Position numbers and translations under genes: made by a program. A model generated the notes under the pieces. The model was not told where the DNA came from. It did not search any database and was given only the letters and a program-made list of their open reading frames with translations. 40,257 nt of DNA from a bacterium. Its GTDB lineage: Archaea > Aenigmatarchaeota > Aenigmatarchaeia > CG10238-14 > SCSR01. Location of the stretch: contig DAIDAX010000003.1 in the NCBI GenBank assembly GCA_027310405.1, positions 1 through 40,257 on the forward strand, written 5' to 3'. Of this stretch, positions 1 to 40,257 are shown one piece after another; position 1 is the first letter of the stretch, and every line of letters begins with the position of its first letter.

Positions 1-2
1 GC

Positions 3-395
3 AGAGGATTTAGCATTGGCAAGTATGGATTTTTTCACGGACATGCATGGCCGTCAAAAGAAACTCTATCATGTGATTATCTTTTCATGGGACATCTTCA
101 GCCCGGAATAGAATTTGTCGACGATTTTAGACACCGATTAATTGAACAGGTTTGGGTGAAAACAAATCTGAACCAAGAAAAAATAAAAAAGAAATTCGAA
201 TTGAAAAAAGCTGGAAAACTCGAAACAACAATAGTTCCTGCTTTCAATCCTCTTCTTGGTTGTGCGATACTCAACAAAATGACTCCCCAAGATTACGAAG
301 GGCCATTCTTGACAGATTCTGTAATCAATTTGAAAGAATCTGAAATTTATTTGTTAGATGGAACTTCGCTAGGAAAATTAAAAGAGATTAGGTAG
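3..395 (+). CDS. Metallophosphoesterase (calcineurin-like, MJ0037-type), 5'-truncated by window edge
   Basis: The frame of ORF 87..395 is open back to position 3: RGFSIGKYGFFHGHAWP...FMGHLQP...IVPAFNPL. It contains HGH, GHx(H/Q)P and PAF motifs typical of the family's C-terminal half. Confidence 0.75.
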   Translation, partial: RGFSIGKYGFFHGHAWPSKETLSCDYLFMGHLQPGIEFVDDFRHRLIEQVWVKTNLNQEKIKKKFELKKAGKLETTIVPAFNPLLGCAILNKMTPQDYEGPFLTDSVINLKESEIYLLDGTSLGKLKEIR

Positions 396-2096
396 CATTT
401 CTTTCTCGTCTTCGCCCAACTTGCTCCAGACTTCTTTCAGGATTTTTTTCATGTTGTCAGTTATAACTACCGACAGAGTGTCCCCTTCCTTAACCTGCCT
501 GCCGACTGTTACATTCTCCAAACTTATTGCAACTCTGTCACCCTTCTTCGCTTCCATGATGCTTTTGCTTTCCTTTTGAATTTCTTTAACCCTGTCAACA
601 GTTTTTTGTCCACGTTGCAAAGCTGCACCAGGTTTCAGAACTCCACGTAAAATTTCCACACCAAACACGGCCGGATTCGATTGTCTGAATACAGTTCCTT
701 TCAAAATTTTTAATTCGCAAGGTCTCGTGACAAGTTGCAATTTTTCTTCGAGTTCTCGTTCTCTTTCTTTCTCGACCCAAGTTTTGTACTCTTCAATCAG
801 TTGGTAAATAATTTCATTCCTGAAAATCTTTATTTTCAAATCCTTCGCAAGCGTTTCTATCTCTTCCGGAACCTTTACATTGAACGCGAGTACAACTTTT
901 CTAAAACGATCATTGACGTTTTGGGTTTCTACAACATCTTGCTTGTTGACAGTTCCAACCTCTGCAAATCTTATCGGTACATCATTTTCCTGTAAAATTT
1001 TTATCATCGCTTCTAAACTTCCGAGAGTATCAGCCTTGATTCCAACTCCGTCTTGAGATTTTTCGAACTGAAGTTCAGAAAGTTCAGTCTTCACCATTTC
1101 CTTGGCTTTTTCAATTTCATTTTCTTTCTGCACAAAAATTATCGGCGATCCAGCAACAATTTTTTCCAAATCTGGTGCAGAAATTTTAATTCCAGCGGCA
1201 GCAGAAACTTCATTTACTGCTTCAAACTGTTTTTCTATTCTGAGCTCCTGCAAATTTCTTGGACGGAGGAGTGCTTTTATTTTTGTTGCAATAATTTCAT
1301 TCCCACCAATGACAGCGAACCAGCCTTTACCTATTTTTCCGTCATAAAGAATTACATCAATTGTAGTTCCTAGACCCTTTACATCTTTAACTTCGAGAAC
1401 GCTACCTCTTGCAATGTTTGATATTGTTAATCTGTCTTTCAAAAATTGTTGTGCAAGTCCAGACAAAACCATCAACAAATCCGATACACCTTCACCACTA
1501 ACGCTAGAGATTGGAACAATTGCGATTTGTTTTGTGAAATTTTCTATCCTGTCGAACTGTTCTGCATTCAATCCACGTTCTGCAAGTTGATTGACAAGTT
1601 TGTAAACGAAATTTTCGACGTCTTCTTTTACATCGTCTCTCTGTTGCGCAAAAGAATCGATGAACGAAGCATTTGCAATTTGTCTCCAACCTTTAAGCTT
1701 GTCAATTTTAGTTGCAGCAACAACGAAGGGTGTTTTAAATTCGCGAAGTATGCTCAGACTTTCATCCGTCTGTTCTTGAAACCCCTCAGTTATATCGACG
1801 ACAAGGATTGCTAAATCGGAAACTGCACCACCGCGTCTGCGCATTCCAATAAACGCTTTGTGTCCAGGCGTATCAATGAATAGCAAACCGGGAACTTCCA
1901 ACTTTATATCAAATTTTTGTAATTGTTTTCCAGAAAATTTTTCAATCACCGACAATGGAACGTAGCTTGCTCCAGTGTGTTGCGTTAGTGCGCCAGGTTC
2001 TTGTTTGGTTACCGCCGTTCCTCGTATTCTGTCGAGTAACGAAGTCTTTCCGTGATCACTATGTCCAACTGTGACAATTATTGGTGAACGCAACAT
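378..2096 (-). CDS. infB: Translation initiation factor aIF5B (IF-2)
   Basis: N-terminal LRSPII, G1 GHSDHGKT, DTPGH, TKID; 572 aa archaeal-length IF2. Confidence 0.97.
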   Translation of the reverse strand: MLRSPIIVTVGHSDHGKTSLLDRIRGTAVTKQEPGALTQHTGASYVPLSVIEKFSGKQLQKFDIKLEVPGLLFIDTPGHKAFIGMRRRGGAVSDLAILVVDITEGFQEQTDESLSILREFKTPFVVAATKIDKLKGWRQIANASFIDSFAQQRDDVKEDVENFVYKLVNQLAERGLNAEQFDRIENFTKQIAIVPISSVSGEGVSDLLMVLSGLAQQFLKDRLTISNIARGSVLEVKDVKGLGTTIDVILYDGKIGKGWFAVIGGNEIIATKIKALLRPRNLQELRIEKQFEAVNEVSAAAGIKISAPDLEKIVAGSPIIFVQKENEIEKAKEMVKTELSELQFEKSQDGVGIKADTLGSLEAMIKILQENDVPIRFAEVGTVNKQDVVETQNVNDRFRKVVLAFNVKVPEEIETLAKDLKIKIFRNEIIYQLIEEYKTWVEKERERELEEKLQLVTRPCELKILKGTVFRQSNPAVFGVEILRGVLKPGAALQRGQKTVDRVKEIQKESKSIMEAKKGDRVAISLENVTVGRQVKEGDTLSVVITDNMKKILKEVWSKLGEDEKEMLPNLF

Positions 2097-2168
2097 ATAA
2101 TCAACCTATATTTTTTTCGGAAATGAACTTTAATAAGACTTTAATCTTTATCGTTTTAGTTTTTACAA

Positions 2169-3152
2169 ATGCAACTTATTATTGATGAATTTGGTACATT
2201 CATTGGCAAGAAGGAGAACAGATTCAAAATAATAATTAAGGAAAAGAAACAAGAATTCTCAGCAGATAAAGTAAGCCAAATTATAGTATCCTCGGCTTCT
2301 TCGATTTCCACAGATGCAATAAAATTAGCAATTGAAAATGGAATTGACATAGTATATATAAATTTCATTGGTAAACCCTATGCTCGCATTTACCCCTGTC
2401 AACTTGGTGGGACTACATTAACTCGGCGTATGCAAGCAAAAGAATATACTAGTCAGAGGGCAGCAGATGCAGTTAGAAGTATAGTTAAATCAAAAATAGT
2501 CAACCAAATTAATCTTTTGAAATACTTGAGTAAAGCTCGTAAAGATATAGATTTTGCAACAGAAATTCAAAAAATGAGTGATATGGTGGATAGCATAGAG
2601 TCCTTTGATGGGGATATAGATATTATCAGAGATAAGTTGCTTGGCGTTGAGGGTTATGCCGGAAATTTATACTTTTCCTGTCTAGCGAAGATTTTACCAT
2701 TCGAGAAGAGGGAACATGAAGCCAAAGATCCTTTCAATGTGATGCTAAATTACGGCTATGGAATTCTCTATTCTGAAATAGAAAAGGTCTGCGTACTTGC
2801 AGGTTTAGATCCTTATTTGGGATTTCTTCATACGGACAGATACGGCAAACCTTCGATGGTACTAGACTTGATTGAGGAGTTCCGCCAAGCTATTGTTGAT
2901 CGCGCAATAATAACAGTTTTTGCAAGGAAACAAGTTGAAGACAGTGATTTTGAAACTTCAGGCAATGAATTTTTGCTTAGTCCAAAGGGAAGGAAAAAAG
3001 TTATAGAAGCCGTTATGGAAAGATTGCATTCGAGAACAAAATATAAGAATCGTGAGTTGAGTCTACAAGGAATTATGTTGGAGCAAGCGAGGTTGTTTGC
3101 AAAAATGCTACTTGGGCAAGCAAAATATGACGCATTAGTTTACAAGTGGTAG
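2169..3152 (+). CDS. cas1: CRISPR-associated integrase Cas1
   Basis: Catalytic E (LLGVEG), NVMLNYGY, H (LGFLH), D/E (LDLIEEFR); first gene of the cas operon. Confidence 0.97.
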   Translation: MQLIIDEFGTFIGKKENRFKIIIKEKKQEFSADKVSQIIVSSASSISTDAIKLAIENGIDIVYINFIGKPYARIYPCQLGGTTLTRRMQAKEYTSQRAADAVRSIVKSKIVNQINLLKYLSKARKDIDFATEIQKMSDMVDSIESFDGDIDIIRDKLLGVEGYAGNLYFSCLAKILPFEKREHEAKDPFNVMLNYGYGILYSEIEKVCVLAGLDPYLGFLHTDRYGKPSMVLDLIEEFRQAIVDRAIITVFARKQVEDSDFETSGNEFLLSPKGRKKVIEAVMERLHSRTKYKNRELSLQGIMLEQARLFAKMLLGQAKYDALVYKW

Positions 3153-3154
3153 AT

Positions 3155-3475
3155 ATGTTGCATTGGATTATATACGACATAACAAGCAATAAGTTACGTT
3201 CGAAAGTTGCAAACAAATGCAAGAATTATGGAATGATACGTGTACAAAAGAGTGCTTTCCTCGGTGAGCTTACTCAAAACAAAGCTGAGATGCTTTCACT
3301 TGAAATTCATGAAGTTCTAGGAAAATCAAAAGATGCAGTTTTTATTTTTCCTTCATGTAAAGAATGTTTTGCAGATAAAATAATTGAAGGTTATTTAGAC
3401 GAAGAGTTTGTAAAGAAAAAAGATTTTCTAATAATTGGTGATGAGCATGGAAAAAAAGTACTTGACAGCAACTGA
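3155..3475 (+). CDS. cas2: CRISPR-associated Cas2
   Basis: WIIYDI and RVQKSAF motifs. ATG at 3155 is just after the cas1 stop; GTG 3146 is an alternative start. Confidence 0.95.
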   Translation: MLHWIIYDITSNKLRSKVANKCKNYGMIRVQKSAFLGELTQNKAEMLSLEIHEVLGKSKDAVFIFPSCKECFADKIIEGYLDEEFVKKKDFLIIGDEHGKKVLDSN

Positions 3476-4025
3476 TCTAATGAACTACAGCTACTGCCCT
3501 CGAATAATTTACTATACACAAGTCCTAAAAAAACCGCAGTTCACAACAAAAAAAGAATTTAAGGGGAGAGAAAAAGAAAGTGAGTTTAAAAGAAATGCAA
3601 ATAGAACAAAAGTTGTCAAGGATTATCCCAAACTTCCCAAAGTTTTTAAAGTTCACCTGGTCTCAGAAAAATTAGGGTTAAAGACTATTCTTGATTCCAT
3701 AATGATCGACAAAGAAAAGAATGAAGAATATCCTATACAGGCGAAATACAGTTTCAAGCCAAAGAAATTATTCAAGACACAAAGAGATCAATTGATGATG
3801 GAAGGTCTTCTGATAGAGGAGTGTCTTGGTTACAGAGTTCCATTTGGTTTTATAAAATTTTTAAAGTCTGGAGATTTGATTAAAGTCAATCTCGAAAATA
3901 AGTCGGAAGTGATTAATTTATTTAATAGAATATCAGAGATAATTAGAAACGAGAAGTTTCCAAAACCTACACCATATGGAAAAAGATGTGTAGACTGCTG
4001 CTATAAAAAAGATTGTTGGGGATAG
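3447..4025 (+). CDS. cas4: CRISPR-associated Cas4 with divergent nuclease motifs
   Basis: YCPR plus C-terminal CVDCCYKKDC Fe-S cysteines; GGTGA SD before ATG 3447; position between cas2 and the effector. Confidence 0.9.
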   Translation: MEKKYLTATDLMNYSYCPRIIYYTQVLKKPQFTTKKEFKGREKESEFKRNANRTKVVKDYPKLPKVFKVHLVSEKLGLKTILDSIMIDKEKNEEYPIQAKYSFKPKKLFKTQRDQLMMEGLLIEECLGYRVPFGFIKFLKSGDLIKVNLENKSEVINLFNRISEIIRNEKFPKPTPYGKRCVDCCYKKDCWG

Positions 4026-4026
4026 A

Positions 4027-5655
4027 GTGAAAATAGTAACGAGAACATTGTCGCTTGGTATAATTAGACCCTATTATGGTAAAGAAGTAGAAGGAAGGAT
4101 AAAGGCTGAAAAAGATAATAGAGAGAAAGAATTTTTAGCAGCAAATAAAAATCTAATCTCTGATGAAAACGAACTGAAAAAGAAGGCTAAAGAAGCAAGA
4201 AAATTAGACCCAGCTTTTTGGTCTGCCCTTAAGAAAGAAAACCCAGAAATATTTACAATGAGAGAATTATCAGCCTTATTTTCACAACTGCAAAGACAAT
4301 ATGCACTTTTATACAATGAGACTATTAGTAAAATTTACGTTGAAGCACTTAAAACCAGAAAACTTAGTCGCGTGCAAAGTTTACTTAGTTCAATCGGCTA
4401 TAAGAAAGCTTATGAGGCATTCAAGGATTCTTCACTCGCATCTGGGTTAAGACAAAAATTACAAAGCAACTTCAATAAATCTAAATTTTATAATCTGATT
4501 AATGCAAGAATATCTTTACCCACAGCAACTTCTACAAATTTTCCTGTTTCTATATACAGGCAGACAAGCAGTGACAAATATGCAGGTTTTGAGATTCAGC
4601 CTAATAAGGAAGATTTCGTAATAAAGCTAACTTTGCCTGAATTCAAAATTAAGGAGAATGTTAATCCCAAAACTAAGAAAAAATTTCTTAGTTTTGAATT
4701 TTTAAAATCTCAGAAAAAGAAAGAAATATTTCTACTACTCTCAACAAAACGAAGAAGACAAAATGATAAACAATGGTTTGCTGATGAAGGTACAAGTGCT
4801 GAAATAAGAAAAGTAATTAATGGAGATCTAAAAAAAGAATGGGCAGAATATGCCAAAAGATTTGGAAAAGATAAAAATGAAAAAGACCAATTAAGAAATA
4901 AGTACAAAATTGGTTGGCTTGAAATAAGAAAGGGTAAAAAAATAGGCGAAAAATTTCGATGGTTTTTAAACTTAGTTATAGAACTGCCACCCAAAATGCA
5001 AAGATTAGATAAGAATATAGTTGGCGGAATAGACATCGGTGTCTCTAATCCAATCGTATGTGCTTTGAATAATTCTTTGAAAAGATATACAATAGGTAAT
5101 AACGATGTACTTTCATTTAATCGACATATGCAGGCTAGAAGGAGAATTCTTTTAAGAAAGAATCTCTTTAAAAGAAAAGGTCATGGGTCGAATAACAAAC
5201 TAGAGCCAATAACCTCTCTTACAGAAAAGAGCGAACGTTTTAGGAGTAAGATAATTGAGAGATGGGCAAAAGAGGTACAAAGATTCTTTTTACAAAATAG
5301 TTGTGGTATTGTTCAAATGGAAGATCTTAGTAACCTAAAAAATAAAGAAGATAATTTCTTTAATTTGTTTTTACGTGGTAAATGGCCATACGCAGAAATG
5401 CAAAATAACATAGAAAGAAAATTATCAGAAATTGGTATAGAAGTAAAAAAGATTTCTCCTAAATATACATCTCAGTTATGTTCAAACCCAAAATGTTTGA
5501 ACTGGAACAAGTGGTTTACATTTGCTTATAGAAAAGAAAATCGTTTTCCGTTATTTAAATGTGAGAAATGTAATTTAGAGGTTCCGGCTGACTACAATGC
5601 AGCTAAAAATATAGCTAATCCTAAAATAGAAAAAATAACAGAACGATTACGTTAG
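4027..5655 (+). CDS. cas12f: Type V-F effector Cas12f1 (Cas14a-like), 542 aa
   Basis: RuvC-I VGGIDIG, RuvC-II VQMEDL, Zn finger CSNPKC...CEKC, RuvC-III ADYNAAKNI. Cas14a-type blocks LLLSTKRR, DEGTSAEIRKV, KRKGHGSNNKLEPI, WPYAEMQ. Lies between cas1/2/4 and tracrRNA/array. Confidence 0.95.
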   Translation: MKIVTRTLSLGIIRPYYGKEVEGRIKAEKDNREKEFLAANKNLISDENELKKKAKEARKLDPAFWSALKKENPEIFTMRELSALFSQLQRQYALLYNETISKIYVEALKTRKLSRVQSLLSSIGYKKAYEAFKDSSLASGLRQKLQSNFNKSKFYNLINARISLPTATSTNFPVSIYRQTSSDKYAGFEIQPNKEDFVIKLTLPEFKIKENVNPKTKKKFLSFEFLKSQKKKEIFLLLSTKRRRQNDKQWFADEGTSAEIRKVINGDLKKEWAEYAKRFGKDKNEKDQLRNKYKIGWLEIRKGKKIGEKFRWFLNLVIELPPKMQRLDKNIVGGIDIGVSNPIVCALNNSLKRYTIGNNDVLSFNRHMQARRRILLRKNLFKRKGHGSNNKLEPITSLTEKSERFRSKIIERWAKEVQRFFLQNSCGIVQMEDLSNLKNKEDNFFNLFLRGKWPYAEMQNNIERKLSEIGIEVKKISPKYTSQLCSNPKCLNWNKWFTFAYRKENRFPLFKCEKCNLEVPADYNAAKNIANPKIEKITERLR

Positions 5656-5656
5656 A

Positions 5657-5664
5657 TTTATAAG
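5657..5664 (+). promoter_or_regulatory. TATA box for tracrRNA
   Basis: TTTATAAG right after the cas12f stop, ~25-30 nt upstream of the first tracr stem. Confidence 0.5.
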
Positions 5665-5687
5665 TAAGCTAAACAATGATTAAATTA

Positions 5688-5840
5688 TTCCTCTCTCTGG
5701 GAGTTAGATTTAGCATACAGCAGTATGCAGAGGCTAACTAAAGAGTCAGAGTGGGCAGCTTGCATCTGCCTAACATCGAGAAGTGCCTTCTATAGGTAAC
5801 CCTCGAAATACAAATTCAGTTCAAGAGTTACTGGAATTTC
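5688..5840 (+). ncRNA. Cas12f1 tracrRNA (ends approximate)
   Basis: The core GTGGGCAGCTTGCATCTGCCTAACATCGAGAAGTGC...GTAACCCTCGAAA..CAAATTCA closely resembles the Un1Cas12f1 tracrRNA as I recall it. TTGCAT (5760-5765) pairs with the repeat's 3' ATGCAA. AGTTACTGGAAT (5826-5837) is a perfect 12-nt complement of the repeat's 5' end. Confidence 0.9.
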
Positions 5841-5927
5841 TTTATAAAGCATGTTGCAAAAACTAAATATTCAAAAAACTCATTTGAAAATAATTACAAT
5901 AAGCCGAACTGCGAACATTTACAGGCT
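5841..5927 (+). promoter_or_regulatory. CRISPR leader with TATA box TTTATAAA (5841-5848)
   Basis: AT-rich non-coding stretch between the anti-repeat and repeat 1. Orientation is inferred from the repeat's ATGCAAC 3' end. Confidence 0.65.
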
Positions 5928-6333
5928 ATTCCAGTAACTGAATTAATGAATTAAGAAATGCAACTTTCTCTCATAACAACAGATTGAACTTCTATATTTA
6001 AAATTCCAGTAACTGAATTAATGAATTAAGAAATGCAACCCGCAATAGCTTATATTTATGAGAAGGAAATCGAATATTCCAGTAACTGAATTAATGAATT
6101 AAGAAATGCAACTCTGGAATCTTTAAGTTGTAGAGTTTCATTATTTTTTATTCCAGTAACTGAATTAATGAATTAAGAAATGCAACAGCAAATTAATTTG
6201 CGGAACGAGAACGGTTGGGTAAATTCCAGTAACTGAATTAATGAATTAAGAAATGCAACTCCAAAAGAAATTGATGTCCCGCAGTCGAACTTAAAAATTC
6301 CAGTAACTGAATTAATGAATTAAGAAATGCAAC
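5928..6333 (+). CRISPR. CRISPR array: 6 identical 37-nt repeats ATTCCAGTAACTGAATTAATGAATTAAGAAATGCAAC, 5 spacers (38, 36, 37, 36, 37 nt)
   Basis: Repeats start at 5928, 6003, 6076, 6150, 6223 and 6297; spacers are unique. Confidence 0.99.
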
Positions 6334-6388
6334 TAAGAATTTACGCTTTAATTTACCTAATAAAATATAGATAACTGTGTCGCTGACA

Positions 6389-6814
6389 ATGGCCGATATC
6401 ACACCAGTTGGATTGTGCATAGCAACTCAAGAACTTTTTGACGCGAAAAGATACAGACAGAATTTTTGTGACAATGTTTTGCTGCGAATGAGAGACAGAA
6501 ACATCGAAGAAGTAATTGTTCCAGTCAAACGAGAATTAATTTCTGACATTGCTCATAAAAAATTTTTAGAAGGACACAAGATTGCAATTATAAGTAACTT
6601 AGATAAAATACTTTCTCTAACTGCACGTTATGTGAACATCAATGCAACTTCTGTCAACGCAATAATTAAAAATGGAAAAGAACTGATGATAAAAGTTCTT
6701 TTCTCTGACAACTTCGATCAGATTGCAAATCTCGAAGCGACATTCCGCACAAAAATCAGTTTGCCAGTCTACTCGTTGTTCCTAGAATATTCGAAGGAGC
6801 ACAAGTTGGTCTGA
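6389..6814 (+). CDS. Hypothetical protein
   Basis: Open frame with host-like codons (GTG 6377 or ATG 6389); no recognised motif. Confidence 0.75.
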   Translation: MADITPVGLCIATQELFDAKRYRQNFCDNVLLRMRDRNIEEVIVPVKRELISDIAHKKFLEGHKIAIISNLDKILSLTARYVNINATSVNAIIKNGKELMIKVLFSDNFDQIANLEATFRTKISLPVYSLFLEYSKEHKLV

Positions 6815-6985
6815 ATGCAAAACGAGATTGATCTCGAGCTTGAAAGATTGCATGACAAGAAAATGGAACTTTCAGGAAGATTGAAAATCGTCAGAGATTC
6901 AAAAGAAAAGGAAGTAATCCGTTTGCAACTCGAAAGACTACAGAGTCAGATCGAAACTTTAGAACGCTTTAAGACAAAAACTTAG
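6815..6985 (+). CDS. Small coiled-coil protein, 56 aa (MQNEIDLELERLHDKKMEL...)
   Basis: ATG immediately follows the upstream TGA; heptad-like L/E/K pattern; below the ORF-track cutoff. Confidence 0.7.
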   Translation: MQNEIDLELERLHDKKMELSGRLKIVRDSKEKEVIRLQLERLQSQIETLERFKTKT

Positions 6986-7352
6986 GGAATTTTTTGTTTT
7001 GAATTATGTTGTGTGCAACCAGTCCAGCCGCGACTGCAATTGCGTGAAAGTTTACAAGAACAGTTGTCACTCCGATGAGAGCCGTTGATGCAACTAAGAT
7101 AGCCGCTCCAACTACCCAGTGATGTAGATTGTACATTCTCTTTCCGATGTAAAGAATCGAACGAGAGTTATCGTATCTCAGTTTTTTCGTGAGCAGTTTG
7201 AGATTTCTCTTAGTTTTTTTCAATCCGACTTGAAAAGTTAGAACAGCCTGAATTTTTGTGCGAGTGTAAATCTCAGCAATCAGCATAGATAAACCAAATA
7301 GAGCTAAATCTACCGAACCGAATCCATATGCTAGAGTTGTCAAATCGAACAT
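6969..7352 (-). CDS. Hypothetical membrane protein
   Basis: About three hydrophobic segments; LHHWVVG motif. Confidence 0.75.
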   Translation of the reverse strand: MFDLTTLAYGFGSVDLALFGLSMLIAEIYTRTKIQAVLTFQVGLKKTKRNLKLLTKKLRYDNSRSILYIGKRMYNLHHWVVGAAILVASTALIGVTTVLVNFHAIAVAAGLVAHNIIQNKKFPKFLS

Positions 7353-7396
7353 TTTCCAGCCCTTTAATTAAAAATTCGAGATAAGTACTTAAATAA

Positions 7397-7537
7397 CTAT
7401 TCTCCAGGAACCGGATGTGATGGAGTTTCTCCGCTGAAAAACTTAAAGTAAATCAAAATGAACGCAATGACAACGAGTATGATTCCAACTATTATCCATA
7501 CTGTCGGATCAGCAAAACTGATGTCCTGTATCGCCAT
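7397..7537 (-). CDS. Small single-pass membrane protein, 46 aa (MAIQDISFADPTVWIIVGIILVVIAFILIYFKFF...)
   Basis: ATG..TAG frame with one clean TM helix followed by K; fills the intergenic gap. Confidence 0.7.
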   Translation of the reverse strand: MAIQDISFADPTVWIIVGIILVVIAFILIYFKFFSGETPSHPVPGE

Positions 7538-7585
7538 TAAAAACAATTTGTAAGTTTTAAATATTAAATGTCGTTCTATATACGT

Positions 7586-7927
7586 ATGAAAACTATCTGC
7601 GAAGTCGTGATAACAAACTTCATGCCCGCAGTACGAGCGATGGTCACAAAGGAATTAACGGGAACTTACGGTCTTTCTCAAAGTGAAGTGGCGAAAAAAT
7701 TGCAGATAACGCAACCAGCAGTCTCTTACTATCAACGTGAACTGCGTGGAGCGAAGGTGAGACAACTTCAGAGCAATGAAAAAGTTGTGCAGTTTGTGAA
7801 AAATCTTTCTGCAGAAATTGCAAATGGAACTTTGAAGGTGATAGATTTGCATGGATTGTACAAAACGTTGAAGGAAGAAAAAATTCTGAATGGAGAATTT
7901 CTAGAGTGCAGTTGTTCTACTTCTTAG
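7586..7927 (+). CDS. HTH transcriptional regulator (archaeal COG2522-like)
   Basis: CEVV...PAVRA N-terminus and HTH LSQSEVAKKLQITQPAVSYY. Confidence 0.88.
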   Translation: MKTICEVVITNFMPAVRAMVTKELTGTYGLSQSEVAKKLQITQPAVSYYQRELRGAKVRQLQSNEKVVQFVKNLSAEIANGTLKVIDLHGLYKTLKEEKILNGEFLECSCSTS

Positions 7928-7939
7928 ATAAAAATTTTT

Positions 7940-10900
7940 TCAACTCACAGTTTCTTTCTTAGTTGGTGGAGATTTTGACGGCAAGAAAAGATAAACAACG
8001 AACAATCCTCCAAGAACTGCAGCAATAATTATTCCGTAGAGTAGATAATTCGGTGCTGGCGGTTGTGCTTGTTGTAGTGCCTGCTGCGTTGCAGAGATTA
8101 AACTTTGTATGTTCGAGAATAATTGTTGAGCTTGGAAGTAACCTTCGGGTGTGCCTTGTGCAATGTCGTTTTGTGCCTGTTGTATTTGTGTTTGCAAACT
8201 GGTGAACAATGGATCTACGTTTGTAAGATTGACTCCTGCAGCTTTCGATTGATTGTAAAGTTGCCAGACTTGAGTGTAGTTTGCAAGAATCTGTGTGAAG
8301 TTCGCTGTGATTAACGCTTGTGTCACATTAGTTGGCAGAACTCTAAGCGTGAAAGCTTGCGTCACTGTAGACAGACTGCTTACTGCTTGGAAGTTTGCAG
8401 AATAATCTTGCACAGATGCATTTGCAGGAATTGTGAATGTCGTAGTGTATGTTGCTTGTGCGCCTGGAGAAATTGTTTGCGCTGGTGTAACGCTTACCCA
8501 ACTCGAATTAATTCCAGTAACACTCAATGTAACTGTTTGAGTCGAGTTCGTATTTGTATTGCTCACAATAACGTTAGTTGAATTGCTTGATCCTTGCAAA
8601 ACTCGAATTAAACTCGGGTAAGAAACTATGCTCAAGTAAGTTGGAGTTGTTGTAGTTGTAGTAGTAGTCGTTGTTGTTGAAGTGTATGGAGAAGCTAGAT
8701 GGAATGTGACTGGCAGACTGTTAAACCAAATTCCAGTTGGAGTAGATCCAGTGATGTTCGTTGGACAATCTGTAGAATTTGTTGTTGTATTGCCCACAAC
8801 CCAGCTTACTATTGTGTTTGTCGAATAAGCTGCTGGTGATATTGTTGCCGGAGTTGGACCCGAAACTATACTCCATCCAGTGCAAGTTCCAAGAGACAAT
8901 GTATCGCCCGATCCAGCAAGTGGTCCAACGTTGGTCACGTTAACATAAACTGTAGTTGTCGTGCCTGTGCTCGGAATAGTTGCTATTGAAGAATTTCCTA
9001 CAGGAGTGCTGAGATAAAGACCTGTGTTGGTTACAGTCAAACTTTGATTGCTTAGACTTCCAGTGAACGTTCCATTGAAATCAGAGTTTGGCCCGATGTT
9101 TAATCTTGTATTTACAAAATAATTTCCACCAGAAGTATTTGCAGGAATCGTTGCATTTAGCCAATAACCCGAAGGATTGCCAGAAGGATTGTACAGTGGT
9201 CCAGTTGTGTTAACAAGATTTGACAATGTCACATTATCGCTGCTAGTAATTCCAAAAGATGTAGCATTACCTTCAGTAATCCAAACAGCAGAAAAGTTTG
9301 AAGGAGTGATCGAATAAGATCCTGTTGATGTTCCATTCAGATAAGTAATATTCATTTTCAACGAAATGTTTCCACCGGTCGATATGTTGTTAAATGTGTT
9401 CAGTCCAGTTGGTGTATCTAGTTCTACTAACTTTATGTTCAACAAGTTAGTCAAATTCAATTGAATTGTCAGATTAAGTGTTGATGATGGATGCGAAGCG
9501 AACGCTGTTGTAGTATTTGTTGCATTGAAGAAAATCCATCCTGTGTACAGACCAGTTGGCATAGACGAAGTGAACGTTGTGTTTATTTGAATTGGAATAC
9601 CACTGTTGGCTGAAATAAAGTTCGTTGGGTTATATGCAAGAGTTGCATTGTATCCCGCACAATTTCCAGATGTGCAAGTAAGGTTTGTAGAATTAAGAGT
9701 CATGTTGAGGAAAGCGCCGACACTTCCAGAATTGTTCACATAAATGTTCAGTGTTTTTGTCAACGTTGCTCCATAATCTTCATCGATTCTGATTGTTTGT
9801 GCATCAAAACTGTTATTGACAGACAAACTTGGCGCCGATACGTTGAAAATTATCGGAATTTGTAATCCAGCTCCATTCGGATCCAAATAATACAAATCAC
9901 CTTGGTACGATCCATCGAGAGATACATTTTGAGTCGTAAGATTGACTTGCACATTTGACGAATTGCCACTTATAAAACTCATGCTGCTATAATTCGTACT
10001 TATCCAACTCGATGCCGGATACATGAGTTTGACTGTTAAATTATAGCTTGGCAGTATAGTCGAACCGTTTACAACTTTAAAAGTTAGAACCTGAGAACTT
10101 GATGGAGGTGCGATATTGACAAATTCTTCTTCAGTTGTGCCAGAAACATTTGCATTTACAAATTTATTGACTGATGTGCCGAGTGTGTTTCCCAAATTGT
10201 CTAAAACAGTCAACGAATAATTTCCAGCTCCAGTTGCATTAGCCCAGTCCAATGTAACATTAACTGCATTGATTGTAGAGCTATTTGGCACAAGCATTGT
10301 GAAATTCTGTACGGAACTTCCCGTAAAAGATTTAACGTAATATAAATCTGAACTCTGCGTTATTGTGCTCAAATTTAATGGCCCTGGATTTGTTAGAATA
10401 ATGTTTGTCGTCTGAGATGCGGAAACGTTCAGTGTTCCAAAATTAATTTGTGTAATCTGTTGATTTGGTGTTGAAGAATTTGTTACATTCAGAGTCGTAA
10501 AGTATAAAGAACCGCTGTAGCTTATTTGTGAACTTGAATTTCCATAAACTCTTATTTCCCATACAGCCGAGGAAGTTGGTAAGAAGTTATATTGTAAAGT
10601 TTGACTGGTAGTTCCATTTTGTATAGATTTTGCTTTCAATGTTCCAGAACCATCCAATAAATATAAGCTAACATATTGCGAAGAATTCCCCCAGTTTATT
10701 GTGACAGTTGCTCCAGTTGCATTTGCTATTGTTGTTGCGTTATTTGTGTAAAAGTAAAATGACTGGTAAGCTGTTGCGTTTGGAGGCAATTTTCCATTAA
10801 ATGTTCCAATTCCACTTGAGCTGTTGAGTGTTGTGTTAGTTGTTATTGGTAAATCTAAAATACCATCGATAGTTACATTCTCGGATGTACTGCTTGGATT

Positions 10901-11374
10901 CGTAGAATTGCTTATGAGTAACTTATTTTGTAACGTGTATCTACCAGGCACACAGCTAGCTCCATTGATTACTGCTAAATTTGGTGAGAGCGTAAGAGTT
11001 GTGGAGTTTACGGTAGACGAATAATTTAAAGTTTCAGTTGTAGTTGTATAGCCTCCTGTTCTATTTTGAACAAGAACTAGAATTTGTGTGCAAGGTGCTT
11101 GAATAGACTGACTATAGTTTCCTATGAAGTAGGAAGAGTTTAGTACAATTATTGTTACATTAGTTGTGTTTAGACTCGTTACATTGTTCAGTGCTAGAGT
11201 TACGTTTGCAGTGTATTGTGGCGAAGTTGTCCAATTGAAATAAACAATTGATGGAGTAACGTTAAATTGCCCAGCTGGACTACTTGTATTTGTTGCAGAG
11301 AAACCAGAGACTACAGCAAGGACAAAAATAACTGCAAAAGCCAACAAACTAAGTACAGTTACTCGAAAATTCAT
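7940..11374 (-). CDS. Large secreted, membrane-anchored surface glycoprotein, 1144 aa
   Basis: Signal peptide; very many N-x-S/T sequons; beta-rich T/N/S domains; poly-Thr linker; Gln-rich helical stalk; C-terminal TM plus basic tail. Confidence 0.88.
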   Translation of the reverse strand: MNFRVTVLSLLAFAVIFVLAVVSGFSATNTSSPAGQFNVTPSIVYFNWTTSPQYTANVTLALNNVTSLNTTNVTIIVLNSSYFIGNYSQSIQAPCTQILVLVQNRTGGYTTTTETLNYSSTVNSTTLTLSPNLAVINGASCVPGRYTLQNKLLISNSTNPSSTSENVTIDGILDLPITTNTTLNSSSGIGTFNGKLPPNATAYQSFYFYTNNATTIANATGATVTINWGNSSQYVSLYLLDGSGTLKAKSIQNGTTSQTLQYNFLPTSSAVWEIRVYGNSSSQISYSGSLYFTTLNVTNSSTPNQQITQINFGTLNVSASQTTNIILTNPGPLNLSTITQSSDLYYVKSFTGSSVQNFTMLVPNSSTINAVNVTLDWANATGAGNYSLTVLDNLGNTLGTSVNKFVNANVSGTTEEEFVNIAPPSSSQVLTFKVVNGSTILPSYNLTVKLMYPASSWISTNYSSMSFISGNSSNVQVNLTTQNVSLDGSYQGDLYYLDPNGAGLQIPIIFNVSAPSLSVNNSFDAQTIRIDEDYGATLTKTLNIYVNNSGSVGAFLNMTLNSTNLTCTSGNCAGYNATLAYNPTNFISANSGIPIQINTTFTSSMPTGLYTGWIFFNATNTTTAFASHPSSTLNLTIQLNLTNLLNIKLVELDTPTGLNTFNNISTGGNISLKMNITYLNGTSTGSYSITPSNFSAVWITEGNATSFGITSSDNVTLSNLVNTTGPLYNPSGNPSGYWLNATIPANTSGGNYFVNTRLNIGPNSDFNGTFTGSLSNQSLTVTNTGLYLSTPVGNSSIATIPSTGTTTTVYVNVTNVGPLAGSGDTLSLGTCTGWSIVSGPTPATISPAAYSTNTIVSWVVGNTTTNSTDCPTNITGSTPTGIWFNSLPVTFHLASPYTSTTTTTTTTTTTPTYLSIVSYPSLIRVLQGSSNSTNVIVSNTNTNSTQTVTLSVTGINSSWVSVTPAQTISPGAQATYTTTFTIPANASVQDYSANFQAVSSLSTVTQAFTLRVLPTNVTQALITANFTQILANYTQVWQLYNQSKAAGVNLTNVDPLFTSLQTQIQQAQNDIAQGTPEGYFQAQQLFSNIQSLISATQQALQQAQPPAPNYLLYGIIIAAVLGGLFVVYLFLPSKSPPTKKETVS

Positions 11375-11420
11375 CTGTCTCTTTAAATTATTTGGTTAAC
11401 TATAAAATATATCTTAAAAA

Positions 11421-11494
11421 TTCTCCAAACCGATGAAGATTGAAGGGCGGCATGACAAACGAATGAATACACCCTTAAGTGCAGATGGGGAGAA
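11421..11494 (+). ncRNA. Candidate box C/D sRNA
   Basis: Layout: terminal stem TTCTCC/GGAGAA; C ATGAAGA, 12-nt guide, D' ATGA, C' ATGAATA, 12-nt guide, D CAGA. TATA-like sequence at 11401. Confidence 0.45.
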
Positions 11495-11506
11495 AAAAAA
11501 TTATTG

Positions 11507-11581
11507 GGGGCCAGGTGGGGTTTGAACCCACGACCTTCTCCTTAGGACGGAGCTGCTCTATCCAAGCTGAGCTACAGGCCC
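11507..11581 (-). tRNA. tRNA-Arg(CCT)
   Basis: Cloverleaf GGGCCTG-TA-GCTC/GAGC-GCTCC[GT CCT AA]GGAGA-GTGGG[TTCAAAC]CCCAC-CTGGCCC; no intron. Confidence 0.9.
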
Positions 11582-11629
11582 AACAATCTACATTTACTTT
11601 CAAGTAGAATAAAAACAAATCTTAGAGTT

Positions 11630-12352
11630 ATGGGGTTAATCAAGAGCGAAAAAGAAATTCGATTTTTAAAAAAAGCTGCTGAAATAAGTAACTCTTGCAT
11701 TCCACTGATAGAAAAATCTCTGCATGAAAAAATTTCTGAAAAAGAACTTACGAGAAGAGTGAGAAAAAAAATTAATTCTCAGGGAGCAACTTTATCTTTC
11801 CAAACTCTCTGTGCATCTAGCGATAGAACTTCAATGATTCATCCAAAACCACATGCGACAGACAGAATTATTTCTGGAATTGGCTACATTGATTTTGGAG
11901 CGTCGTACAAAGGTTACAAAGCAGATGTGACAGTCCCATTCATCAAAGGAAAAATTAACAGAGAAGAAACGATAGTAGTGAAAAAAACTTTAGAAGCGTA
12001 CAAACTTTCTGTAAAATCTGTAAAAATCGGTGTTCCTTTTTGGAAAGTTCACGAAGCTACTGATAAATTTTTGAGAAAGAATGGATTCGAAATGAAACAT
12101 GCGCTTGGACACGGGCTCGGATTGAAAGTACACGATAGTCCTTTAATTCTAAAACCAAGAAAAAAATTGAAAGGGAAAAAGAAAAAACGTTGGGAAAGAA
12201 TTAAGAAAATAAATTTCCAACCAAAAATGGTTTTTACAATCGAACCAGGAATTTACACAAAGAAATTTGGATCGAGAATTGAAAATGATTTTTTGATAAC
12301 GAAAGAAGGAAAATTAAAACAGCTCACAAAATCGAGATTGATAAAAGTTTAG
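11630..12352 (+). CDS. M24-family metallopeptidase (Xaa-Pro peptidase-like, catalytic domain only)
   Basis: Metal ligands D (YIDFG), D (ADVT), H (GHGLG), E (TIEPG), E (RIEND). Confidence 0.9.
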   Translation: MGLIKSEKEIRFLKKAAEISNSCIPLIEKSLHEKISEKELTRRVRKKINSQGATLSFQTLCASSDRTSMIHPKPHATDRIISGIGYIDFGASYKGYKADVTVPFIKGKINREETIVVKKTLEAYKLSVKSVKIGVPFWKVHEATDKFLRKNGFEMKHALGHGLGLKVHDSPLILKPRKKLKGKKKKRWERIKKINFQPKMVFTIEPGIYTKKFGSRIENDFLITKEGKLKQLTKSRLIKV

Positions 12353-14160
12353 ACAAGCACTTTAATTTTTGCTTTGCTTACAAGAGCTCTAACAATTTGT
12401 CTTCCGATATCAGAATCTTTCGAAACTTTTATGTTGGATTTTTTGCCAATCGTTGCAGAGAAAAGAAAATCAGAACCGATGTAAACGTTTGCCATTTTCC
12501 CAATGTATCTTTTGTCGAAGTCGAATGTTATGCTGTTGCCGGTTTCAGTCATTCCAAAATAAATTTCTTTTCCGAGCGAAGGAATTTTCGGTTCAACATC
12601 TATGCTTATTCCAAGTTTTTGCTCGAGAGCTTTTATCATGACTCCTTCTTTCCCAATTATTCTTGGTATGTATTCATTTGCAACTCGCACGACTACTTTG
12701 TTTTCGGAAACAACTTCTGCTTGAGCATTAAAGTCAAACTTTCGAATTTCTTGCAAGATTCTTTCTTGCGCAAGTCTTTTCAACGGAGATGCACTCGTTT
12801 TTGTTACAGGAACGATGACATTCTCTTCTCCGAACGTATAAATCTCGTAAACAAGTTCACCAGTTTCAAAATCTCTGACTTCAACAAGTGGTCTCGACAA
12901 ATCTGCTTCTGTCATTCCTGATGGAACTTTTACTGTCAAAGAAAGTTCGAAAACTTTTTTCACCTCGCCCTCTTTCACAAAAATCACTGTGTCGATTATG
13001 TGGGGAATTATTCCAAGTTCCACTCGTCCCATAAATCTCTGAATTGCATCGATCGCATCGCTCGCGTGTACGACTCCAATCATTCCTATTCCCGCTAAGC
13101 GCATGTCTGAGAAAATTTCAAAGTCCTTTGTCTTTCTCACTTCGTCGAAGATTGAATAATCTGGCCTGACAAGAAGCAAAATGTCCGCGGTCTTTTCAAA
13201 ATCTCCCTCGAGCGGTCCGTATTGAGTAATCTCCGGTCCGACTTGCAAATCTTTTGGAGATTCGAGAGTTTTAACAATTTTTCCCTGGTTTTTGTAAAAT
13301 TCTGCGAGCGATGAGGCGAGTGTCGTCTTTCCAGATCCAGGTGGGCCGGCAATGATTATTCCTTCAGCCTTTTCTCGCAAACGCAACATGAGTTTGTCAG
13401 AAAGTTTGTAATCTTCCAAAGAAAGTTTCACAATAGGTCTGACAATTGTTATTTCCAATCCATCTGAAAATGGTGGGCGTGCTATTGCAATTCTGTAATT
13501 GCCAAGTTGTAAAACAGTTGCACCTGAACGAATAATTTCTACAGAACCTTCCTCGCTTATTCTCGTTGCTTCTGTTATTTCTCGGATAAGATTTTCTAAA
13601 TCATTTGTCGACAAAGTTTCATCTTTAATTTTTACAAGTTCGAATCTTCCTGGTCCACCTTTCTTTGCAAGTGGTGGAACTCCTTCCTTAAGATGTACAG
13701 ATAATGTGTCTTCAGTAAAAAATTTTTCAAATGCTAATCCTTTTGTTTTTATTTCCGCTGGAAAATGTTGTATACTAACTCCCTCAGCTTCTCCAACAAG
13801 TGCCTGAACGAAATCAGCAGTGTAAAGAGTTGCATTTTCTTCTTTCGCTACATCACGAATTAATGCATCCATTCTTCCAGACTTTGCAAGTTTGATGTCG
13901 TCAATGCTTGGTCTAGTTCCTGTAAAACGAACTTTTATTTTACTTTTTTCAGCAAGTTCACGAATTTTTTTTAACTCTTCTAAACCAACAAAGCCAGGCT
14001 CTCTACCTTTTGACGCTTGTGCTTGCATCTCATCAAGAACCATTGCTGGAACAATTATCTCACTGACTTTCAATTTATTTTGCTCAAGCAGTTGTGAAAT
14101 TTTTCCGTCGATGATTATGCTCGTGTCGAGAACAATCTTGTCTGTGTTTTTCATTTTCAT
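12349..14160 (-). CDS. PINA: PIN domain + P-loop ATPase + KH domain
   Basis: PIN VLDTSIIIDG, Walker A GPPGSGKTT, Walker B IFDEVR, KH IIGKEG. Start is ambiguous (14166/14160/14154). Confidence 0.93.
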   Translation of the reverse strand: MKMKNTDKIVLDTSIIIDGKISQLLEQNKLKVSEIIVPAMVLDEMQAQASKGREPGFVGLEELKKIRELAEKSKIKVRFTGTRPSIDDIKLAKSGRMDALIRDVAKEENATLYTADFVQALVGEAEGVSIQHFPAEIKTKGLAFEKFFTEDTLSVHLKEGVPPLAKKGGPGRFELVKIKDETLSTNDLENLIREITEATRISEEGSVEIIRSGATVLQLGNYRIAIARPPFSDGLEITIVRPIVKLSLEDYKLSDKLMLRLREKAEGIIIAGPPGSGKTTLASSLAEFYKNQGKIVKTLESPKDLQVGPEITQYGPLEGDFEKTADILLLVRPDYSIFDEVRKTKDFEIFSDMRLAGIGMIGVVHASDAIDAIQRFMGRVELGIIPHIIDTVIFVKEGEVKKVFELSLTVKVPSGMTEADLSRPLVEVRDFETGELVYEIYTFGEENVIVPVTKTSASPLKRLAQERILQEIRKFDFNAQAEVVSENKVVVRVANEYIPRIIGKEGVMIKALEQKLGISIDVEPKIPSLGKEIYFGMTETGNSITFDFDKRYIGKMANVYIGSDFLFSATIGKKSNIKVSKDSDIGRQIVRALVSKAKIKVLV

Positions 14161-14288
14161 CTTCACGCTAAAATTAAGTTTCTTTGCTTTTAAGCTTTAG
14201 TCGGAAAAACCTTTAAAAAAAATATTTTTTCAATTTTCTATGTTGCAGCGACAAAAAAGATTTTATTTATCTTTGCGTGCTAAGAATC

Positions 14289-14420
14289 GTGATAAAAATA
14301 AAACGCTGTCCTGAATGCAAGAACAAAAACATTTCATTGCACTCGGATGAATATATCTGCACCAAATGTGGACTCGTAATTGAACAAGAATTTCGTTCTG
14401 GTGTCAGAACTCTAGCATGA
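14289..14420 (+). CDS. Stand-alone TFIIB-type zinc-ribbon miniprotein, 43 aa
   Basis: MIKIKRCPECKNKNISLHSDEYICTKCGLVIEQ matches the CPxC...ExxCxxCGLV TFB zinc-ribbon pattern. Confidence 0.75.
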   Translation: MIKIKRCPECKNKNISLHSDEYICTKCGLVIEQEFRSGVRTLA

Positions 14421-14447
14421 AAACAAAAGAAGGACTAGCGTAGTCCT
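14420..14447 (-). terminator. Hairpin plus T-tract terminator after hisS
   Basis: AGGACTA-GCG-TAGTCCT 7-bp stem (14431-14447), followed on the minus strand by TCTTTTGTTTT. Confidence 0.5.
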
Positions 14448-15714
14448 AACCACCCACTTCTACAAACTTTAATAGTTCATCACGCGTAACAATTTTTTCT
14501 GACTCAGCTTGCATGTCTCTCAATTTGTACTCATTTCTCTGCAATTCTTCTTTCCCAACAATCACAACAAATTTAGATTTTATTTTGTCAGCATACTCAA
14601 GTTGTTTCTTGAGATCTCTATCCATCAAATCAATTTGACAAGGTACACCGTTTTCTCTCAAAAATTTTACTAAATCCAAAGCCCGATTCTGCAAATCTTC
14701 GTTAACGCTTGCGACAAAAATTTTTGTTGTTTTCAAATTTTCTTTAAACATGTTTTTATTTTTCATGACTTCGAGAATCCTATCGATGCCCAACGAGATT
14801 CCAGTGGCAGGGATATCCTTCCCTCCAACTTTCTTCATGAGATTGTCATAGCGACCTCCCCCACCACAAGAAACTCCAGCACCAAGTTCTACTTCGAAGA
14901 CTAATCCAGTATAATATTCTAACCCACGTACGAGCGAGAGATCGATTTTTATTTTATCTTCGAATCCCAGAGTTTTTGCATAATCAATCAAAGAATCCAA
15001 TTCCTCAAGACCTTCGCTTCGTCCCTTTCGTCCAAAAGTTCGAATGATTTCTTCATTAGATCCAGAAATTTTAATTACATCAAAAACTTTATCTGGTATG
15101 ATTCCATTTTTCACAAGCTCTTTTCTTACACCAGCCTCACCAATTTTTCCCCACTTATCAATTGCTCGAAATGTGTCCACTAATTTGTCTTTAGTCACAA
15201 CTTTTTCCAACAATTTTTCCAAAAGCTGTCTGCTGTTCACACGAATTGAAAAATCTTTGAATCCAAGTTTCTGCATAATTTCGCAAACGCATGCAAGACA
15301 TTCCGCATCTGCGAGTACACTTTTGCTTCCGACAACATCTATATCCGCTTGCCAAAATTCTCTGTAACGCATTGCCTGTGGATTGTCGTATCTCCAAACT
15401 TTTTCTATCTGATAACGTTTGAAAGGAAGAGGAAAGTTGCTAGATGTTACAATTCTTGCAAGCGGCATTGTCAAATCAAATCTTAAACCAAGCTGACGTT
15501 TCGATTTGTCTTCAAAAAAATAAATTTCATCCTTCACACCTTCGCCGAGCCCACCTTTTGCAGAAAGTAGCTCAAAACTTTCGAATGCAGGAGTGAACAG
15601 CGGCTCGAAACCATATTTTTCAAAAACATTTCTTACAACGTCGATAATTTTTTGTAGCTTTATCGCGTCTTCAGCCGCTACATCTCTCGTTCCCTTTGGC
15701 GGTTGGAATTTCAT
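14446..15714 (-). CDS. hisS: Histidyl-tRNA synthetase
   Basis: PKGTRD, LRFDLT, RYREFWQAD, VRGLEYYTG, GGGRYD. Likely start is ATG 15714 with AGGAGG SD. Confidence 0.97.
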   Translation of the reverse strand: MKFQPPKGTRDVAAEDAIKLQKIIDVVRNVFEKYGFEPLFTPAFESFELLSAKGGLGEGVKDEIYFFEDKSKRQLGLRFDLTMPLARIVTSSNFPLPFKRYQIEKVWRYDNPQAMRYREFWQADIDVVGSKSVLADAECLACVCEIMQKLGFKDFSIRVNSRQLLEKLLEKVVTKDKLVDTFRAIDKWGKIGEAGVRKELVKNGIIPDKVFDVIKISGSNEEIIRTFGRKGRSEGLEELDSLIDYAKTLGFEDKIKIDLSLVRGLEYYTGLVFEVELGAGVSCGGGGRYDNLMKKVGGKDIPATGISLGIDRILEVMKNKNMFKENLKTTKIFVASVNEDLQNRALDLVKFLRENGVPCQIDLMDRDLKKQLEYADKIKSKFVVIVGKEELQRNEYKLRDMQAESEKIVTRDELLKFVEVGG

Positions 15715-15718
15715 ATAA

Positions 15719-15964
15719 TTAATTCCTCCTTTGAGAATATCTTTTTGTTTTGGGTCCAGAGCCGGGATTCGAACCCGATCTAGAAGATTCACAGTCTTCC
15801 GTGCGAGCTTCTACACTACTCTGGACATTTGGAGCAAGAGTCAAACAATTTCTTTTTAGAAATATTTTTACGCGAGAATTTTCAAACAACTTTAACTTTG
15901 CTCTTAATCGAACTGGAATTGAAACTCGTCCTTTGGAATCGATTTTAGAAAAAGCACTGCTCAA
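15719..15964 (-). CDS. AbrB/MazE/SpoVT-family DNA-binding protein; C-terminal third is encoded by the tRNA-His gene
   Basis: SKIDSKGRVSIPVRLRAKLKL...V.I...LTLAP swapped-hairpin signature; GGTGA SD, TTG start; stop 4 nt before the hisS ATG. Confidence 0.8.
   Translation of the reverse strand: MSSAFSKIDSKGRVSIPVRLRAKLKLFENSRVKIFLKRNCLTLAPNVQSSVEARTEDCESSRSGSNPGSGPKTKRYSQRRN
15751..15826 (-). tRNA. tRNA-His(GTG) with encoded G-1, C73 and CCA
   Basis: G-TCCAGAG-TA-GTGT[AGAAGCTC]GCAC-G-GAAGA[CT GTG AA]TCTTC-TAGA-TCGGG[TTCGAAT]CCCGG-CTCTGGA-C-CCA. Confidence 0.9.
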
Positions 15965-15965
15965 A

Positions 15966-15998
15966 GTGAACTAATTCACCTTTTGTGAAAACGTTCGC
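15966..15998. promoter_or_regulatory. Tandem palindromic operator-like sites GTGAA-N4-TTCRC
   Basis: GTGAActaaTTCAC (15966-15979) and GTGAAaacgTTCGC (15985-15998), between a TATA box (TATAAATA, minus strand 16045-16038) and the AbrB start. Confidence 0.55.
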
Positions 15999-16062
15999 CT
16001 CTCATCCTTGTCACTTGAAAAGAAAATGTTTTTAGAGTATTTATATGTAAAGGTGGGAAAAA

Positions 16063-16203
16063 TCAAACTGGCTGTGCGAGCATCTGTCTATCCAAAACTT
16101 TTACTCCGTAGGAAACGCAACGATCGCAAACATCTATAATTGATCCTTCTATGTCTGCCTTATTCAGAAAAGGAACTTCCCTCCCACACAAATTGCACTC
16201 CAT
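16063..16203 (-). CDS. Stand-alone aMBF1-type zinc-ribbon miniprotein, 46 aa
   Basis: MECNLCGREVPFLNKADIEGSIIDVCDRCVSYG matches the CxxCG...IEG...VCxxC..(F/Y)G N-terminal domain of archaeal MBF1; no HTH follows. Confidence 0.75.
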   Translation of the reverse strand: MECNLCGREVPFLNKADIEGSIIDVCDRCVSYGVKVLDRQMLAQPV

Positions 16204-16380
16204 TCCAGCCCCATCCTGATACATATACTGTAAGATATAGTTTATATAGTTGGCTAATTTTTATGAAGCTTCTTTAAATAGATATTTTTCGAATAATCTT
16301 CAGTGAAAAACGTGAGTGGTACACGGATTGTCGAATAATTCTTCTGAAATTTTATTTACTATAGACCACAAGGTGTTTCT

Positions 16381-19257
16381 ATGGGAGTGAAGGAACAGGA
16401 AGACAAAGTTATACAGTTCTGGAACAAGCAGAAAATATACGAAAAAGTAAAAAAGAAAAATCAAGGAAAGAAAAAATTTTATTTTTTGGATGGACCGCCT
16501 TACGCAACAGGCGCAATTCACATGGGAACTGCAATAAACAAAATTCTGAAAGATTTTTACATCAGATTTTACAGAATGAACGGCTTCGATGTGTGGGATC
16601 AACCAGGATTCGATACTCATGGAGTCCCGATTGAAAATAAAGTTGAAAAAAAATTTGGATTCAAGACAAAAAAAGATATAGAAAAATTTGGAGTAGAAAA
16701 ATTTATCAGCGAGTGCAAAAAATTTGCTACGGAATTTGTTGGGCTGAATTCAAAACAATTTGCAGATCTTGGAGTTTGGATGGACTGGAAAAATCCATAC
16801 CTCACACTAACAAACGAATACATCGAAGGTGCATGGTACACTTTCAAAAAAGCTTTTGAGAAAGGTTTCTTGTACAAAGGAGATTATTCGGTTCACGTTT
16901 GTCCACATTGTGAAACTGTTGTTGCTTACAACGAAATTGAATACGACAAGGCCGAAGATCCTTCAATCTACGTCAAGTTCAAAGTTGAGGGAAAGAAAAA
17001 CGAATTTCTCTTAATTTGGACGACTACTCCATGGACTTTGCCATCGAACACTGGTGTGATGGTGAATCCAGAAGCAGATTATGTTAGAGTTAGAGTTGGT
17101 GACGAGATTTGGTATGTCTCTCATCGTCTGCTTGAAAGTCTGATGAAAAAATTTGAAATCAGTAAGTATGAAATTGTCGAACGAATGAAAGGAAAAAGTT
17201 TAGAAGGACTACGTTACGAACATCCTCTGAAAGATTTGTTTGTATTTCAACAACATTTAAAAAATGCACATCGAATTGTTTTGTCAGAAAAATATGTGAG
17301 TTTGGAAGAAGGAACTGGACTTGTTCACACAGCACCTGGACATGGGCAAGAAGATTACAAAGTTGGAATTGAAAATAAGTTACCGATTGTGAATCCTCTA
17401 AAGCTTGATGGAACTTTTAATGAACAGAGTTCGATCGTTTCAGGAGTTTTTGCAAAAGATGCCGACAAAATAATTGTCGAAGAGTTAGAAAAAAGAAAGT
17501 TATTGGTGTACCGCGAAAAAGTTGTGCACGATTATCCATTTTGTTGGAGATGCAACAATCCTTTGTTGATGATGGCGGTTCCACAATGGTTTTTCAAAGT
17601 TACAGAAATTCGAAACAAACTTCTTGCCGAAAATAAAAAAGTTCACTGGATTCCGGATTGGGCTGGAGTAAGATTTGAAAATTGGCTAGAAAGTTTGGGA
17701 GACTGGCCAGTTTCGAGACAAAGGTATTGGGGCATACCATTGCCGATTTGGATTTGTGAAAACTGTGGCGAGACAAAAGTTGTAGGTTCGAGAAATGAAT
17801 TGCCAAAGATTCCAAAAGATTTTCACAGACCACAAATCGATTCTGTAACATTCGTTTGCAAAAAATGTAAAGAAACGATGCGAAGAGTACCTGATGTTCT
17901 CGACGTTTGGTTCGATGCTGGTGTGGCTTCGTGGGCAACCCTTGGATATCCTGGAAACAAAAAACTTTTCAAGAAATGGTGGCCAGCTGATTTTATTTTG
18001 GAAGGTCCAGACCAAATTCGTGGCTGGTGGAATTCACAAATGATAACTAGCATGATGACTTTCGACAGAAGACCGTTCAACGAAGTTCTCTTTCACGGAT
18101 TTGTTTTGGATGCTCATGGTATAAAAATGTCGAAGAGCGAGGGCAACATAATAGCTCCAGAAGATGTTGTTCAAAAACATGGAAGAGACACATTGCGATT
18201 TTTTGCACTTTCAAATTTACCATGGGAAGATTTCTATTTCAAATGGGAAGATGTTGATGACATAAGCAAAAAACTTGTAGTCGTTAGAAATACTTTCAAT
18301 TTTGTCAAAACATACGTATCAGATAAAGGACAGCCGAAAAATTTACAGAAAGAAGACAAGTGGATGCTTTCAAAACTGAATTCATTGCTACAATCAGTTT
18401 CACAATCAATTGAAAATAAACATGCTTACAAAGCTGCACAGGAAATATTGAATTTTATTTTGGAAGATTTGAGTAGATGGTACATAAAACTTGTGCGCGA
18501 TAGAACATGGGTTCTCTATAAAGGTTCAGACAAGAAGGCAGCATTTTATGTTTTGTATAATGTTGTTGAATCCACACTCAGACTTCTTGCTCCATTCACG
18601 CCATTTTTAACAGATGATGTTTATCAATCTTGTATAAAATATATTGATAAAAAATCTGCTCAGTCAGTTCATTTCCTTGAATGGCCGGAACCAAATAAAA
18701 AATTGATCGACAAAAAACTCGAAGAAGAAATGCAAGTTGCAAAAAGAATAGTTGAATACTCAAATGCGGCAAGACAGCTTGCAGATATAAAACTAAGATG
18801 GCCGGTTGGAAAAATTTTTGTGCAAACCAAAAACAAGAAAGCAATTGTAACTATAAAGAATTTACAAAAAGTTTTAACTAAAATGTGTAACTGCAAAAAA
18901 GTTGAAATAATTAAAGAAAGGCCTGACGGTGATTTTACCGAAGCCGTATTTGATTATGGAATCATCTATGTAAATAAAATTTTGGACGAGAAGCTCATGG
19001 AAGAAGCAATGCTCAAAGAACTTGTTCGCCACATTCAGGACATGAGAAAGAAAAATAAATTTGAAGTTAAAGAATTAATTTCGTTATCAATTGAATCGGA
19101 TAAAGATATTAGTGATACAATTCTTAAGAATAAAAAATTCTTGATGCAAGAAGTTGGCGCAAAAAAAATTACTATTGGCAAACTTTCTGGAAGTTATAAA
19201 TCTGAACTCGACTTTGAGGACAAAAAAATTTCTGTTGCATTTTCAAAAACTCACTAA
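16381..19257 (+). CDS. ileS: Isoleucyl-tRNA synthetase
   Basis: DGPPYATGAIHMG, WTTTPWTLP, SRQRYWG, KMSKS. Confidence 0.97.
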   Translation: MGVKEQEDKVIQFWNKQKIYEKVKKKNQGKKKFYFLDGPPYATGAIHMGTAINKILKDFYIRFYRMNGFDVWDQPGFDTHGVPIENKVEKKFGFKTKKDIEKFGVEKFISECKKFATEFVGLNSKQFADLGVWMDWKNPYLTLTNEYIEGAWYTFKKAFEKGFLYKGDYSVHVCPHCETVVAYNEIEYDKAEDPSIYVKFKVEGKKNEFLLIWTTTPWTLPSNTGVMVNPEADYVRVRVGDEIWYVSHRLLESLMKKFEISKYEIVERMKGKSLEGLRYEHPLKDLFVFQQHLKNAHRIVLSEKYVSLEEGTGLVHTAPGHGQEDYKVGIENKLPIVNPLKLDGTFNEQSSIVSGVFAKDADKIIVEELEKRKLLVYREKVVHDYPFCWRCNNPLLMMAVPQWFFKVTEIRNKLLAENKKVHWIPDWAGVRFENWLESLGDWPVSRQRYWGIPLPIWICENCGETKVVGSRNELPKIPKDFHRPQIDSVTFVCKKCKETMRRVPDVLDVWFDAGVASWATLGYPGNKKLFKKWWPADFILEGPDQIRGWWNSQMITSMMTFDRRPFNEVLFHGFVLDAHGIKMSKSEGNIIAPEDVVQKHGRDTLRFFALSNLPWEDFYFKWEDVDDISKKLVVVRNTFNFVKTYVSDKGQPKNLQKEDKWMLSKLNSLLQSVSQSIENKHAYKAAQEILNFILEDLSRWYIKLVRDRTWVLYKGSDKKAAFYVLYNVVESTLRLLAPFTPFLTDDVYQSCIKYIDKKSAQSVHFLEWPEPNKKLIDKKLEEEMQVAKRIVEYSNAARQLADIKLRWPVGKIFVQTKNKKAIVTIKNLQKVLTKMCNCKKVEIIKERPDGDFTEAVFDYGIIYVNKILDEKLMEEAMLKELVRHIQDMRKKNKFEVKELISLSIESDKDISDTILKNKKFLMQEVGAKKITIGKLSGSYKSELDFEDKKISVAFSKTH

Positions 19258-19312
19258 GTACCACTTTTAGTACTCCTAAAATTACTTAGAATAAAGTTTT
19301 CCAGTTCGTAAA

Positions 19313-19702
19313 GTGTTCACAATTAAGAAAAATCTTCAACTTGTATTATCGCTTTGTTCTTCAATTTTCGGAATTAGTTTGATATTTTTTGCTTCATTGT
19401 TTTCAGTTCCTCAGAAAATTTCAACTTCAGAATTAACATCAGGAATGGTTGGGAATACAGTTACAGTTTATGGCGAAATTTCTAAAAGAACACAAAGTAA
19501 TGCAGGACACATTTTTCTCACTCTTGATAAAAAAGTTCAAGTTCCAATATTTTCTCAGCTTGCAGAAAAATTAGATGAAAATGTTTTAGCTTCATTGAAA
19601 GTTGGACAAAAAATTTCTGTTTCTGGAACAGTCGATGAGTATCAAAGTAATTTACAGGTTGTGCCTCGTTCGCTTTCTGACATAGTCATCGGTGGTGATT
19701 GA
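19313..19702 (+). CDS. Membrane-anchored OB-fold protein
   Basis: N-terminal TM; VTVYGEI...GHIFLTL...G.KISVSG.V.EY OB-fold pattern. Confidence 0.75.
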   Translation: MFTIKKNLQLVLSLCSSIFGISLIFFASLFSVPQKISTSELTSGMVGNTVTVYGEISKRTQSNAGHIFLTLDKKVQVPIFSQLAEKLDENVLASLKVGQKISVSGTVDEYQSNLQVVPRSLSDIVIGGD

Positions 19703-20941
19703 ATGTTTGAACTGATTCTGTTTATGATTCTTGGAATAGTTTTTGGTACGATCACAGGACTCATGCCAGGATTGCACATCAACAACATGATCCCACTGAT
19801 GTTCACAATACCGTTTCTAACTCAAGATCCAGAATTATTCTCAGTCTTCATTGTTTGCTTCGGTGTTTCTCAAATTTTTAGTAGTTTCATACCGTCCGTC
19901 TTTTTCGGTGCGCCAGATGAAGACACAGCGTTATCAGTTTTGCCTGGACATAAAATGTTGCACGAAGGCAGAGGACTTGAAGCGATAAAAATTATTTCGC
20001 TAGCCGGAGCTCTTTCACTATTCATTACAGTCACAACAGTTTTTGCTTTTTCTAGTCTGTTTAAAACATTTTATGAAGTTAGTAGACCATTCATGCACAT
20101 AGTACTCGCTGTTATCATTTTTGCTATGATAATTTCAGAGAAAAATTTTCGAAAAATGTTGTTCGCAGTTCTGATAATAATTTTATCTGGATTCCTAGGA
20201 TTTCTTGTGCTCGATGGAAGCTTTACAAACAAGACTTACATAATGTTTCCACTCTTGTCCGGATTTTTTGGATTGAGTACAATTGCATTGAGTATTTCAG
20301 AAAATACAAAAATTCCACAACAAAACACAGATAACGAACTTAAAATTTCTTTCAAAAAAATTTTGTTATCAACATTTTTAGGATCGTTAGCTGGAATAGC
20401 TGTAGGATTTTTACCAGCAATTGGAGTTTCACAAGCTGCAACATTCATGCAAGTAATTGCAAGAGTTGACGATCCACGAAATTTTTTAGCTACATTGTCA
20501 GGAATCAATATTGGAAATGAAATATTTTCTCTAAACTCGTTGTATCTTGTTGGGAATCCTAGAAGCGGTGCAAGCGTTGCAATTGAAAGAGCTCTCGGAA
20601 GTTTAACTTTTCAACAAATAATTTTGTTTTTTGGTGCAATAGCCTTTACAGTTGGTGTAAGTTCTTTTCTGAATTCCTTTATTGCTAAACACGTAACTAG
20701 ACTTCTTCAAAAAATAAATTACCAAAAATTATCTATAGGAGTTTTTATTTTCGTTAACACAATGATTTTTGTAACAACTGGATTTCCAGGATTACTTGTT
20801 GGATTTTCTTCGATGAGCATCGGAATTCTTTGTGCAAAACTGTCGGTAAGACGCAGCAATTGCATGGGTTCGTTACTTATACCAACTATGCTTTTCTTCG
20901 CTGGCTTGAATCCTTTAATTATTTCAATACTAAGAATTTAG
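19703..20941 (+). CDS. Tripartite tricarboxylate transporter TctA-like permease (DUF112)
   Basis: TGLMPGLHIN, FIPSVFFGAP, SVLPGH, GNPRSG; polytopic membrane protein. Confidence 0.85.
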   Translation: MFELILFMILGIVFGTITGLMPGLHINNMIPLMFTIPFLTQDPELFSVFIVCFGVSQIFSSFIPSVFFGAPDEDTALSVLPGHKMLHEGRGLEAIKIISLAGALSLFITVTTVFAFSSLFKTFYEVSRPFMHIVLAVIIFAMIISEKNFRKMLFAVLIIILSGFLGFLVLDGSFTNKTYIMFPLLSGFFGLSTIALSISENTKIPQQNTDNELKISFKKILLSTFLGSLAGIAVGFLPAIGVSQAATFMQVIARVDDPRNFLATLSGINIGNEIFSLNSLYLVGNPRSGASVAIERALGSLTFQQIILFFGAIAFTVGVSSFLNSFIAKHVTRLLQKINYQKLSIGVFIFVNTMIFVTTGFPGLLVGFSSMSIGILCAKLSVRRSNCMGSLLIPTMLFFAGLNPLIISILRI

Positions 20942-20959
20942 ATTAGAGACGATTCAAAT

Positions 20960-22735
20960 ATGGTTAAGATTGATGCAAAGAAATTAAAATCACTTTTTGT
21001 AAAATTCTTCGAACAGAAAGCTCACAAGAGTATACCAAATGTTTCGTTGATTCCGCATGAAGATCCTACAGTGCTTTTTACAACTGCAGGCATGCACCCA
21101 CTTGTTCCATTTCTGCTTGGTCAGCCACATCCACTTGGGAAGAGGTTAGTTAATGTACAGAAATGTTTGCGAACAGACGACATAGAATACGTTGGTGATA
21201 CAGCCCATCTTACATTTTTTGAGATGTTAGGTTACTGGTCATTGGGAGATTATTTCAAGAAAGAAGCGATAGAGATGAGTTTTGAATTTCTGACGAACAA
21301 AAAGTGGTTGGGTTTAGACAAAAAGAAAATATTTGTTACTGTTTTTGCCGGCGATAAAGATGCTCCAGCTGACGAGGAGAGTGCAAAGACATGGCAAAGT
21401 TTAGGAATACCGAAGAACAGAATTTTCTATCTGCCGAAGAAAGACAATTGGTGGGGACCTGCTGGTGAAACTGGTCCTTGCGGTCCTGATACAGAAATGT
21501 TCTATGATACAGGAAAAAAACCACACGGCAAAGATTGCAAACCAGGAGATTCATGTGGAAAATTTATTGAGATAGGCAACGATGTGTTCATGGAATACAA
21601 TAAAATAGCTGACGGAAAGTTTGAGAAACTAAAACAGAAGAATGTTGATTTTGGAATGGGACTTGAGAGAACCACAGCTGCTCTCGAAAACAAGGATAAT
21701 GTTTACGACATAGAAATTCTCAAACCAATTTTTGATAAAATAAAAAACATAGCAGACATTGACGAACCAACCGAGGATGAAAAAAGGTCAATTAGAATTA
21801 TAACCGATCACATGCGTGCAGCTACGTTTGTCTTGGCAGAAAACATTGAGCCCAGCAACAAATATCACGGCTACGTTCTTAGAAGATTAATTAGACGCAG
21901 CATCAGACATGGTAGACTTATCGGAATTCAGAAAAATTTCTTAGAACAAGTTGCAGAAGTTGTTGTAAAAATTTACAAAGACGAATATACGCATCTGCAA
22001 GAGAAGAAAAATTTTGTGATGGGGGAACTCAGGGAAGAGGAATTAAAATTCTCGAAAACTTTGTCCGAAGGTTTGAAAAAGTTCAACCAGATTGCAGTTC
22101 AAAAAAAATTTATTGACGGCAAGGACGCATTCTTACTGTTTCAGAGTTTTGGTTTCCCAATAGAGACAACGAAAGAACTTGCAAAAGAAAATGGCGTGAC
22201 TGTAGATGAAAAAGGATTCGAAGAAGAGTTTAGGAAGCATCAAGAACTTTCCAGAGTCGGTGCAGAAAAAAAATTCAAAGGCGGATTGGCAGACACATCT
22301 GAAAAAACAATCAGACTACACACAGCGACGCATCTTTTGAACGAAGCAATCCGAAGAGTATTGAAAAGGAAAGACATTGTTCAGAAAGGATCGAACATAA
22401 CTTCCGAGCGACTCAGATTTGATTTTAATTTTGAGAGAAAACTTACTGAAAAAGAAATAAAAGAAATTGAAAATCTTGTCAACGAACAGATCAGAAAAGG
22501 ATTGAAAGTTGAGAGACTCGACACGACATTTGGTGAAGCAAAGAAAATGGGGGCTCAGGCCGAGTTCGAACAAAAATATGGAGAAAAAGTTTCTGTTTAC
22601 AAAATCGGCAATTTCTCGATTGAAGTGTGTGGAGGACCGCATGTGAAAAATACGAATGAACTATCGAAGTTCAAAATAGTTAAGGAAGAGTCTGTAGCAG
22701 CTGGAATCAGAAGGATAAAGGCTATTCTAGAATAA
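20960..22735 (+). CDS. alaS: Alanyl-tRNA synthetase, short form lacking the C-Ala domain
   Basis: LFTTAGM, QKCLR, HLTFFEMLG, GPCGP, GYVLRRLIRR; editing HTATH and CGGPH; ends GIRRIKA. Confidence 0.96.
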   Translation: MVKIDAKKLKSLFVKFFEQKAHKSIPNVSLIPHEDPTVLFTTAGMHPLVPFLLGQPHPLGKRLVNVQKCLRTDDIEYVGDTAHLTFFEMLGYWSLGDYFKKEAIEMSFEFLTNKKWLGLDKKKIFVTVFAGDKDAPADEESAKTWQSLGIPKNRIFYLPKKDNWWGPAGETGPCGPDTEMFYDTGKKPHGKDCKPGDSCGKFIEIGNDVFMEYNKIADGKFEKLKQKNVDFGMGLERTTAALENKDNVYDIEILKPIFDKIKNIADIDEPTEDEKRSIRIITDHMRAATFVLAENIEPSNKYHGYVLRRLIRRSIRHGRLIGIQKNFLEQVAEVVVKIYKDEYTHLQEKKNFVMGELREEELKFSKTLSEGLKKFNQIAVQKKFIDGKDAFLLFQSFGFPIETTKELAKENGVTVDEKGFEEEFRKHQELSRVGAEKKFKGGLADTSEKTIRLHTATHLLNEAIRRVLKRKDIVQKGSNITSERLRFDFNFERKLTEKEIKEIENLVNEQIRKGLKVERLDTTFGEAKKMGAQAEFEQKYGEKVSVYKIGNFSIEVCGGPHVKNTNELSKFKIVKEESVAAGIRRIKAILE

Positions 22736-22740
22736 AAAAC

Positions 22741-23334
22741 TTATGGCTTTGGTAGAATCATGAGACCTTCCTTTGGATCGCCTATAGCAAGATAATTTTT
22801 CTCGATAAAGAATTTTCCTACAAGTGCAGATGTTATAGCATCTAGTTCGTCATGTGTTATATCTTTCTTCTTCACATCACCATTGAATCCTAACTTTATC
22901 AGAGAACGTCTTAACTTTTCCAAACCAGCTTGCTTGCGTGGAATTTTCAAAATATCCTGAGCCGCTCCGGGAAAACTTTCTATAACTTTGTATCCCCTCA
23001 ATTCGAAAAAATTTTTCATTTTTATTCCACGTCCAGTAAGTTTTCTCATCGGTCCAAGCGTGATTGGGAAAAATTTTATTTTCATTCTTAAAAGTTCTTT
23101 GTCACATTCTCTTAGATGCGGTGGTCCTCTTTGCCTTAAACTTTTTCTTCCATTTGGTAGACAGAGCGGAGCATCAATGCTGATTACTTTCGGATTCGCT
23201 TTCAAAGTTTCGGAAATTATTTCTTCATCAGTGTGCAGCACTTTCGTTATCGAATTTAATTTTTTATCCAGTAAACAAAATCCAGTTGTCCTCTTTGGAC
23301 TGCCAGCCAAATCTATTCCAACTATTCTCATCAT
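22741..23334 (-). CDS. DUF429-like RNase H-fold protein
   Basis: IVGIDLAG, SIDAPL, R.CDKEL, IESFP, HDELDA; start overlaps the upstream stop. Confidence 0.85.
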   Translation of the reverse strand: MMRIVGIDLAGSPKRTTGFCLLDKKLNSITKVLHTDEEIISETLKANPKVISIDAPLCLPNGRKSLRQRGPPHLRECDKELLRMKIKFFPITLGPMRKLTGRGIKMKNFFELRGYKVIESFPGAAQDILKIPRKQAGLEKLRRSLIKLGFNGDVKKKDITHDELDAITSALVGKFFIEKNYLAIGDPKEGLMILPKP

Positions 23335-23792
23335 TTCACTTGTTGCAGTGCACAGAAAGTCGGTGGCTGTGAAACTATTTTGCACAAATCTTGAGTTATC
23401 ATATCTTGAGTTATATTAGTCAAAGTATCTTGTCCATAATTGCTCAGTATGGATAAACTTGGAGGGCTTTGTGTTCCAGAAAGTTCTTCTAAGAAAAGTT
23501 GAGAGCTGAATTGACTATTCGTCACAAAACTTTCAACCAAACTCTGTATTTGTGAACAATTGTTGCAGTTCGAAGGATACTGGAAAATCATCAAAGTTTT
23601 GTACTGTTGAAAAAGAACTGTTTTCTGAGCCGGAGACAAATCGTAATTTATTATATTCGTATTTGGAAGTTGTGTTTGTTGTTGATTCTGTTGAGGAAAA
23701 TAAATATATGACTGCAAAGAAATTGCGACTATCGAAGACAAAAACATTAGCGCGATAATTGCCAAGCCAACGTATTTGTAAATTTTTTTCAT
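23331..23792 (-). CDS. Membrane-anchored extracellular protein with CxxC (thioredoxin-like)
   Basis: N-terminal TM/signal, CNNC, C-terminal Cys pair; Q/N/S-rich. Confidence 0.7.
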   Translation of the reverse strand: MKKIYKYVGLAIIALMFLSSIVAISLQSYIYFPQQNQQQTQLPNTNIINYDLSPAQKTVLFQQYKTLMIFQYPSNCNNCSQIQSLVESFVTNSQFSSQLFLEELSGTQSPPSLSILSNYGQDTLTNITQDMITQDLCKIVSQPPTFCALQQVK

Positions 23793-23838
23793 AAACTCAA
23801 CTTATTATCTTTATTAGTTTAAATTTATTTTAGAGAAG

Positions 23839-24654
23839 ATGGTTCTTGAAAGACTAGTCTCAGTGAGAGATGCTGTACTTCACCCACAATGGATGTTCGT
23901 AATTGGTGGAGTAGTTTCTGTAATAAGTTTCTTTATCTCTTATCTTGTCTTTCCTTCGTCAATCGGCATGTTCGCAACTTTCTTAACAACTTTCGCCATC
24001 ACACCATTCATGGTGAACTTGATAACGTATGAGGAAGTTCAAGAGGAAGAGATGATTAAACATAATACTGGATTAAATTTTTTGACCAGACATAAAAAAA
24101 TTTTAGAAATCTACGCAGCATTTTTCGCTGGCATGATTTTATTTCTCGCAATTACCTTTCTACTTTTGCCGCAACAAGTTGTTCAACAATTATTCAACGA
24201 TCAGATAACCGAAATTCAATTGATTCGTGGTGATGTAGTCATCGCAGATACTTTTACAAGAATACTCGTCAACAATATTGGCGTTTTATCTTTGGCATTT
24301 ATTTTTTCGCTTTTGTTTGGAGCAGGTGCAGTTTTTATTTTATCTTGGAATGCCACAGTTCTTTCCTCGGCAATTGGATTGGCTGCACAGAATATTTCCG
24401 GAGCGCAAGGAGTTGCAACTTTAACAGCACTGCCTGCAGCAGTTTTGATTTTTCTTCCACACGGTTCTCTGGAAATTCTCGCATACTTTATTGGTGGAAT
24501 AGCAGGTGGAATACTTTCTACAGCAATTTCTAGAAGACAAACAATAATGTTTCGAAGTATCTTGATTGATAGTTTATCTTTACTAGTGGTTGCAGCATTG
24601 ATCTTAGTAATCGCTGCAGTTGTAGAAACTTCTCTGATTTCATTGGCGCAATAA
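23839..24654 (+). CDS. SpoIIM/DUF95-family membrane protein
   Basis: ILVNNIGV, ILSWNA, LPHGSLEILAY, AAVVE. Confidence 0.85.
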   Translation: MVLERLVSVRDAVLHPQWMFVIGGVVSVISFFISYLVFPSSIGMFATFLTTFAITPFMVNLITYEEVQEEEMIKHNTGLNFLTRHKKILEIYAAFFAGMILFLAITFLLLPQQVVQQLFNDQITEIQLIRGDVVIADTFTRILVNNIGVLSLAFIFSLLFGAGAVFILSWNATVLSSAIGLAAQNISGAQGVATLTALPAAVLIFLPHGSLEILAYFIGGIAGGILSTAISRRQTIMFRSILIDSLSLLVVAALILVIAAVVETSLISLAQ

Positions 24655-27495
24655 AATTGCAGGTTTCAAAACATCAGCTTGTTTCGCTTTTTCTTCTGTA
24701 GATTTTTCTGCTTCTTCAATTACAACTTTTGTTTTAAGTTGTTGTTCTAAAAATCTTTTTGCTTCTGTAAAAATTTTTAACTGAGTCTTACGATCTACAA
24801 ATTCTTTTGGAAGTTCATTTAATTTTTTAGAAATTGTTTGAATGAATTTTACAAGTTGTTGTTTGTCAACAGATTTTATTTTTTCCATACTATATTTTAT
24901 CATAGCTTCCATTGCAACAGATTTGTTCTTGATTATATGTTTGTACAATTCAAATTTCCATTTAGGAGCAACAAAAATAAGAACCTCTATAGGTTTAACT
25001 CCAGTTATTTTTTGAATTTGTCTTACATCCTGCAGCGTTTTTTCTAACAACTGTTCGGACAATTCTACATTCTTGTTGATAAGTTTTTTATTTGATTCTG
25101 GCCATTTTGCAAGAGCAACAAATTCTTTTTCTCCAAGCATTTCCCAAAACTCTTCAGCTATGTGAGGCAAAATTGGCGCATTTAATTTTATAAAACATGA
25201 AAGAACCTTTTTCAATATTTTCGAATTACAGTTGTCAACTCCTTCAGATCTATCGATGTACCATTTTAAATCATTCAATAGTTTATAGAATGAATGAGTA
25301 ATTGCCGATCTGAATTTTAATTCTTCATAATTTTTTGTTGCTAAGTCGATTATTGTCTGCAATCTACTTTTGAGATAAATATCTGTAGTGGAGGAATTAC
25401 TCCTAGAAGCTTTTCCAATATTGTTAATCATGTATTCAACAAAATCAAGTCTGCTTGTGAAAGACTCTATGTTTGAAGATTTCCAACCTGCATCGTTCAT
25501 GTCTTCGTTTGAACTAACTATATTCATTCTCACCATATCTGCACCGTAGTCTTCTACCAATTTTCTTAGAGGTATGATGTTCCCTTTTGATTTTGCCATC
25601 TTCTCTCCAGAAACTTGGACAAAACCATTTACAGAGAATGCTTTAGGCCAAAATTTCTGAGGCCAAATTGCAGTGTGGTGGAACAACATGAAAGTCAAAT
25701 GATTTGGGATAAGTTCTTTTGCGGAATTTCTTAAATCCACGGGATAAAAATATGTGAATTCTTTACGCATTTCTTGCAAAGTTTTTTTATTAATACCACT
25801 TTTCTTTGAAACTGAAGCAACAGTTCCCCTGTTCAAGAAAACTAAATCAAATATTTCGTCTGTCAATTGTTTGGCTGAAATTTTTCCCGAGTTTAGGAAA
25901 TGTGCTATTATGTAGAAAGCCATGTAGATTGTTGAATCGCTCAGAGTTTCAATTTTCCATTCTGGATCCCACGGTAAAGGTGTTCCCAATCCAGTTTTTC
26001 GTGTGCACGCCTTATCTTCCAGCCAGTCTATCGTGTTTTCAAACTGAATTCTTGATTCTTCAGGATAAAGTTTCATCTGAGACAAATTTTTCTTCACGAG
26101 CGATTTCCATTTATTGTCTGAAAATTTCAAGAACCATTGGTTCTCCAAAATTTTTACATGATTAGGAGTATTGCATCTACAAATTACTGGTCCAGTAAGT
26201 TCCCACATTGTTTCAGCAAAACCATTTCTTTCAAAATCTTTAACAATTTTTTCTTTGACATCAGAAACTTTTTGTCCAGCATATTTTCCAAAAATACTTT
26301 TTAAAAGTCCGGTGTGGAATTCTTTTTTGTAAAGTTCATTTGTGGCCTTGTCCAATTTGTCTATGTCTCCCTCACTTTCGATTTTCATTTTCTCAGAAAT
26401 ATCAACTGCTGGATTTTCACCAAATCCATCAACGTCAATAATCGATATAGGATGTAAGTTTTTCACAACCCCTTCCGGTACATTGTATTTCGTTGCTCTC
26501 TCAGGATGCAACTGAAGTTCTCTCAATCCAATCCAATCATACGGAGCATGAGCTGGAACTGACATAACAATCCCGGTTCCTGTTTTCGGATCTACGAAAT
26601 AAGCTGGAAGAATTGGAACTTTTACTTTCGTTGCAGGATTCTCTACGTATTCTCCGATTAATTTTTCTCCACTAATTCTATCAACGACTTCAATTTTTCT
26701 TAATTGATCCTTAAGTTTCTCTACTGCATCTTTACTTATGTACCAAATTTCTCCATTTACTTTAGCTTTGAAGTATGTGATGTCTGGATCTATCCAAATA
26801 TTTGTCACGCCGTAAATTGTTTCTGGTCGCAATGTTGCACATGGGATTACGTCACCGTTTTCAAGTCTGAATTTCAAAATTACAAATTCTATTGGACTTT
26901 CACCCTCACCAACTAATCTATCATGATCCCCAGTTGGAGACTGGTCATGAGGACACCATACGACTGGATGTGTTCCCTGTACAACATAATGTTTTTTACG
27001 CAAAGTGTTGTATTGCCAAGCGATGAACTTGTTGTACGCTGGTGTTATTGCAGTTACAAAACTTCTTCTCCAGTCAATCGAAAATCCCATCATTTTAAAA
27101 TTTTCAATCCATTTTTGCATCCAATATTTTGCTACAAACTCTGGTCCATTCTTTACAAAATTTTCTAAGTCTTCATCAGTTGCTCCGAAAAGTTTGAAAG
27201 TTTCAATTTGTGTTTGGTCATTTTGTTGTAATCGTTCTATCGTTCCAAGAATTGGTTCGCCAGTTGCATGGAATGCCTGTGGAAAGAGAACATTGTATCC
27301 TTGCATTCTCTTGAATCTCGCATAAACATCGCCGCGAGAAAAAGTGAAAGTATGCCCGACGTGCGGGCTTCCGTTCATGTAAGGAAATGGAATCGTGATG
27401 AAAAATTTTTTCTTTTTCTTGTTGATGTTAGCTTCGAAAACTTTCGCTTCAGCCCATCTATTTTGCCACTTCCGTTCGACAGCTCTAAAATCCAT
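24640..27495 (-). CDS. leuS: Leucyl-tRNA synthetase (archaeal type)
   Basis: FPYMNGSPHVGH, IDWRRSF, ATLRPET, VMSVPAHAP, LSDSTIYMA, KMAKS; likely start MDFRAVE. Confidence 0.97.
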   Translation of the reverse strand: MDFRAVERKWQNRWAEAKVFEANINKKKKKFFITIPFPYMNGSPHVGHTFTFSRGDVYARFKRMQGYNVLFPQAFHATGEPILGTIERLQQNDQTQIETFKLFGATDEDLENFVKNGPEFVAKYWMQKWIENFKMMGFSIDWRRSFVTAITPAYNKFIAWQYNTLRKKHYVVQGTHPVVWCPHDQSPTGDHDRLVGEGESPIEFVILKFRLENGDVIPCATLRPETIYGVTNIWIDPDITYFKAKVNGEIWYISKDAVEKLKDQLRKIEVVDRISGEKLIGEYVENPATKVKVPILPAYFVDPKTGTGIVMSVPAHAPYDWIGLRELQLHPERATKYNVPEGVVKNLHPISIIDVDGFGENPAVDISEKMKIESEGDIDKLDKATNELYKKEFHTGLLKSIFGKYAGQKVSDVKEKIVKDFERNGFAETMWELTGPVICRCNTPNHVKILENQWFLKFSDNKWKSLVKKNLSQMKLYPEESRIQFENTIDWLEDKACTRKTGLGTPLPWDPEWKIETLSDSTIYMAFYIIAHFLNSGKISAKQLTDEIFDLVFLNRGTVASVSKKSGINKKTLQEMRKEFTYFYPVDLRNSAKELIPNHLTFMLFHHTAIWPQKFWPKAFSVNGFVQVSGEKMAKSKGNIIPLRKLVEDYGADMVRMNIVSSNEDMNDAGWKSSNIESFTSRLDFVEYMINNIGKASRSNSSTTDIYLKSRLQTIIDLATKNYEELKFRSAITHSFYKLLNDLKWYIDRSEGVDNCNSKILKKVLSCFIKLNAPILPHIAEEFWEMLGEKEFVALAKWPESNKKLINKNVELSEQLLEKTLQDVRQIQKITGVKPIEVLIFVAPKWKFELYKHIIKNKSVAMEAMIKYSMEKIKSVDKQQLVKFIQTISKKLNELPKEFVDRKTQLKIFTEAKRFLEQQLKTKVVIEEAEKSTEEKAKQADVLKPAILLRQ

Positions 27496-27538
27496 AACTA
27501 AGATATGCTTTTTTAAATTCAATTAATTAATTGTCTAA

Positions 27539-27613
27539 GCCCGCGTAGCTCAGTTTGGATAGAGCAGCTCCCTTCTAAGGAGAAGGTCGAGGGTTCAAAT
27601 CCCTCCGTGGGCA
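27539..27613 (+). tRNA. tRNA-Arg(TCT), integration target
   Basis: GCCCGCG-TA-GCTC/GAGC-GCTCC[CT TCT AA]GGAGA-GAGGG[TTCAAAT]CCCTC-CGTGGGC-A. Confidence 0.95.
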
Positions 27614-27670
27614 TAACGCTTACGGGTAAAAGTAGTGGGCTATTAATCTTTAATGAATTAACAAACTATC

Positions 27671-28723
27671 GTGTCTAACGGAAAAGATATTTCGACAGTT
27701 CAACAGAAAATTCGCGATTCTGAAATTCCGATAAAAAACAAAGAATTAATTTTAAAATTTTTGAACGAGGGTTTAGCAAACGGATTGAGCGAGAGTAGAT
27801 TAGTGAAGTATGGTTATTTGTTGCCGAAAATTTCAGAACTTCTCGGAAAAGAATTTGACGAAGCTACTCGCGACGATATTGTAAAATTAGTTGCAAAAGT
27901 CGAGCAAACCGATTACAGAGATTGGACGAAGCACGATTACAAAGCTATTGTAAAGCGTTTTTGGAAGTGGTTAAAGAAAACAGAACAATATCCCGTAGAA
28001 GTGTCGTGGTTAAAGACAACTGTAAAAAAGAATCACGAATTGCCGGATATCTTAACGGAAGAGGAAGTCGAAAAAATTGTTGCGTCAGCTGACAACTATC
28101 GGGATAAAGCGTTCATTACAGTTCTCTACGAATCCGGCTGTCGAATTAGCGAAGTATTAAATATGAAACTTCGCGACGTTCATTTTGACAAATATTCTCC
28201 GATAATAACTGTCAATGGTAAGACAGGCTCGAGACGAATCCGATTGATTGACAAAAATAATTTTTTGAAAATGCTATTGGATTCACACACGTTCAAAGAC
28301 AATCCGGAAGCTTATGTTTGGATTTCTCGAGCGAGAAATTCCGAAAATTCTCCGTTAAGTTATAGACACGCTTCAGAAATCATAAAGCGTTTGTCAAAAC
28401 TAGCTGGAATCAACAAAAAAATTTATTGTCATTTGTTTAGACATAGCCGAGCAACATTTTTAGCGAACAAACTTACTGAAAGTCAGCTGAAACAACTTTT
28501 CGGCTGGACGGCTGGAAGCGATATGCCGGCAACTTACGTTCATTTGAGCGGACGCGACATAGACGACGCTTTATTAAAATTAAATAGTGCTTTTGAAGAA
28601 AAGCGGGAAAAAGAAGCCAAATTAATTAATTCACTTGATGACGCTCTCGAATCCGATTCAGATTTCAGAAAGAAAATTGCTAGAATACTTTTGGAAAAAG
28701 GAATCAAAACTTCAAAATTTTGA
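27671..28723 (+). CDS. Tyrosine recombinase/integrase
   Basis: R (YESGCRISE), K (NGKTG), HxxR (HLFRH), W (FGW), Y (PATYVHL); N-terminal SAM-like domain. Confidence 0.95.
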   Translation: MSNGKDISTVQQKIRDSEIPIKNKELILKFLNEGLANGLSESRLVKYGYLLPKISELLGKEFDEATRDDIVKLVAKVEQTDYRDWTKHDYKAIVKRFWKWLKKTEQYPVEVSWLKTTVKKNHELPDILTEEEVEKIVASADNYRDKAFITVLYESGCRISEVLNMKLRDVHFDKYSPIITVNGKTGSRRIRLIDKNNFLKMLLDSHTFKDNPEAYVWISRARNSENSPLSYRHASEIIKRLSKLAGINKKIYCHLFRHSRATFLANKLTESQLKQLFGWTAGSDMPATYVHLSGRDIDDALLKLNSAFEEKREKEAKLINSLDDALESDSDFRKKIARILLEKGIKTSKF

Positions 28724-29539
28724 TTATTCAAGTAAATTCTTTATTTCGTCATAACTCATACCGATAGCCGTCTCTAATTTTCTATATTTTTTGTTTTGCG
28801 ACAATCTTCTTCTGAAAGCGTCTCTATCAGAATCAAAATTCGCTAAGTCGTACTCGTGCATAGTTCCGAAAGAAAAGTTAGGATTCCACTCTAAAAGGCT
28901 CGTGTAAATAATTTTCAAAAATTCGTCTGGAACTTCCGCGGTTTGATTGTTTATGACGAAGTTTGAAAGAAAAATTCTTGTCTGTGTAATCAAGTCTTTT
29001 GGAACAGCATTATGGACGTAATAATTAAAAAACGAAGCCGGAGCTGTAATGTCTCCTTTCTCTACTTGCACTAGTTTGATTAGTACCGGTACTAAACATA
29101 ACATAACCGGCATTGTCTTGCTGTAAAATTGATAAATTTGTTTTCGTGTTAACTCAAACTGAGAACTAGTGAAAAGAATTTTCAATTCGTCAAGTTCAAA
29201 TATTTTTTTTAATCCGTTTGTAGAATAAAAATCTCGGATTAATTCAAAATTTTTGAAAAATGGTGGACAACGTTTCTCTGAAGCGTCTTTCAACATTTTC
29301 CAGAAAGCACTATCGTTTGTTTGGTAGATTTTTTCTGTTCTTTCAAAATTCCCGATTGATTTCTCTTCAACAACATTTAGTTTCTTCCCGCTAACCAGCT
29401 TTTCAATTACATTGGCTTTTTCGTAAAGGTAATTGCTTTCATATCCCAAAATTTTGGAAATTTGTTTCAAATTTTTTGGAGTTCGACACGCAATGAAAAC
29501 CAAAAATTCTAGTTCTTCTTCAATTCCGTTTTTTTCCAC
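28724..29539 (-). CDS. Winged-HTH protein, putative element repressor
   Basis: N-terminal PKNLKQISKILGYESNYLY...IEKLVSGKKL...KIYQ wHTH pattern; divergent from the main operon. Confidence 0.65.
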   Translation of the reverse strand: MEKNGIEEELEFLVFIACRTPKNLKQISKILGYESNYLYEKANVIEKLVSGKKLNVVEEKSIGNFERTEKIYQTNDSAFWKMLKDASEKRCPPFFKNFELIRDFYSTNGLKKIFELDELKILFTSSQFELTRKQIYQFYSKTMPVMLCLVPVLIKLVQVEKGDITAPASFFNYYVHNAVPKDLITQTRIFLSNFVINNQTAEVPDEFLKIIYTSLLEWNPNFSFGTMHEYDLANFDSDRDAFRRRLSQNKKYRKLETAIGMSYDEIKNLLE

Positions 29540-29584
29540 GTACCGACATTGGAAGTTAAAGGATATAAAATTGATAATCTCTCC

Positions 29585-29731
29585 GTGAGAAAAAATTTAC
29601 AGAAAATTAAGCCGTATTTTCTGCGATTAACTGAAAATGATTACGAAAAACTTAATCGAATTATGCAGAGCGGTAGATACCGTACTCGCATAGATTTTTT
29701 CCAACAAAAAATTCGAGATGAAAAATTATGA
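29585..29731 (+). CDS. Ribbon-helix-helix (CopG-like) regulator
   Basis: YFLRLTENDYEKLNRIMQSGRYRTRIDFFQQKIR; GTG start downstream of TATAAAA. Confidence 0.7.
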   Translation: MRKNLQKIKPYFLRLTENDYEKLNRIMQSGRYRTRIDFFQQKIRDEKL

Positions 29732-29832
29732 ATAAGCGAGGTTTTTCTCTATTGCTTGAAGAAATGCAGAAACTCGAAGCGGAAGAAAAGAGCGAATCAT
29801 ATCTCGCTAATCAAAAGGAAGTGAAAGAATAA
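29728..29832 (+). CDS. Small hypothetical protein, 34 aa (MNKRGFSLLLEEMQKLEAEEK...)
   Basis: ATGA overlap upstream and TAATG overlap downstream, consistent with translational coupling on both sides. Confidence 0.6.
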   Translation: MNKRGFSLLLEEMQKLEAEEKSESYLANQKEVKE

Positions 29833-30017
29833 TGGTTTTTAAAATATTTGTATGCGATTCTAACGTCCTCGTCAAAAATGCTATGACTATCGAGTGTCCG
29901 CGTTGCAATTCCAAATTCAAGTATGCAATCGGTTCTTATTGTCCGAAATGTCTCCACGACGGAGTAGAATCTGAGCTTGTTATTGTTTTACCTGAGGAGA
30001 AGAGGCAAAATGTCTAG
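29832..30017 (+). CDS. Small zinc-finger protein
   Basis: CPRC...CPKC. Confidence 0.7.
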   Translation: MVFKIFVCDSNVLVKNAMTIECPRCNSKFKYAIGSYCPKCLHDGVESELVIVLPEEKRQNV

Positions 30018-30279
30018 CAAACAGACGGCTTCCCGCAATAAAAAAATTTCTCTGACTCGAGAATTAATTGCAATCGCTACAGATTCTCTGTTTCAAGAAA
30101 AAAACTGTTGGGACAGAATACACGCGAAGAAGTACGCTAAAAGTGTGCTATCGCTTGAAGCTCTTCTGAGAATCGTAAACCCGAATTTCACAGTAAGGAT
30201 AGAACGGGGAGTAATTCCCAAACAATCAAACCCACACGACATAGACTTTTCGAAGGACGCAAACTACACGCGAAAGTGA
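30010..30279 (+). CDS. Hypothetical protein, 89 aa
   Basis: ATG 30010 after a purine-rich SD; in the operon. Confidence 0.65.
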   Translation: MSSKQTASRNKKISLTRELIAIATDSLFQEKNCWDRIHAKKYAKSVLSLEALLRIVNPNFTVRIERGVIPKQSNPHDIDFSKDANYTRK

Positions 30280-30283
30280 GAAT

Positions 30284-31726
30284 ATGGACGAAAATGAATC
30301 TAATGCAAAAATAAATTTTGATGGAAGTTCTTTTATTAAAATTAATCCGGCGATAGATTTTGTAAATGGTGTCGCGTATTTCGGATTAGTGCTTCCGGCT
30401 TATGTCTTGAAAGAGATTGAGAGTTCTATCGAGACAGTAGAAGAAAATTATCCTTTTCTTATTACCAGCAAACTTGAAAATTTTCCAGCTGACGCAAATT
30501 CCTTAGCAAAAAGAAAAATTATATTAATCGGAGATGTTTCAAACTTAGAAACACGCTGGAGTCTGAAATCAATAAAAGATTTTTTAAATAGTTGGAGTGA
30601 AATTTTAGATTTCGACGATGTTCTTACTGAAATTAAAGAAACTTTAGAAACTTTCATAGAGTTTCCTGAACCAGAGTGGGCAACAGTTGTCGCTCTGTAC
30701 ATAATCGCAACTTATTTTCACCAAATATTCGAAGCGTTTGGAATTTTGTATATCAGCGGGACGAAACGCTCTGGAAAATCGAAATTGGGAAACATAATTT
30801 CGAATCTAGGCTTTAACGGAATAAAATCCGGCTCGATTACTCCGTCAGCAATGTATAGAACTGTACAAAACCTAAGAGCTACGTTTGTAATTGACGAAGC
30901 CGAAAAGTTTGGGGAAGACACTGAGAAAGCTCAGCTTTTGAAAACAATTTTGCTTAACGGATACAAAAAAGGCTCGAGAGTACTTCGCTCAGCCGACAGC
31001 AAAAAGAATTTTGAATTGGAATTCTTTGAAACTTATTCACCAAAAGTAATTTGCAACATATCCGGTATTTCACTCGAACCGCTCGAAGATAGAACGATTA
31101 CTTTAACAATGCTGACGGGAACGAATCGCGAAATAATCAATCGAGAATTACCAGGAGAGAGCGAAAATGTTTGGGGAGATGTGAGAGACAAACTGTATAC
31201 CTTGACTATGCAAAAGTTCGAAGATGTAAAGGAATTATCCGGTATGATTGCCGTACCGGAATTTTTATCTGCGAGAGAATGGGAAAATTGGAAGCCGATA
31301 TTCGTCGTTGCAAGTTTATGTAAGAAAATAGATTTTGATAAATTCCAAGAATTTGTTAAACAGATTGTTGGTGTCAAAGCTACAGAACAGGAAAGCGAAA
31401 GTCTTGATGTTTCCGTACTGAAAGCCGTCGAAACATTTCTAATTGCCGGAGAGAAGGAATGGGTTTCGATAAAAGAGTTGACGGACACCACGAATGCGAT
31501 TGAAGGACGAGCCGAAAAGGAAAGTTATGGTACAAAAACGGTTGGAAGAGTCTTGAAGCGACTAGGTTTTGAAGGCAAAGATTACAAACGTCGAGTTAGT
31601 ACCGGACGGGAATACAGATTCCCGCTTAAAGATTTTCTCGATAGATGTCGCCGATTAAATGTGGAAGTAAGCTCGGAACTGACAGAAAAAATGAAGCAAG
31701 AACGTTTAGACGAGGTGAAAAAATAA
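30284..31726 (+). CDS. P-loop NTPase, putative replicative helicase/initiator with C-terminal winged helix (DUF3631-like)
   Basis: Walker A GTKRSGKS, Walker B FVIDEAE, LLNGYKKG, Arg-finger-like PLEDR; C-terminal WVSIKEL...TKTVGRVLKRLGF. Confidence 0.75.
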   Translation: MDENESNAKINFDGSSFIKINPAIDFVNGVAYFGLVLPAYVLKEIESSIETVEENYPFLITSKLENFPADANSLAKRKIILIGDVSNLETRWSLKSIKDFLNSWSEILDFDDVLTEIKETLETFIEFPEPEWATVVALYIIATYFHQIFEAFGILYISGTKRSGKSKLGNIISNLGFNGIKSGSITPSAMYRTVQNLRATFVIDEAEKFGEDTEKAQLLKTILLNGYKKGSRVLRSADSKKNFELEFFETYSPKVICNISGISLEPLEDRTITLTMLTGTNREIINRELPGESENVWGDVRDKLYTLTMQKFEDVKELSGMIAVPEFLSAREWENWKPIFVVASLCKKIDFDKFQEFVKQIVGVKATEQESESLDVSVLKAVETFLIAGEKEWVSIKELTDTTNAIEGRAEKESYGTKTVGRVLKRLGFEGKDYKRRVSTGREYRFPLKDFLDRCRRLNVEVSSELTEKMKQERLDEVKK

Positions 31727-32484
31727 TGTTTGGACACGGGAATAAAGAAACAAAGGAATATGAATTCAGATTGACACGGGAACAACTTGATAAAGTAAAA
31801 GACGACTTGAAGAGATTCAATGATGAAACTCTTGCGAAAATGTTTGTAGATTATCAAACACAAACAAATACGAAAATCGAATCAAAACTGAAAGAAACTC
31901 AAACTCTTGTTGAGAATCAGAACAAAGCTTTGAAAAACGCTTGTTTCAAATCTGATTTGAATAAAGTCGAAGCTAGAGCTGAGCAAACCATAACTGAGGG
32001 GTTGAAGGAGATTGATGACGCTCAGAAAAAGCTAGTTTCAGAATTGAACAAAGGAGAATGGACTTATCGCGAAGTCAACAGAGAGGCGATAACTCAAGAA
32101 GTGAGAACTCAGCTTTGGGAAGTTCAAAACGCTTTAAGCACTTCGATAAACGAAAAGGCAAAAGAAATTCAGAACGCTATCCTACAACACCTACCTTCGA
32201 CAGAAAAGCTATCGTTAGAAGTTTTGAACAAAGTTTTTCAGAAAATTAAAGAAATCTATCTCGAAGAGTATACTCGGCTTGAACAGAAAGCTTACCTTGA
32301 AATCAAAGAATTGATAGGAAAGAAAGTTGTCGAAATGATAGCCGAAGAGGAAAAGAAGATTGGAGAGATAAAGTTCGCTTTGTCCTCTGGACTAAAGGGA
32401 GAGCAATACAAACAAAAGCGTTATGAGTTGGACGTTGAGAAACAGAACCTTAACAAGATGAAACAAGTACAAGATAAAATCTAA
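31726..32484 (+). CDS. Coiled-coil protein, 252 aa
   Basis: GAGGTGA SD, TAATG coupling to the helicase-like gene; E/K/Q/L-rich with only one Pro. Confidence 0.8.
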   Translation: MFGHGNKETKEYEFRLTREQLDKVKDDLKRFNDETLAKMFVDYQTQTNTKIESKLKETQTLVENQNKALKNACFKSDLNKVEARAEQTITEGLKEIDDAQKKLVSELNKGEWTYREVNREAITQEVRTQLWEVQNALSTSINEKAKEIQNAILQHLPSTEKLSLEVLNKVFQKIKEIYLEEYTRLEQKAYLEIKELIGKKVVEMIAEEEKKIGEIKFALSSGLKGEQYKQKRYELDVEKQNLNKMKQVQDKI

Positions 32485-32590
32485 TTAATGATAGGTATAA
32501 TGAGAGTCTCCCGCGAAAATAAATAATATAATTATTTATTGAGTGGACAGGGGGAGGGGGGTACTGAAATTTTTTGATGTGTCAAAAACA

Positions 32591-32721
32591 AACGACATTA
32601 CGACACTAACGACACAAACGACACCTAAGAAGTGTCGTTCAAGTGTCGTTTTAGTGTCGTTTAATATAATTTATTCCGTTTTTAGTGTCGTTTCTTCTTA
32701 GTAAGTGTCGTTAGTGTCGTT
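32591..32721. repeat. Iteron-like array (AACGACAC[T]): 4 forward and 6 inverted copies; putative origin
   Basis: Forward copies at 32591, 32599, 32608, 32617; exact AGTGTCGTT at 32631, 32642, 32653, 32684, 32704, 32713. Confidence 0.9.
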
Positions 32722-32826
32722 TTTTCATTGTTAAAAAAATAGGATATATAAATCAAATTTTTACCCTAACTCACTTATCACTCCGTGGGCAAACTCTTTT
32801 AATGTTCGAATTACAATTGTAGATTA

Positions 32827-33606
32827 ATGGCTACTCGTTTAATTTGTGTTACTAGTGGCAAGGGGGGAGTCGGAAAGACTACAGTCGTTTCAAATCTTGC
32901 TTCAGCTTTGACAGAACTTGGACAAAACGTTATTGCTGTTGACGCAAACTTAACAACTCCAAATCTTGGTCTGCATCTTGGATATCATCTAGCTGGAAAA
33001 ACTTTGCACGATGTTCTAAGAGGGAGAGCGAAACTAAATCAGGCAATCTATTCTCATCCGTATGGTTTCAAAATTTTACCAGCAAGCATGTCAGTAAATG
33101 ATTTGCAAAATGTTGATGTCGGACGTTTGCCATCTGCAGTTTTGGGTTTGATGGGTAAAGCCGATTATGTGTTGATGGACTCCGCAGCCGGACTCGGTAG
33201 AGAAGCTCTCTATGCTATGCAAGCATCGAATGAAATTTTAGTTGTGACAAATCCTGATTTACCGTCTGTTGCAGACGCTTTGAAAGTTGTGAAAATCGCT
33301 GAGAGAACCGACAAAAAAGTTTTGGGAGTTGTTGTCAATCGAGTGCAAAGAAAATGGCATGAACTTTCTGATTACGAAATTGAAAAAACTCTAGGACACA
33401 AAGTTCTTGTGACGATTCCAGAAGACAAAAACGTTGCAAAGGCAATAACTTTGAAAATGCCAGTTACGGAATTTGCTCCGACCACAGAATCTTCTCTTGC
33501 CATAAAACAACTTGCACACAATTTAGTTGGGAGAGAATTTCATTATCCGAAAATTACGACTGCAAAAAATTTGATCGAAAGATTAGCTTCGTGGATGACA
33601 GGTTAG
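32827..33606 (+). CDS. minD: MinD-family ATPase
   Basis: SGKGGVGKTT, VDANLTTPNL, DSAAGLG, VVVNR, IPED. Confidence 0.92.
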   Translation: MATRLICVTSGKGGVGKTTVVSNLASALTELGQNVIAVDANLTTPNLGLHLGYHLAGKTLHDVLRGRAKLNQAIYSHPYGFKILPASMSVNDLQNVDVGRLPSAVLGLMGKADYVLMDSAAGLGREALYAMQASNEILVVTNPDLPSVADALKVVKIAERTDKKVLGVVVNRVQRKWHELSDYEIEKTLGHKVLVTIPEDKNVAKAITLKMPVTEFAPTTESSLAIKQLAHNLVGREFHYPKITTAKNLIERLASWMTG

Positions 33607-35237
33607 ATATCCTCAACAAAAAGTTCAAAACTTGCAACTGGAACTTCTATTTCCCAATTTTCTAAAACTTGTGGATGAACTTCACCAAAGCTTCCAATAA
33701 TTTTTTTATTTGAAATTATACGAGCTGCTCTTCCATTTATGTAACAATTTTCCTGATAAGGTTGGAGTGAATAGTTGATTCCAAAATTCTTCAGAAATGT
33801 ATCAACAACTCCTTTTGCTTCTGCAAAGTTTGATTTGCTATGTGCAATCACTCCACAAACTTTTCTTAAACTTTTCGTTCTAGTTTCTTCTTCAGGAGAA
33901 ATCAAAACAACATCTCCAACCTCGAAAATATTTTGTGGATATGCAACATGTTTGTTCACCGAAAGTATTTTCATCAAACTCGGCAACATCCAAGATCGTA
34001 GACATGTGTAATTTTCAGAAACCGGATTTTGTATTTCTACAACTTTCTCTCTTGAAACATTCATTTTGTCAAACTGTTCAAGAGGATTACTCATAACAAA
34101 GTTGATTGTTTCTTGAAATCCCATTCCAATTAACAAGTGTCGAATTTTTTCGCAAGTTCTTTCAAGTTCCAAAGCCTTTCCGTAAGTTGCAACATTTGGT
34201 AACTGCGGTGTTAAGTTATTTAGTCCATAAGCATATGCAACATCTTCGATAACATCTACTTGATGAAGAATATCAGCACGATATGGTGGAATGACAACTT
34301 CTATTTTTTCACCGTTTATCACAGAACTGTAGCCCATTCTTTGCAACAACTGTATAATGTCTTTTTTTGAAAGTGATACACCAATCATTTTCTCGAGATA
34401 TGGATAATCAACTTCGATAACAGTTTCCTGTAGGTTTGGTGTAATCTCAGATTTTTTTCCGAGTTTCAATTTCAGATACTCGATTTTGCATCCACGTTCT
34501 GCTAGATTTGTAACTAAGATATTCAATGCTTGATTTATCGCAGCTTTATCTAAGCCAGTTACATCAATGAAAAGATTTTTCGTTTTTTCTGTAACTCTTG
34601 TTCTTTCTGAATTTATCACAGGTGGAAAACTGAAAATTCCTTGAGCGTCTTCAAAGACTGGCCAAAGTTTTGCAGAAGAAATTAAATTTCCATACATTTT
34701 TCCTTTTGGTGAATTTTCTAAAACTTCTCGCAGGGTCATCACGTTTTCAAAATCAAGCGGAATCATTTTAGAATCTCGTGAAACTCCAGAATATGAAATT
34801 GGCGGAATAATTTTATCAAAGTCATGAACTCCTATAGCAACCTTTCTTCTATTCCTACCAATCGTTGCGTGCAGAACTTCTTGTATATTCATCAAACTTT
34901 TTATTACATCATCAGTCAACGAAACATTTCTCACAATAGCCGCTGCTATGAATGGTCTTATTGGTACACTATCAACTTTTATTTCAAGAGTTGAATTCGT
35001 TGACAAGAATTTTTGCAAATTATTTTTAATCTCAAGATAATTACGAATCGCACGTGCGAGTCCTTCTACTCCAAATAAGTCGGGTCGGTCTGGAGTAACT
35101 TCCAATTTTATTTCGGAATCCGTCTGCTCTTCAACTCCAGGCTTTATCAAGGAGACAACTTCTTCCAGCTGCTCATTGCCAAGTTTCTTCCCGACAAGTT
35201 TTTGCAAATCTTTTTTGTTGTAAGTTATTAACGGCAT
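33603..35237 (-). CDS. pheT: Phenylalanyl-tRNA synthetase beta subunit
   Basis: TPDRPDL, GRNRRKVAIGVHD, SFPPVINS, PPYRADILH.VD.IED; start MPLITY coupled to the pheS stop. Confidence 0.96.
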   Translation of the reverse strand: MPLITYNKKDLQKLVGKKLGNEQLEEVVSLIKPGVEEQTDSEIKLEVTPDRPDLFGVEGLARAIRNYLEIKNNLQKFLSTNSTLEIKVDSVPIRPFIAAAIVRNVSLTDDVIKSLMNIQEVLHATIGRNRRKVAIGVHDFDKIIPPISYSGVSRDSKMIPLDFENVMTLREVLENSPKGKMYGNLISSAKLWPVFEDAQGIFSFPPVINSERTRVTEKTKNLFIDVTGLDKAAINQALNILVTNLAERGCKIEYLKLKLGKKSEITPNLQETVIEVDYPYLEKMIGVSLSKKDIIQLLQRMGYSSVINGEKIEVVIPPYRADILHQVDVIEDVAYAYGLNNLTPQLPNVATYGKALELERTCEKIRHLLIGMGFQETINFVMSNPLEQFDKMNVSREKVVEIQNPVSENYTCLRSWMLPSLMKILSVNKHVAYPQNIFEVGDVVLISPEEETRTKSLRKVCGVIAHSKSNFAEAKGVVDTFLKNFGINYSLQPYQENCYINGRAARIISNKKIIGSFGEVHPQVLENWEIEVPVASFELFVEDI

Positions 35238-36499
35238 TATTTCACCAAAGATTTTTCTCGAAGCCACTTCAAATTATCGGAATATAAATATCGGATGTCA
35301 TTTACTCCAAGTTTGATCATCGCAAGCCTTCCAATACCGAGTCCCCACGCTAAAACTGGAACTTCTATTCCAAGTGGTAGAGTGACTTCAGGTCTGAAAA
35401 TTCCAGAGCCACCAATCTCAACCCAACCAAGTTCAGGATGATATGCAAGTCCTTCCACAGAAGGTTCTGTGAATGGGAAATACGAAGGCTTGAATCTAAC
35501 TTTTTCCGCACCAGTAACAGCTATTACAATTTCTTTCAAGTAGCCGAGTAAATTTTTCAAATTCAACCCTTCACCAACAACAATTCCTTCGCACTGATCA
35601 AATTCTGCAAGATGTTTAGCATCAATAACATCGGAACGAAAAACTCTATCGATCATAAACATTTTGTGCGGAATATCTTCTTTCTTTAATTTACTCAATG
35701 TTCTTGCTGATAATGCAGTTCCCTGACTCCTCAAGAGTAATTTCTTTGCAAATGAAAAATCCCAACTCCCCCATCCTCTACTCCCAGTTATCCAACCATT
35801 TTCATGCGTGGCTTCGACTCGTCCCCACAACTGTTTGTCTAAAACTTTTCCATCTTGGGAATTTTTCACATTAAGCACATCATGTATTCCTCTGGCTGGA
35901 TGATCTGATGGCATGAATAGAGCATCGAAATTCCAAAAGTTCATTTCAACAAGTGGCCCACGTGCTTCAACAAAACCAAGTCCAATTAGTTTTTTACGAA
36001 TATCGTCAATAACTTGCCTGTAAGGATGTGATTTTCCTACAGAAACAATTTTTTGCGGTGCAACATTTATGTTAATTGGTGCAAGTTTTGCTTTTTTCCA
36101 CAAACCAGTTTTTAACATTATTGGTGTGAGTTCACTTACTTTCTTTTTCTCCAATTGTTTCGAAAGTTTTTCAACTTCCTCGTAAATTCTTTGTACAAGT
36201 TTTCGTTGAAACAAAACTTCCAAAATATCGGGGTTTACAGTTTCTCCTTTTGAAATTTTTTCAAGTGCATCTTGTTCTGGAAATTCCATTTTTTTGGATA
36301 CGAGAAAAATTTCTCCATTCTTTTCTTGAATAATCTTCTTTTTTTTCAGCCAGAGAAGTGCAATGTCAGCGTGCTTCATTTTTTTCTGGATGTTGTTTAC
36401 AGACAATTGATCTTTTTGTAAAAGCTCGAAAAGATTTTTTTCCGGTAAACCATTTTTTCGATATTCTTCTCCTTCTTTAGTTAGTCTGTAATTTGTCAT
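35237..36499 (-). CDS. pheS: Phenylalanyl-tRNA synthetase alpha subunit
   Basis: WNFDALFMPSDHPAR, DAKHLAEFDQ, YFPFTEPS, GIFRPEV, AWGLG. Confidence 0.96.
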   Translation of the reverse strand: MTNYRLTKEGEEYRKNGLPEKNLFELLQKDQLSVNNIQKKMKHADIALLWLKKKKIIQEKNGEIFLVSKKMEFPEQDALEKISKGETVNPDILEVLFQRKLVQRIYEEVEKLSKQLEKKKVSELTPIMLKTGLWKKAKLAPININVAPQKIVSVGKSHPYRQVIDDIRKKLIGLGFVEARGPLVEMNFWNFDALFMPSDHPARGIHDVLNVKNSQDGKVLDKQLWGRVEATHENGWITGSRGWGSWDFSFAKKLLLRSQGTALSARTLSKLKKEDIPHKMFMIDRVFRSDVIDAKHLAEFDQCEGIVVGEGLNLKNLLGYLKEIVIAVTGAEKVRFKPSYFPFTEPSVEGLAYHPELGWVEIGGSGIFRPEVTLPLGIEVPVLAWGLGIGRLAMIKLGVNDIRYLYSDNLKWLREKSLVK

Positions 36500-36532
36500 T
36501 GTTCTCTTCTTTAAGATTAATTTTTAATAAAC

Positions 36533-37243
36533 TTACCTTATTACTTCGTAGTCCGAACGTCTAAATTTCTTGCCATTAATCAGATGTTGTAAGTAAAATT
36601 TGAGATAATTTTTCATAGATTTTACGATTCCCCATTTCTGAAAACGGCGCGTGGAAGTGAACACAGCTGTATTCTCGTCAAAAACAACCTTTCCAAACTT
36701 CGATATTTTTTCAGAAAGGATAAAATCTTCAAGTGCATGTGTTGTTTCATCAAATCCACCAGCTTTTAAAAAAGCACCACGTCGATAACCAACACAAATA
36801 CCAGCAATTTGTGGCTTTTTTGTTTTTAGGCTCAAAACAGTATTCAAATTATACACAGCATACAATAAGGAATTTTTTGAATTATATTCAAGAGGAAGAA
36901 TTGGGCAAGTAGCACAAACAACGTTCTTTGTTTTAAACGAATTTCCAAATTTGGAAATTAAATTTGGCATGGGTATTGTATCACCGTCTATGAAAATCAA
37001 AATATTCCCCTTAGCAACATTTGCACCAACATTTCTTGCTCTACCCACACCTCTTTTTTTCATGCGTACAACTTTATCTGCAAAATTTCTTGCGATTGAG
37101 ACTGTTTTGTCTTTGCTTTCACTATCGACAACAATTATTTCAAATTTTTTTTCATAATCCTGATGTTTTAAAGCAAGCAATGTTCGTTTAATATATTTCT
37201 CTTCATTGAGTGTTGGAACAATTACAGAAATGAAATCCTTCAT
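36533..37243 (-). CDS. Glycosyltransferase family 2
   Basis: ISVIVPTLNEE, IIVVDS.S.D, ARNVG, FIDGD, GGFDE, LED, TSTRR. Confidence 0.92.
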   Translation of the reverse strand: MKDFISVIVPTLNEEKYIKRTLLALKHQDYEKKFEIIVVDSESKDKTVSIARNFADKVVRMKKRGVGRARNVGANVAKGNILIFIDGDTIPMPNLISKFGNSFKTKNVVCATCPILPLEYNSKNSLLYAVYNLNTVLSLKTKKPQIAGICVGYRRGAFLKAGGFDETTHALEDFILSEKISKFGKVVFDENTAVFTSTRRFQKWGIVKSMKNYLKFYLQHLINGKKFRRSDYEVIR

Positions 37244-37244
37244 T

Positions 37245-38354
37245 TCATTTACCCAGAACTATTTTTTCTGCTTTAGATAAAAGTTTTTTCTTTTTCTTTT
37301 GATGTTTTTCCAAGAATTTGATAATTATTTCAGTTATTTCATTTTTCATTTCTCCATCAAGCAATTTTCCGGATTTATACAGATTGTAAACTTTCTCAAC
37401 TTTTTTATCGTCTTCTACAAAATGATATTTGTAAAGTTCAAAAACTACACTTTGTTCAGGATTCGCACCAAATTTTCTTTGTTCTTCAACAGTTTTCTGA
37501 CCGCCGGTAAGAGCCTTCGAAACTTTTCTCTTTACATCCTCTGGCTTGTCGTTCAAAGTTATCATCGAATCTGGATTACGTTTACTCATCTTAGTCTCAC
37601 CATTAAGTGCTCTGAAAAACTTGTGGAATATACTGGCTGGTCTTGTAAAATTAAATTCCGGAAATCTGTCAACAATATCTCGCGACAAGAAAATATGTGG
37701 GGCCTGATCTAAACCCACAGGAACTAAAACTGTTTTATGCGAGCCACCTTCTTTTGTTTCTGGAAACAGAATATCTCCAGATTGCGTGAAGGCTGCAAAG
37801 TACAAACCAAATGGGCGTTTGCCATACAAATTCTCCATGTGATTATTCGTAATTTTTCTGCTGAACAAATAACCAAGATTCATTACATGTTTTTCTTGCG
37901 ACTGTCTGTAGATGTAAGCATTTTTTGGATTCAGTCCTAAAGCAAGCAGGTCTGCAACATTATCTACAGCGATTTCGGCTTGTTTGTCGAGTGGTAGTCC
38001 GTTGTCCACCATTCCTTCCAAATCTGCAATTGCGTAGAAAACTTTCGTGCCAAATTCTTTCTGGAAATAAATTATTTCTTCTGCAGTTATTTTGCTGCCG
38101 AGATGAAATTCATTCGTAGGTTTTATTCCTGTCATTATTGCAACTTTTTCTTTGCGTTTGACAGCATCCAAAAATTTATCAAAATCGATGTGTGCAAAAT
38201 CTATTCCACGACGTAAAAATATGTTCGGATTTTTTATTCTTCGCAGAATTGATTCGTCTATTTTTTTCAAATGCATGTCCTGAATGATTTTTTCATAATC
38301 GGTTATTACAGAATTTCCAAACGGATCCAATGTGTTGTCAACCATAATCATCAC
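37245..38354 (-). CDS. trpS: Tryptophanyl-tRNA synthetase
   Basis: TGIKPTNEFHLG, VPVGLDQAPH, KMSK, ALTGG. Confidence 0.95.
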   Translation of the reverse strand: MMIMVDNTLDPFGNSVITDYEKIIQDMHLKKIDESILRRIKNPNIFLRRGIDFAHIDFDKFLDAVKRKEKVAIMTGIKPTNEFHLGSKITAEEIIYFQKEFGTKVFYAIADLEGMVDNGLPLDKQAEIAVDNVADLLALGLNPKNAYIYRQSQEKHVMNLGYLFSRKITNNHMENLYGKRPFGLYFAAFTQSGDILFPETKEGGSHKTVLVPVGLDQAPHIFLSRDIVDRFPEFNFTRPASIFHKFFRALNGETKMSKRNPDSMITLNDKPEDVKRKVSKALTGGQKTVEEQRKFGANPEQSVVFELYKYHFVEDDKKVEKVYNLYKSGKLLDGEMKNEITEIIIKFLEKHQKKKKKLLSKAEKIVLGK

Positions 38355-38492
38355 TTTGTTTTTGTTTTAAAAGAAGTTTAGAATAATCGCTAAGCAAAGA
38401 ATTCAAATTCAGAGTGTAATCCATTGGAACATACCACTCAAAGAAAAGTTTGCAGAGAATCTATTTAAACATTAAACAGACAAAATTGTGTC

Positions 38493-38885
38493 ATGGTAAA
38501 TTTCAAATTTGTAATTAACGAACCAGAGACAAAAAAATCTTTCAATGCAGAATTTGATCAATCGAAAGCCGCAACATTCTTGGGAAAGAAGATTGGTGAC
38601 GAAGTTGATGCAAGTTCTCTGGGTTTGAACGGTTATACGCTGAAAATAACTGGTGGAACAGATAAAGATGGATTTCCTATGCACTCTTCTTTGCATGGTT
38701 CTGTAAAAAAGAAAGTACTTTTGAGCGGACCTCCTGGATTTCATCCAAAATTAAAGGGACAAAGGAAAAGAAAAACTGTACGTGGAGACACAATTTCACA
38801 AGACACGATTCAGATTAACGCAAAAGTTGTGAAGAAAGGAGAAAAATCATTGCAAGAAATTTCCCAGCTAAAGAAAAGTCTGTAG
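38493..38885 (+). CDS. rps6e: 30S ribosomal protein S6e (C-terminal tail probably frameshifted; would extend to 38998)
   Basis: LGKKIGD, ITGGTDKDGFPM, G.RKRKTVRG. Confidence 0.95.
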   Translation: MVNFKFVINEPETKKSFNAEFDQSKAATFLGKKIGDEVDASSLGLNGYTLKITGGTDKDGFPMHSSLHGSVKKKVLLSGPPGFHPKLKGQRKRKTVRGDTISQDTIQINAKVVKKGEKSLQEISQLKKSL

Positions 38886-38969
38886 AAAAACCGGCAGAAC
38901 ACATTGAAAAGAAAGAAGAGAAGAAAGAACAGCCGAAGGCAGAAGCTCCGAAAGAAGTGAAGAAGGAAG

Positions 38970-40208
38970 GTGGAGAAGTTCCAGAAGCAAAAGGCTGAAT
39001 TGAATGAGAAACTCATACCAGAAGCAAACATCGGAATGGTCGGACACGTTGCACACGGAAAGACAACACTTACTGAAGCACTTACGGGAAAACTGACGCT
39101 AACTCATTCTGAGGAACTCAAGCGCGGAATAACGATTCGTCTGGGTTATGCTGACGTTTCAATTTACAAAGACATGAACGGACACTACTTCAGTTCTGAA
39201 AAATGCCCAATCTGTTTTTCTGATGGAGAAATTTTGCGCACTGTTAGTTTTATCGATGTTCCCGGACACGAAACTCTGATGGCAACTGTTTTGACTGGAG
39301 CTAGTTTGATGGACGGCGCGATTCTTGTTATATCTGCAACAGAAAAATGTCCGCAACCTCAAACCCGCGAGCATTTGACTGCATTGGAAGTTGTCGGAAT
39401 AAAAAATGTTGTCATTGTTCAAAACAAAATTGATCTTGTCACTCCAGAACGAGCGCGAGAAAGCTACAGGGAAATAAAAAATTTCATCAAAGACAGCGTA
39501 ATAGAAAATGCTCCAATAATTCCTGTCTCCGCACAAAAAAGAATAAACATCGATGCAGTTTTCTCAGCGATTGAAGAAAAAATTCCAACTCCGAAAAGAG
39601 ACGAAACTAAAAATGCGAAGATGTTGATCGCGAGAAGTTTTGACATAAATCGTCCAGGCACAGAAGTTAGTAAACTTTCTGGCGGAATTGTTGGAGGATC
39701 TGTTATCCAAGGAAAAATTAGAATCGGCGATGAAATAGAAATTCAACCTGGAACAAGAATTGGAGAAAAATACACTCCACTTACTTCGAAAATTATCGGA
39801 CTGAAGAAAGGACATCTAGAACTTCAAGAAGCTGGAGCAGGAGGTTTGGTAGGATTGATGACTGAGTTAGATCCGTTCTTGACGAAATCGGACTCTCTTG
39901 TCGGAAATGTTGTCGGTCTGAGAGGACAGTTACCTCCCCTATATAATAAACTCAATCTGCAGTTGCATCTTTTACAACGTGCAGTTGGCACCGAAGATTT
40001 TTCAGACGTTAAACCGATAAAAACCGGGGAGAGTCTTTTGATAAACATTGGCACTGCTCGTTCTCTTGGTAACGTTACAGCCGTGAAGAAAGATTTTGTC
40101 GAAATTGAACTCAAAATTCCAATTATTGCAGATTCGGACGAACGCGTTGTTATCTCAAGACAAATTTCAGGACGCTGGAGACTAATTGGATACGGGACGC
40201 TAAGTTAA
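38970..40208 (+). CDS. eif2g: Translation initiation factor aIF2 gamma subunit (start may be TTG 39000)
   Basis: NIGMVGHVAHGKTT, HSEELKRGITIRLGY, DVPGHE, QNKID, ARSFDINRPG, WRLIGYG. Confidence 0.97.
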   Translation: MEKFQKQKAELNEKLIPEANIGMVGHVAHGKTTLTEALTGKLTLTHSEELKRGITIRLGYADVSIYKDMNGHYFSSEKCPICFSDGEILRTVSFIDVPGHETLMATVLTGASLMDGAILVISATEKCPQPQTREHLTALEVVGIKNVVIVQNKIDLVTPERARESYREIKNFIKDSVIENAPIIPVSAQKRINIDAVFSAIEEKIPTPKRDETKNAKMLIARSFDINRPGTEVSKLSGGIVGGSVIQGKIRIGDEIEIQPGTRIGEKYTPLTSKIIGLKKGHLELQEAGAGGLVGLMTELDPFLTKSDSLVGNVVGLRGQLPPLYNKLNLQLHLLQRAVGTEDFSDVKPIKTGESLLINIGTARSLGNVTAVKKDFVEIELKIPIIADSDERVVISRQISGRWRLIGYGTLS

Positions 40209-40257
40209 GTGAAGAATTAGAAAAAAATCAAGTTTAGCTGGAGCAGTAAATTGTTCC

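What the first reader, a model, noticed from the sequence alone, without database searches (positions are those of the whole stretch)
15714..15964. tRNA-His embedded in-frame inside an AbrB-family regulator gene that is coupled to hisS
Seen: the AbrB domain ends (LTLAPN) exactly where tRNA-His begins. The same-strand frame continues through all 76 nt (VQSSVEARTEDCESSRSGSNPGSGP), while the other two sense frames hit TAG within the first 16 nt. The ORF's last codons (AGG AGG) form the hisS SD, and it stops 4 nt before the hisS ATG. Inference: one transcript has mutually exclusive fates. Excising the tRNA leaves a non-stop regulator mRNA and detaches hisS; translating through unfolds the tRNA and delivers ribosomes to hisS. 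HisRS binding to the embedded tRNA could give feedback. I know of no description of such a regulator-tRNA-synthetase circuit. Caveat: an open frame could be chance after loss of a stop codon.
Basis: partly seen in the sequence, partly recalled or inferred. Interest (0 to 1): 0.85.

Follow-up and report, generated by a model that had tools for sequence, protein, structure and literature searches.

The report
tRNA-His inside a frameshift-gated leader gene
In a group of tiny archaea, a small regulator gene with no stop codon of its own runs straight through an extra histidine-tRNA gene into the operon that holds the histidyl-tRNA synthetase gene. It appears to be switched on when ribosomes slip at histidine codons, which would be a new way for a cell to sense that an amino acid is running short.

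Summary
On the minus strand an AbrB-domain ORF (15964..15719) has no stop before tRNA-His(GTG) (15826..15751), stays open through it, and ends 4 nt before the hisS ATG.

It is not chance. In Aenigmatarchaeota, 32 of 55 loci of this AbrB subfamily show the same stop-less junction. 30 of 31 ARAGORN-detected tRNAs are read through. hisS lies downstream on the same strand in 29 of 31 genomes of the order.

New facts change the picture:
- The embedded tRNA is a second, conserved tRNA-His copy with no TATA box or T-run of its own. A canonical copy lies elsewhere.
- The ORF's stop abuts the next start codon in 19 of 21 loci.
- 18 of 40 AbrB ORFs have no start codon. Most loci are preceded by a short SD+ATG ORF with one or two cassettes (GGTGA-like, 4 nt, NTT|CAY). 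From these, +1 slips at the His codon lead into the AbrB frame in 33 of 40.
- The same cassette precedes other operon genes. In the one locus upstream of tyrS, both cassettes carry Tyr codons.

Best reading (about 0.45): a His-tRNA-supply operon gated by hungry-codon +1 frameshifting, with translation running across the tRNA. There are no expression data, so the mechanism is inferred.

The parts
16038..16058 (-). Promoter-like region: TCCCACC motif (16058..16052) followed by an A/T box ATATAAATA (16046..16038).
   Evidence: The block is conserved in the alignment of 16 loci and in further families. The combined motif is rare in the genome: 14 hits in 537 kb, several of them tRNA 3' ends. Its role as a promoter is inferred.
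15976..16005 (-). Short upstream ORF (ATG 16005, 9 sense codons MRGERFHKR, TGA 15978..15976), in the frame one base after the AbrB frame. A GTGA motif lies 6 nt upstream of the ATG.
   Evidence: row L029 pos 1457. An equivalent SD-preceded ATG/GTG ORF precedes the cassettes in 63 of 86 cassette instances.
15985..15999 (-). Cassette 1: GGCGAA, 4 nt, then TTCAC. In the upstream-ORF frame it reads TTT (15990..15988) followed by the His codon CAC (15987..15985).
   Evidence: L029: route ATG, 2 shifts, TTT|CAC then GTT|CAC.
15966..15980 (-). Cassette 2: GGTGAA TTAG TTCAC. GTT (15971..15969) and His codon CAC (15968..15966) are in the frame reached after a +1 slip at cassette 1. In the AbrB frame the same bases read GTG AAT TAG TTC ACT, so there is an in-frame TAG at 15973..15971.
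   Evidence: The spacing between the two His codons is 19 nt, which is 1 mod 3.
15827..15964 (-). AbrB/SpoVT-type domain ORF proper. The TTG at 15964 is the only canonical start after the TAG. The Pfam domain covers aa 7-46 (15946..15827). There is no stop codon at its end.
   Evidence: Coding signature: pN/pS 0.375 in this frame against 0.86 and 1.58 in the other two; third-position entropy 1.52 against 0.84 and 0.53.
15751..15826 (-). tRNA-His(GTG), 'type B': G-1 at 15826, C73 at 15754, CCA at 15753..15751. It is read in frame by the AbrB ORF.
   Evidence: 83.0 bits with the tRNA-His model R1. Cloverleaf covariation: 99.4% of cells paired, 15 of 22 pairs with changes on both sides, G-1:C73 in 30 of 30. 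This stretch shows no codon periodicity.
15719..15750 (-). A-rich trailer read as KTKRYSQRRN plus the TAA stop (15721..15719). It contains the hisS SD AGGAGG (15730..15725) and has no T-run.
   Evidence: L029: stop TAA, next ATG at +7.
14446..15714 (-). hisS (histidyl-tRNA synthetase, 422 aa), ATG at 15714.
   Evidence: (PF13393 E 8.8e-44; PF03129 E 7.6e-15).

Best explanation
The finding is the head of a conserved operon of Aenigmatarchaeota (DPANN archaea) that serves the supply of histidyl-tRNA.

Layout: promoter; a short SD+ATG ORF carrying one or two cassettes (a GGTGA-like internal SD, 4 nt, an NTT codon, then a His codon); an AbrB-type DNA-binding ORF in the +1 frame that often has no start codon and never has a stop before the tRNA; a second, dedicated tRNA-His gene read in frame; a stop placed at the start codon of the next gene; variable genes (HisG, HisD, HisRS-like, racemase and others, several with a cassette of their own); and hisS.

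Shown by sequence comparison: the layout, its conservation, the coding constraint on AbrB, the tRNA constraint on the embedded tRNA, and the frame relations.

Inferred mechanism: when charged tRNA-His is scarce, ribosomes pause with the His codon in the A site and slip +1 (NTT to TTC). This works like the bacterial RF2 gene's shift, which is helped by an internal SD. The window needs two successive slips. Only then is the AbrB frame translated. That ribosome runs on across the tRNA sequence, competing with its folding and excision by RNase P, and terminates at the next start codon, so downstream genes are translationally coupled. When histidine is plentiful the short ORF simply terminates. The tRNA then folds and is cut out, and the extra tRNA-His is made.

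The AbrB protein probably also acts on the operon's own promoter. This step is inferred and nothing here tests it.
For: Conservation of the junction:
- 22 ARAGORN-detected tRNA-linked loci among the first 40, one more by covariance model (G017, 71.4 bits), and 9 of 15 further loci.
- No stop before the tRNA in any of them. The AbrB frame is open through the tRNA in 21 of 22 and in 9 of 9 by reading the printed frames.
- Insertions at or inside the junction are all multiples of 3: +12 nt in L027, +24 nt in L028, 15 nt inside the tRNA in L028 and L042, and a 54-nt intron in L206.

One transcript:
- Type B tRNA trailers have no T-run of 4 or more in 0 of 18, against 10 of 21 for stand-alone tRNA-His. 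No constant TATA-like box lies upstream.
- RNase P RNA is present in the genome (93 bits).

Extra copy:
- A second tRNA-His lies elsewhere in 13 of 20 type-B-carrying genomes of the order.

Coupling:
- The first AbrB-frame stop after the tRNA lies within -10..+30 nt of the next SD-preceded start in 19 of 21 loci.
- It is an exact ATGA/GTGA overlap in 8 of 21, against 2 and 1 of 21 in the other frames.

Frameshift cassettes:
- 18 of 40 AbrB ORFs have no ATG/GTG/TTG between the upstream in-frame stop and the domain, yet they show the same coding signature (pN/pS 0.36).
- 33 of 40 have a route from an SD-preceded start by +1 at each in-frame NTT/TCC/TTC|CAY. This covers 16 of the 18 startless loci. 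18 routes need two shifts and 15 need one.
- TTC ACN is always in frame with the domain although the linker varies from 4 to 25 codons, and the third base of ACN is free.
- With the A-site codon left free, 37 of 43 detector hits carry His codons. The opposite-strand control gave 1 hit.
- The +1 frame is closed 0 codons upstream in 31 of 86 cassettes, and the 0 frame stops within 10 codons in 72 of 86.
- The cassette also precedes other operon genes. The G073 methyltransferase is homologous to its G074 relative from 6 residues after the shift site, but has no start codon for 30 codons.
- In five whole genomes only the operon copies of the motif have the signature of a short 0 frame and a long +1 frame.

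Codon specificity:
- In G127 both cassettes carry Tyr codons (TAC, TAT), and the synthetase downstream is tyrosine-tRNA ligase (NF006330, 261.8 bits against a 220 cut-off).

His context:
- hisS is downstream in 29 of 31 genomes.
- HisG, HisD, HisRS-like proteins and an aromatic amino acid lyase occur in other loci.
Against: - There are no transcript, ribosome or peptide data. No RNA run was listed.
- The window's own locus has a TTG start right after cassette 2, so here AbrB could be made without any slip.
- Two consecutive slips would be inefficient.
- One clade (L047, L049, L050, L057) has a conventional GTG start with the His codon in the AbrB frame and no shift route. L060 and L039 failed my SD filter.
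- GTT, the commonest P-site codon (57 of 86), re-pairs with TTC at only two of three positions (my own reasoning).
- When the codon before TTC is a sense codon, gene callers start the protein at a GTG/ATG two codons upstream. Conventional initiation may therefore serve some members.
- The cassette rules were written after seeing the data, and the genomes are relatives, so the counts overstate independence.
- Only one Tyr example was found among 55 loci.
- Stand-alone tRNA-His genes are also open in the same phase in 10 of 21 cases. One search printed 7; three more appear after correcting four rows where ARAGORN had counted G-1 as base 1. Part of the read-through therefore comes for free.
- The frame one base over is stopped early after the tRNA about as rarely as the AbrB frame (3 of 21 against 2 of 21).
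- hisS in the window has its own strong SD and ATG.
Confidence: 0.45

Rival explanations
1. Passive overlap in a compact genome. AbrB is an ordinary small (auto)regulator started conventionally (TTG here; GTG, ATG or non-canonical codons elsewhere). The tRNA is cut out of a co-transcript. The read-through tail is a harmless by-product inherited from an ancestor that lost a stop codon. The GGTGAA/TTCAC repeats are palindromic operators or SD-masking hairpins plus an ordinary regulatory upstream ORF.
For: - The window has a TTG start.
- tRNA-His in this phase is open in 10 of 21 unlinked copies (corrected). The tRNA's own conservation keeps the frame open without further selection.
- The tRNA-encoded tail shows no codon periodicity.
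- GGTGAA and TTCAC are complementary, and a TCCCACC motif lies upstream of the A/T box, as expected for several half-sites.
- AbrB loci without a tRNA end with short unrelated tails.
Against: - 18 of 40 loci have no canonical start, yet the domain is under coding constraint.
- L026 has TTA where its sister L031 has TTG.
- Linker indels keep TTC ACN in frame.
- The 5' arm of the 'hairpin' changes without compensation in several loci (L042, L043, L051, L061), while TTCAC stays.
- The motif sits at internal gene starts, not only at the promoter.
- Junction and intron insertions are all multiples of 3.
- The Tyr codons before tyrS are unexplained by this reading.
Confidence: 0.25
2. RNA-level sensing without frameshifting. 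The TTCAC (codon plus two bases) pairs with the anticodon loop of free tRNA-His, like a T-box specifier. Alternatively, HisRS binds the embedded tRNA or the GUGAA-containing arm as a mimic, as ThrRS does on the thrS leader and yeast HisRS does on its own mRNA, and so controls translation of AbrB and downstream genes.
For: - UUCAC is complementary to positions 34-38 of the type B anticodon loop CUGUGAA (my reading).
- The codon changes to Tyr before tyrS, which a specifier model also predicts.
- The embedded tRNA keeps G-1:C73 and the GUG anticodon, the HisRS identity elements named in the abstracts listed.
- Yeast HisRS autoregulates through an anticodon mimic (PMC6542539, abstract read).
Against: - No Rfam family other than tRNA matches 15000..16600 at E up to 1.
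- The element is only 15 nt, without the large scaffold of a T-box.
- The codon is always in frame in an ORF with a good SD and start, and the main ORF is always in its +1 frame. A pure RNA sensor does not require this.
- Loci without any tRNA keep the cassette.
Confidence: 0.15
3. The AbrB ORF starts at the GTG inside cassette 2. The in-frame TAG two codons later is read through or followed by re-initiation, which keeps the regulator at a very low level.
For: - Relatives carry sense codons at that place: CAG 3, TGG 2, GAG 1, CAC 5, GCG 1 and TTG 1 of 40, against TAG in 23 of 40.
- Database proteins start M-x-(Q/E/H/Y/S/V)-F-T.
- The upstream ORF's TGA overlaps this GTG (GTGA), a usual coupling arrangement.
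Against: - Several loci have GCG or GGG in place of the GTG (L042, L051, L061).
- TAG is an ordinary stop in this genome, ending 61 of 338 long ORFs.
- No tRNA with a CUA anticodon is among the 31 tRNAs found.
- In archaea the only read-through events the review names as demonstrated are Sec and Pyl (PMC8211752, passages read).
Confidence: 0.08
4. Artefact or decaying gene: a mis-assembled or pseudogenised AbrB remnant next to a tRNA.
For: The genome is a metagenome-assembled draft (82 contigs, 88.6% complete). One relative (G017) has a degenerate tRNA copy that ARAGORN does not find.
Against: The same arrangement occurs in dozens of independent assemblies from at least ten families. AbrB is under purifying selection and the tRNA shows compensatory changes.
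Confidence: 0.02

Closest known systems
Autoregulatory +1 programmed frameshifting (bacterial RF2 gene prfB; eukaryotic antizyme). Recalled from general knowledge. The review PMC8211752 (passages read) names antizyme and internal SD stimulators.
   Same: A short 0-frame ORF with its own start; a shift-prone P-site codon followed by a slowly decoded A-site codon; an SD-like element a few bases upstream; the functional protein in the +1 frame without its own start; the shift rate reports on the very thing the operon supplies.
   Different: The slow codon is a sense codon (His, once Tyr), not a stop. The cassettes are modular, occur in tandem and precede several genes. The organisms are archaea. 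According to that review, only one -1 case has been shown in archaea, and +1 cases have only been suggested.
Amino-acid-specific leaders of bacteria: the his operon leader peptide (attenuation) and T-box riboswitches of aaRS genes (recalled).
   Same: A codon for the relevant amino acid placed in a leader upstream of biosynthesis or synthetase genes. The codon changes with the regulated synthetase (His before hisS, Tyr before tyrS).
   Different: There is no terminator/antiterminator pair and no T-box fold (Rfam). There is one codon per cassette rather than a run. The output would be a change of reading frame.
tRNA punctuation and tRNA-mRNA co-transcripts (animal mitochondria; search listing only; the rest recalled).
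   Same: A tRNA lies between coding parts of one transcript, and its excision by RNase P and RNase Z would separate the mRNAs. The upstream ORF has no complete stop before the tRNA.
   Different: Here the ORF continues through the whole tRNA to a stop beyond it. In the common phase the cut would leave a complete Asn or Asp codon, not a U or UA that tailing could complete into a stop.
Synthetase autoregulation by tRNA mimicry (E. coli thrS operator, recalled; yeast HisRS on its own mRNA, PMC6542539, abstract read).
   Same: A tRNA-His-shaped element sits on the mRNA that encodes HisRS.
   Different: The element is a complete tRNA gene under full cloverleaf constraint, not an anticodon-arm mimic. 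It often lies kilobases from hisS. Binding is untested.
AbrB / SpoVT / MazE swapped-hairpin DNA-binding domains.
   Same: Sequence family: PF04014 in 16 of 16 members, and the solved AbrB N-domain at E 5.1e-8.
   Different: It is domain-only, with no partner toxin. It is linked to a tRNA and to histidine genes, and some members are fused in frame to a racemase or HisG.

Membership tests
AbrB/SpoVT-AbrB (Pfam PF04014, swapped-hairpin DNA-binding domain) | Profile match at or above the curated cut-off | tested here: met
   The domain alone scores 25.2 bits against the 24.7 cut-off; the whole 81-aa ORF scores 23.4. 16 of 16 aligned relatives match, best E 3.1e-11. The profile hits the solved AbrB N-domain 1z0r at E 5.1e-8.
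AbrB/SpoVT-AbrB | Dimeric swapped-hairpin fold and DNA binding | not tested
   No structure was predicted and no binding can be tested here.
MazE-type antitoxin of a toxin-antitoxin pair | A cognate toxin gene immediately downstream | tested here: not met
   The downstream neighbours are a tRNA, hisS, HisG, HisD, a racemase, methyltransferases and others. No toxin family appeared. The padloc library was not searched.
tRNA-His | Cloverleaf, GUG anticodon, G-1 paired with C73 | tested here: met
   ARAGORN. Rfam 52.2 bits against 29. Model R1 83.0 bits. 99.4% of cells paired, 15 of 22 pairs with compensatory change, G-1:C73 in 30 of 30.
tRNA-His | Processed and aminoacylated in the cell | not testable with these tools
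   No RNA data. RNase P RNA exists in the genome.
Programmed +1 ribosomal frameshift site | A 0-frame ORF with its own start that ends soon after the site; a conserved long ORF in the +1 frame lacking its own start | tested here: met
   33 of 40 AbrB loci have a route and 18 of 40 have no conventional start. The 0 frame stops within 10 codons in 72 of 86 cassettes.
Programmed +1 ribosomal frameshift site | A conserved shift site and stimulator at a fixed distance | tested here: met
   P site: GTT 57, CTT 24, others 5 of 86. A site: His in 84 of 86. A GGTGA-like 6-mer lies 4 nt upstream by construction of the detector, with GGTGAA in 38 of 86. With the A site left free, 37 of 43 hits are His, against 1 hit on the opposite strand.
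Programmed +1 ribosomal frameshift site | A trans-frame protein product | not testable with these tools
   No proteome or ribosome profiling was at hand.
T-box riboswitch | Stem I with specifier loop and a T-box antiterminator sequence | tested here: not met
   The Rfam E-value scan of 15000..16600 returned only tRNA.
Mitochondrial-type tRNA punctuation with stop completion | The ORF ends in U or UA at the tRNA 5' boundary, so that A-tailing makes a stop | tested here: not met
   In the common phase the last codon before G-1 is a complete AAT or GAT. Only the phase-shifted clade (L023, L024, L033, L030) ends in a lone T.

The most novel reading that the evidence does not exclude
Aenigmatarchaeota use a modular, amino-acid-specific translational sensor that has not been described. 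A 15-nt cassette (internal SD, spacer, slippery NTT, 'hungry' codon) makes ribosomes shift +1 when the matching charged tRNA is short. The cassettes gate an AbrB-type regulator and several operon genes. The gated ORF runs in frame through a dedicated tRNA-His gene, so that translation and tRNA excision compete on one RNA, and it hands ribosomes on to the synthetase operon. Changing the codon re-targets the device (Tyr before tyrS). Functionally it is an archaeal counterpart of bacterial attenuation and T-box control.
Probability: 0.4. Interest if true: 0.95.

Novelty: new variant of a known kind. Interest (0 to 1): 0.85.

Why it matters
How archaea match aminoacyl-tRNA synthetase and amino-acid gene expression to demand is largely unknown. 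They have no T-boxes and no described leader-peptide attenuators.

If the reading is right, three things follow:
- It would be the first cellular +1 programmed frameshift in archaea with a clear regulatory logic.
- It would be the first natural use of a hungry sense codon as an amino-acid sensor.
- It would be the first case of a protein-coding frame that runs through a working tRNA gene as part of its function.

The cassette is only 15 nt long, modular and apparently re-targetable by changing one codon. That makes it directly testable in reporters and possibly useful as a synthetic sensor.

The case also shows that standard gene callers miss or truncate these genes. The window's own 81-aa ORF was not found in the 5.8-billion-protein collection.

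Tried and rejected
- **Global reassignment of TAG.** Rejected: TAG ends 61 of 338 long ORFs in the genome, and no suppressor tRNA is among the 31 tRNAs.
- **A lineage without RNase P, where tRNAs must be leaderless.** Rejected: archaeal RNase P RNA scores 93 bits.
- **Splicing out of the segment between the two TTCAC repeats, or ribosome hopping from CAC to CAC.** Rejected by frame arithmetic. The 19-nt spacing leads into the wrong frame for a single deletion or hop (my reading).
- **A single -1 shift from the upstream ORF.** Rejected: the AbrB-frame TAG lies downstream of the upstream ORF's stop.
- **A strict RNA hairpin GGTGAA/TTCAC.** Weakened: several 5' arms change without compensation.
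- **TCCCACC plus A/T box as a general promoter motif.** Not general: 14 hits in the genome.
- **A promoter for the embedded tRNA inside AbrB.** No constant TATA-like box at a fixed distance, unlike the stand-alone copies. An A-rich stretch exists in some loci, so this is not excluded.
- **The search for homologous proteins with the 81-aa ORF.** Nothing scored. Only near lengths were searched.
- **The look-up of sequencing runs (kind rna).** No RNA holder listed.
- **Literature searches.** None of these listed a paper on an ORF running through a tRNA gene, on AbrB with tRNA-His, or on His-codon frameshift sensing in archaea. The searches covered only the held open-access library:
  - AbrB + tRNA-His + archaea, 0 papers
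  - tRNA gene + overlapping + protein-coding + DPANN, 6 papers, none relevant by title or abstract
  - Aenigmarchaeota + AbrB, 1 paper, listing only
- **Supplements.** They were closed and were not asked for.
- **Not run.** Structure prediction, complex prediction and the protein-atlas search.


Full report
**1. The observation**

On the minus strand of the window, the ORF listing gives an ORF 15964..15719 (TTG start, 81 aa). Its first 46 residues are an AbrB/SpoVT-type domain. PF04014 scores 23.4 bits on the whole ORF and 25.2 bits on the domain alone, against a cut-off of 24.7. All 16 of 16 relatives match, and the profile finds the solved AbrB N-domain at E 5.1e-8.

ARAGORN and Rfam place tRNA-His(GTG) at 15825..15751. 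The preceding G (15826) is the G-1 typical of tRNA-His. It is the first base of the codon after the last domain codon (AAT, 15829..15827). The frame stays open through the tRNA and ends at TAA 15721..15719, 4 nt before the hisS ATG at 15714. The hisS SD AGGAGG lies in the last codons. The other two frames are closed inside the tRNA.

**2. Is it chance? The junction in relatives**

The record titles returned place the lineage in Candidatus Aenigmatarchaeota (DPANN). The own genome is a 537-kb draft.

A profile of the domain (A1) separates a specific subfamily from other AbrB paralogues. The subfamily scores 66.9 to 89.7 bits and occurs in 31 of 118 genomes of the order. The other paralogues score at most 32.2 bits. 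The subfamily also occurs in other families of the class (53 of 371 genomes at E up to 1e-8; further loci).

I examined 55 loci: 40, and 15.
- ARAGORN finds a tRNA directly after the domain in 22 of the 40 and in 9 of the 15. One of the nine carries a 54-nt intron and is called tRNA-Tyr(gta) by ARAGORN, although its unspliced loop reads like the others.
- A covariance model adds the degenerate copy of G017 (71.4 bits).
- No junction has a stop before the tRNA.
- The AbrB frame is open through the tRNA in 21 of 22 (the exception, L041, stops 5 nt before the 3' end) and in 9 of 9 by reading the printed frames.
- In 16 of 22 it is the only open frame. The other two frames are open in 5 of 44 cases.

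Two cautions apply. Stand-alone tRNA-His genes of the same order are open in the same phase in 10 of 21 cases. One search printed 7; three more appear once the four rows in which ARAGORN counted G-1 as base 1 are corrected. The tRNA's own conservation then keeps the frame open, and the loci are kin.

Against pure inheritance stand the insertions, which are all multiples of three:
- 12 and 24 nt between domain and tRNA (L027, L028);
- 15 nt inside the tRNA (L028, L042);
- a 54-nt intron (L206);
- a one-base shift of the junction in one clade, accompanied by a D loop one base shorter.

**3. What the embedded tRNA is**

The genome has two tRNA-His(GTG) genes: a canonical one on contig C1 and the AbrB-linked one. 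With a tRNA-His covariance model, 13 of 20 type-B-carrying genomes of the order show a second copy elsewhere at 68 bits or more. In the other seven none was among the listed rows; the list was cut at 150 rows and the genomes are incomplete.

Both types keep the cloverleaf: 99.4% of cells paired, 15 of 22 pairs with changes on both sides, and G-1:C73 in 30 of 30. The embedded stretch shows no codon periodicity (entropy 0.50, 0.69, 0.64 by codon position). The AbrB domain does (0.84, 0.53, 1.52; pN/pS 0.375 against 0.86 and 1.58 in the other frames). So the sequence is shaped by the tRNA, not by the tail peptide.

Stand-alone copies have TATA-like boxes about 35 nt upstream and T-runs downstream (10 of 21 with four or more T). 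The embedded copies have neither (0 of 18), and their trailers are A-rich and lead into the next SD and start. RNase P RNA is present. I infer that the embedded tRNA is made from the AbrB promoter as part of a longer transcript.

**4. Link to histidine**

hisS lies downstream on the same contig and strand, 0.05 to 4.9 kb away, in 29 of the 31 genomes of the order that carry the subfamily. In G015 and G086 it is on another contig. It also lies downstream in three loci of other families (Pfam).

Genes between AbrB and hisS include:
- HisG (L035, L049, L053, L057, L223; weak in L045);
- histidinol dehydrogenase (L036, L094, L096);
- HisRS-like proteins lacking the N-terminal part (L042, L046);
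- an aromatic amino acid lyase (L206);
- Asp/Glu racemase, SAM methyltransferase with a radical SAM protein, GNAT, peptidases and small ORFs.

In 19 hisS loci from genomes without the subfamily, no tRNA-His or AbrB motif lay within 1.5 kb upstream. The only motif hit was one chance cassette-like match. The module is thus an optional head of a hisS-containing operon.

**5. Where the ORF stops**

In 21 tRNA-linked loci I took the nearest SD-preceded start of the next ORF from the list. This choice is mine.
- The first AbrB-frame stop after the tRNA lies within -10..+30 nt of that start in 19 of 21.
- It is an exact ATGA/GTGA overlap in 8 of 21, against 2 and 1 of 21 for the other frames.
- An early stop (more than 10 nt before the start) occurs in 2, 3 and 11 of 21 for the three frames.
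- In L030 the frame runs on into hisS itself (527 codons).

This is what translational coupling looks like. The statistics are modest and the gaps are short (12 to 45 nt).

**6. The 5' end: the unexpected part**

All loci share a TCCCAC(C) motif, an A/T box, and about 25 nt further an SD-like GGTG/GTGA with an ATG. That ATG opens a short ORF (in the window MRGERFHKR, 16005..15976) which is not in the AbrB frame.

Inside and after it lie one or two copies of a 15-nt element: a GGTGA-like hexamer, 4 nt, then TTCAC or TTCAT.

In the AbrB frame the element reads GTG-NNN-X-TTC-ACN. X is TAG in 23 of 40 loci. Elsewhere it is CAG in 3, TGG in 2, GAG in 1, CAC in 5, GCG in 1 and TTG in 1. Four loci have a different layout.

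Eighteen of 40 loci have no ATG, GTG or TTG between the upstream in-frame stop and the domain. These startless loci still show the same coding signature (pN/pS 0.36).

The codons TTC ACN are always in frame with the domain although the linker varies from 4 to 25 codons. The third base of ACN varies freely. Leu in a conserved D-L-P is spelled TTA, TTG and CTG. L026 has TTA where its sister L031, and the window, have the TTG 'start'. So translation must enter the frame at TTC ACN without a start codon there.

**7. A reading that fits all of this**

In the frame of the short ORF the element reads GGN GAN NNN NTT CAY, with a His codon preceded by GTT, CTT or TTT. A +1 slip with NTT in the P site (NTT to TTC) and the His codon empty in the A site puts the ribosome on ACN, exactly the frame of the main ORF. 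The TAG at X is then never read; it is part of TTA GTT in the 0 frame.

Where there are two elements, the His codons are 19, 28 or 31 nt apart, always 1 mod 3. The first slip therefore brings the second element into the GGN GAN frame. Without the first slip the ORF ends at the TGA inside element 2. Without the second it ends at a conserved TTC TAA.

A scripted walk (start at an SD-preceded ATG/GTG, slip +1 at every in-frame NTT/TCC/TTC followed by CAY) reaches the AbrB domain without a stop in 33 of 40 loci. This includes 16 of the 18 startless ones. Two slips are needed in 18 loci and one in 15. L039 fails only my SD filter. L061 needs a Tyr codon to count.

The exceptions are L047, L049, L050 and L057, which have a conventional GTG start with the His codon in the AbrB frame, and L060, which has no SD by my filter.

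**8. The element is a general gene-start cassette of these operons**

It recurs after the tRNA or after AbrB, in front of a HisRS-like gene (L042), HisD-like (L036), HisG (L049), methyltransferases (L028, L048), a 400-codon ORF with TAG at X again (L050), and others. Each time there is a strong SD and ATG in the 0 frame and the long ORF is in the +1 frame.

The methyltransferase of G073 is homologous to that of G074 from residue 6 after the shift site (E 5e-38). Yet its first canonical start is 30 codons further on, and its frame is closed 5 codons upstream.

A detector allowing His or Tyr at the A site finds 86 cassettes in 48 of 55 loci:
- P site: GTT 57, CTT 24, TCC 2, TTT 2, TTC 1;
- A site: CAC 60, CAT 24, TAC 1, TAT 1;
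- the 0 frame stops within 10 codons in 72 of 86;
- the +1 frame is closed directly upstream in 31 of 86.

With the A site left free, 37 of 43 hits carry His codons, 2 Tyr, 3 TGG (all in the racemase-fused clade) and 1 GGC. The opposite strands of the same loci give 1 hit.

In five whole genomes the bare motif occurs 23 times against 9 for the reversed control. Only the copies in this operon have the signature of a short 0 frame and a long +1 frame. The rules were set after seeing the data, so these numbers describe rather than test.

**9. A natural specificity swap**

In G127 (locus L061) the same promoter motif, SD, ATG and cassette precede an AbrB of the subfamily, but the A-site codon is TAC. 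The AbrB stop overlaps the ATG of a second cassette whose A-site codon is TAT. The synthetase gene that follows is tyrosine-tRNA ligase (Pfam tRNA-synt_1b; NCBIfam NF006330 at 261.8 bits against a 220 cut-off). Its nearest relatives in the same family (G125, G126, G121, G124) carry His codons.

This is one case, with two cassettes. It is what a codon-specific sensor predicts. Operator or hairpin models do not predict it. A T-box-like pairing model would.

**10. Mechanism proposed, and what is inferred**

Shown: layout, conservation, constraints and frame relations.

Inferred:
- the slip itself;
- its dependence on charged tRNA-His;
- help from the GGTGA element pairing with the 16S 3' end, as in the RF2 gene (recalled);
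- co-transcription;
- competition between translation and tRNA excision;
- coupling to the next gene;
- DNA binding by AbrB.

The logic would be as follows. With plenty of His-tRNA the short ORF terminates, the AbrB frame stays silent, the tRNA folds and is excised, and an extra tRNA-His is produced. With little His-tRNA, ribosomes slip, make AbrB, run across the tRNA and re-start on the next gene, while further cassettes gate individual genes.

The proposed HisRS feedback is neither supported nor excluded.

**11. Known relatives of the idea**

- The review PMC8211752 (passages read) states that in archaea only Sec/Pyl read-through and one -1 frameshift (fucA1) have been demonstrated. It says +1 events are only suggested (a haloarchaeal virus, Mg-chelatase), and it describes 'hungry' frameshifting under aminoacyl-tRNA limitation as known from other systems.
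- PMC6542539 (abstract read) shows yeast HisRS autoregulation through an anticodon mimic.
- PMC6321510 (listing only) reports that duplexes upstream of a site can stimulate +1 shifts.
- None of my seven searches listed a description of this arrangement. They cover only the held open-access library.

**12. Verdict**

The in-frame tRNA is the middle of a larger device whose most striking part is the His-codon cassette.

I rate the whole mechanism at about 0.45. A functional, co-transcribed AbrB / tRNA-His / hisS unit is much more likely than that. A passive-overlap reading is at about 0.25.

Noticed in passing
L061 / L199 (G127:C14, about 4645-4818 and flanks): A Tyr version of the module. Both cassettes carry Tyr codons (TAC, TAT), the AbrB stop overlaps the next ATG, a 61-codon +1 ORF follows, then tyrosine-tRNA ligase. 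ARAGORN found no tRNA in the 3.1-kb locus.
   Followed up: partly
L025 (G015), L040 (G003), L043 (G086); also L229 (G295) and L227 (G337): The AbrB frame runs without a stop into an Asp/Glu racemase (288-294 codons). In L229 it runs through the tRNA into the racemase, and in L227 into a HisG domain (358 codons). These may be true fusion proteins or further read-through. The racemase clade also has a cassette-like element with TGG (Trp) at the A-site position.
   Followed up: partly
L028 (G073), L042 (G070), L206 (G248): The embedded tRNA-His carries insertions: 15 nt between the D arm and the anticodon stem, and a 54-nt intron. These are non-canonical or canonical introns that are in frame and free of stops. 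Database protein P0002 suggests another 18-nt insertion.
   Followed up: partly
L030 (G006:C10): AbrB, the tRNA, the spacer and hisS lie in one open frame of 527 codons.
   Followed up: no
L027 (G017:C10): Degenerate type B tRNA: C at position 33 and a T-stem mismatch. ARAGORN does not find it; model R1 scores 71.4 bits. A canonical tRNA-His lies on another contig.
   Followed up: no
L095:5342-7123 (G063:C5): HisRS is fused to an N-terminal tRNA_SAD domain (594 aa). A cassette lies just upstream, with only a 31-codon +1 ORF before it.
   Followed up: no
L094, L096 (G057, G088) and L206: These small genomes carry HisG and histidinol dehydrogenase (first and last steps of histidine synthesis) next to hisS, or an aromatic amino acid lyase. 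I did not check whether the rest of the pathway exists.
   Followed up: no
window 16063-16224 (-): A 53-aa zinc-ribbon ORF ends just before the promoter motif. It gives a weak Pfam hit to the HVO_2718-like transcription regulator N-terminus (E 5e-4, below the cut-off).
   Followed up: no
G000 contigs C11 (tRNA-Ser gga, 35990), C22 (tRNA-Pro cgg, 7085), C11 (tRNA-Gly tcc, 1461): Long open frames (226, 72 and 299 codons) run into or through other predicted tRNAs. For tRNA-Arg(cct) in the window (11506-11581), no ORF of 50 aa or more with a start lies on that strand. Whether the others are real genes or false tRNA calls was not checked.
   Followed up: partly
window 16052-16058 and homologous sites: The TCCCAC(C) motif 5-8 nt upstream of the A/T box is specific to these operons (14 loose hits in the whole genome). 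It resembles the TTCACC arm of the cassette and may be a binding site for the AbrB protein.
   Followed up: partly
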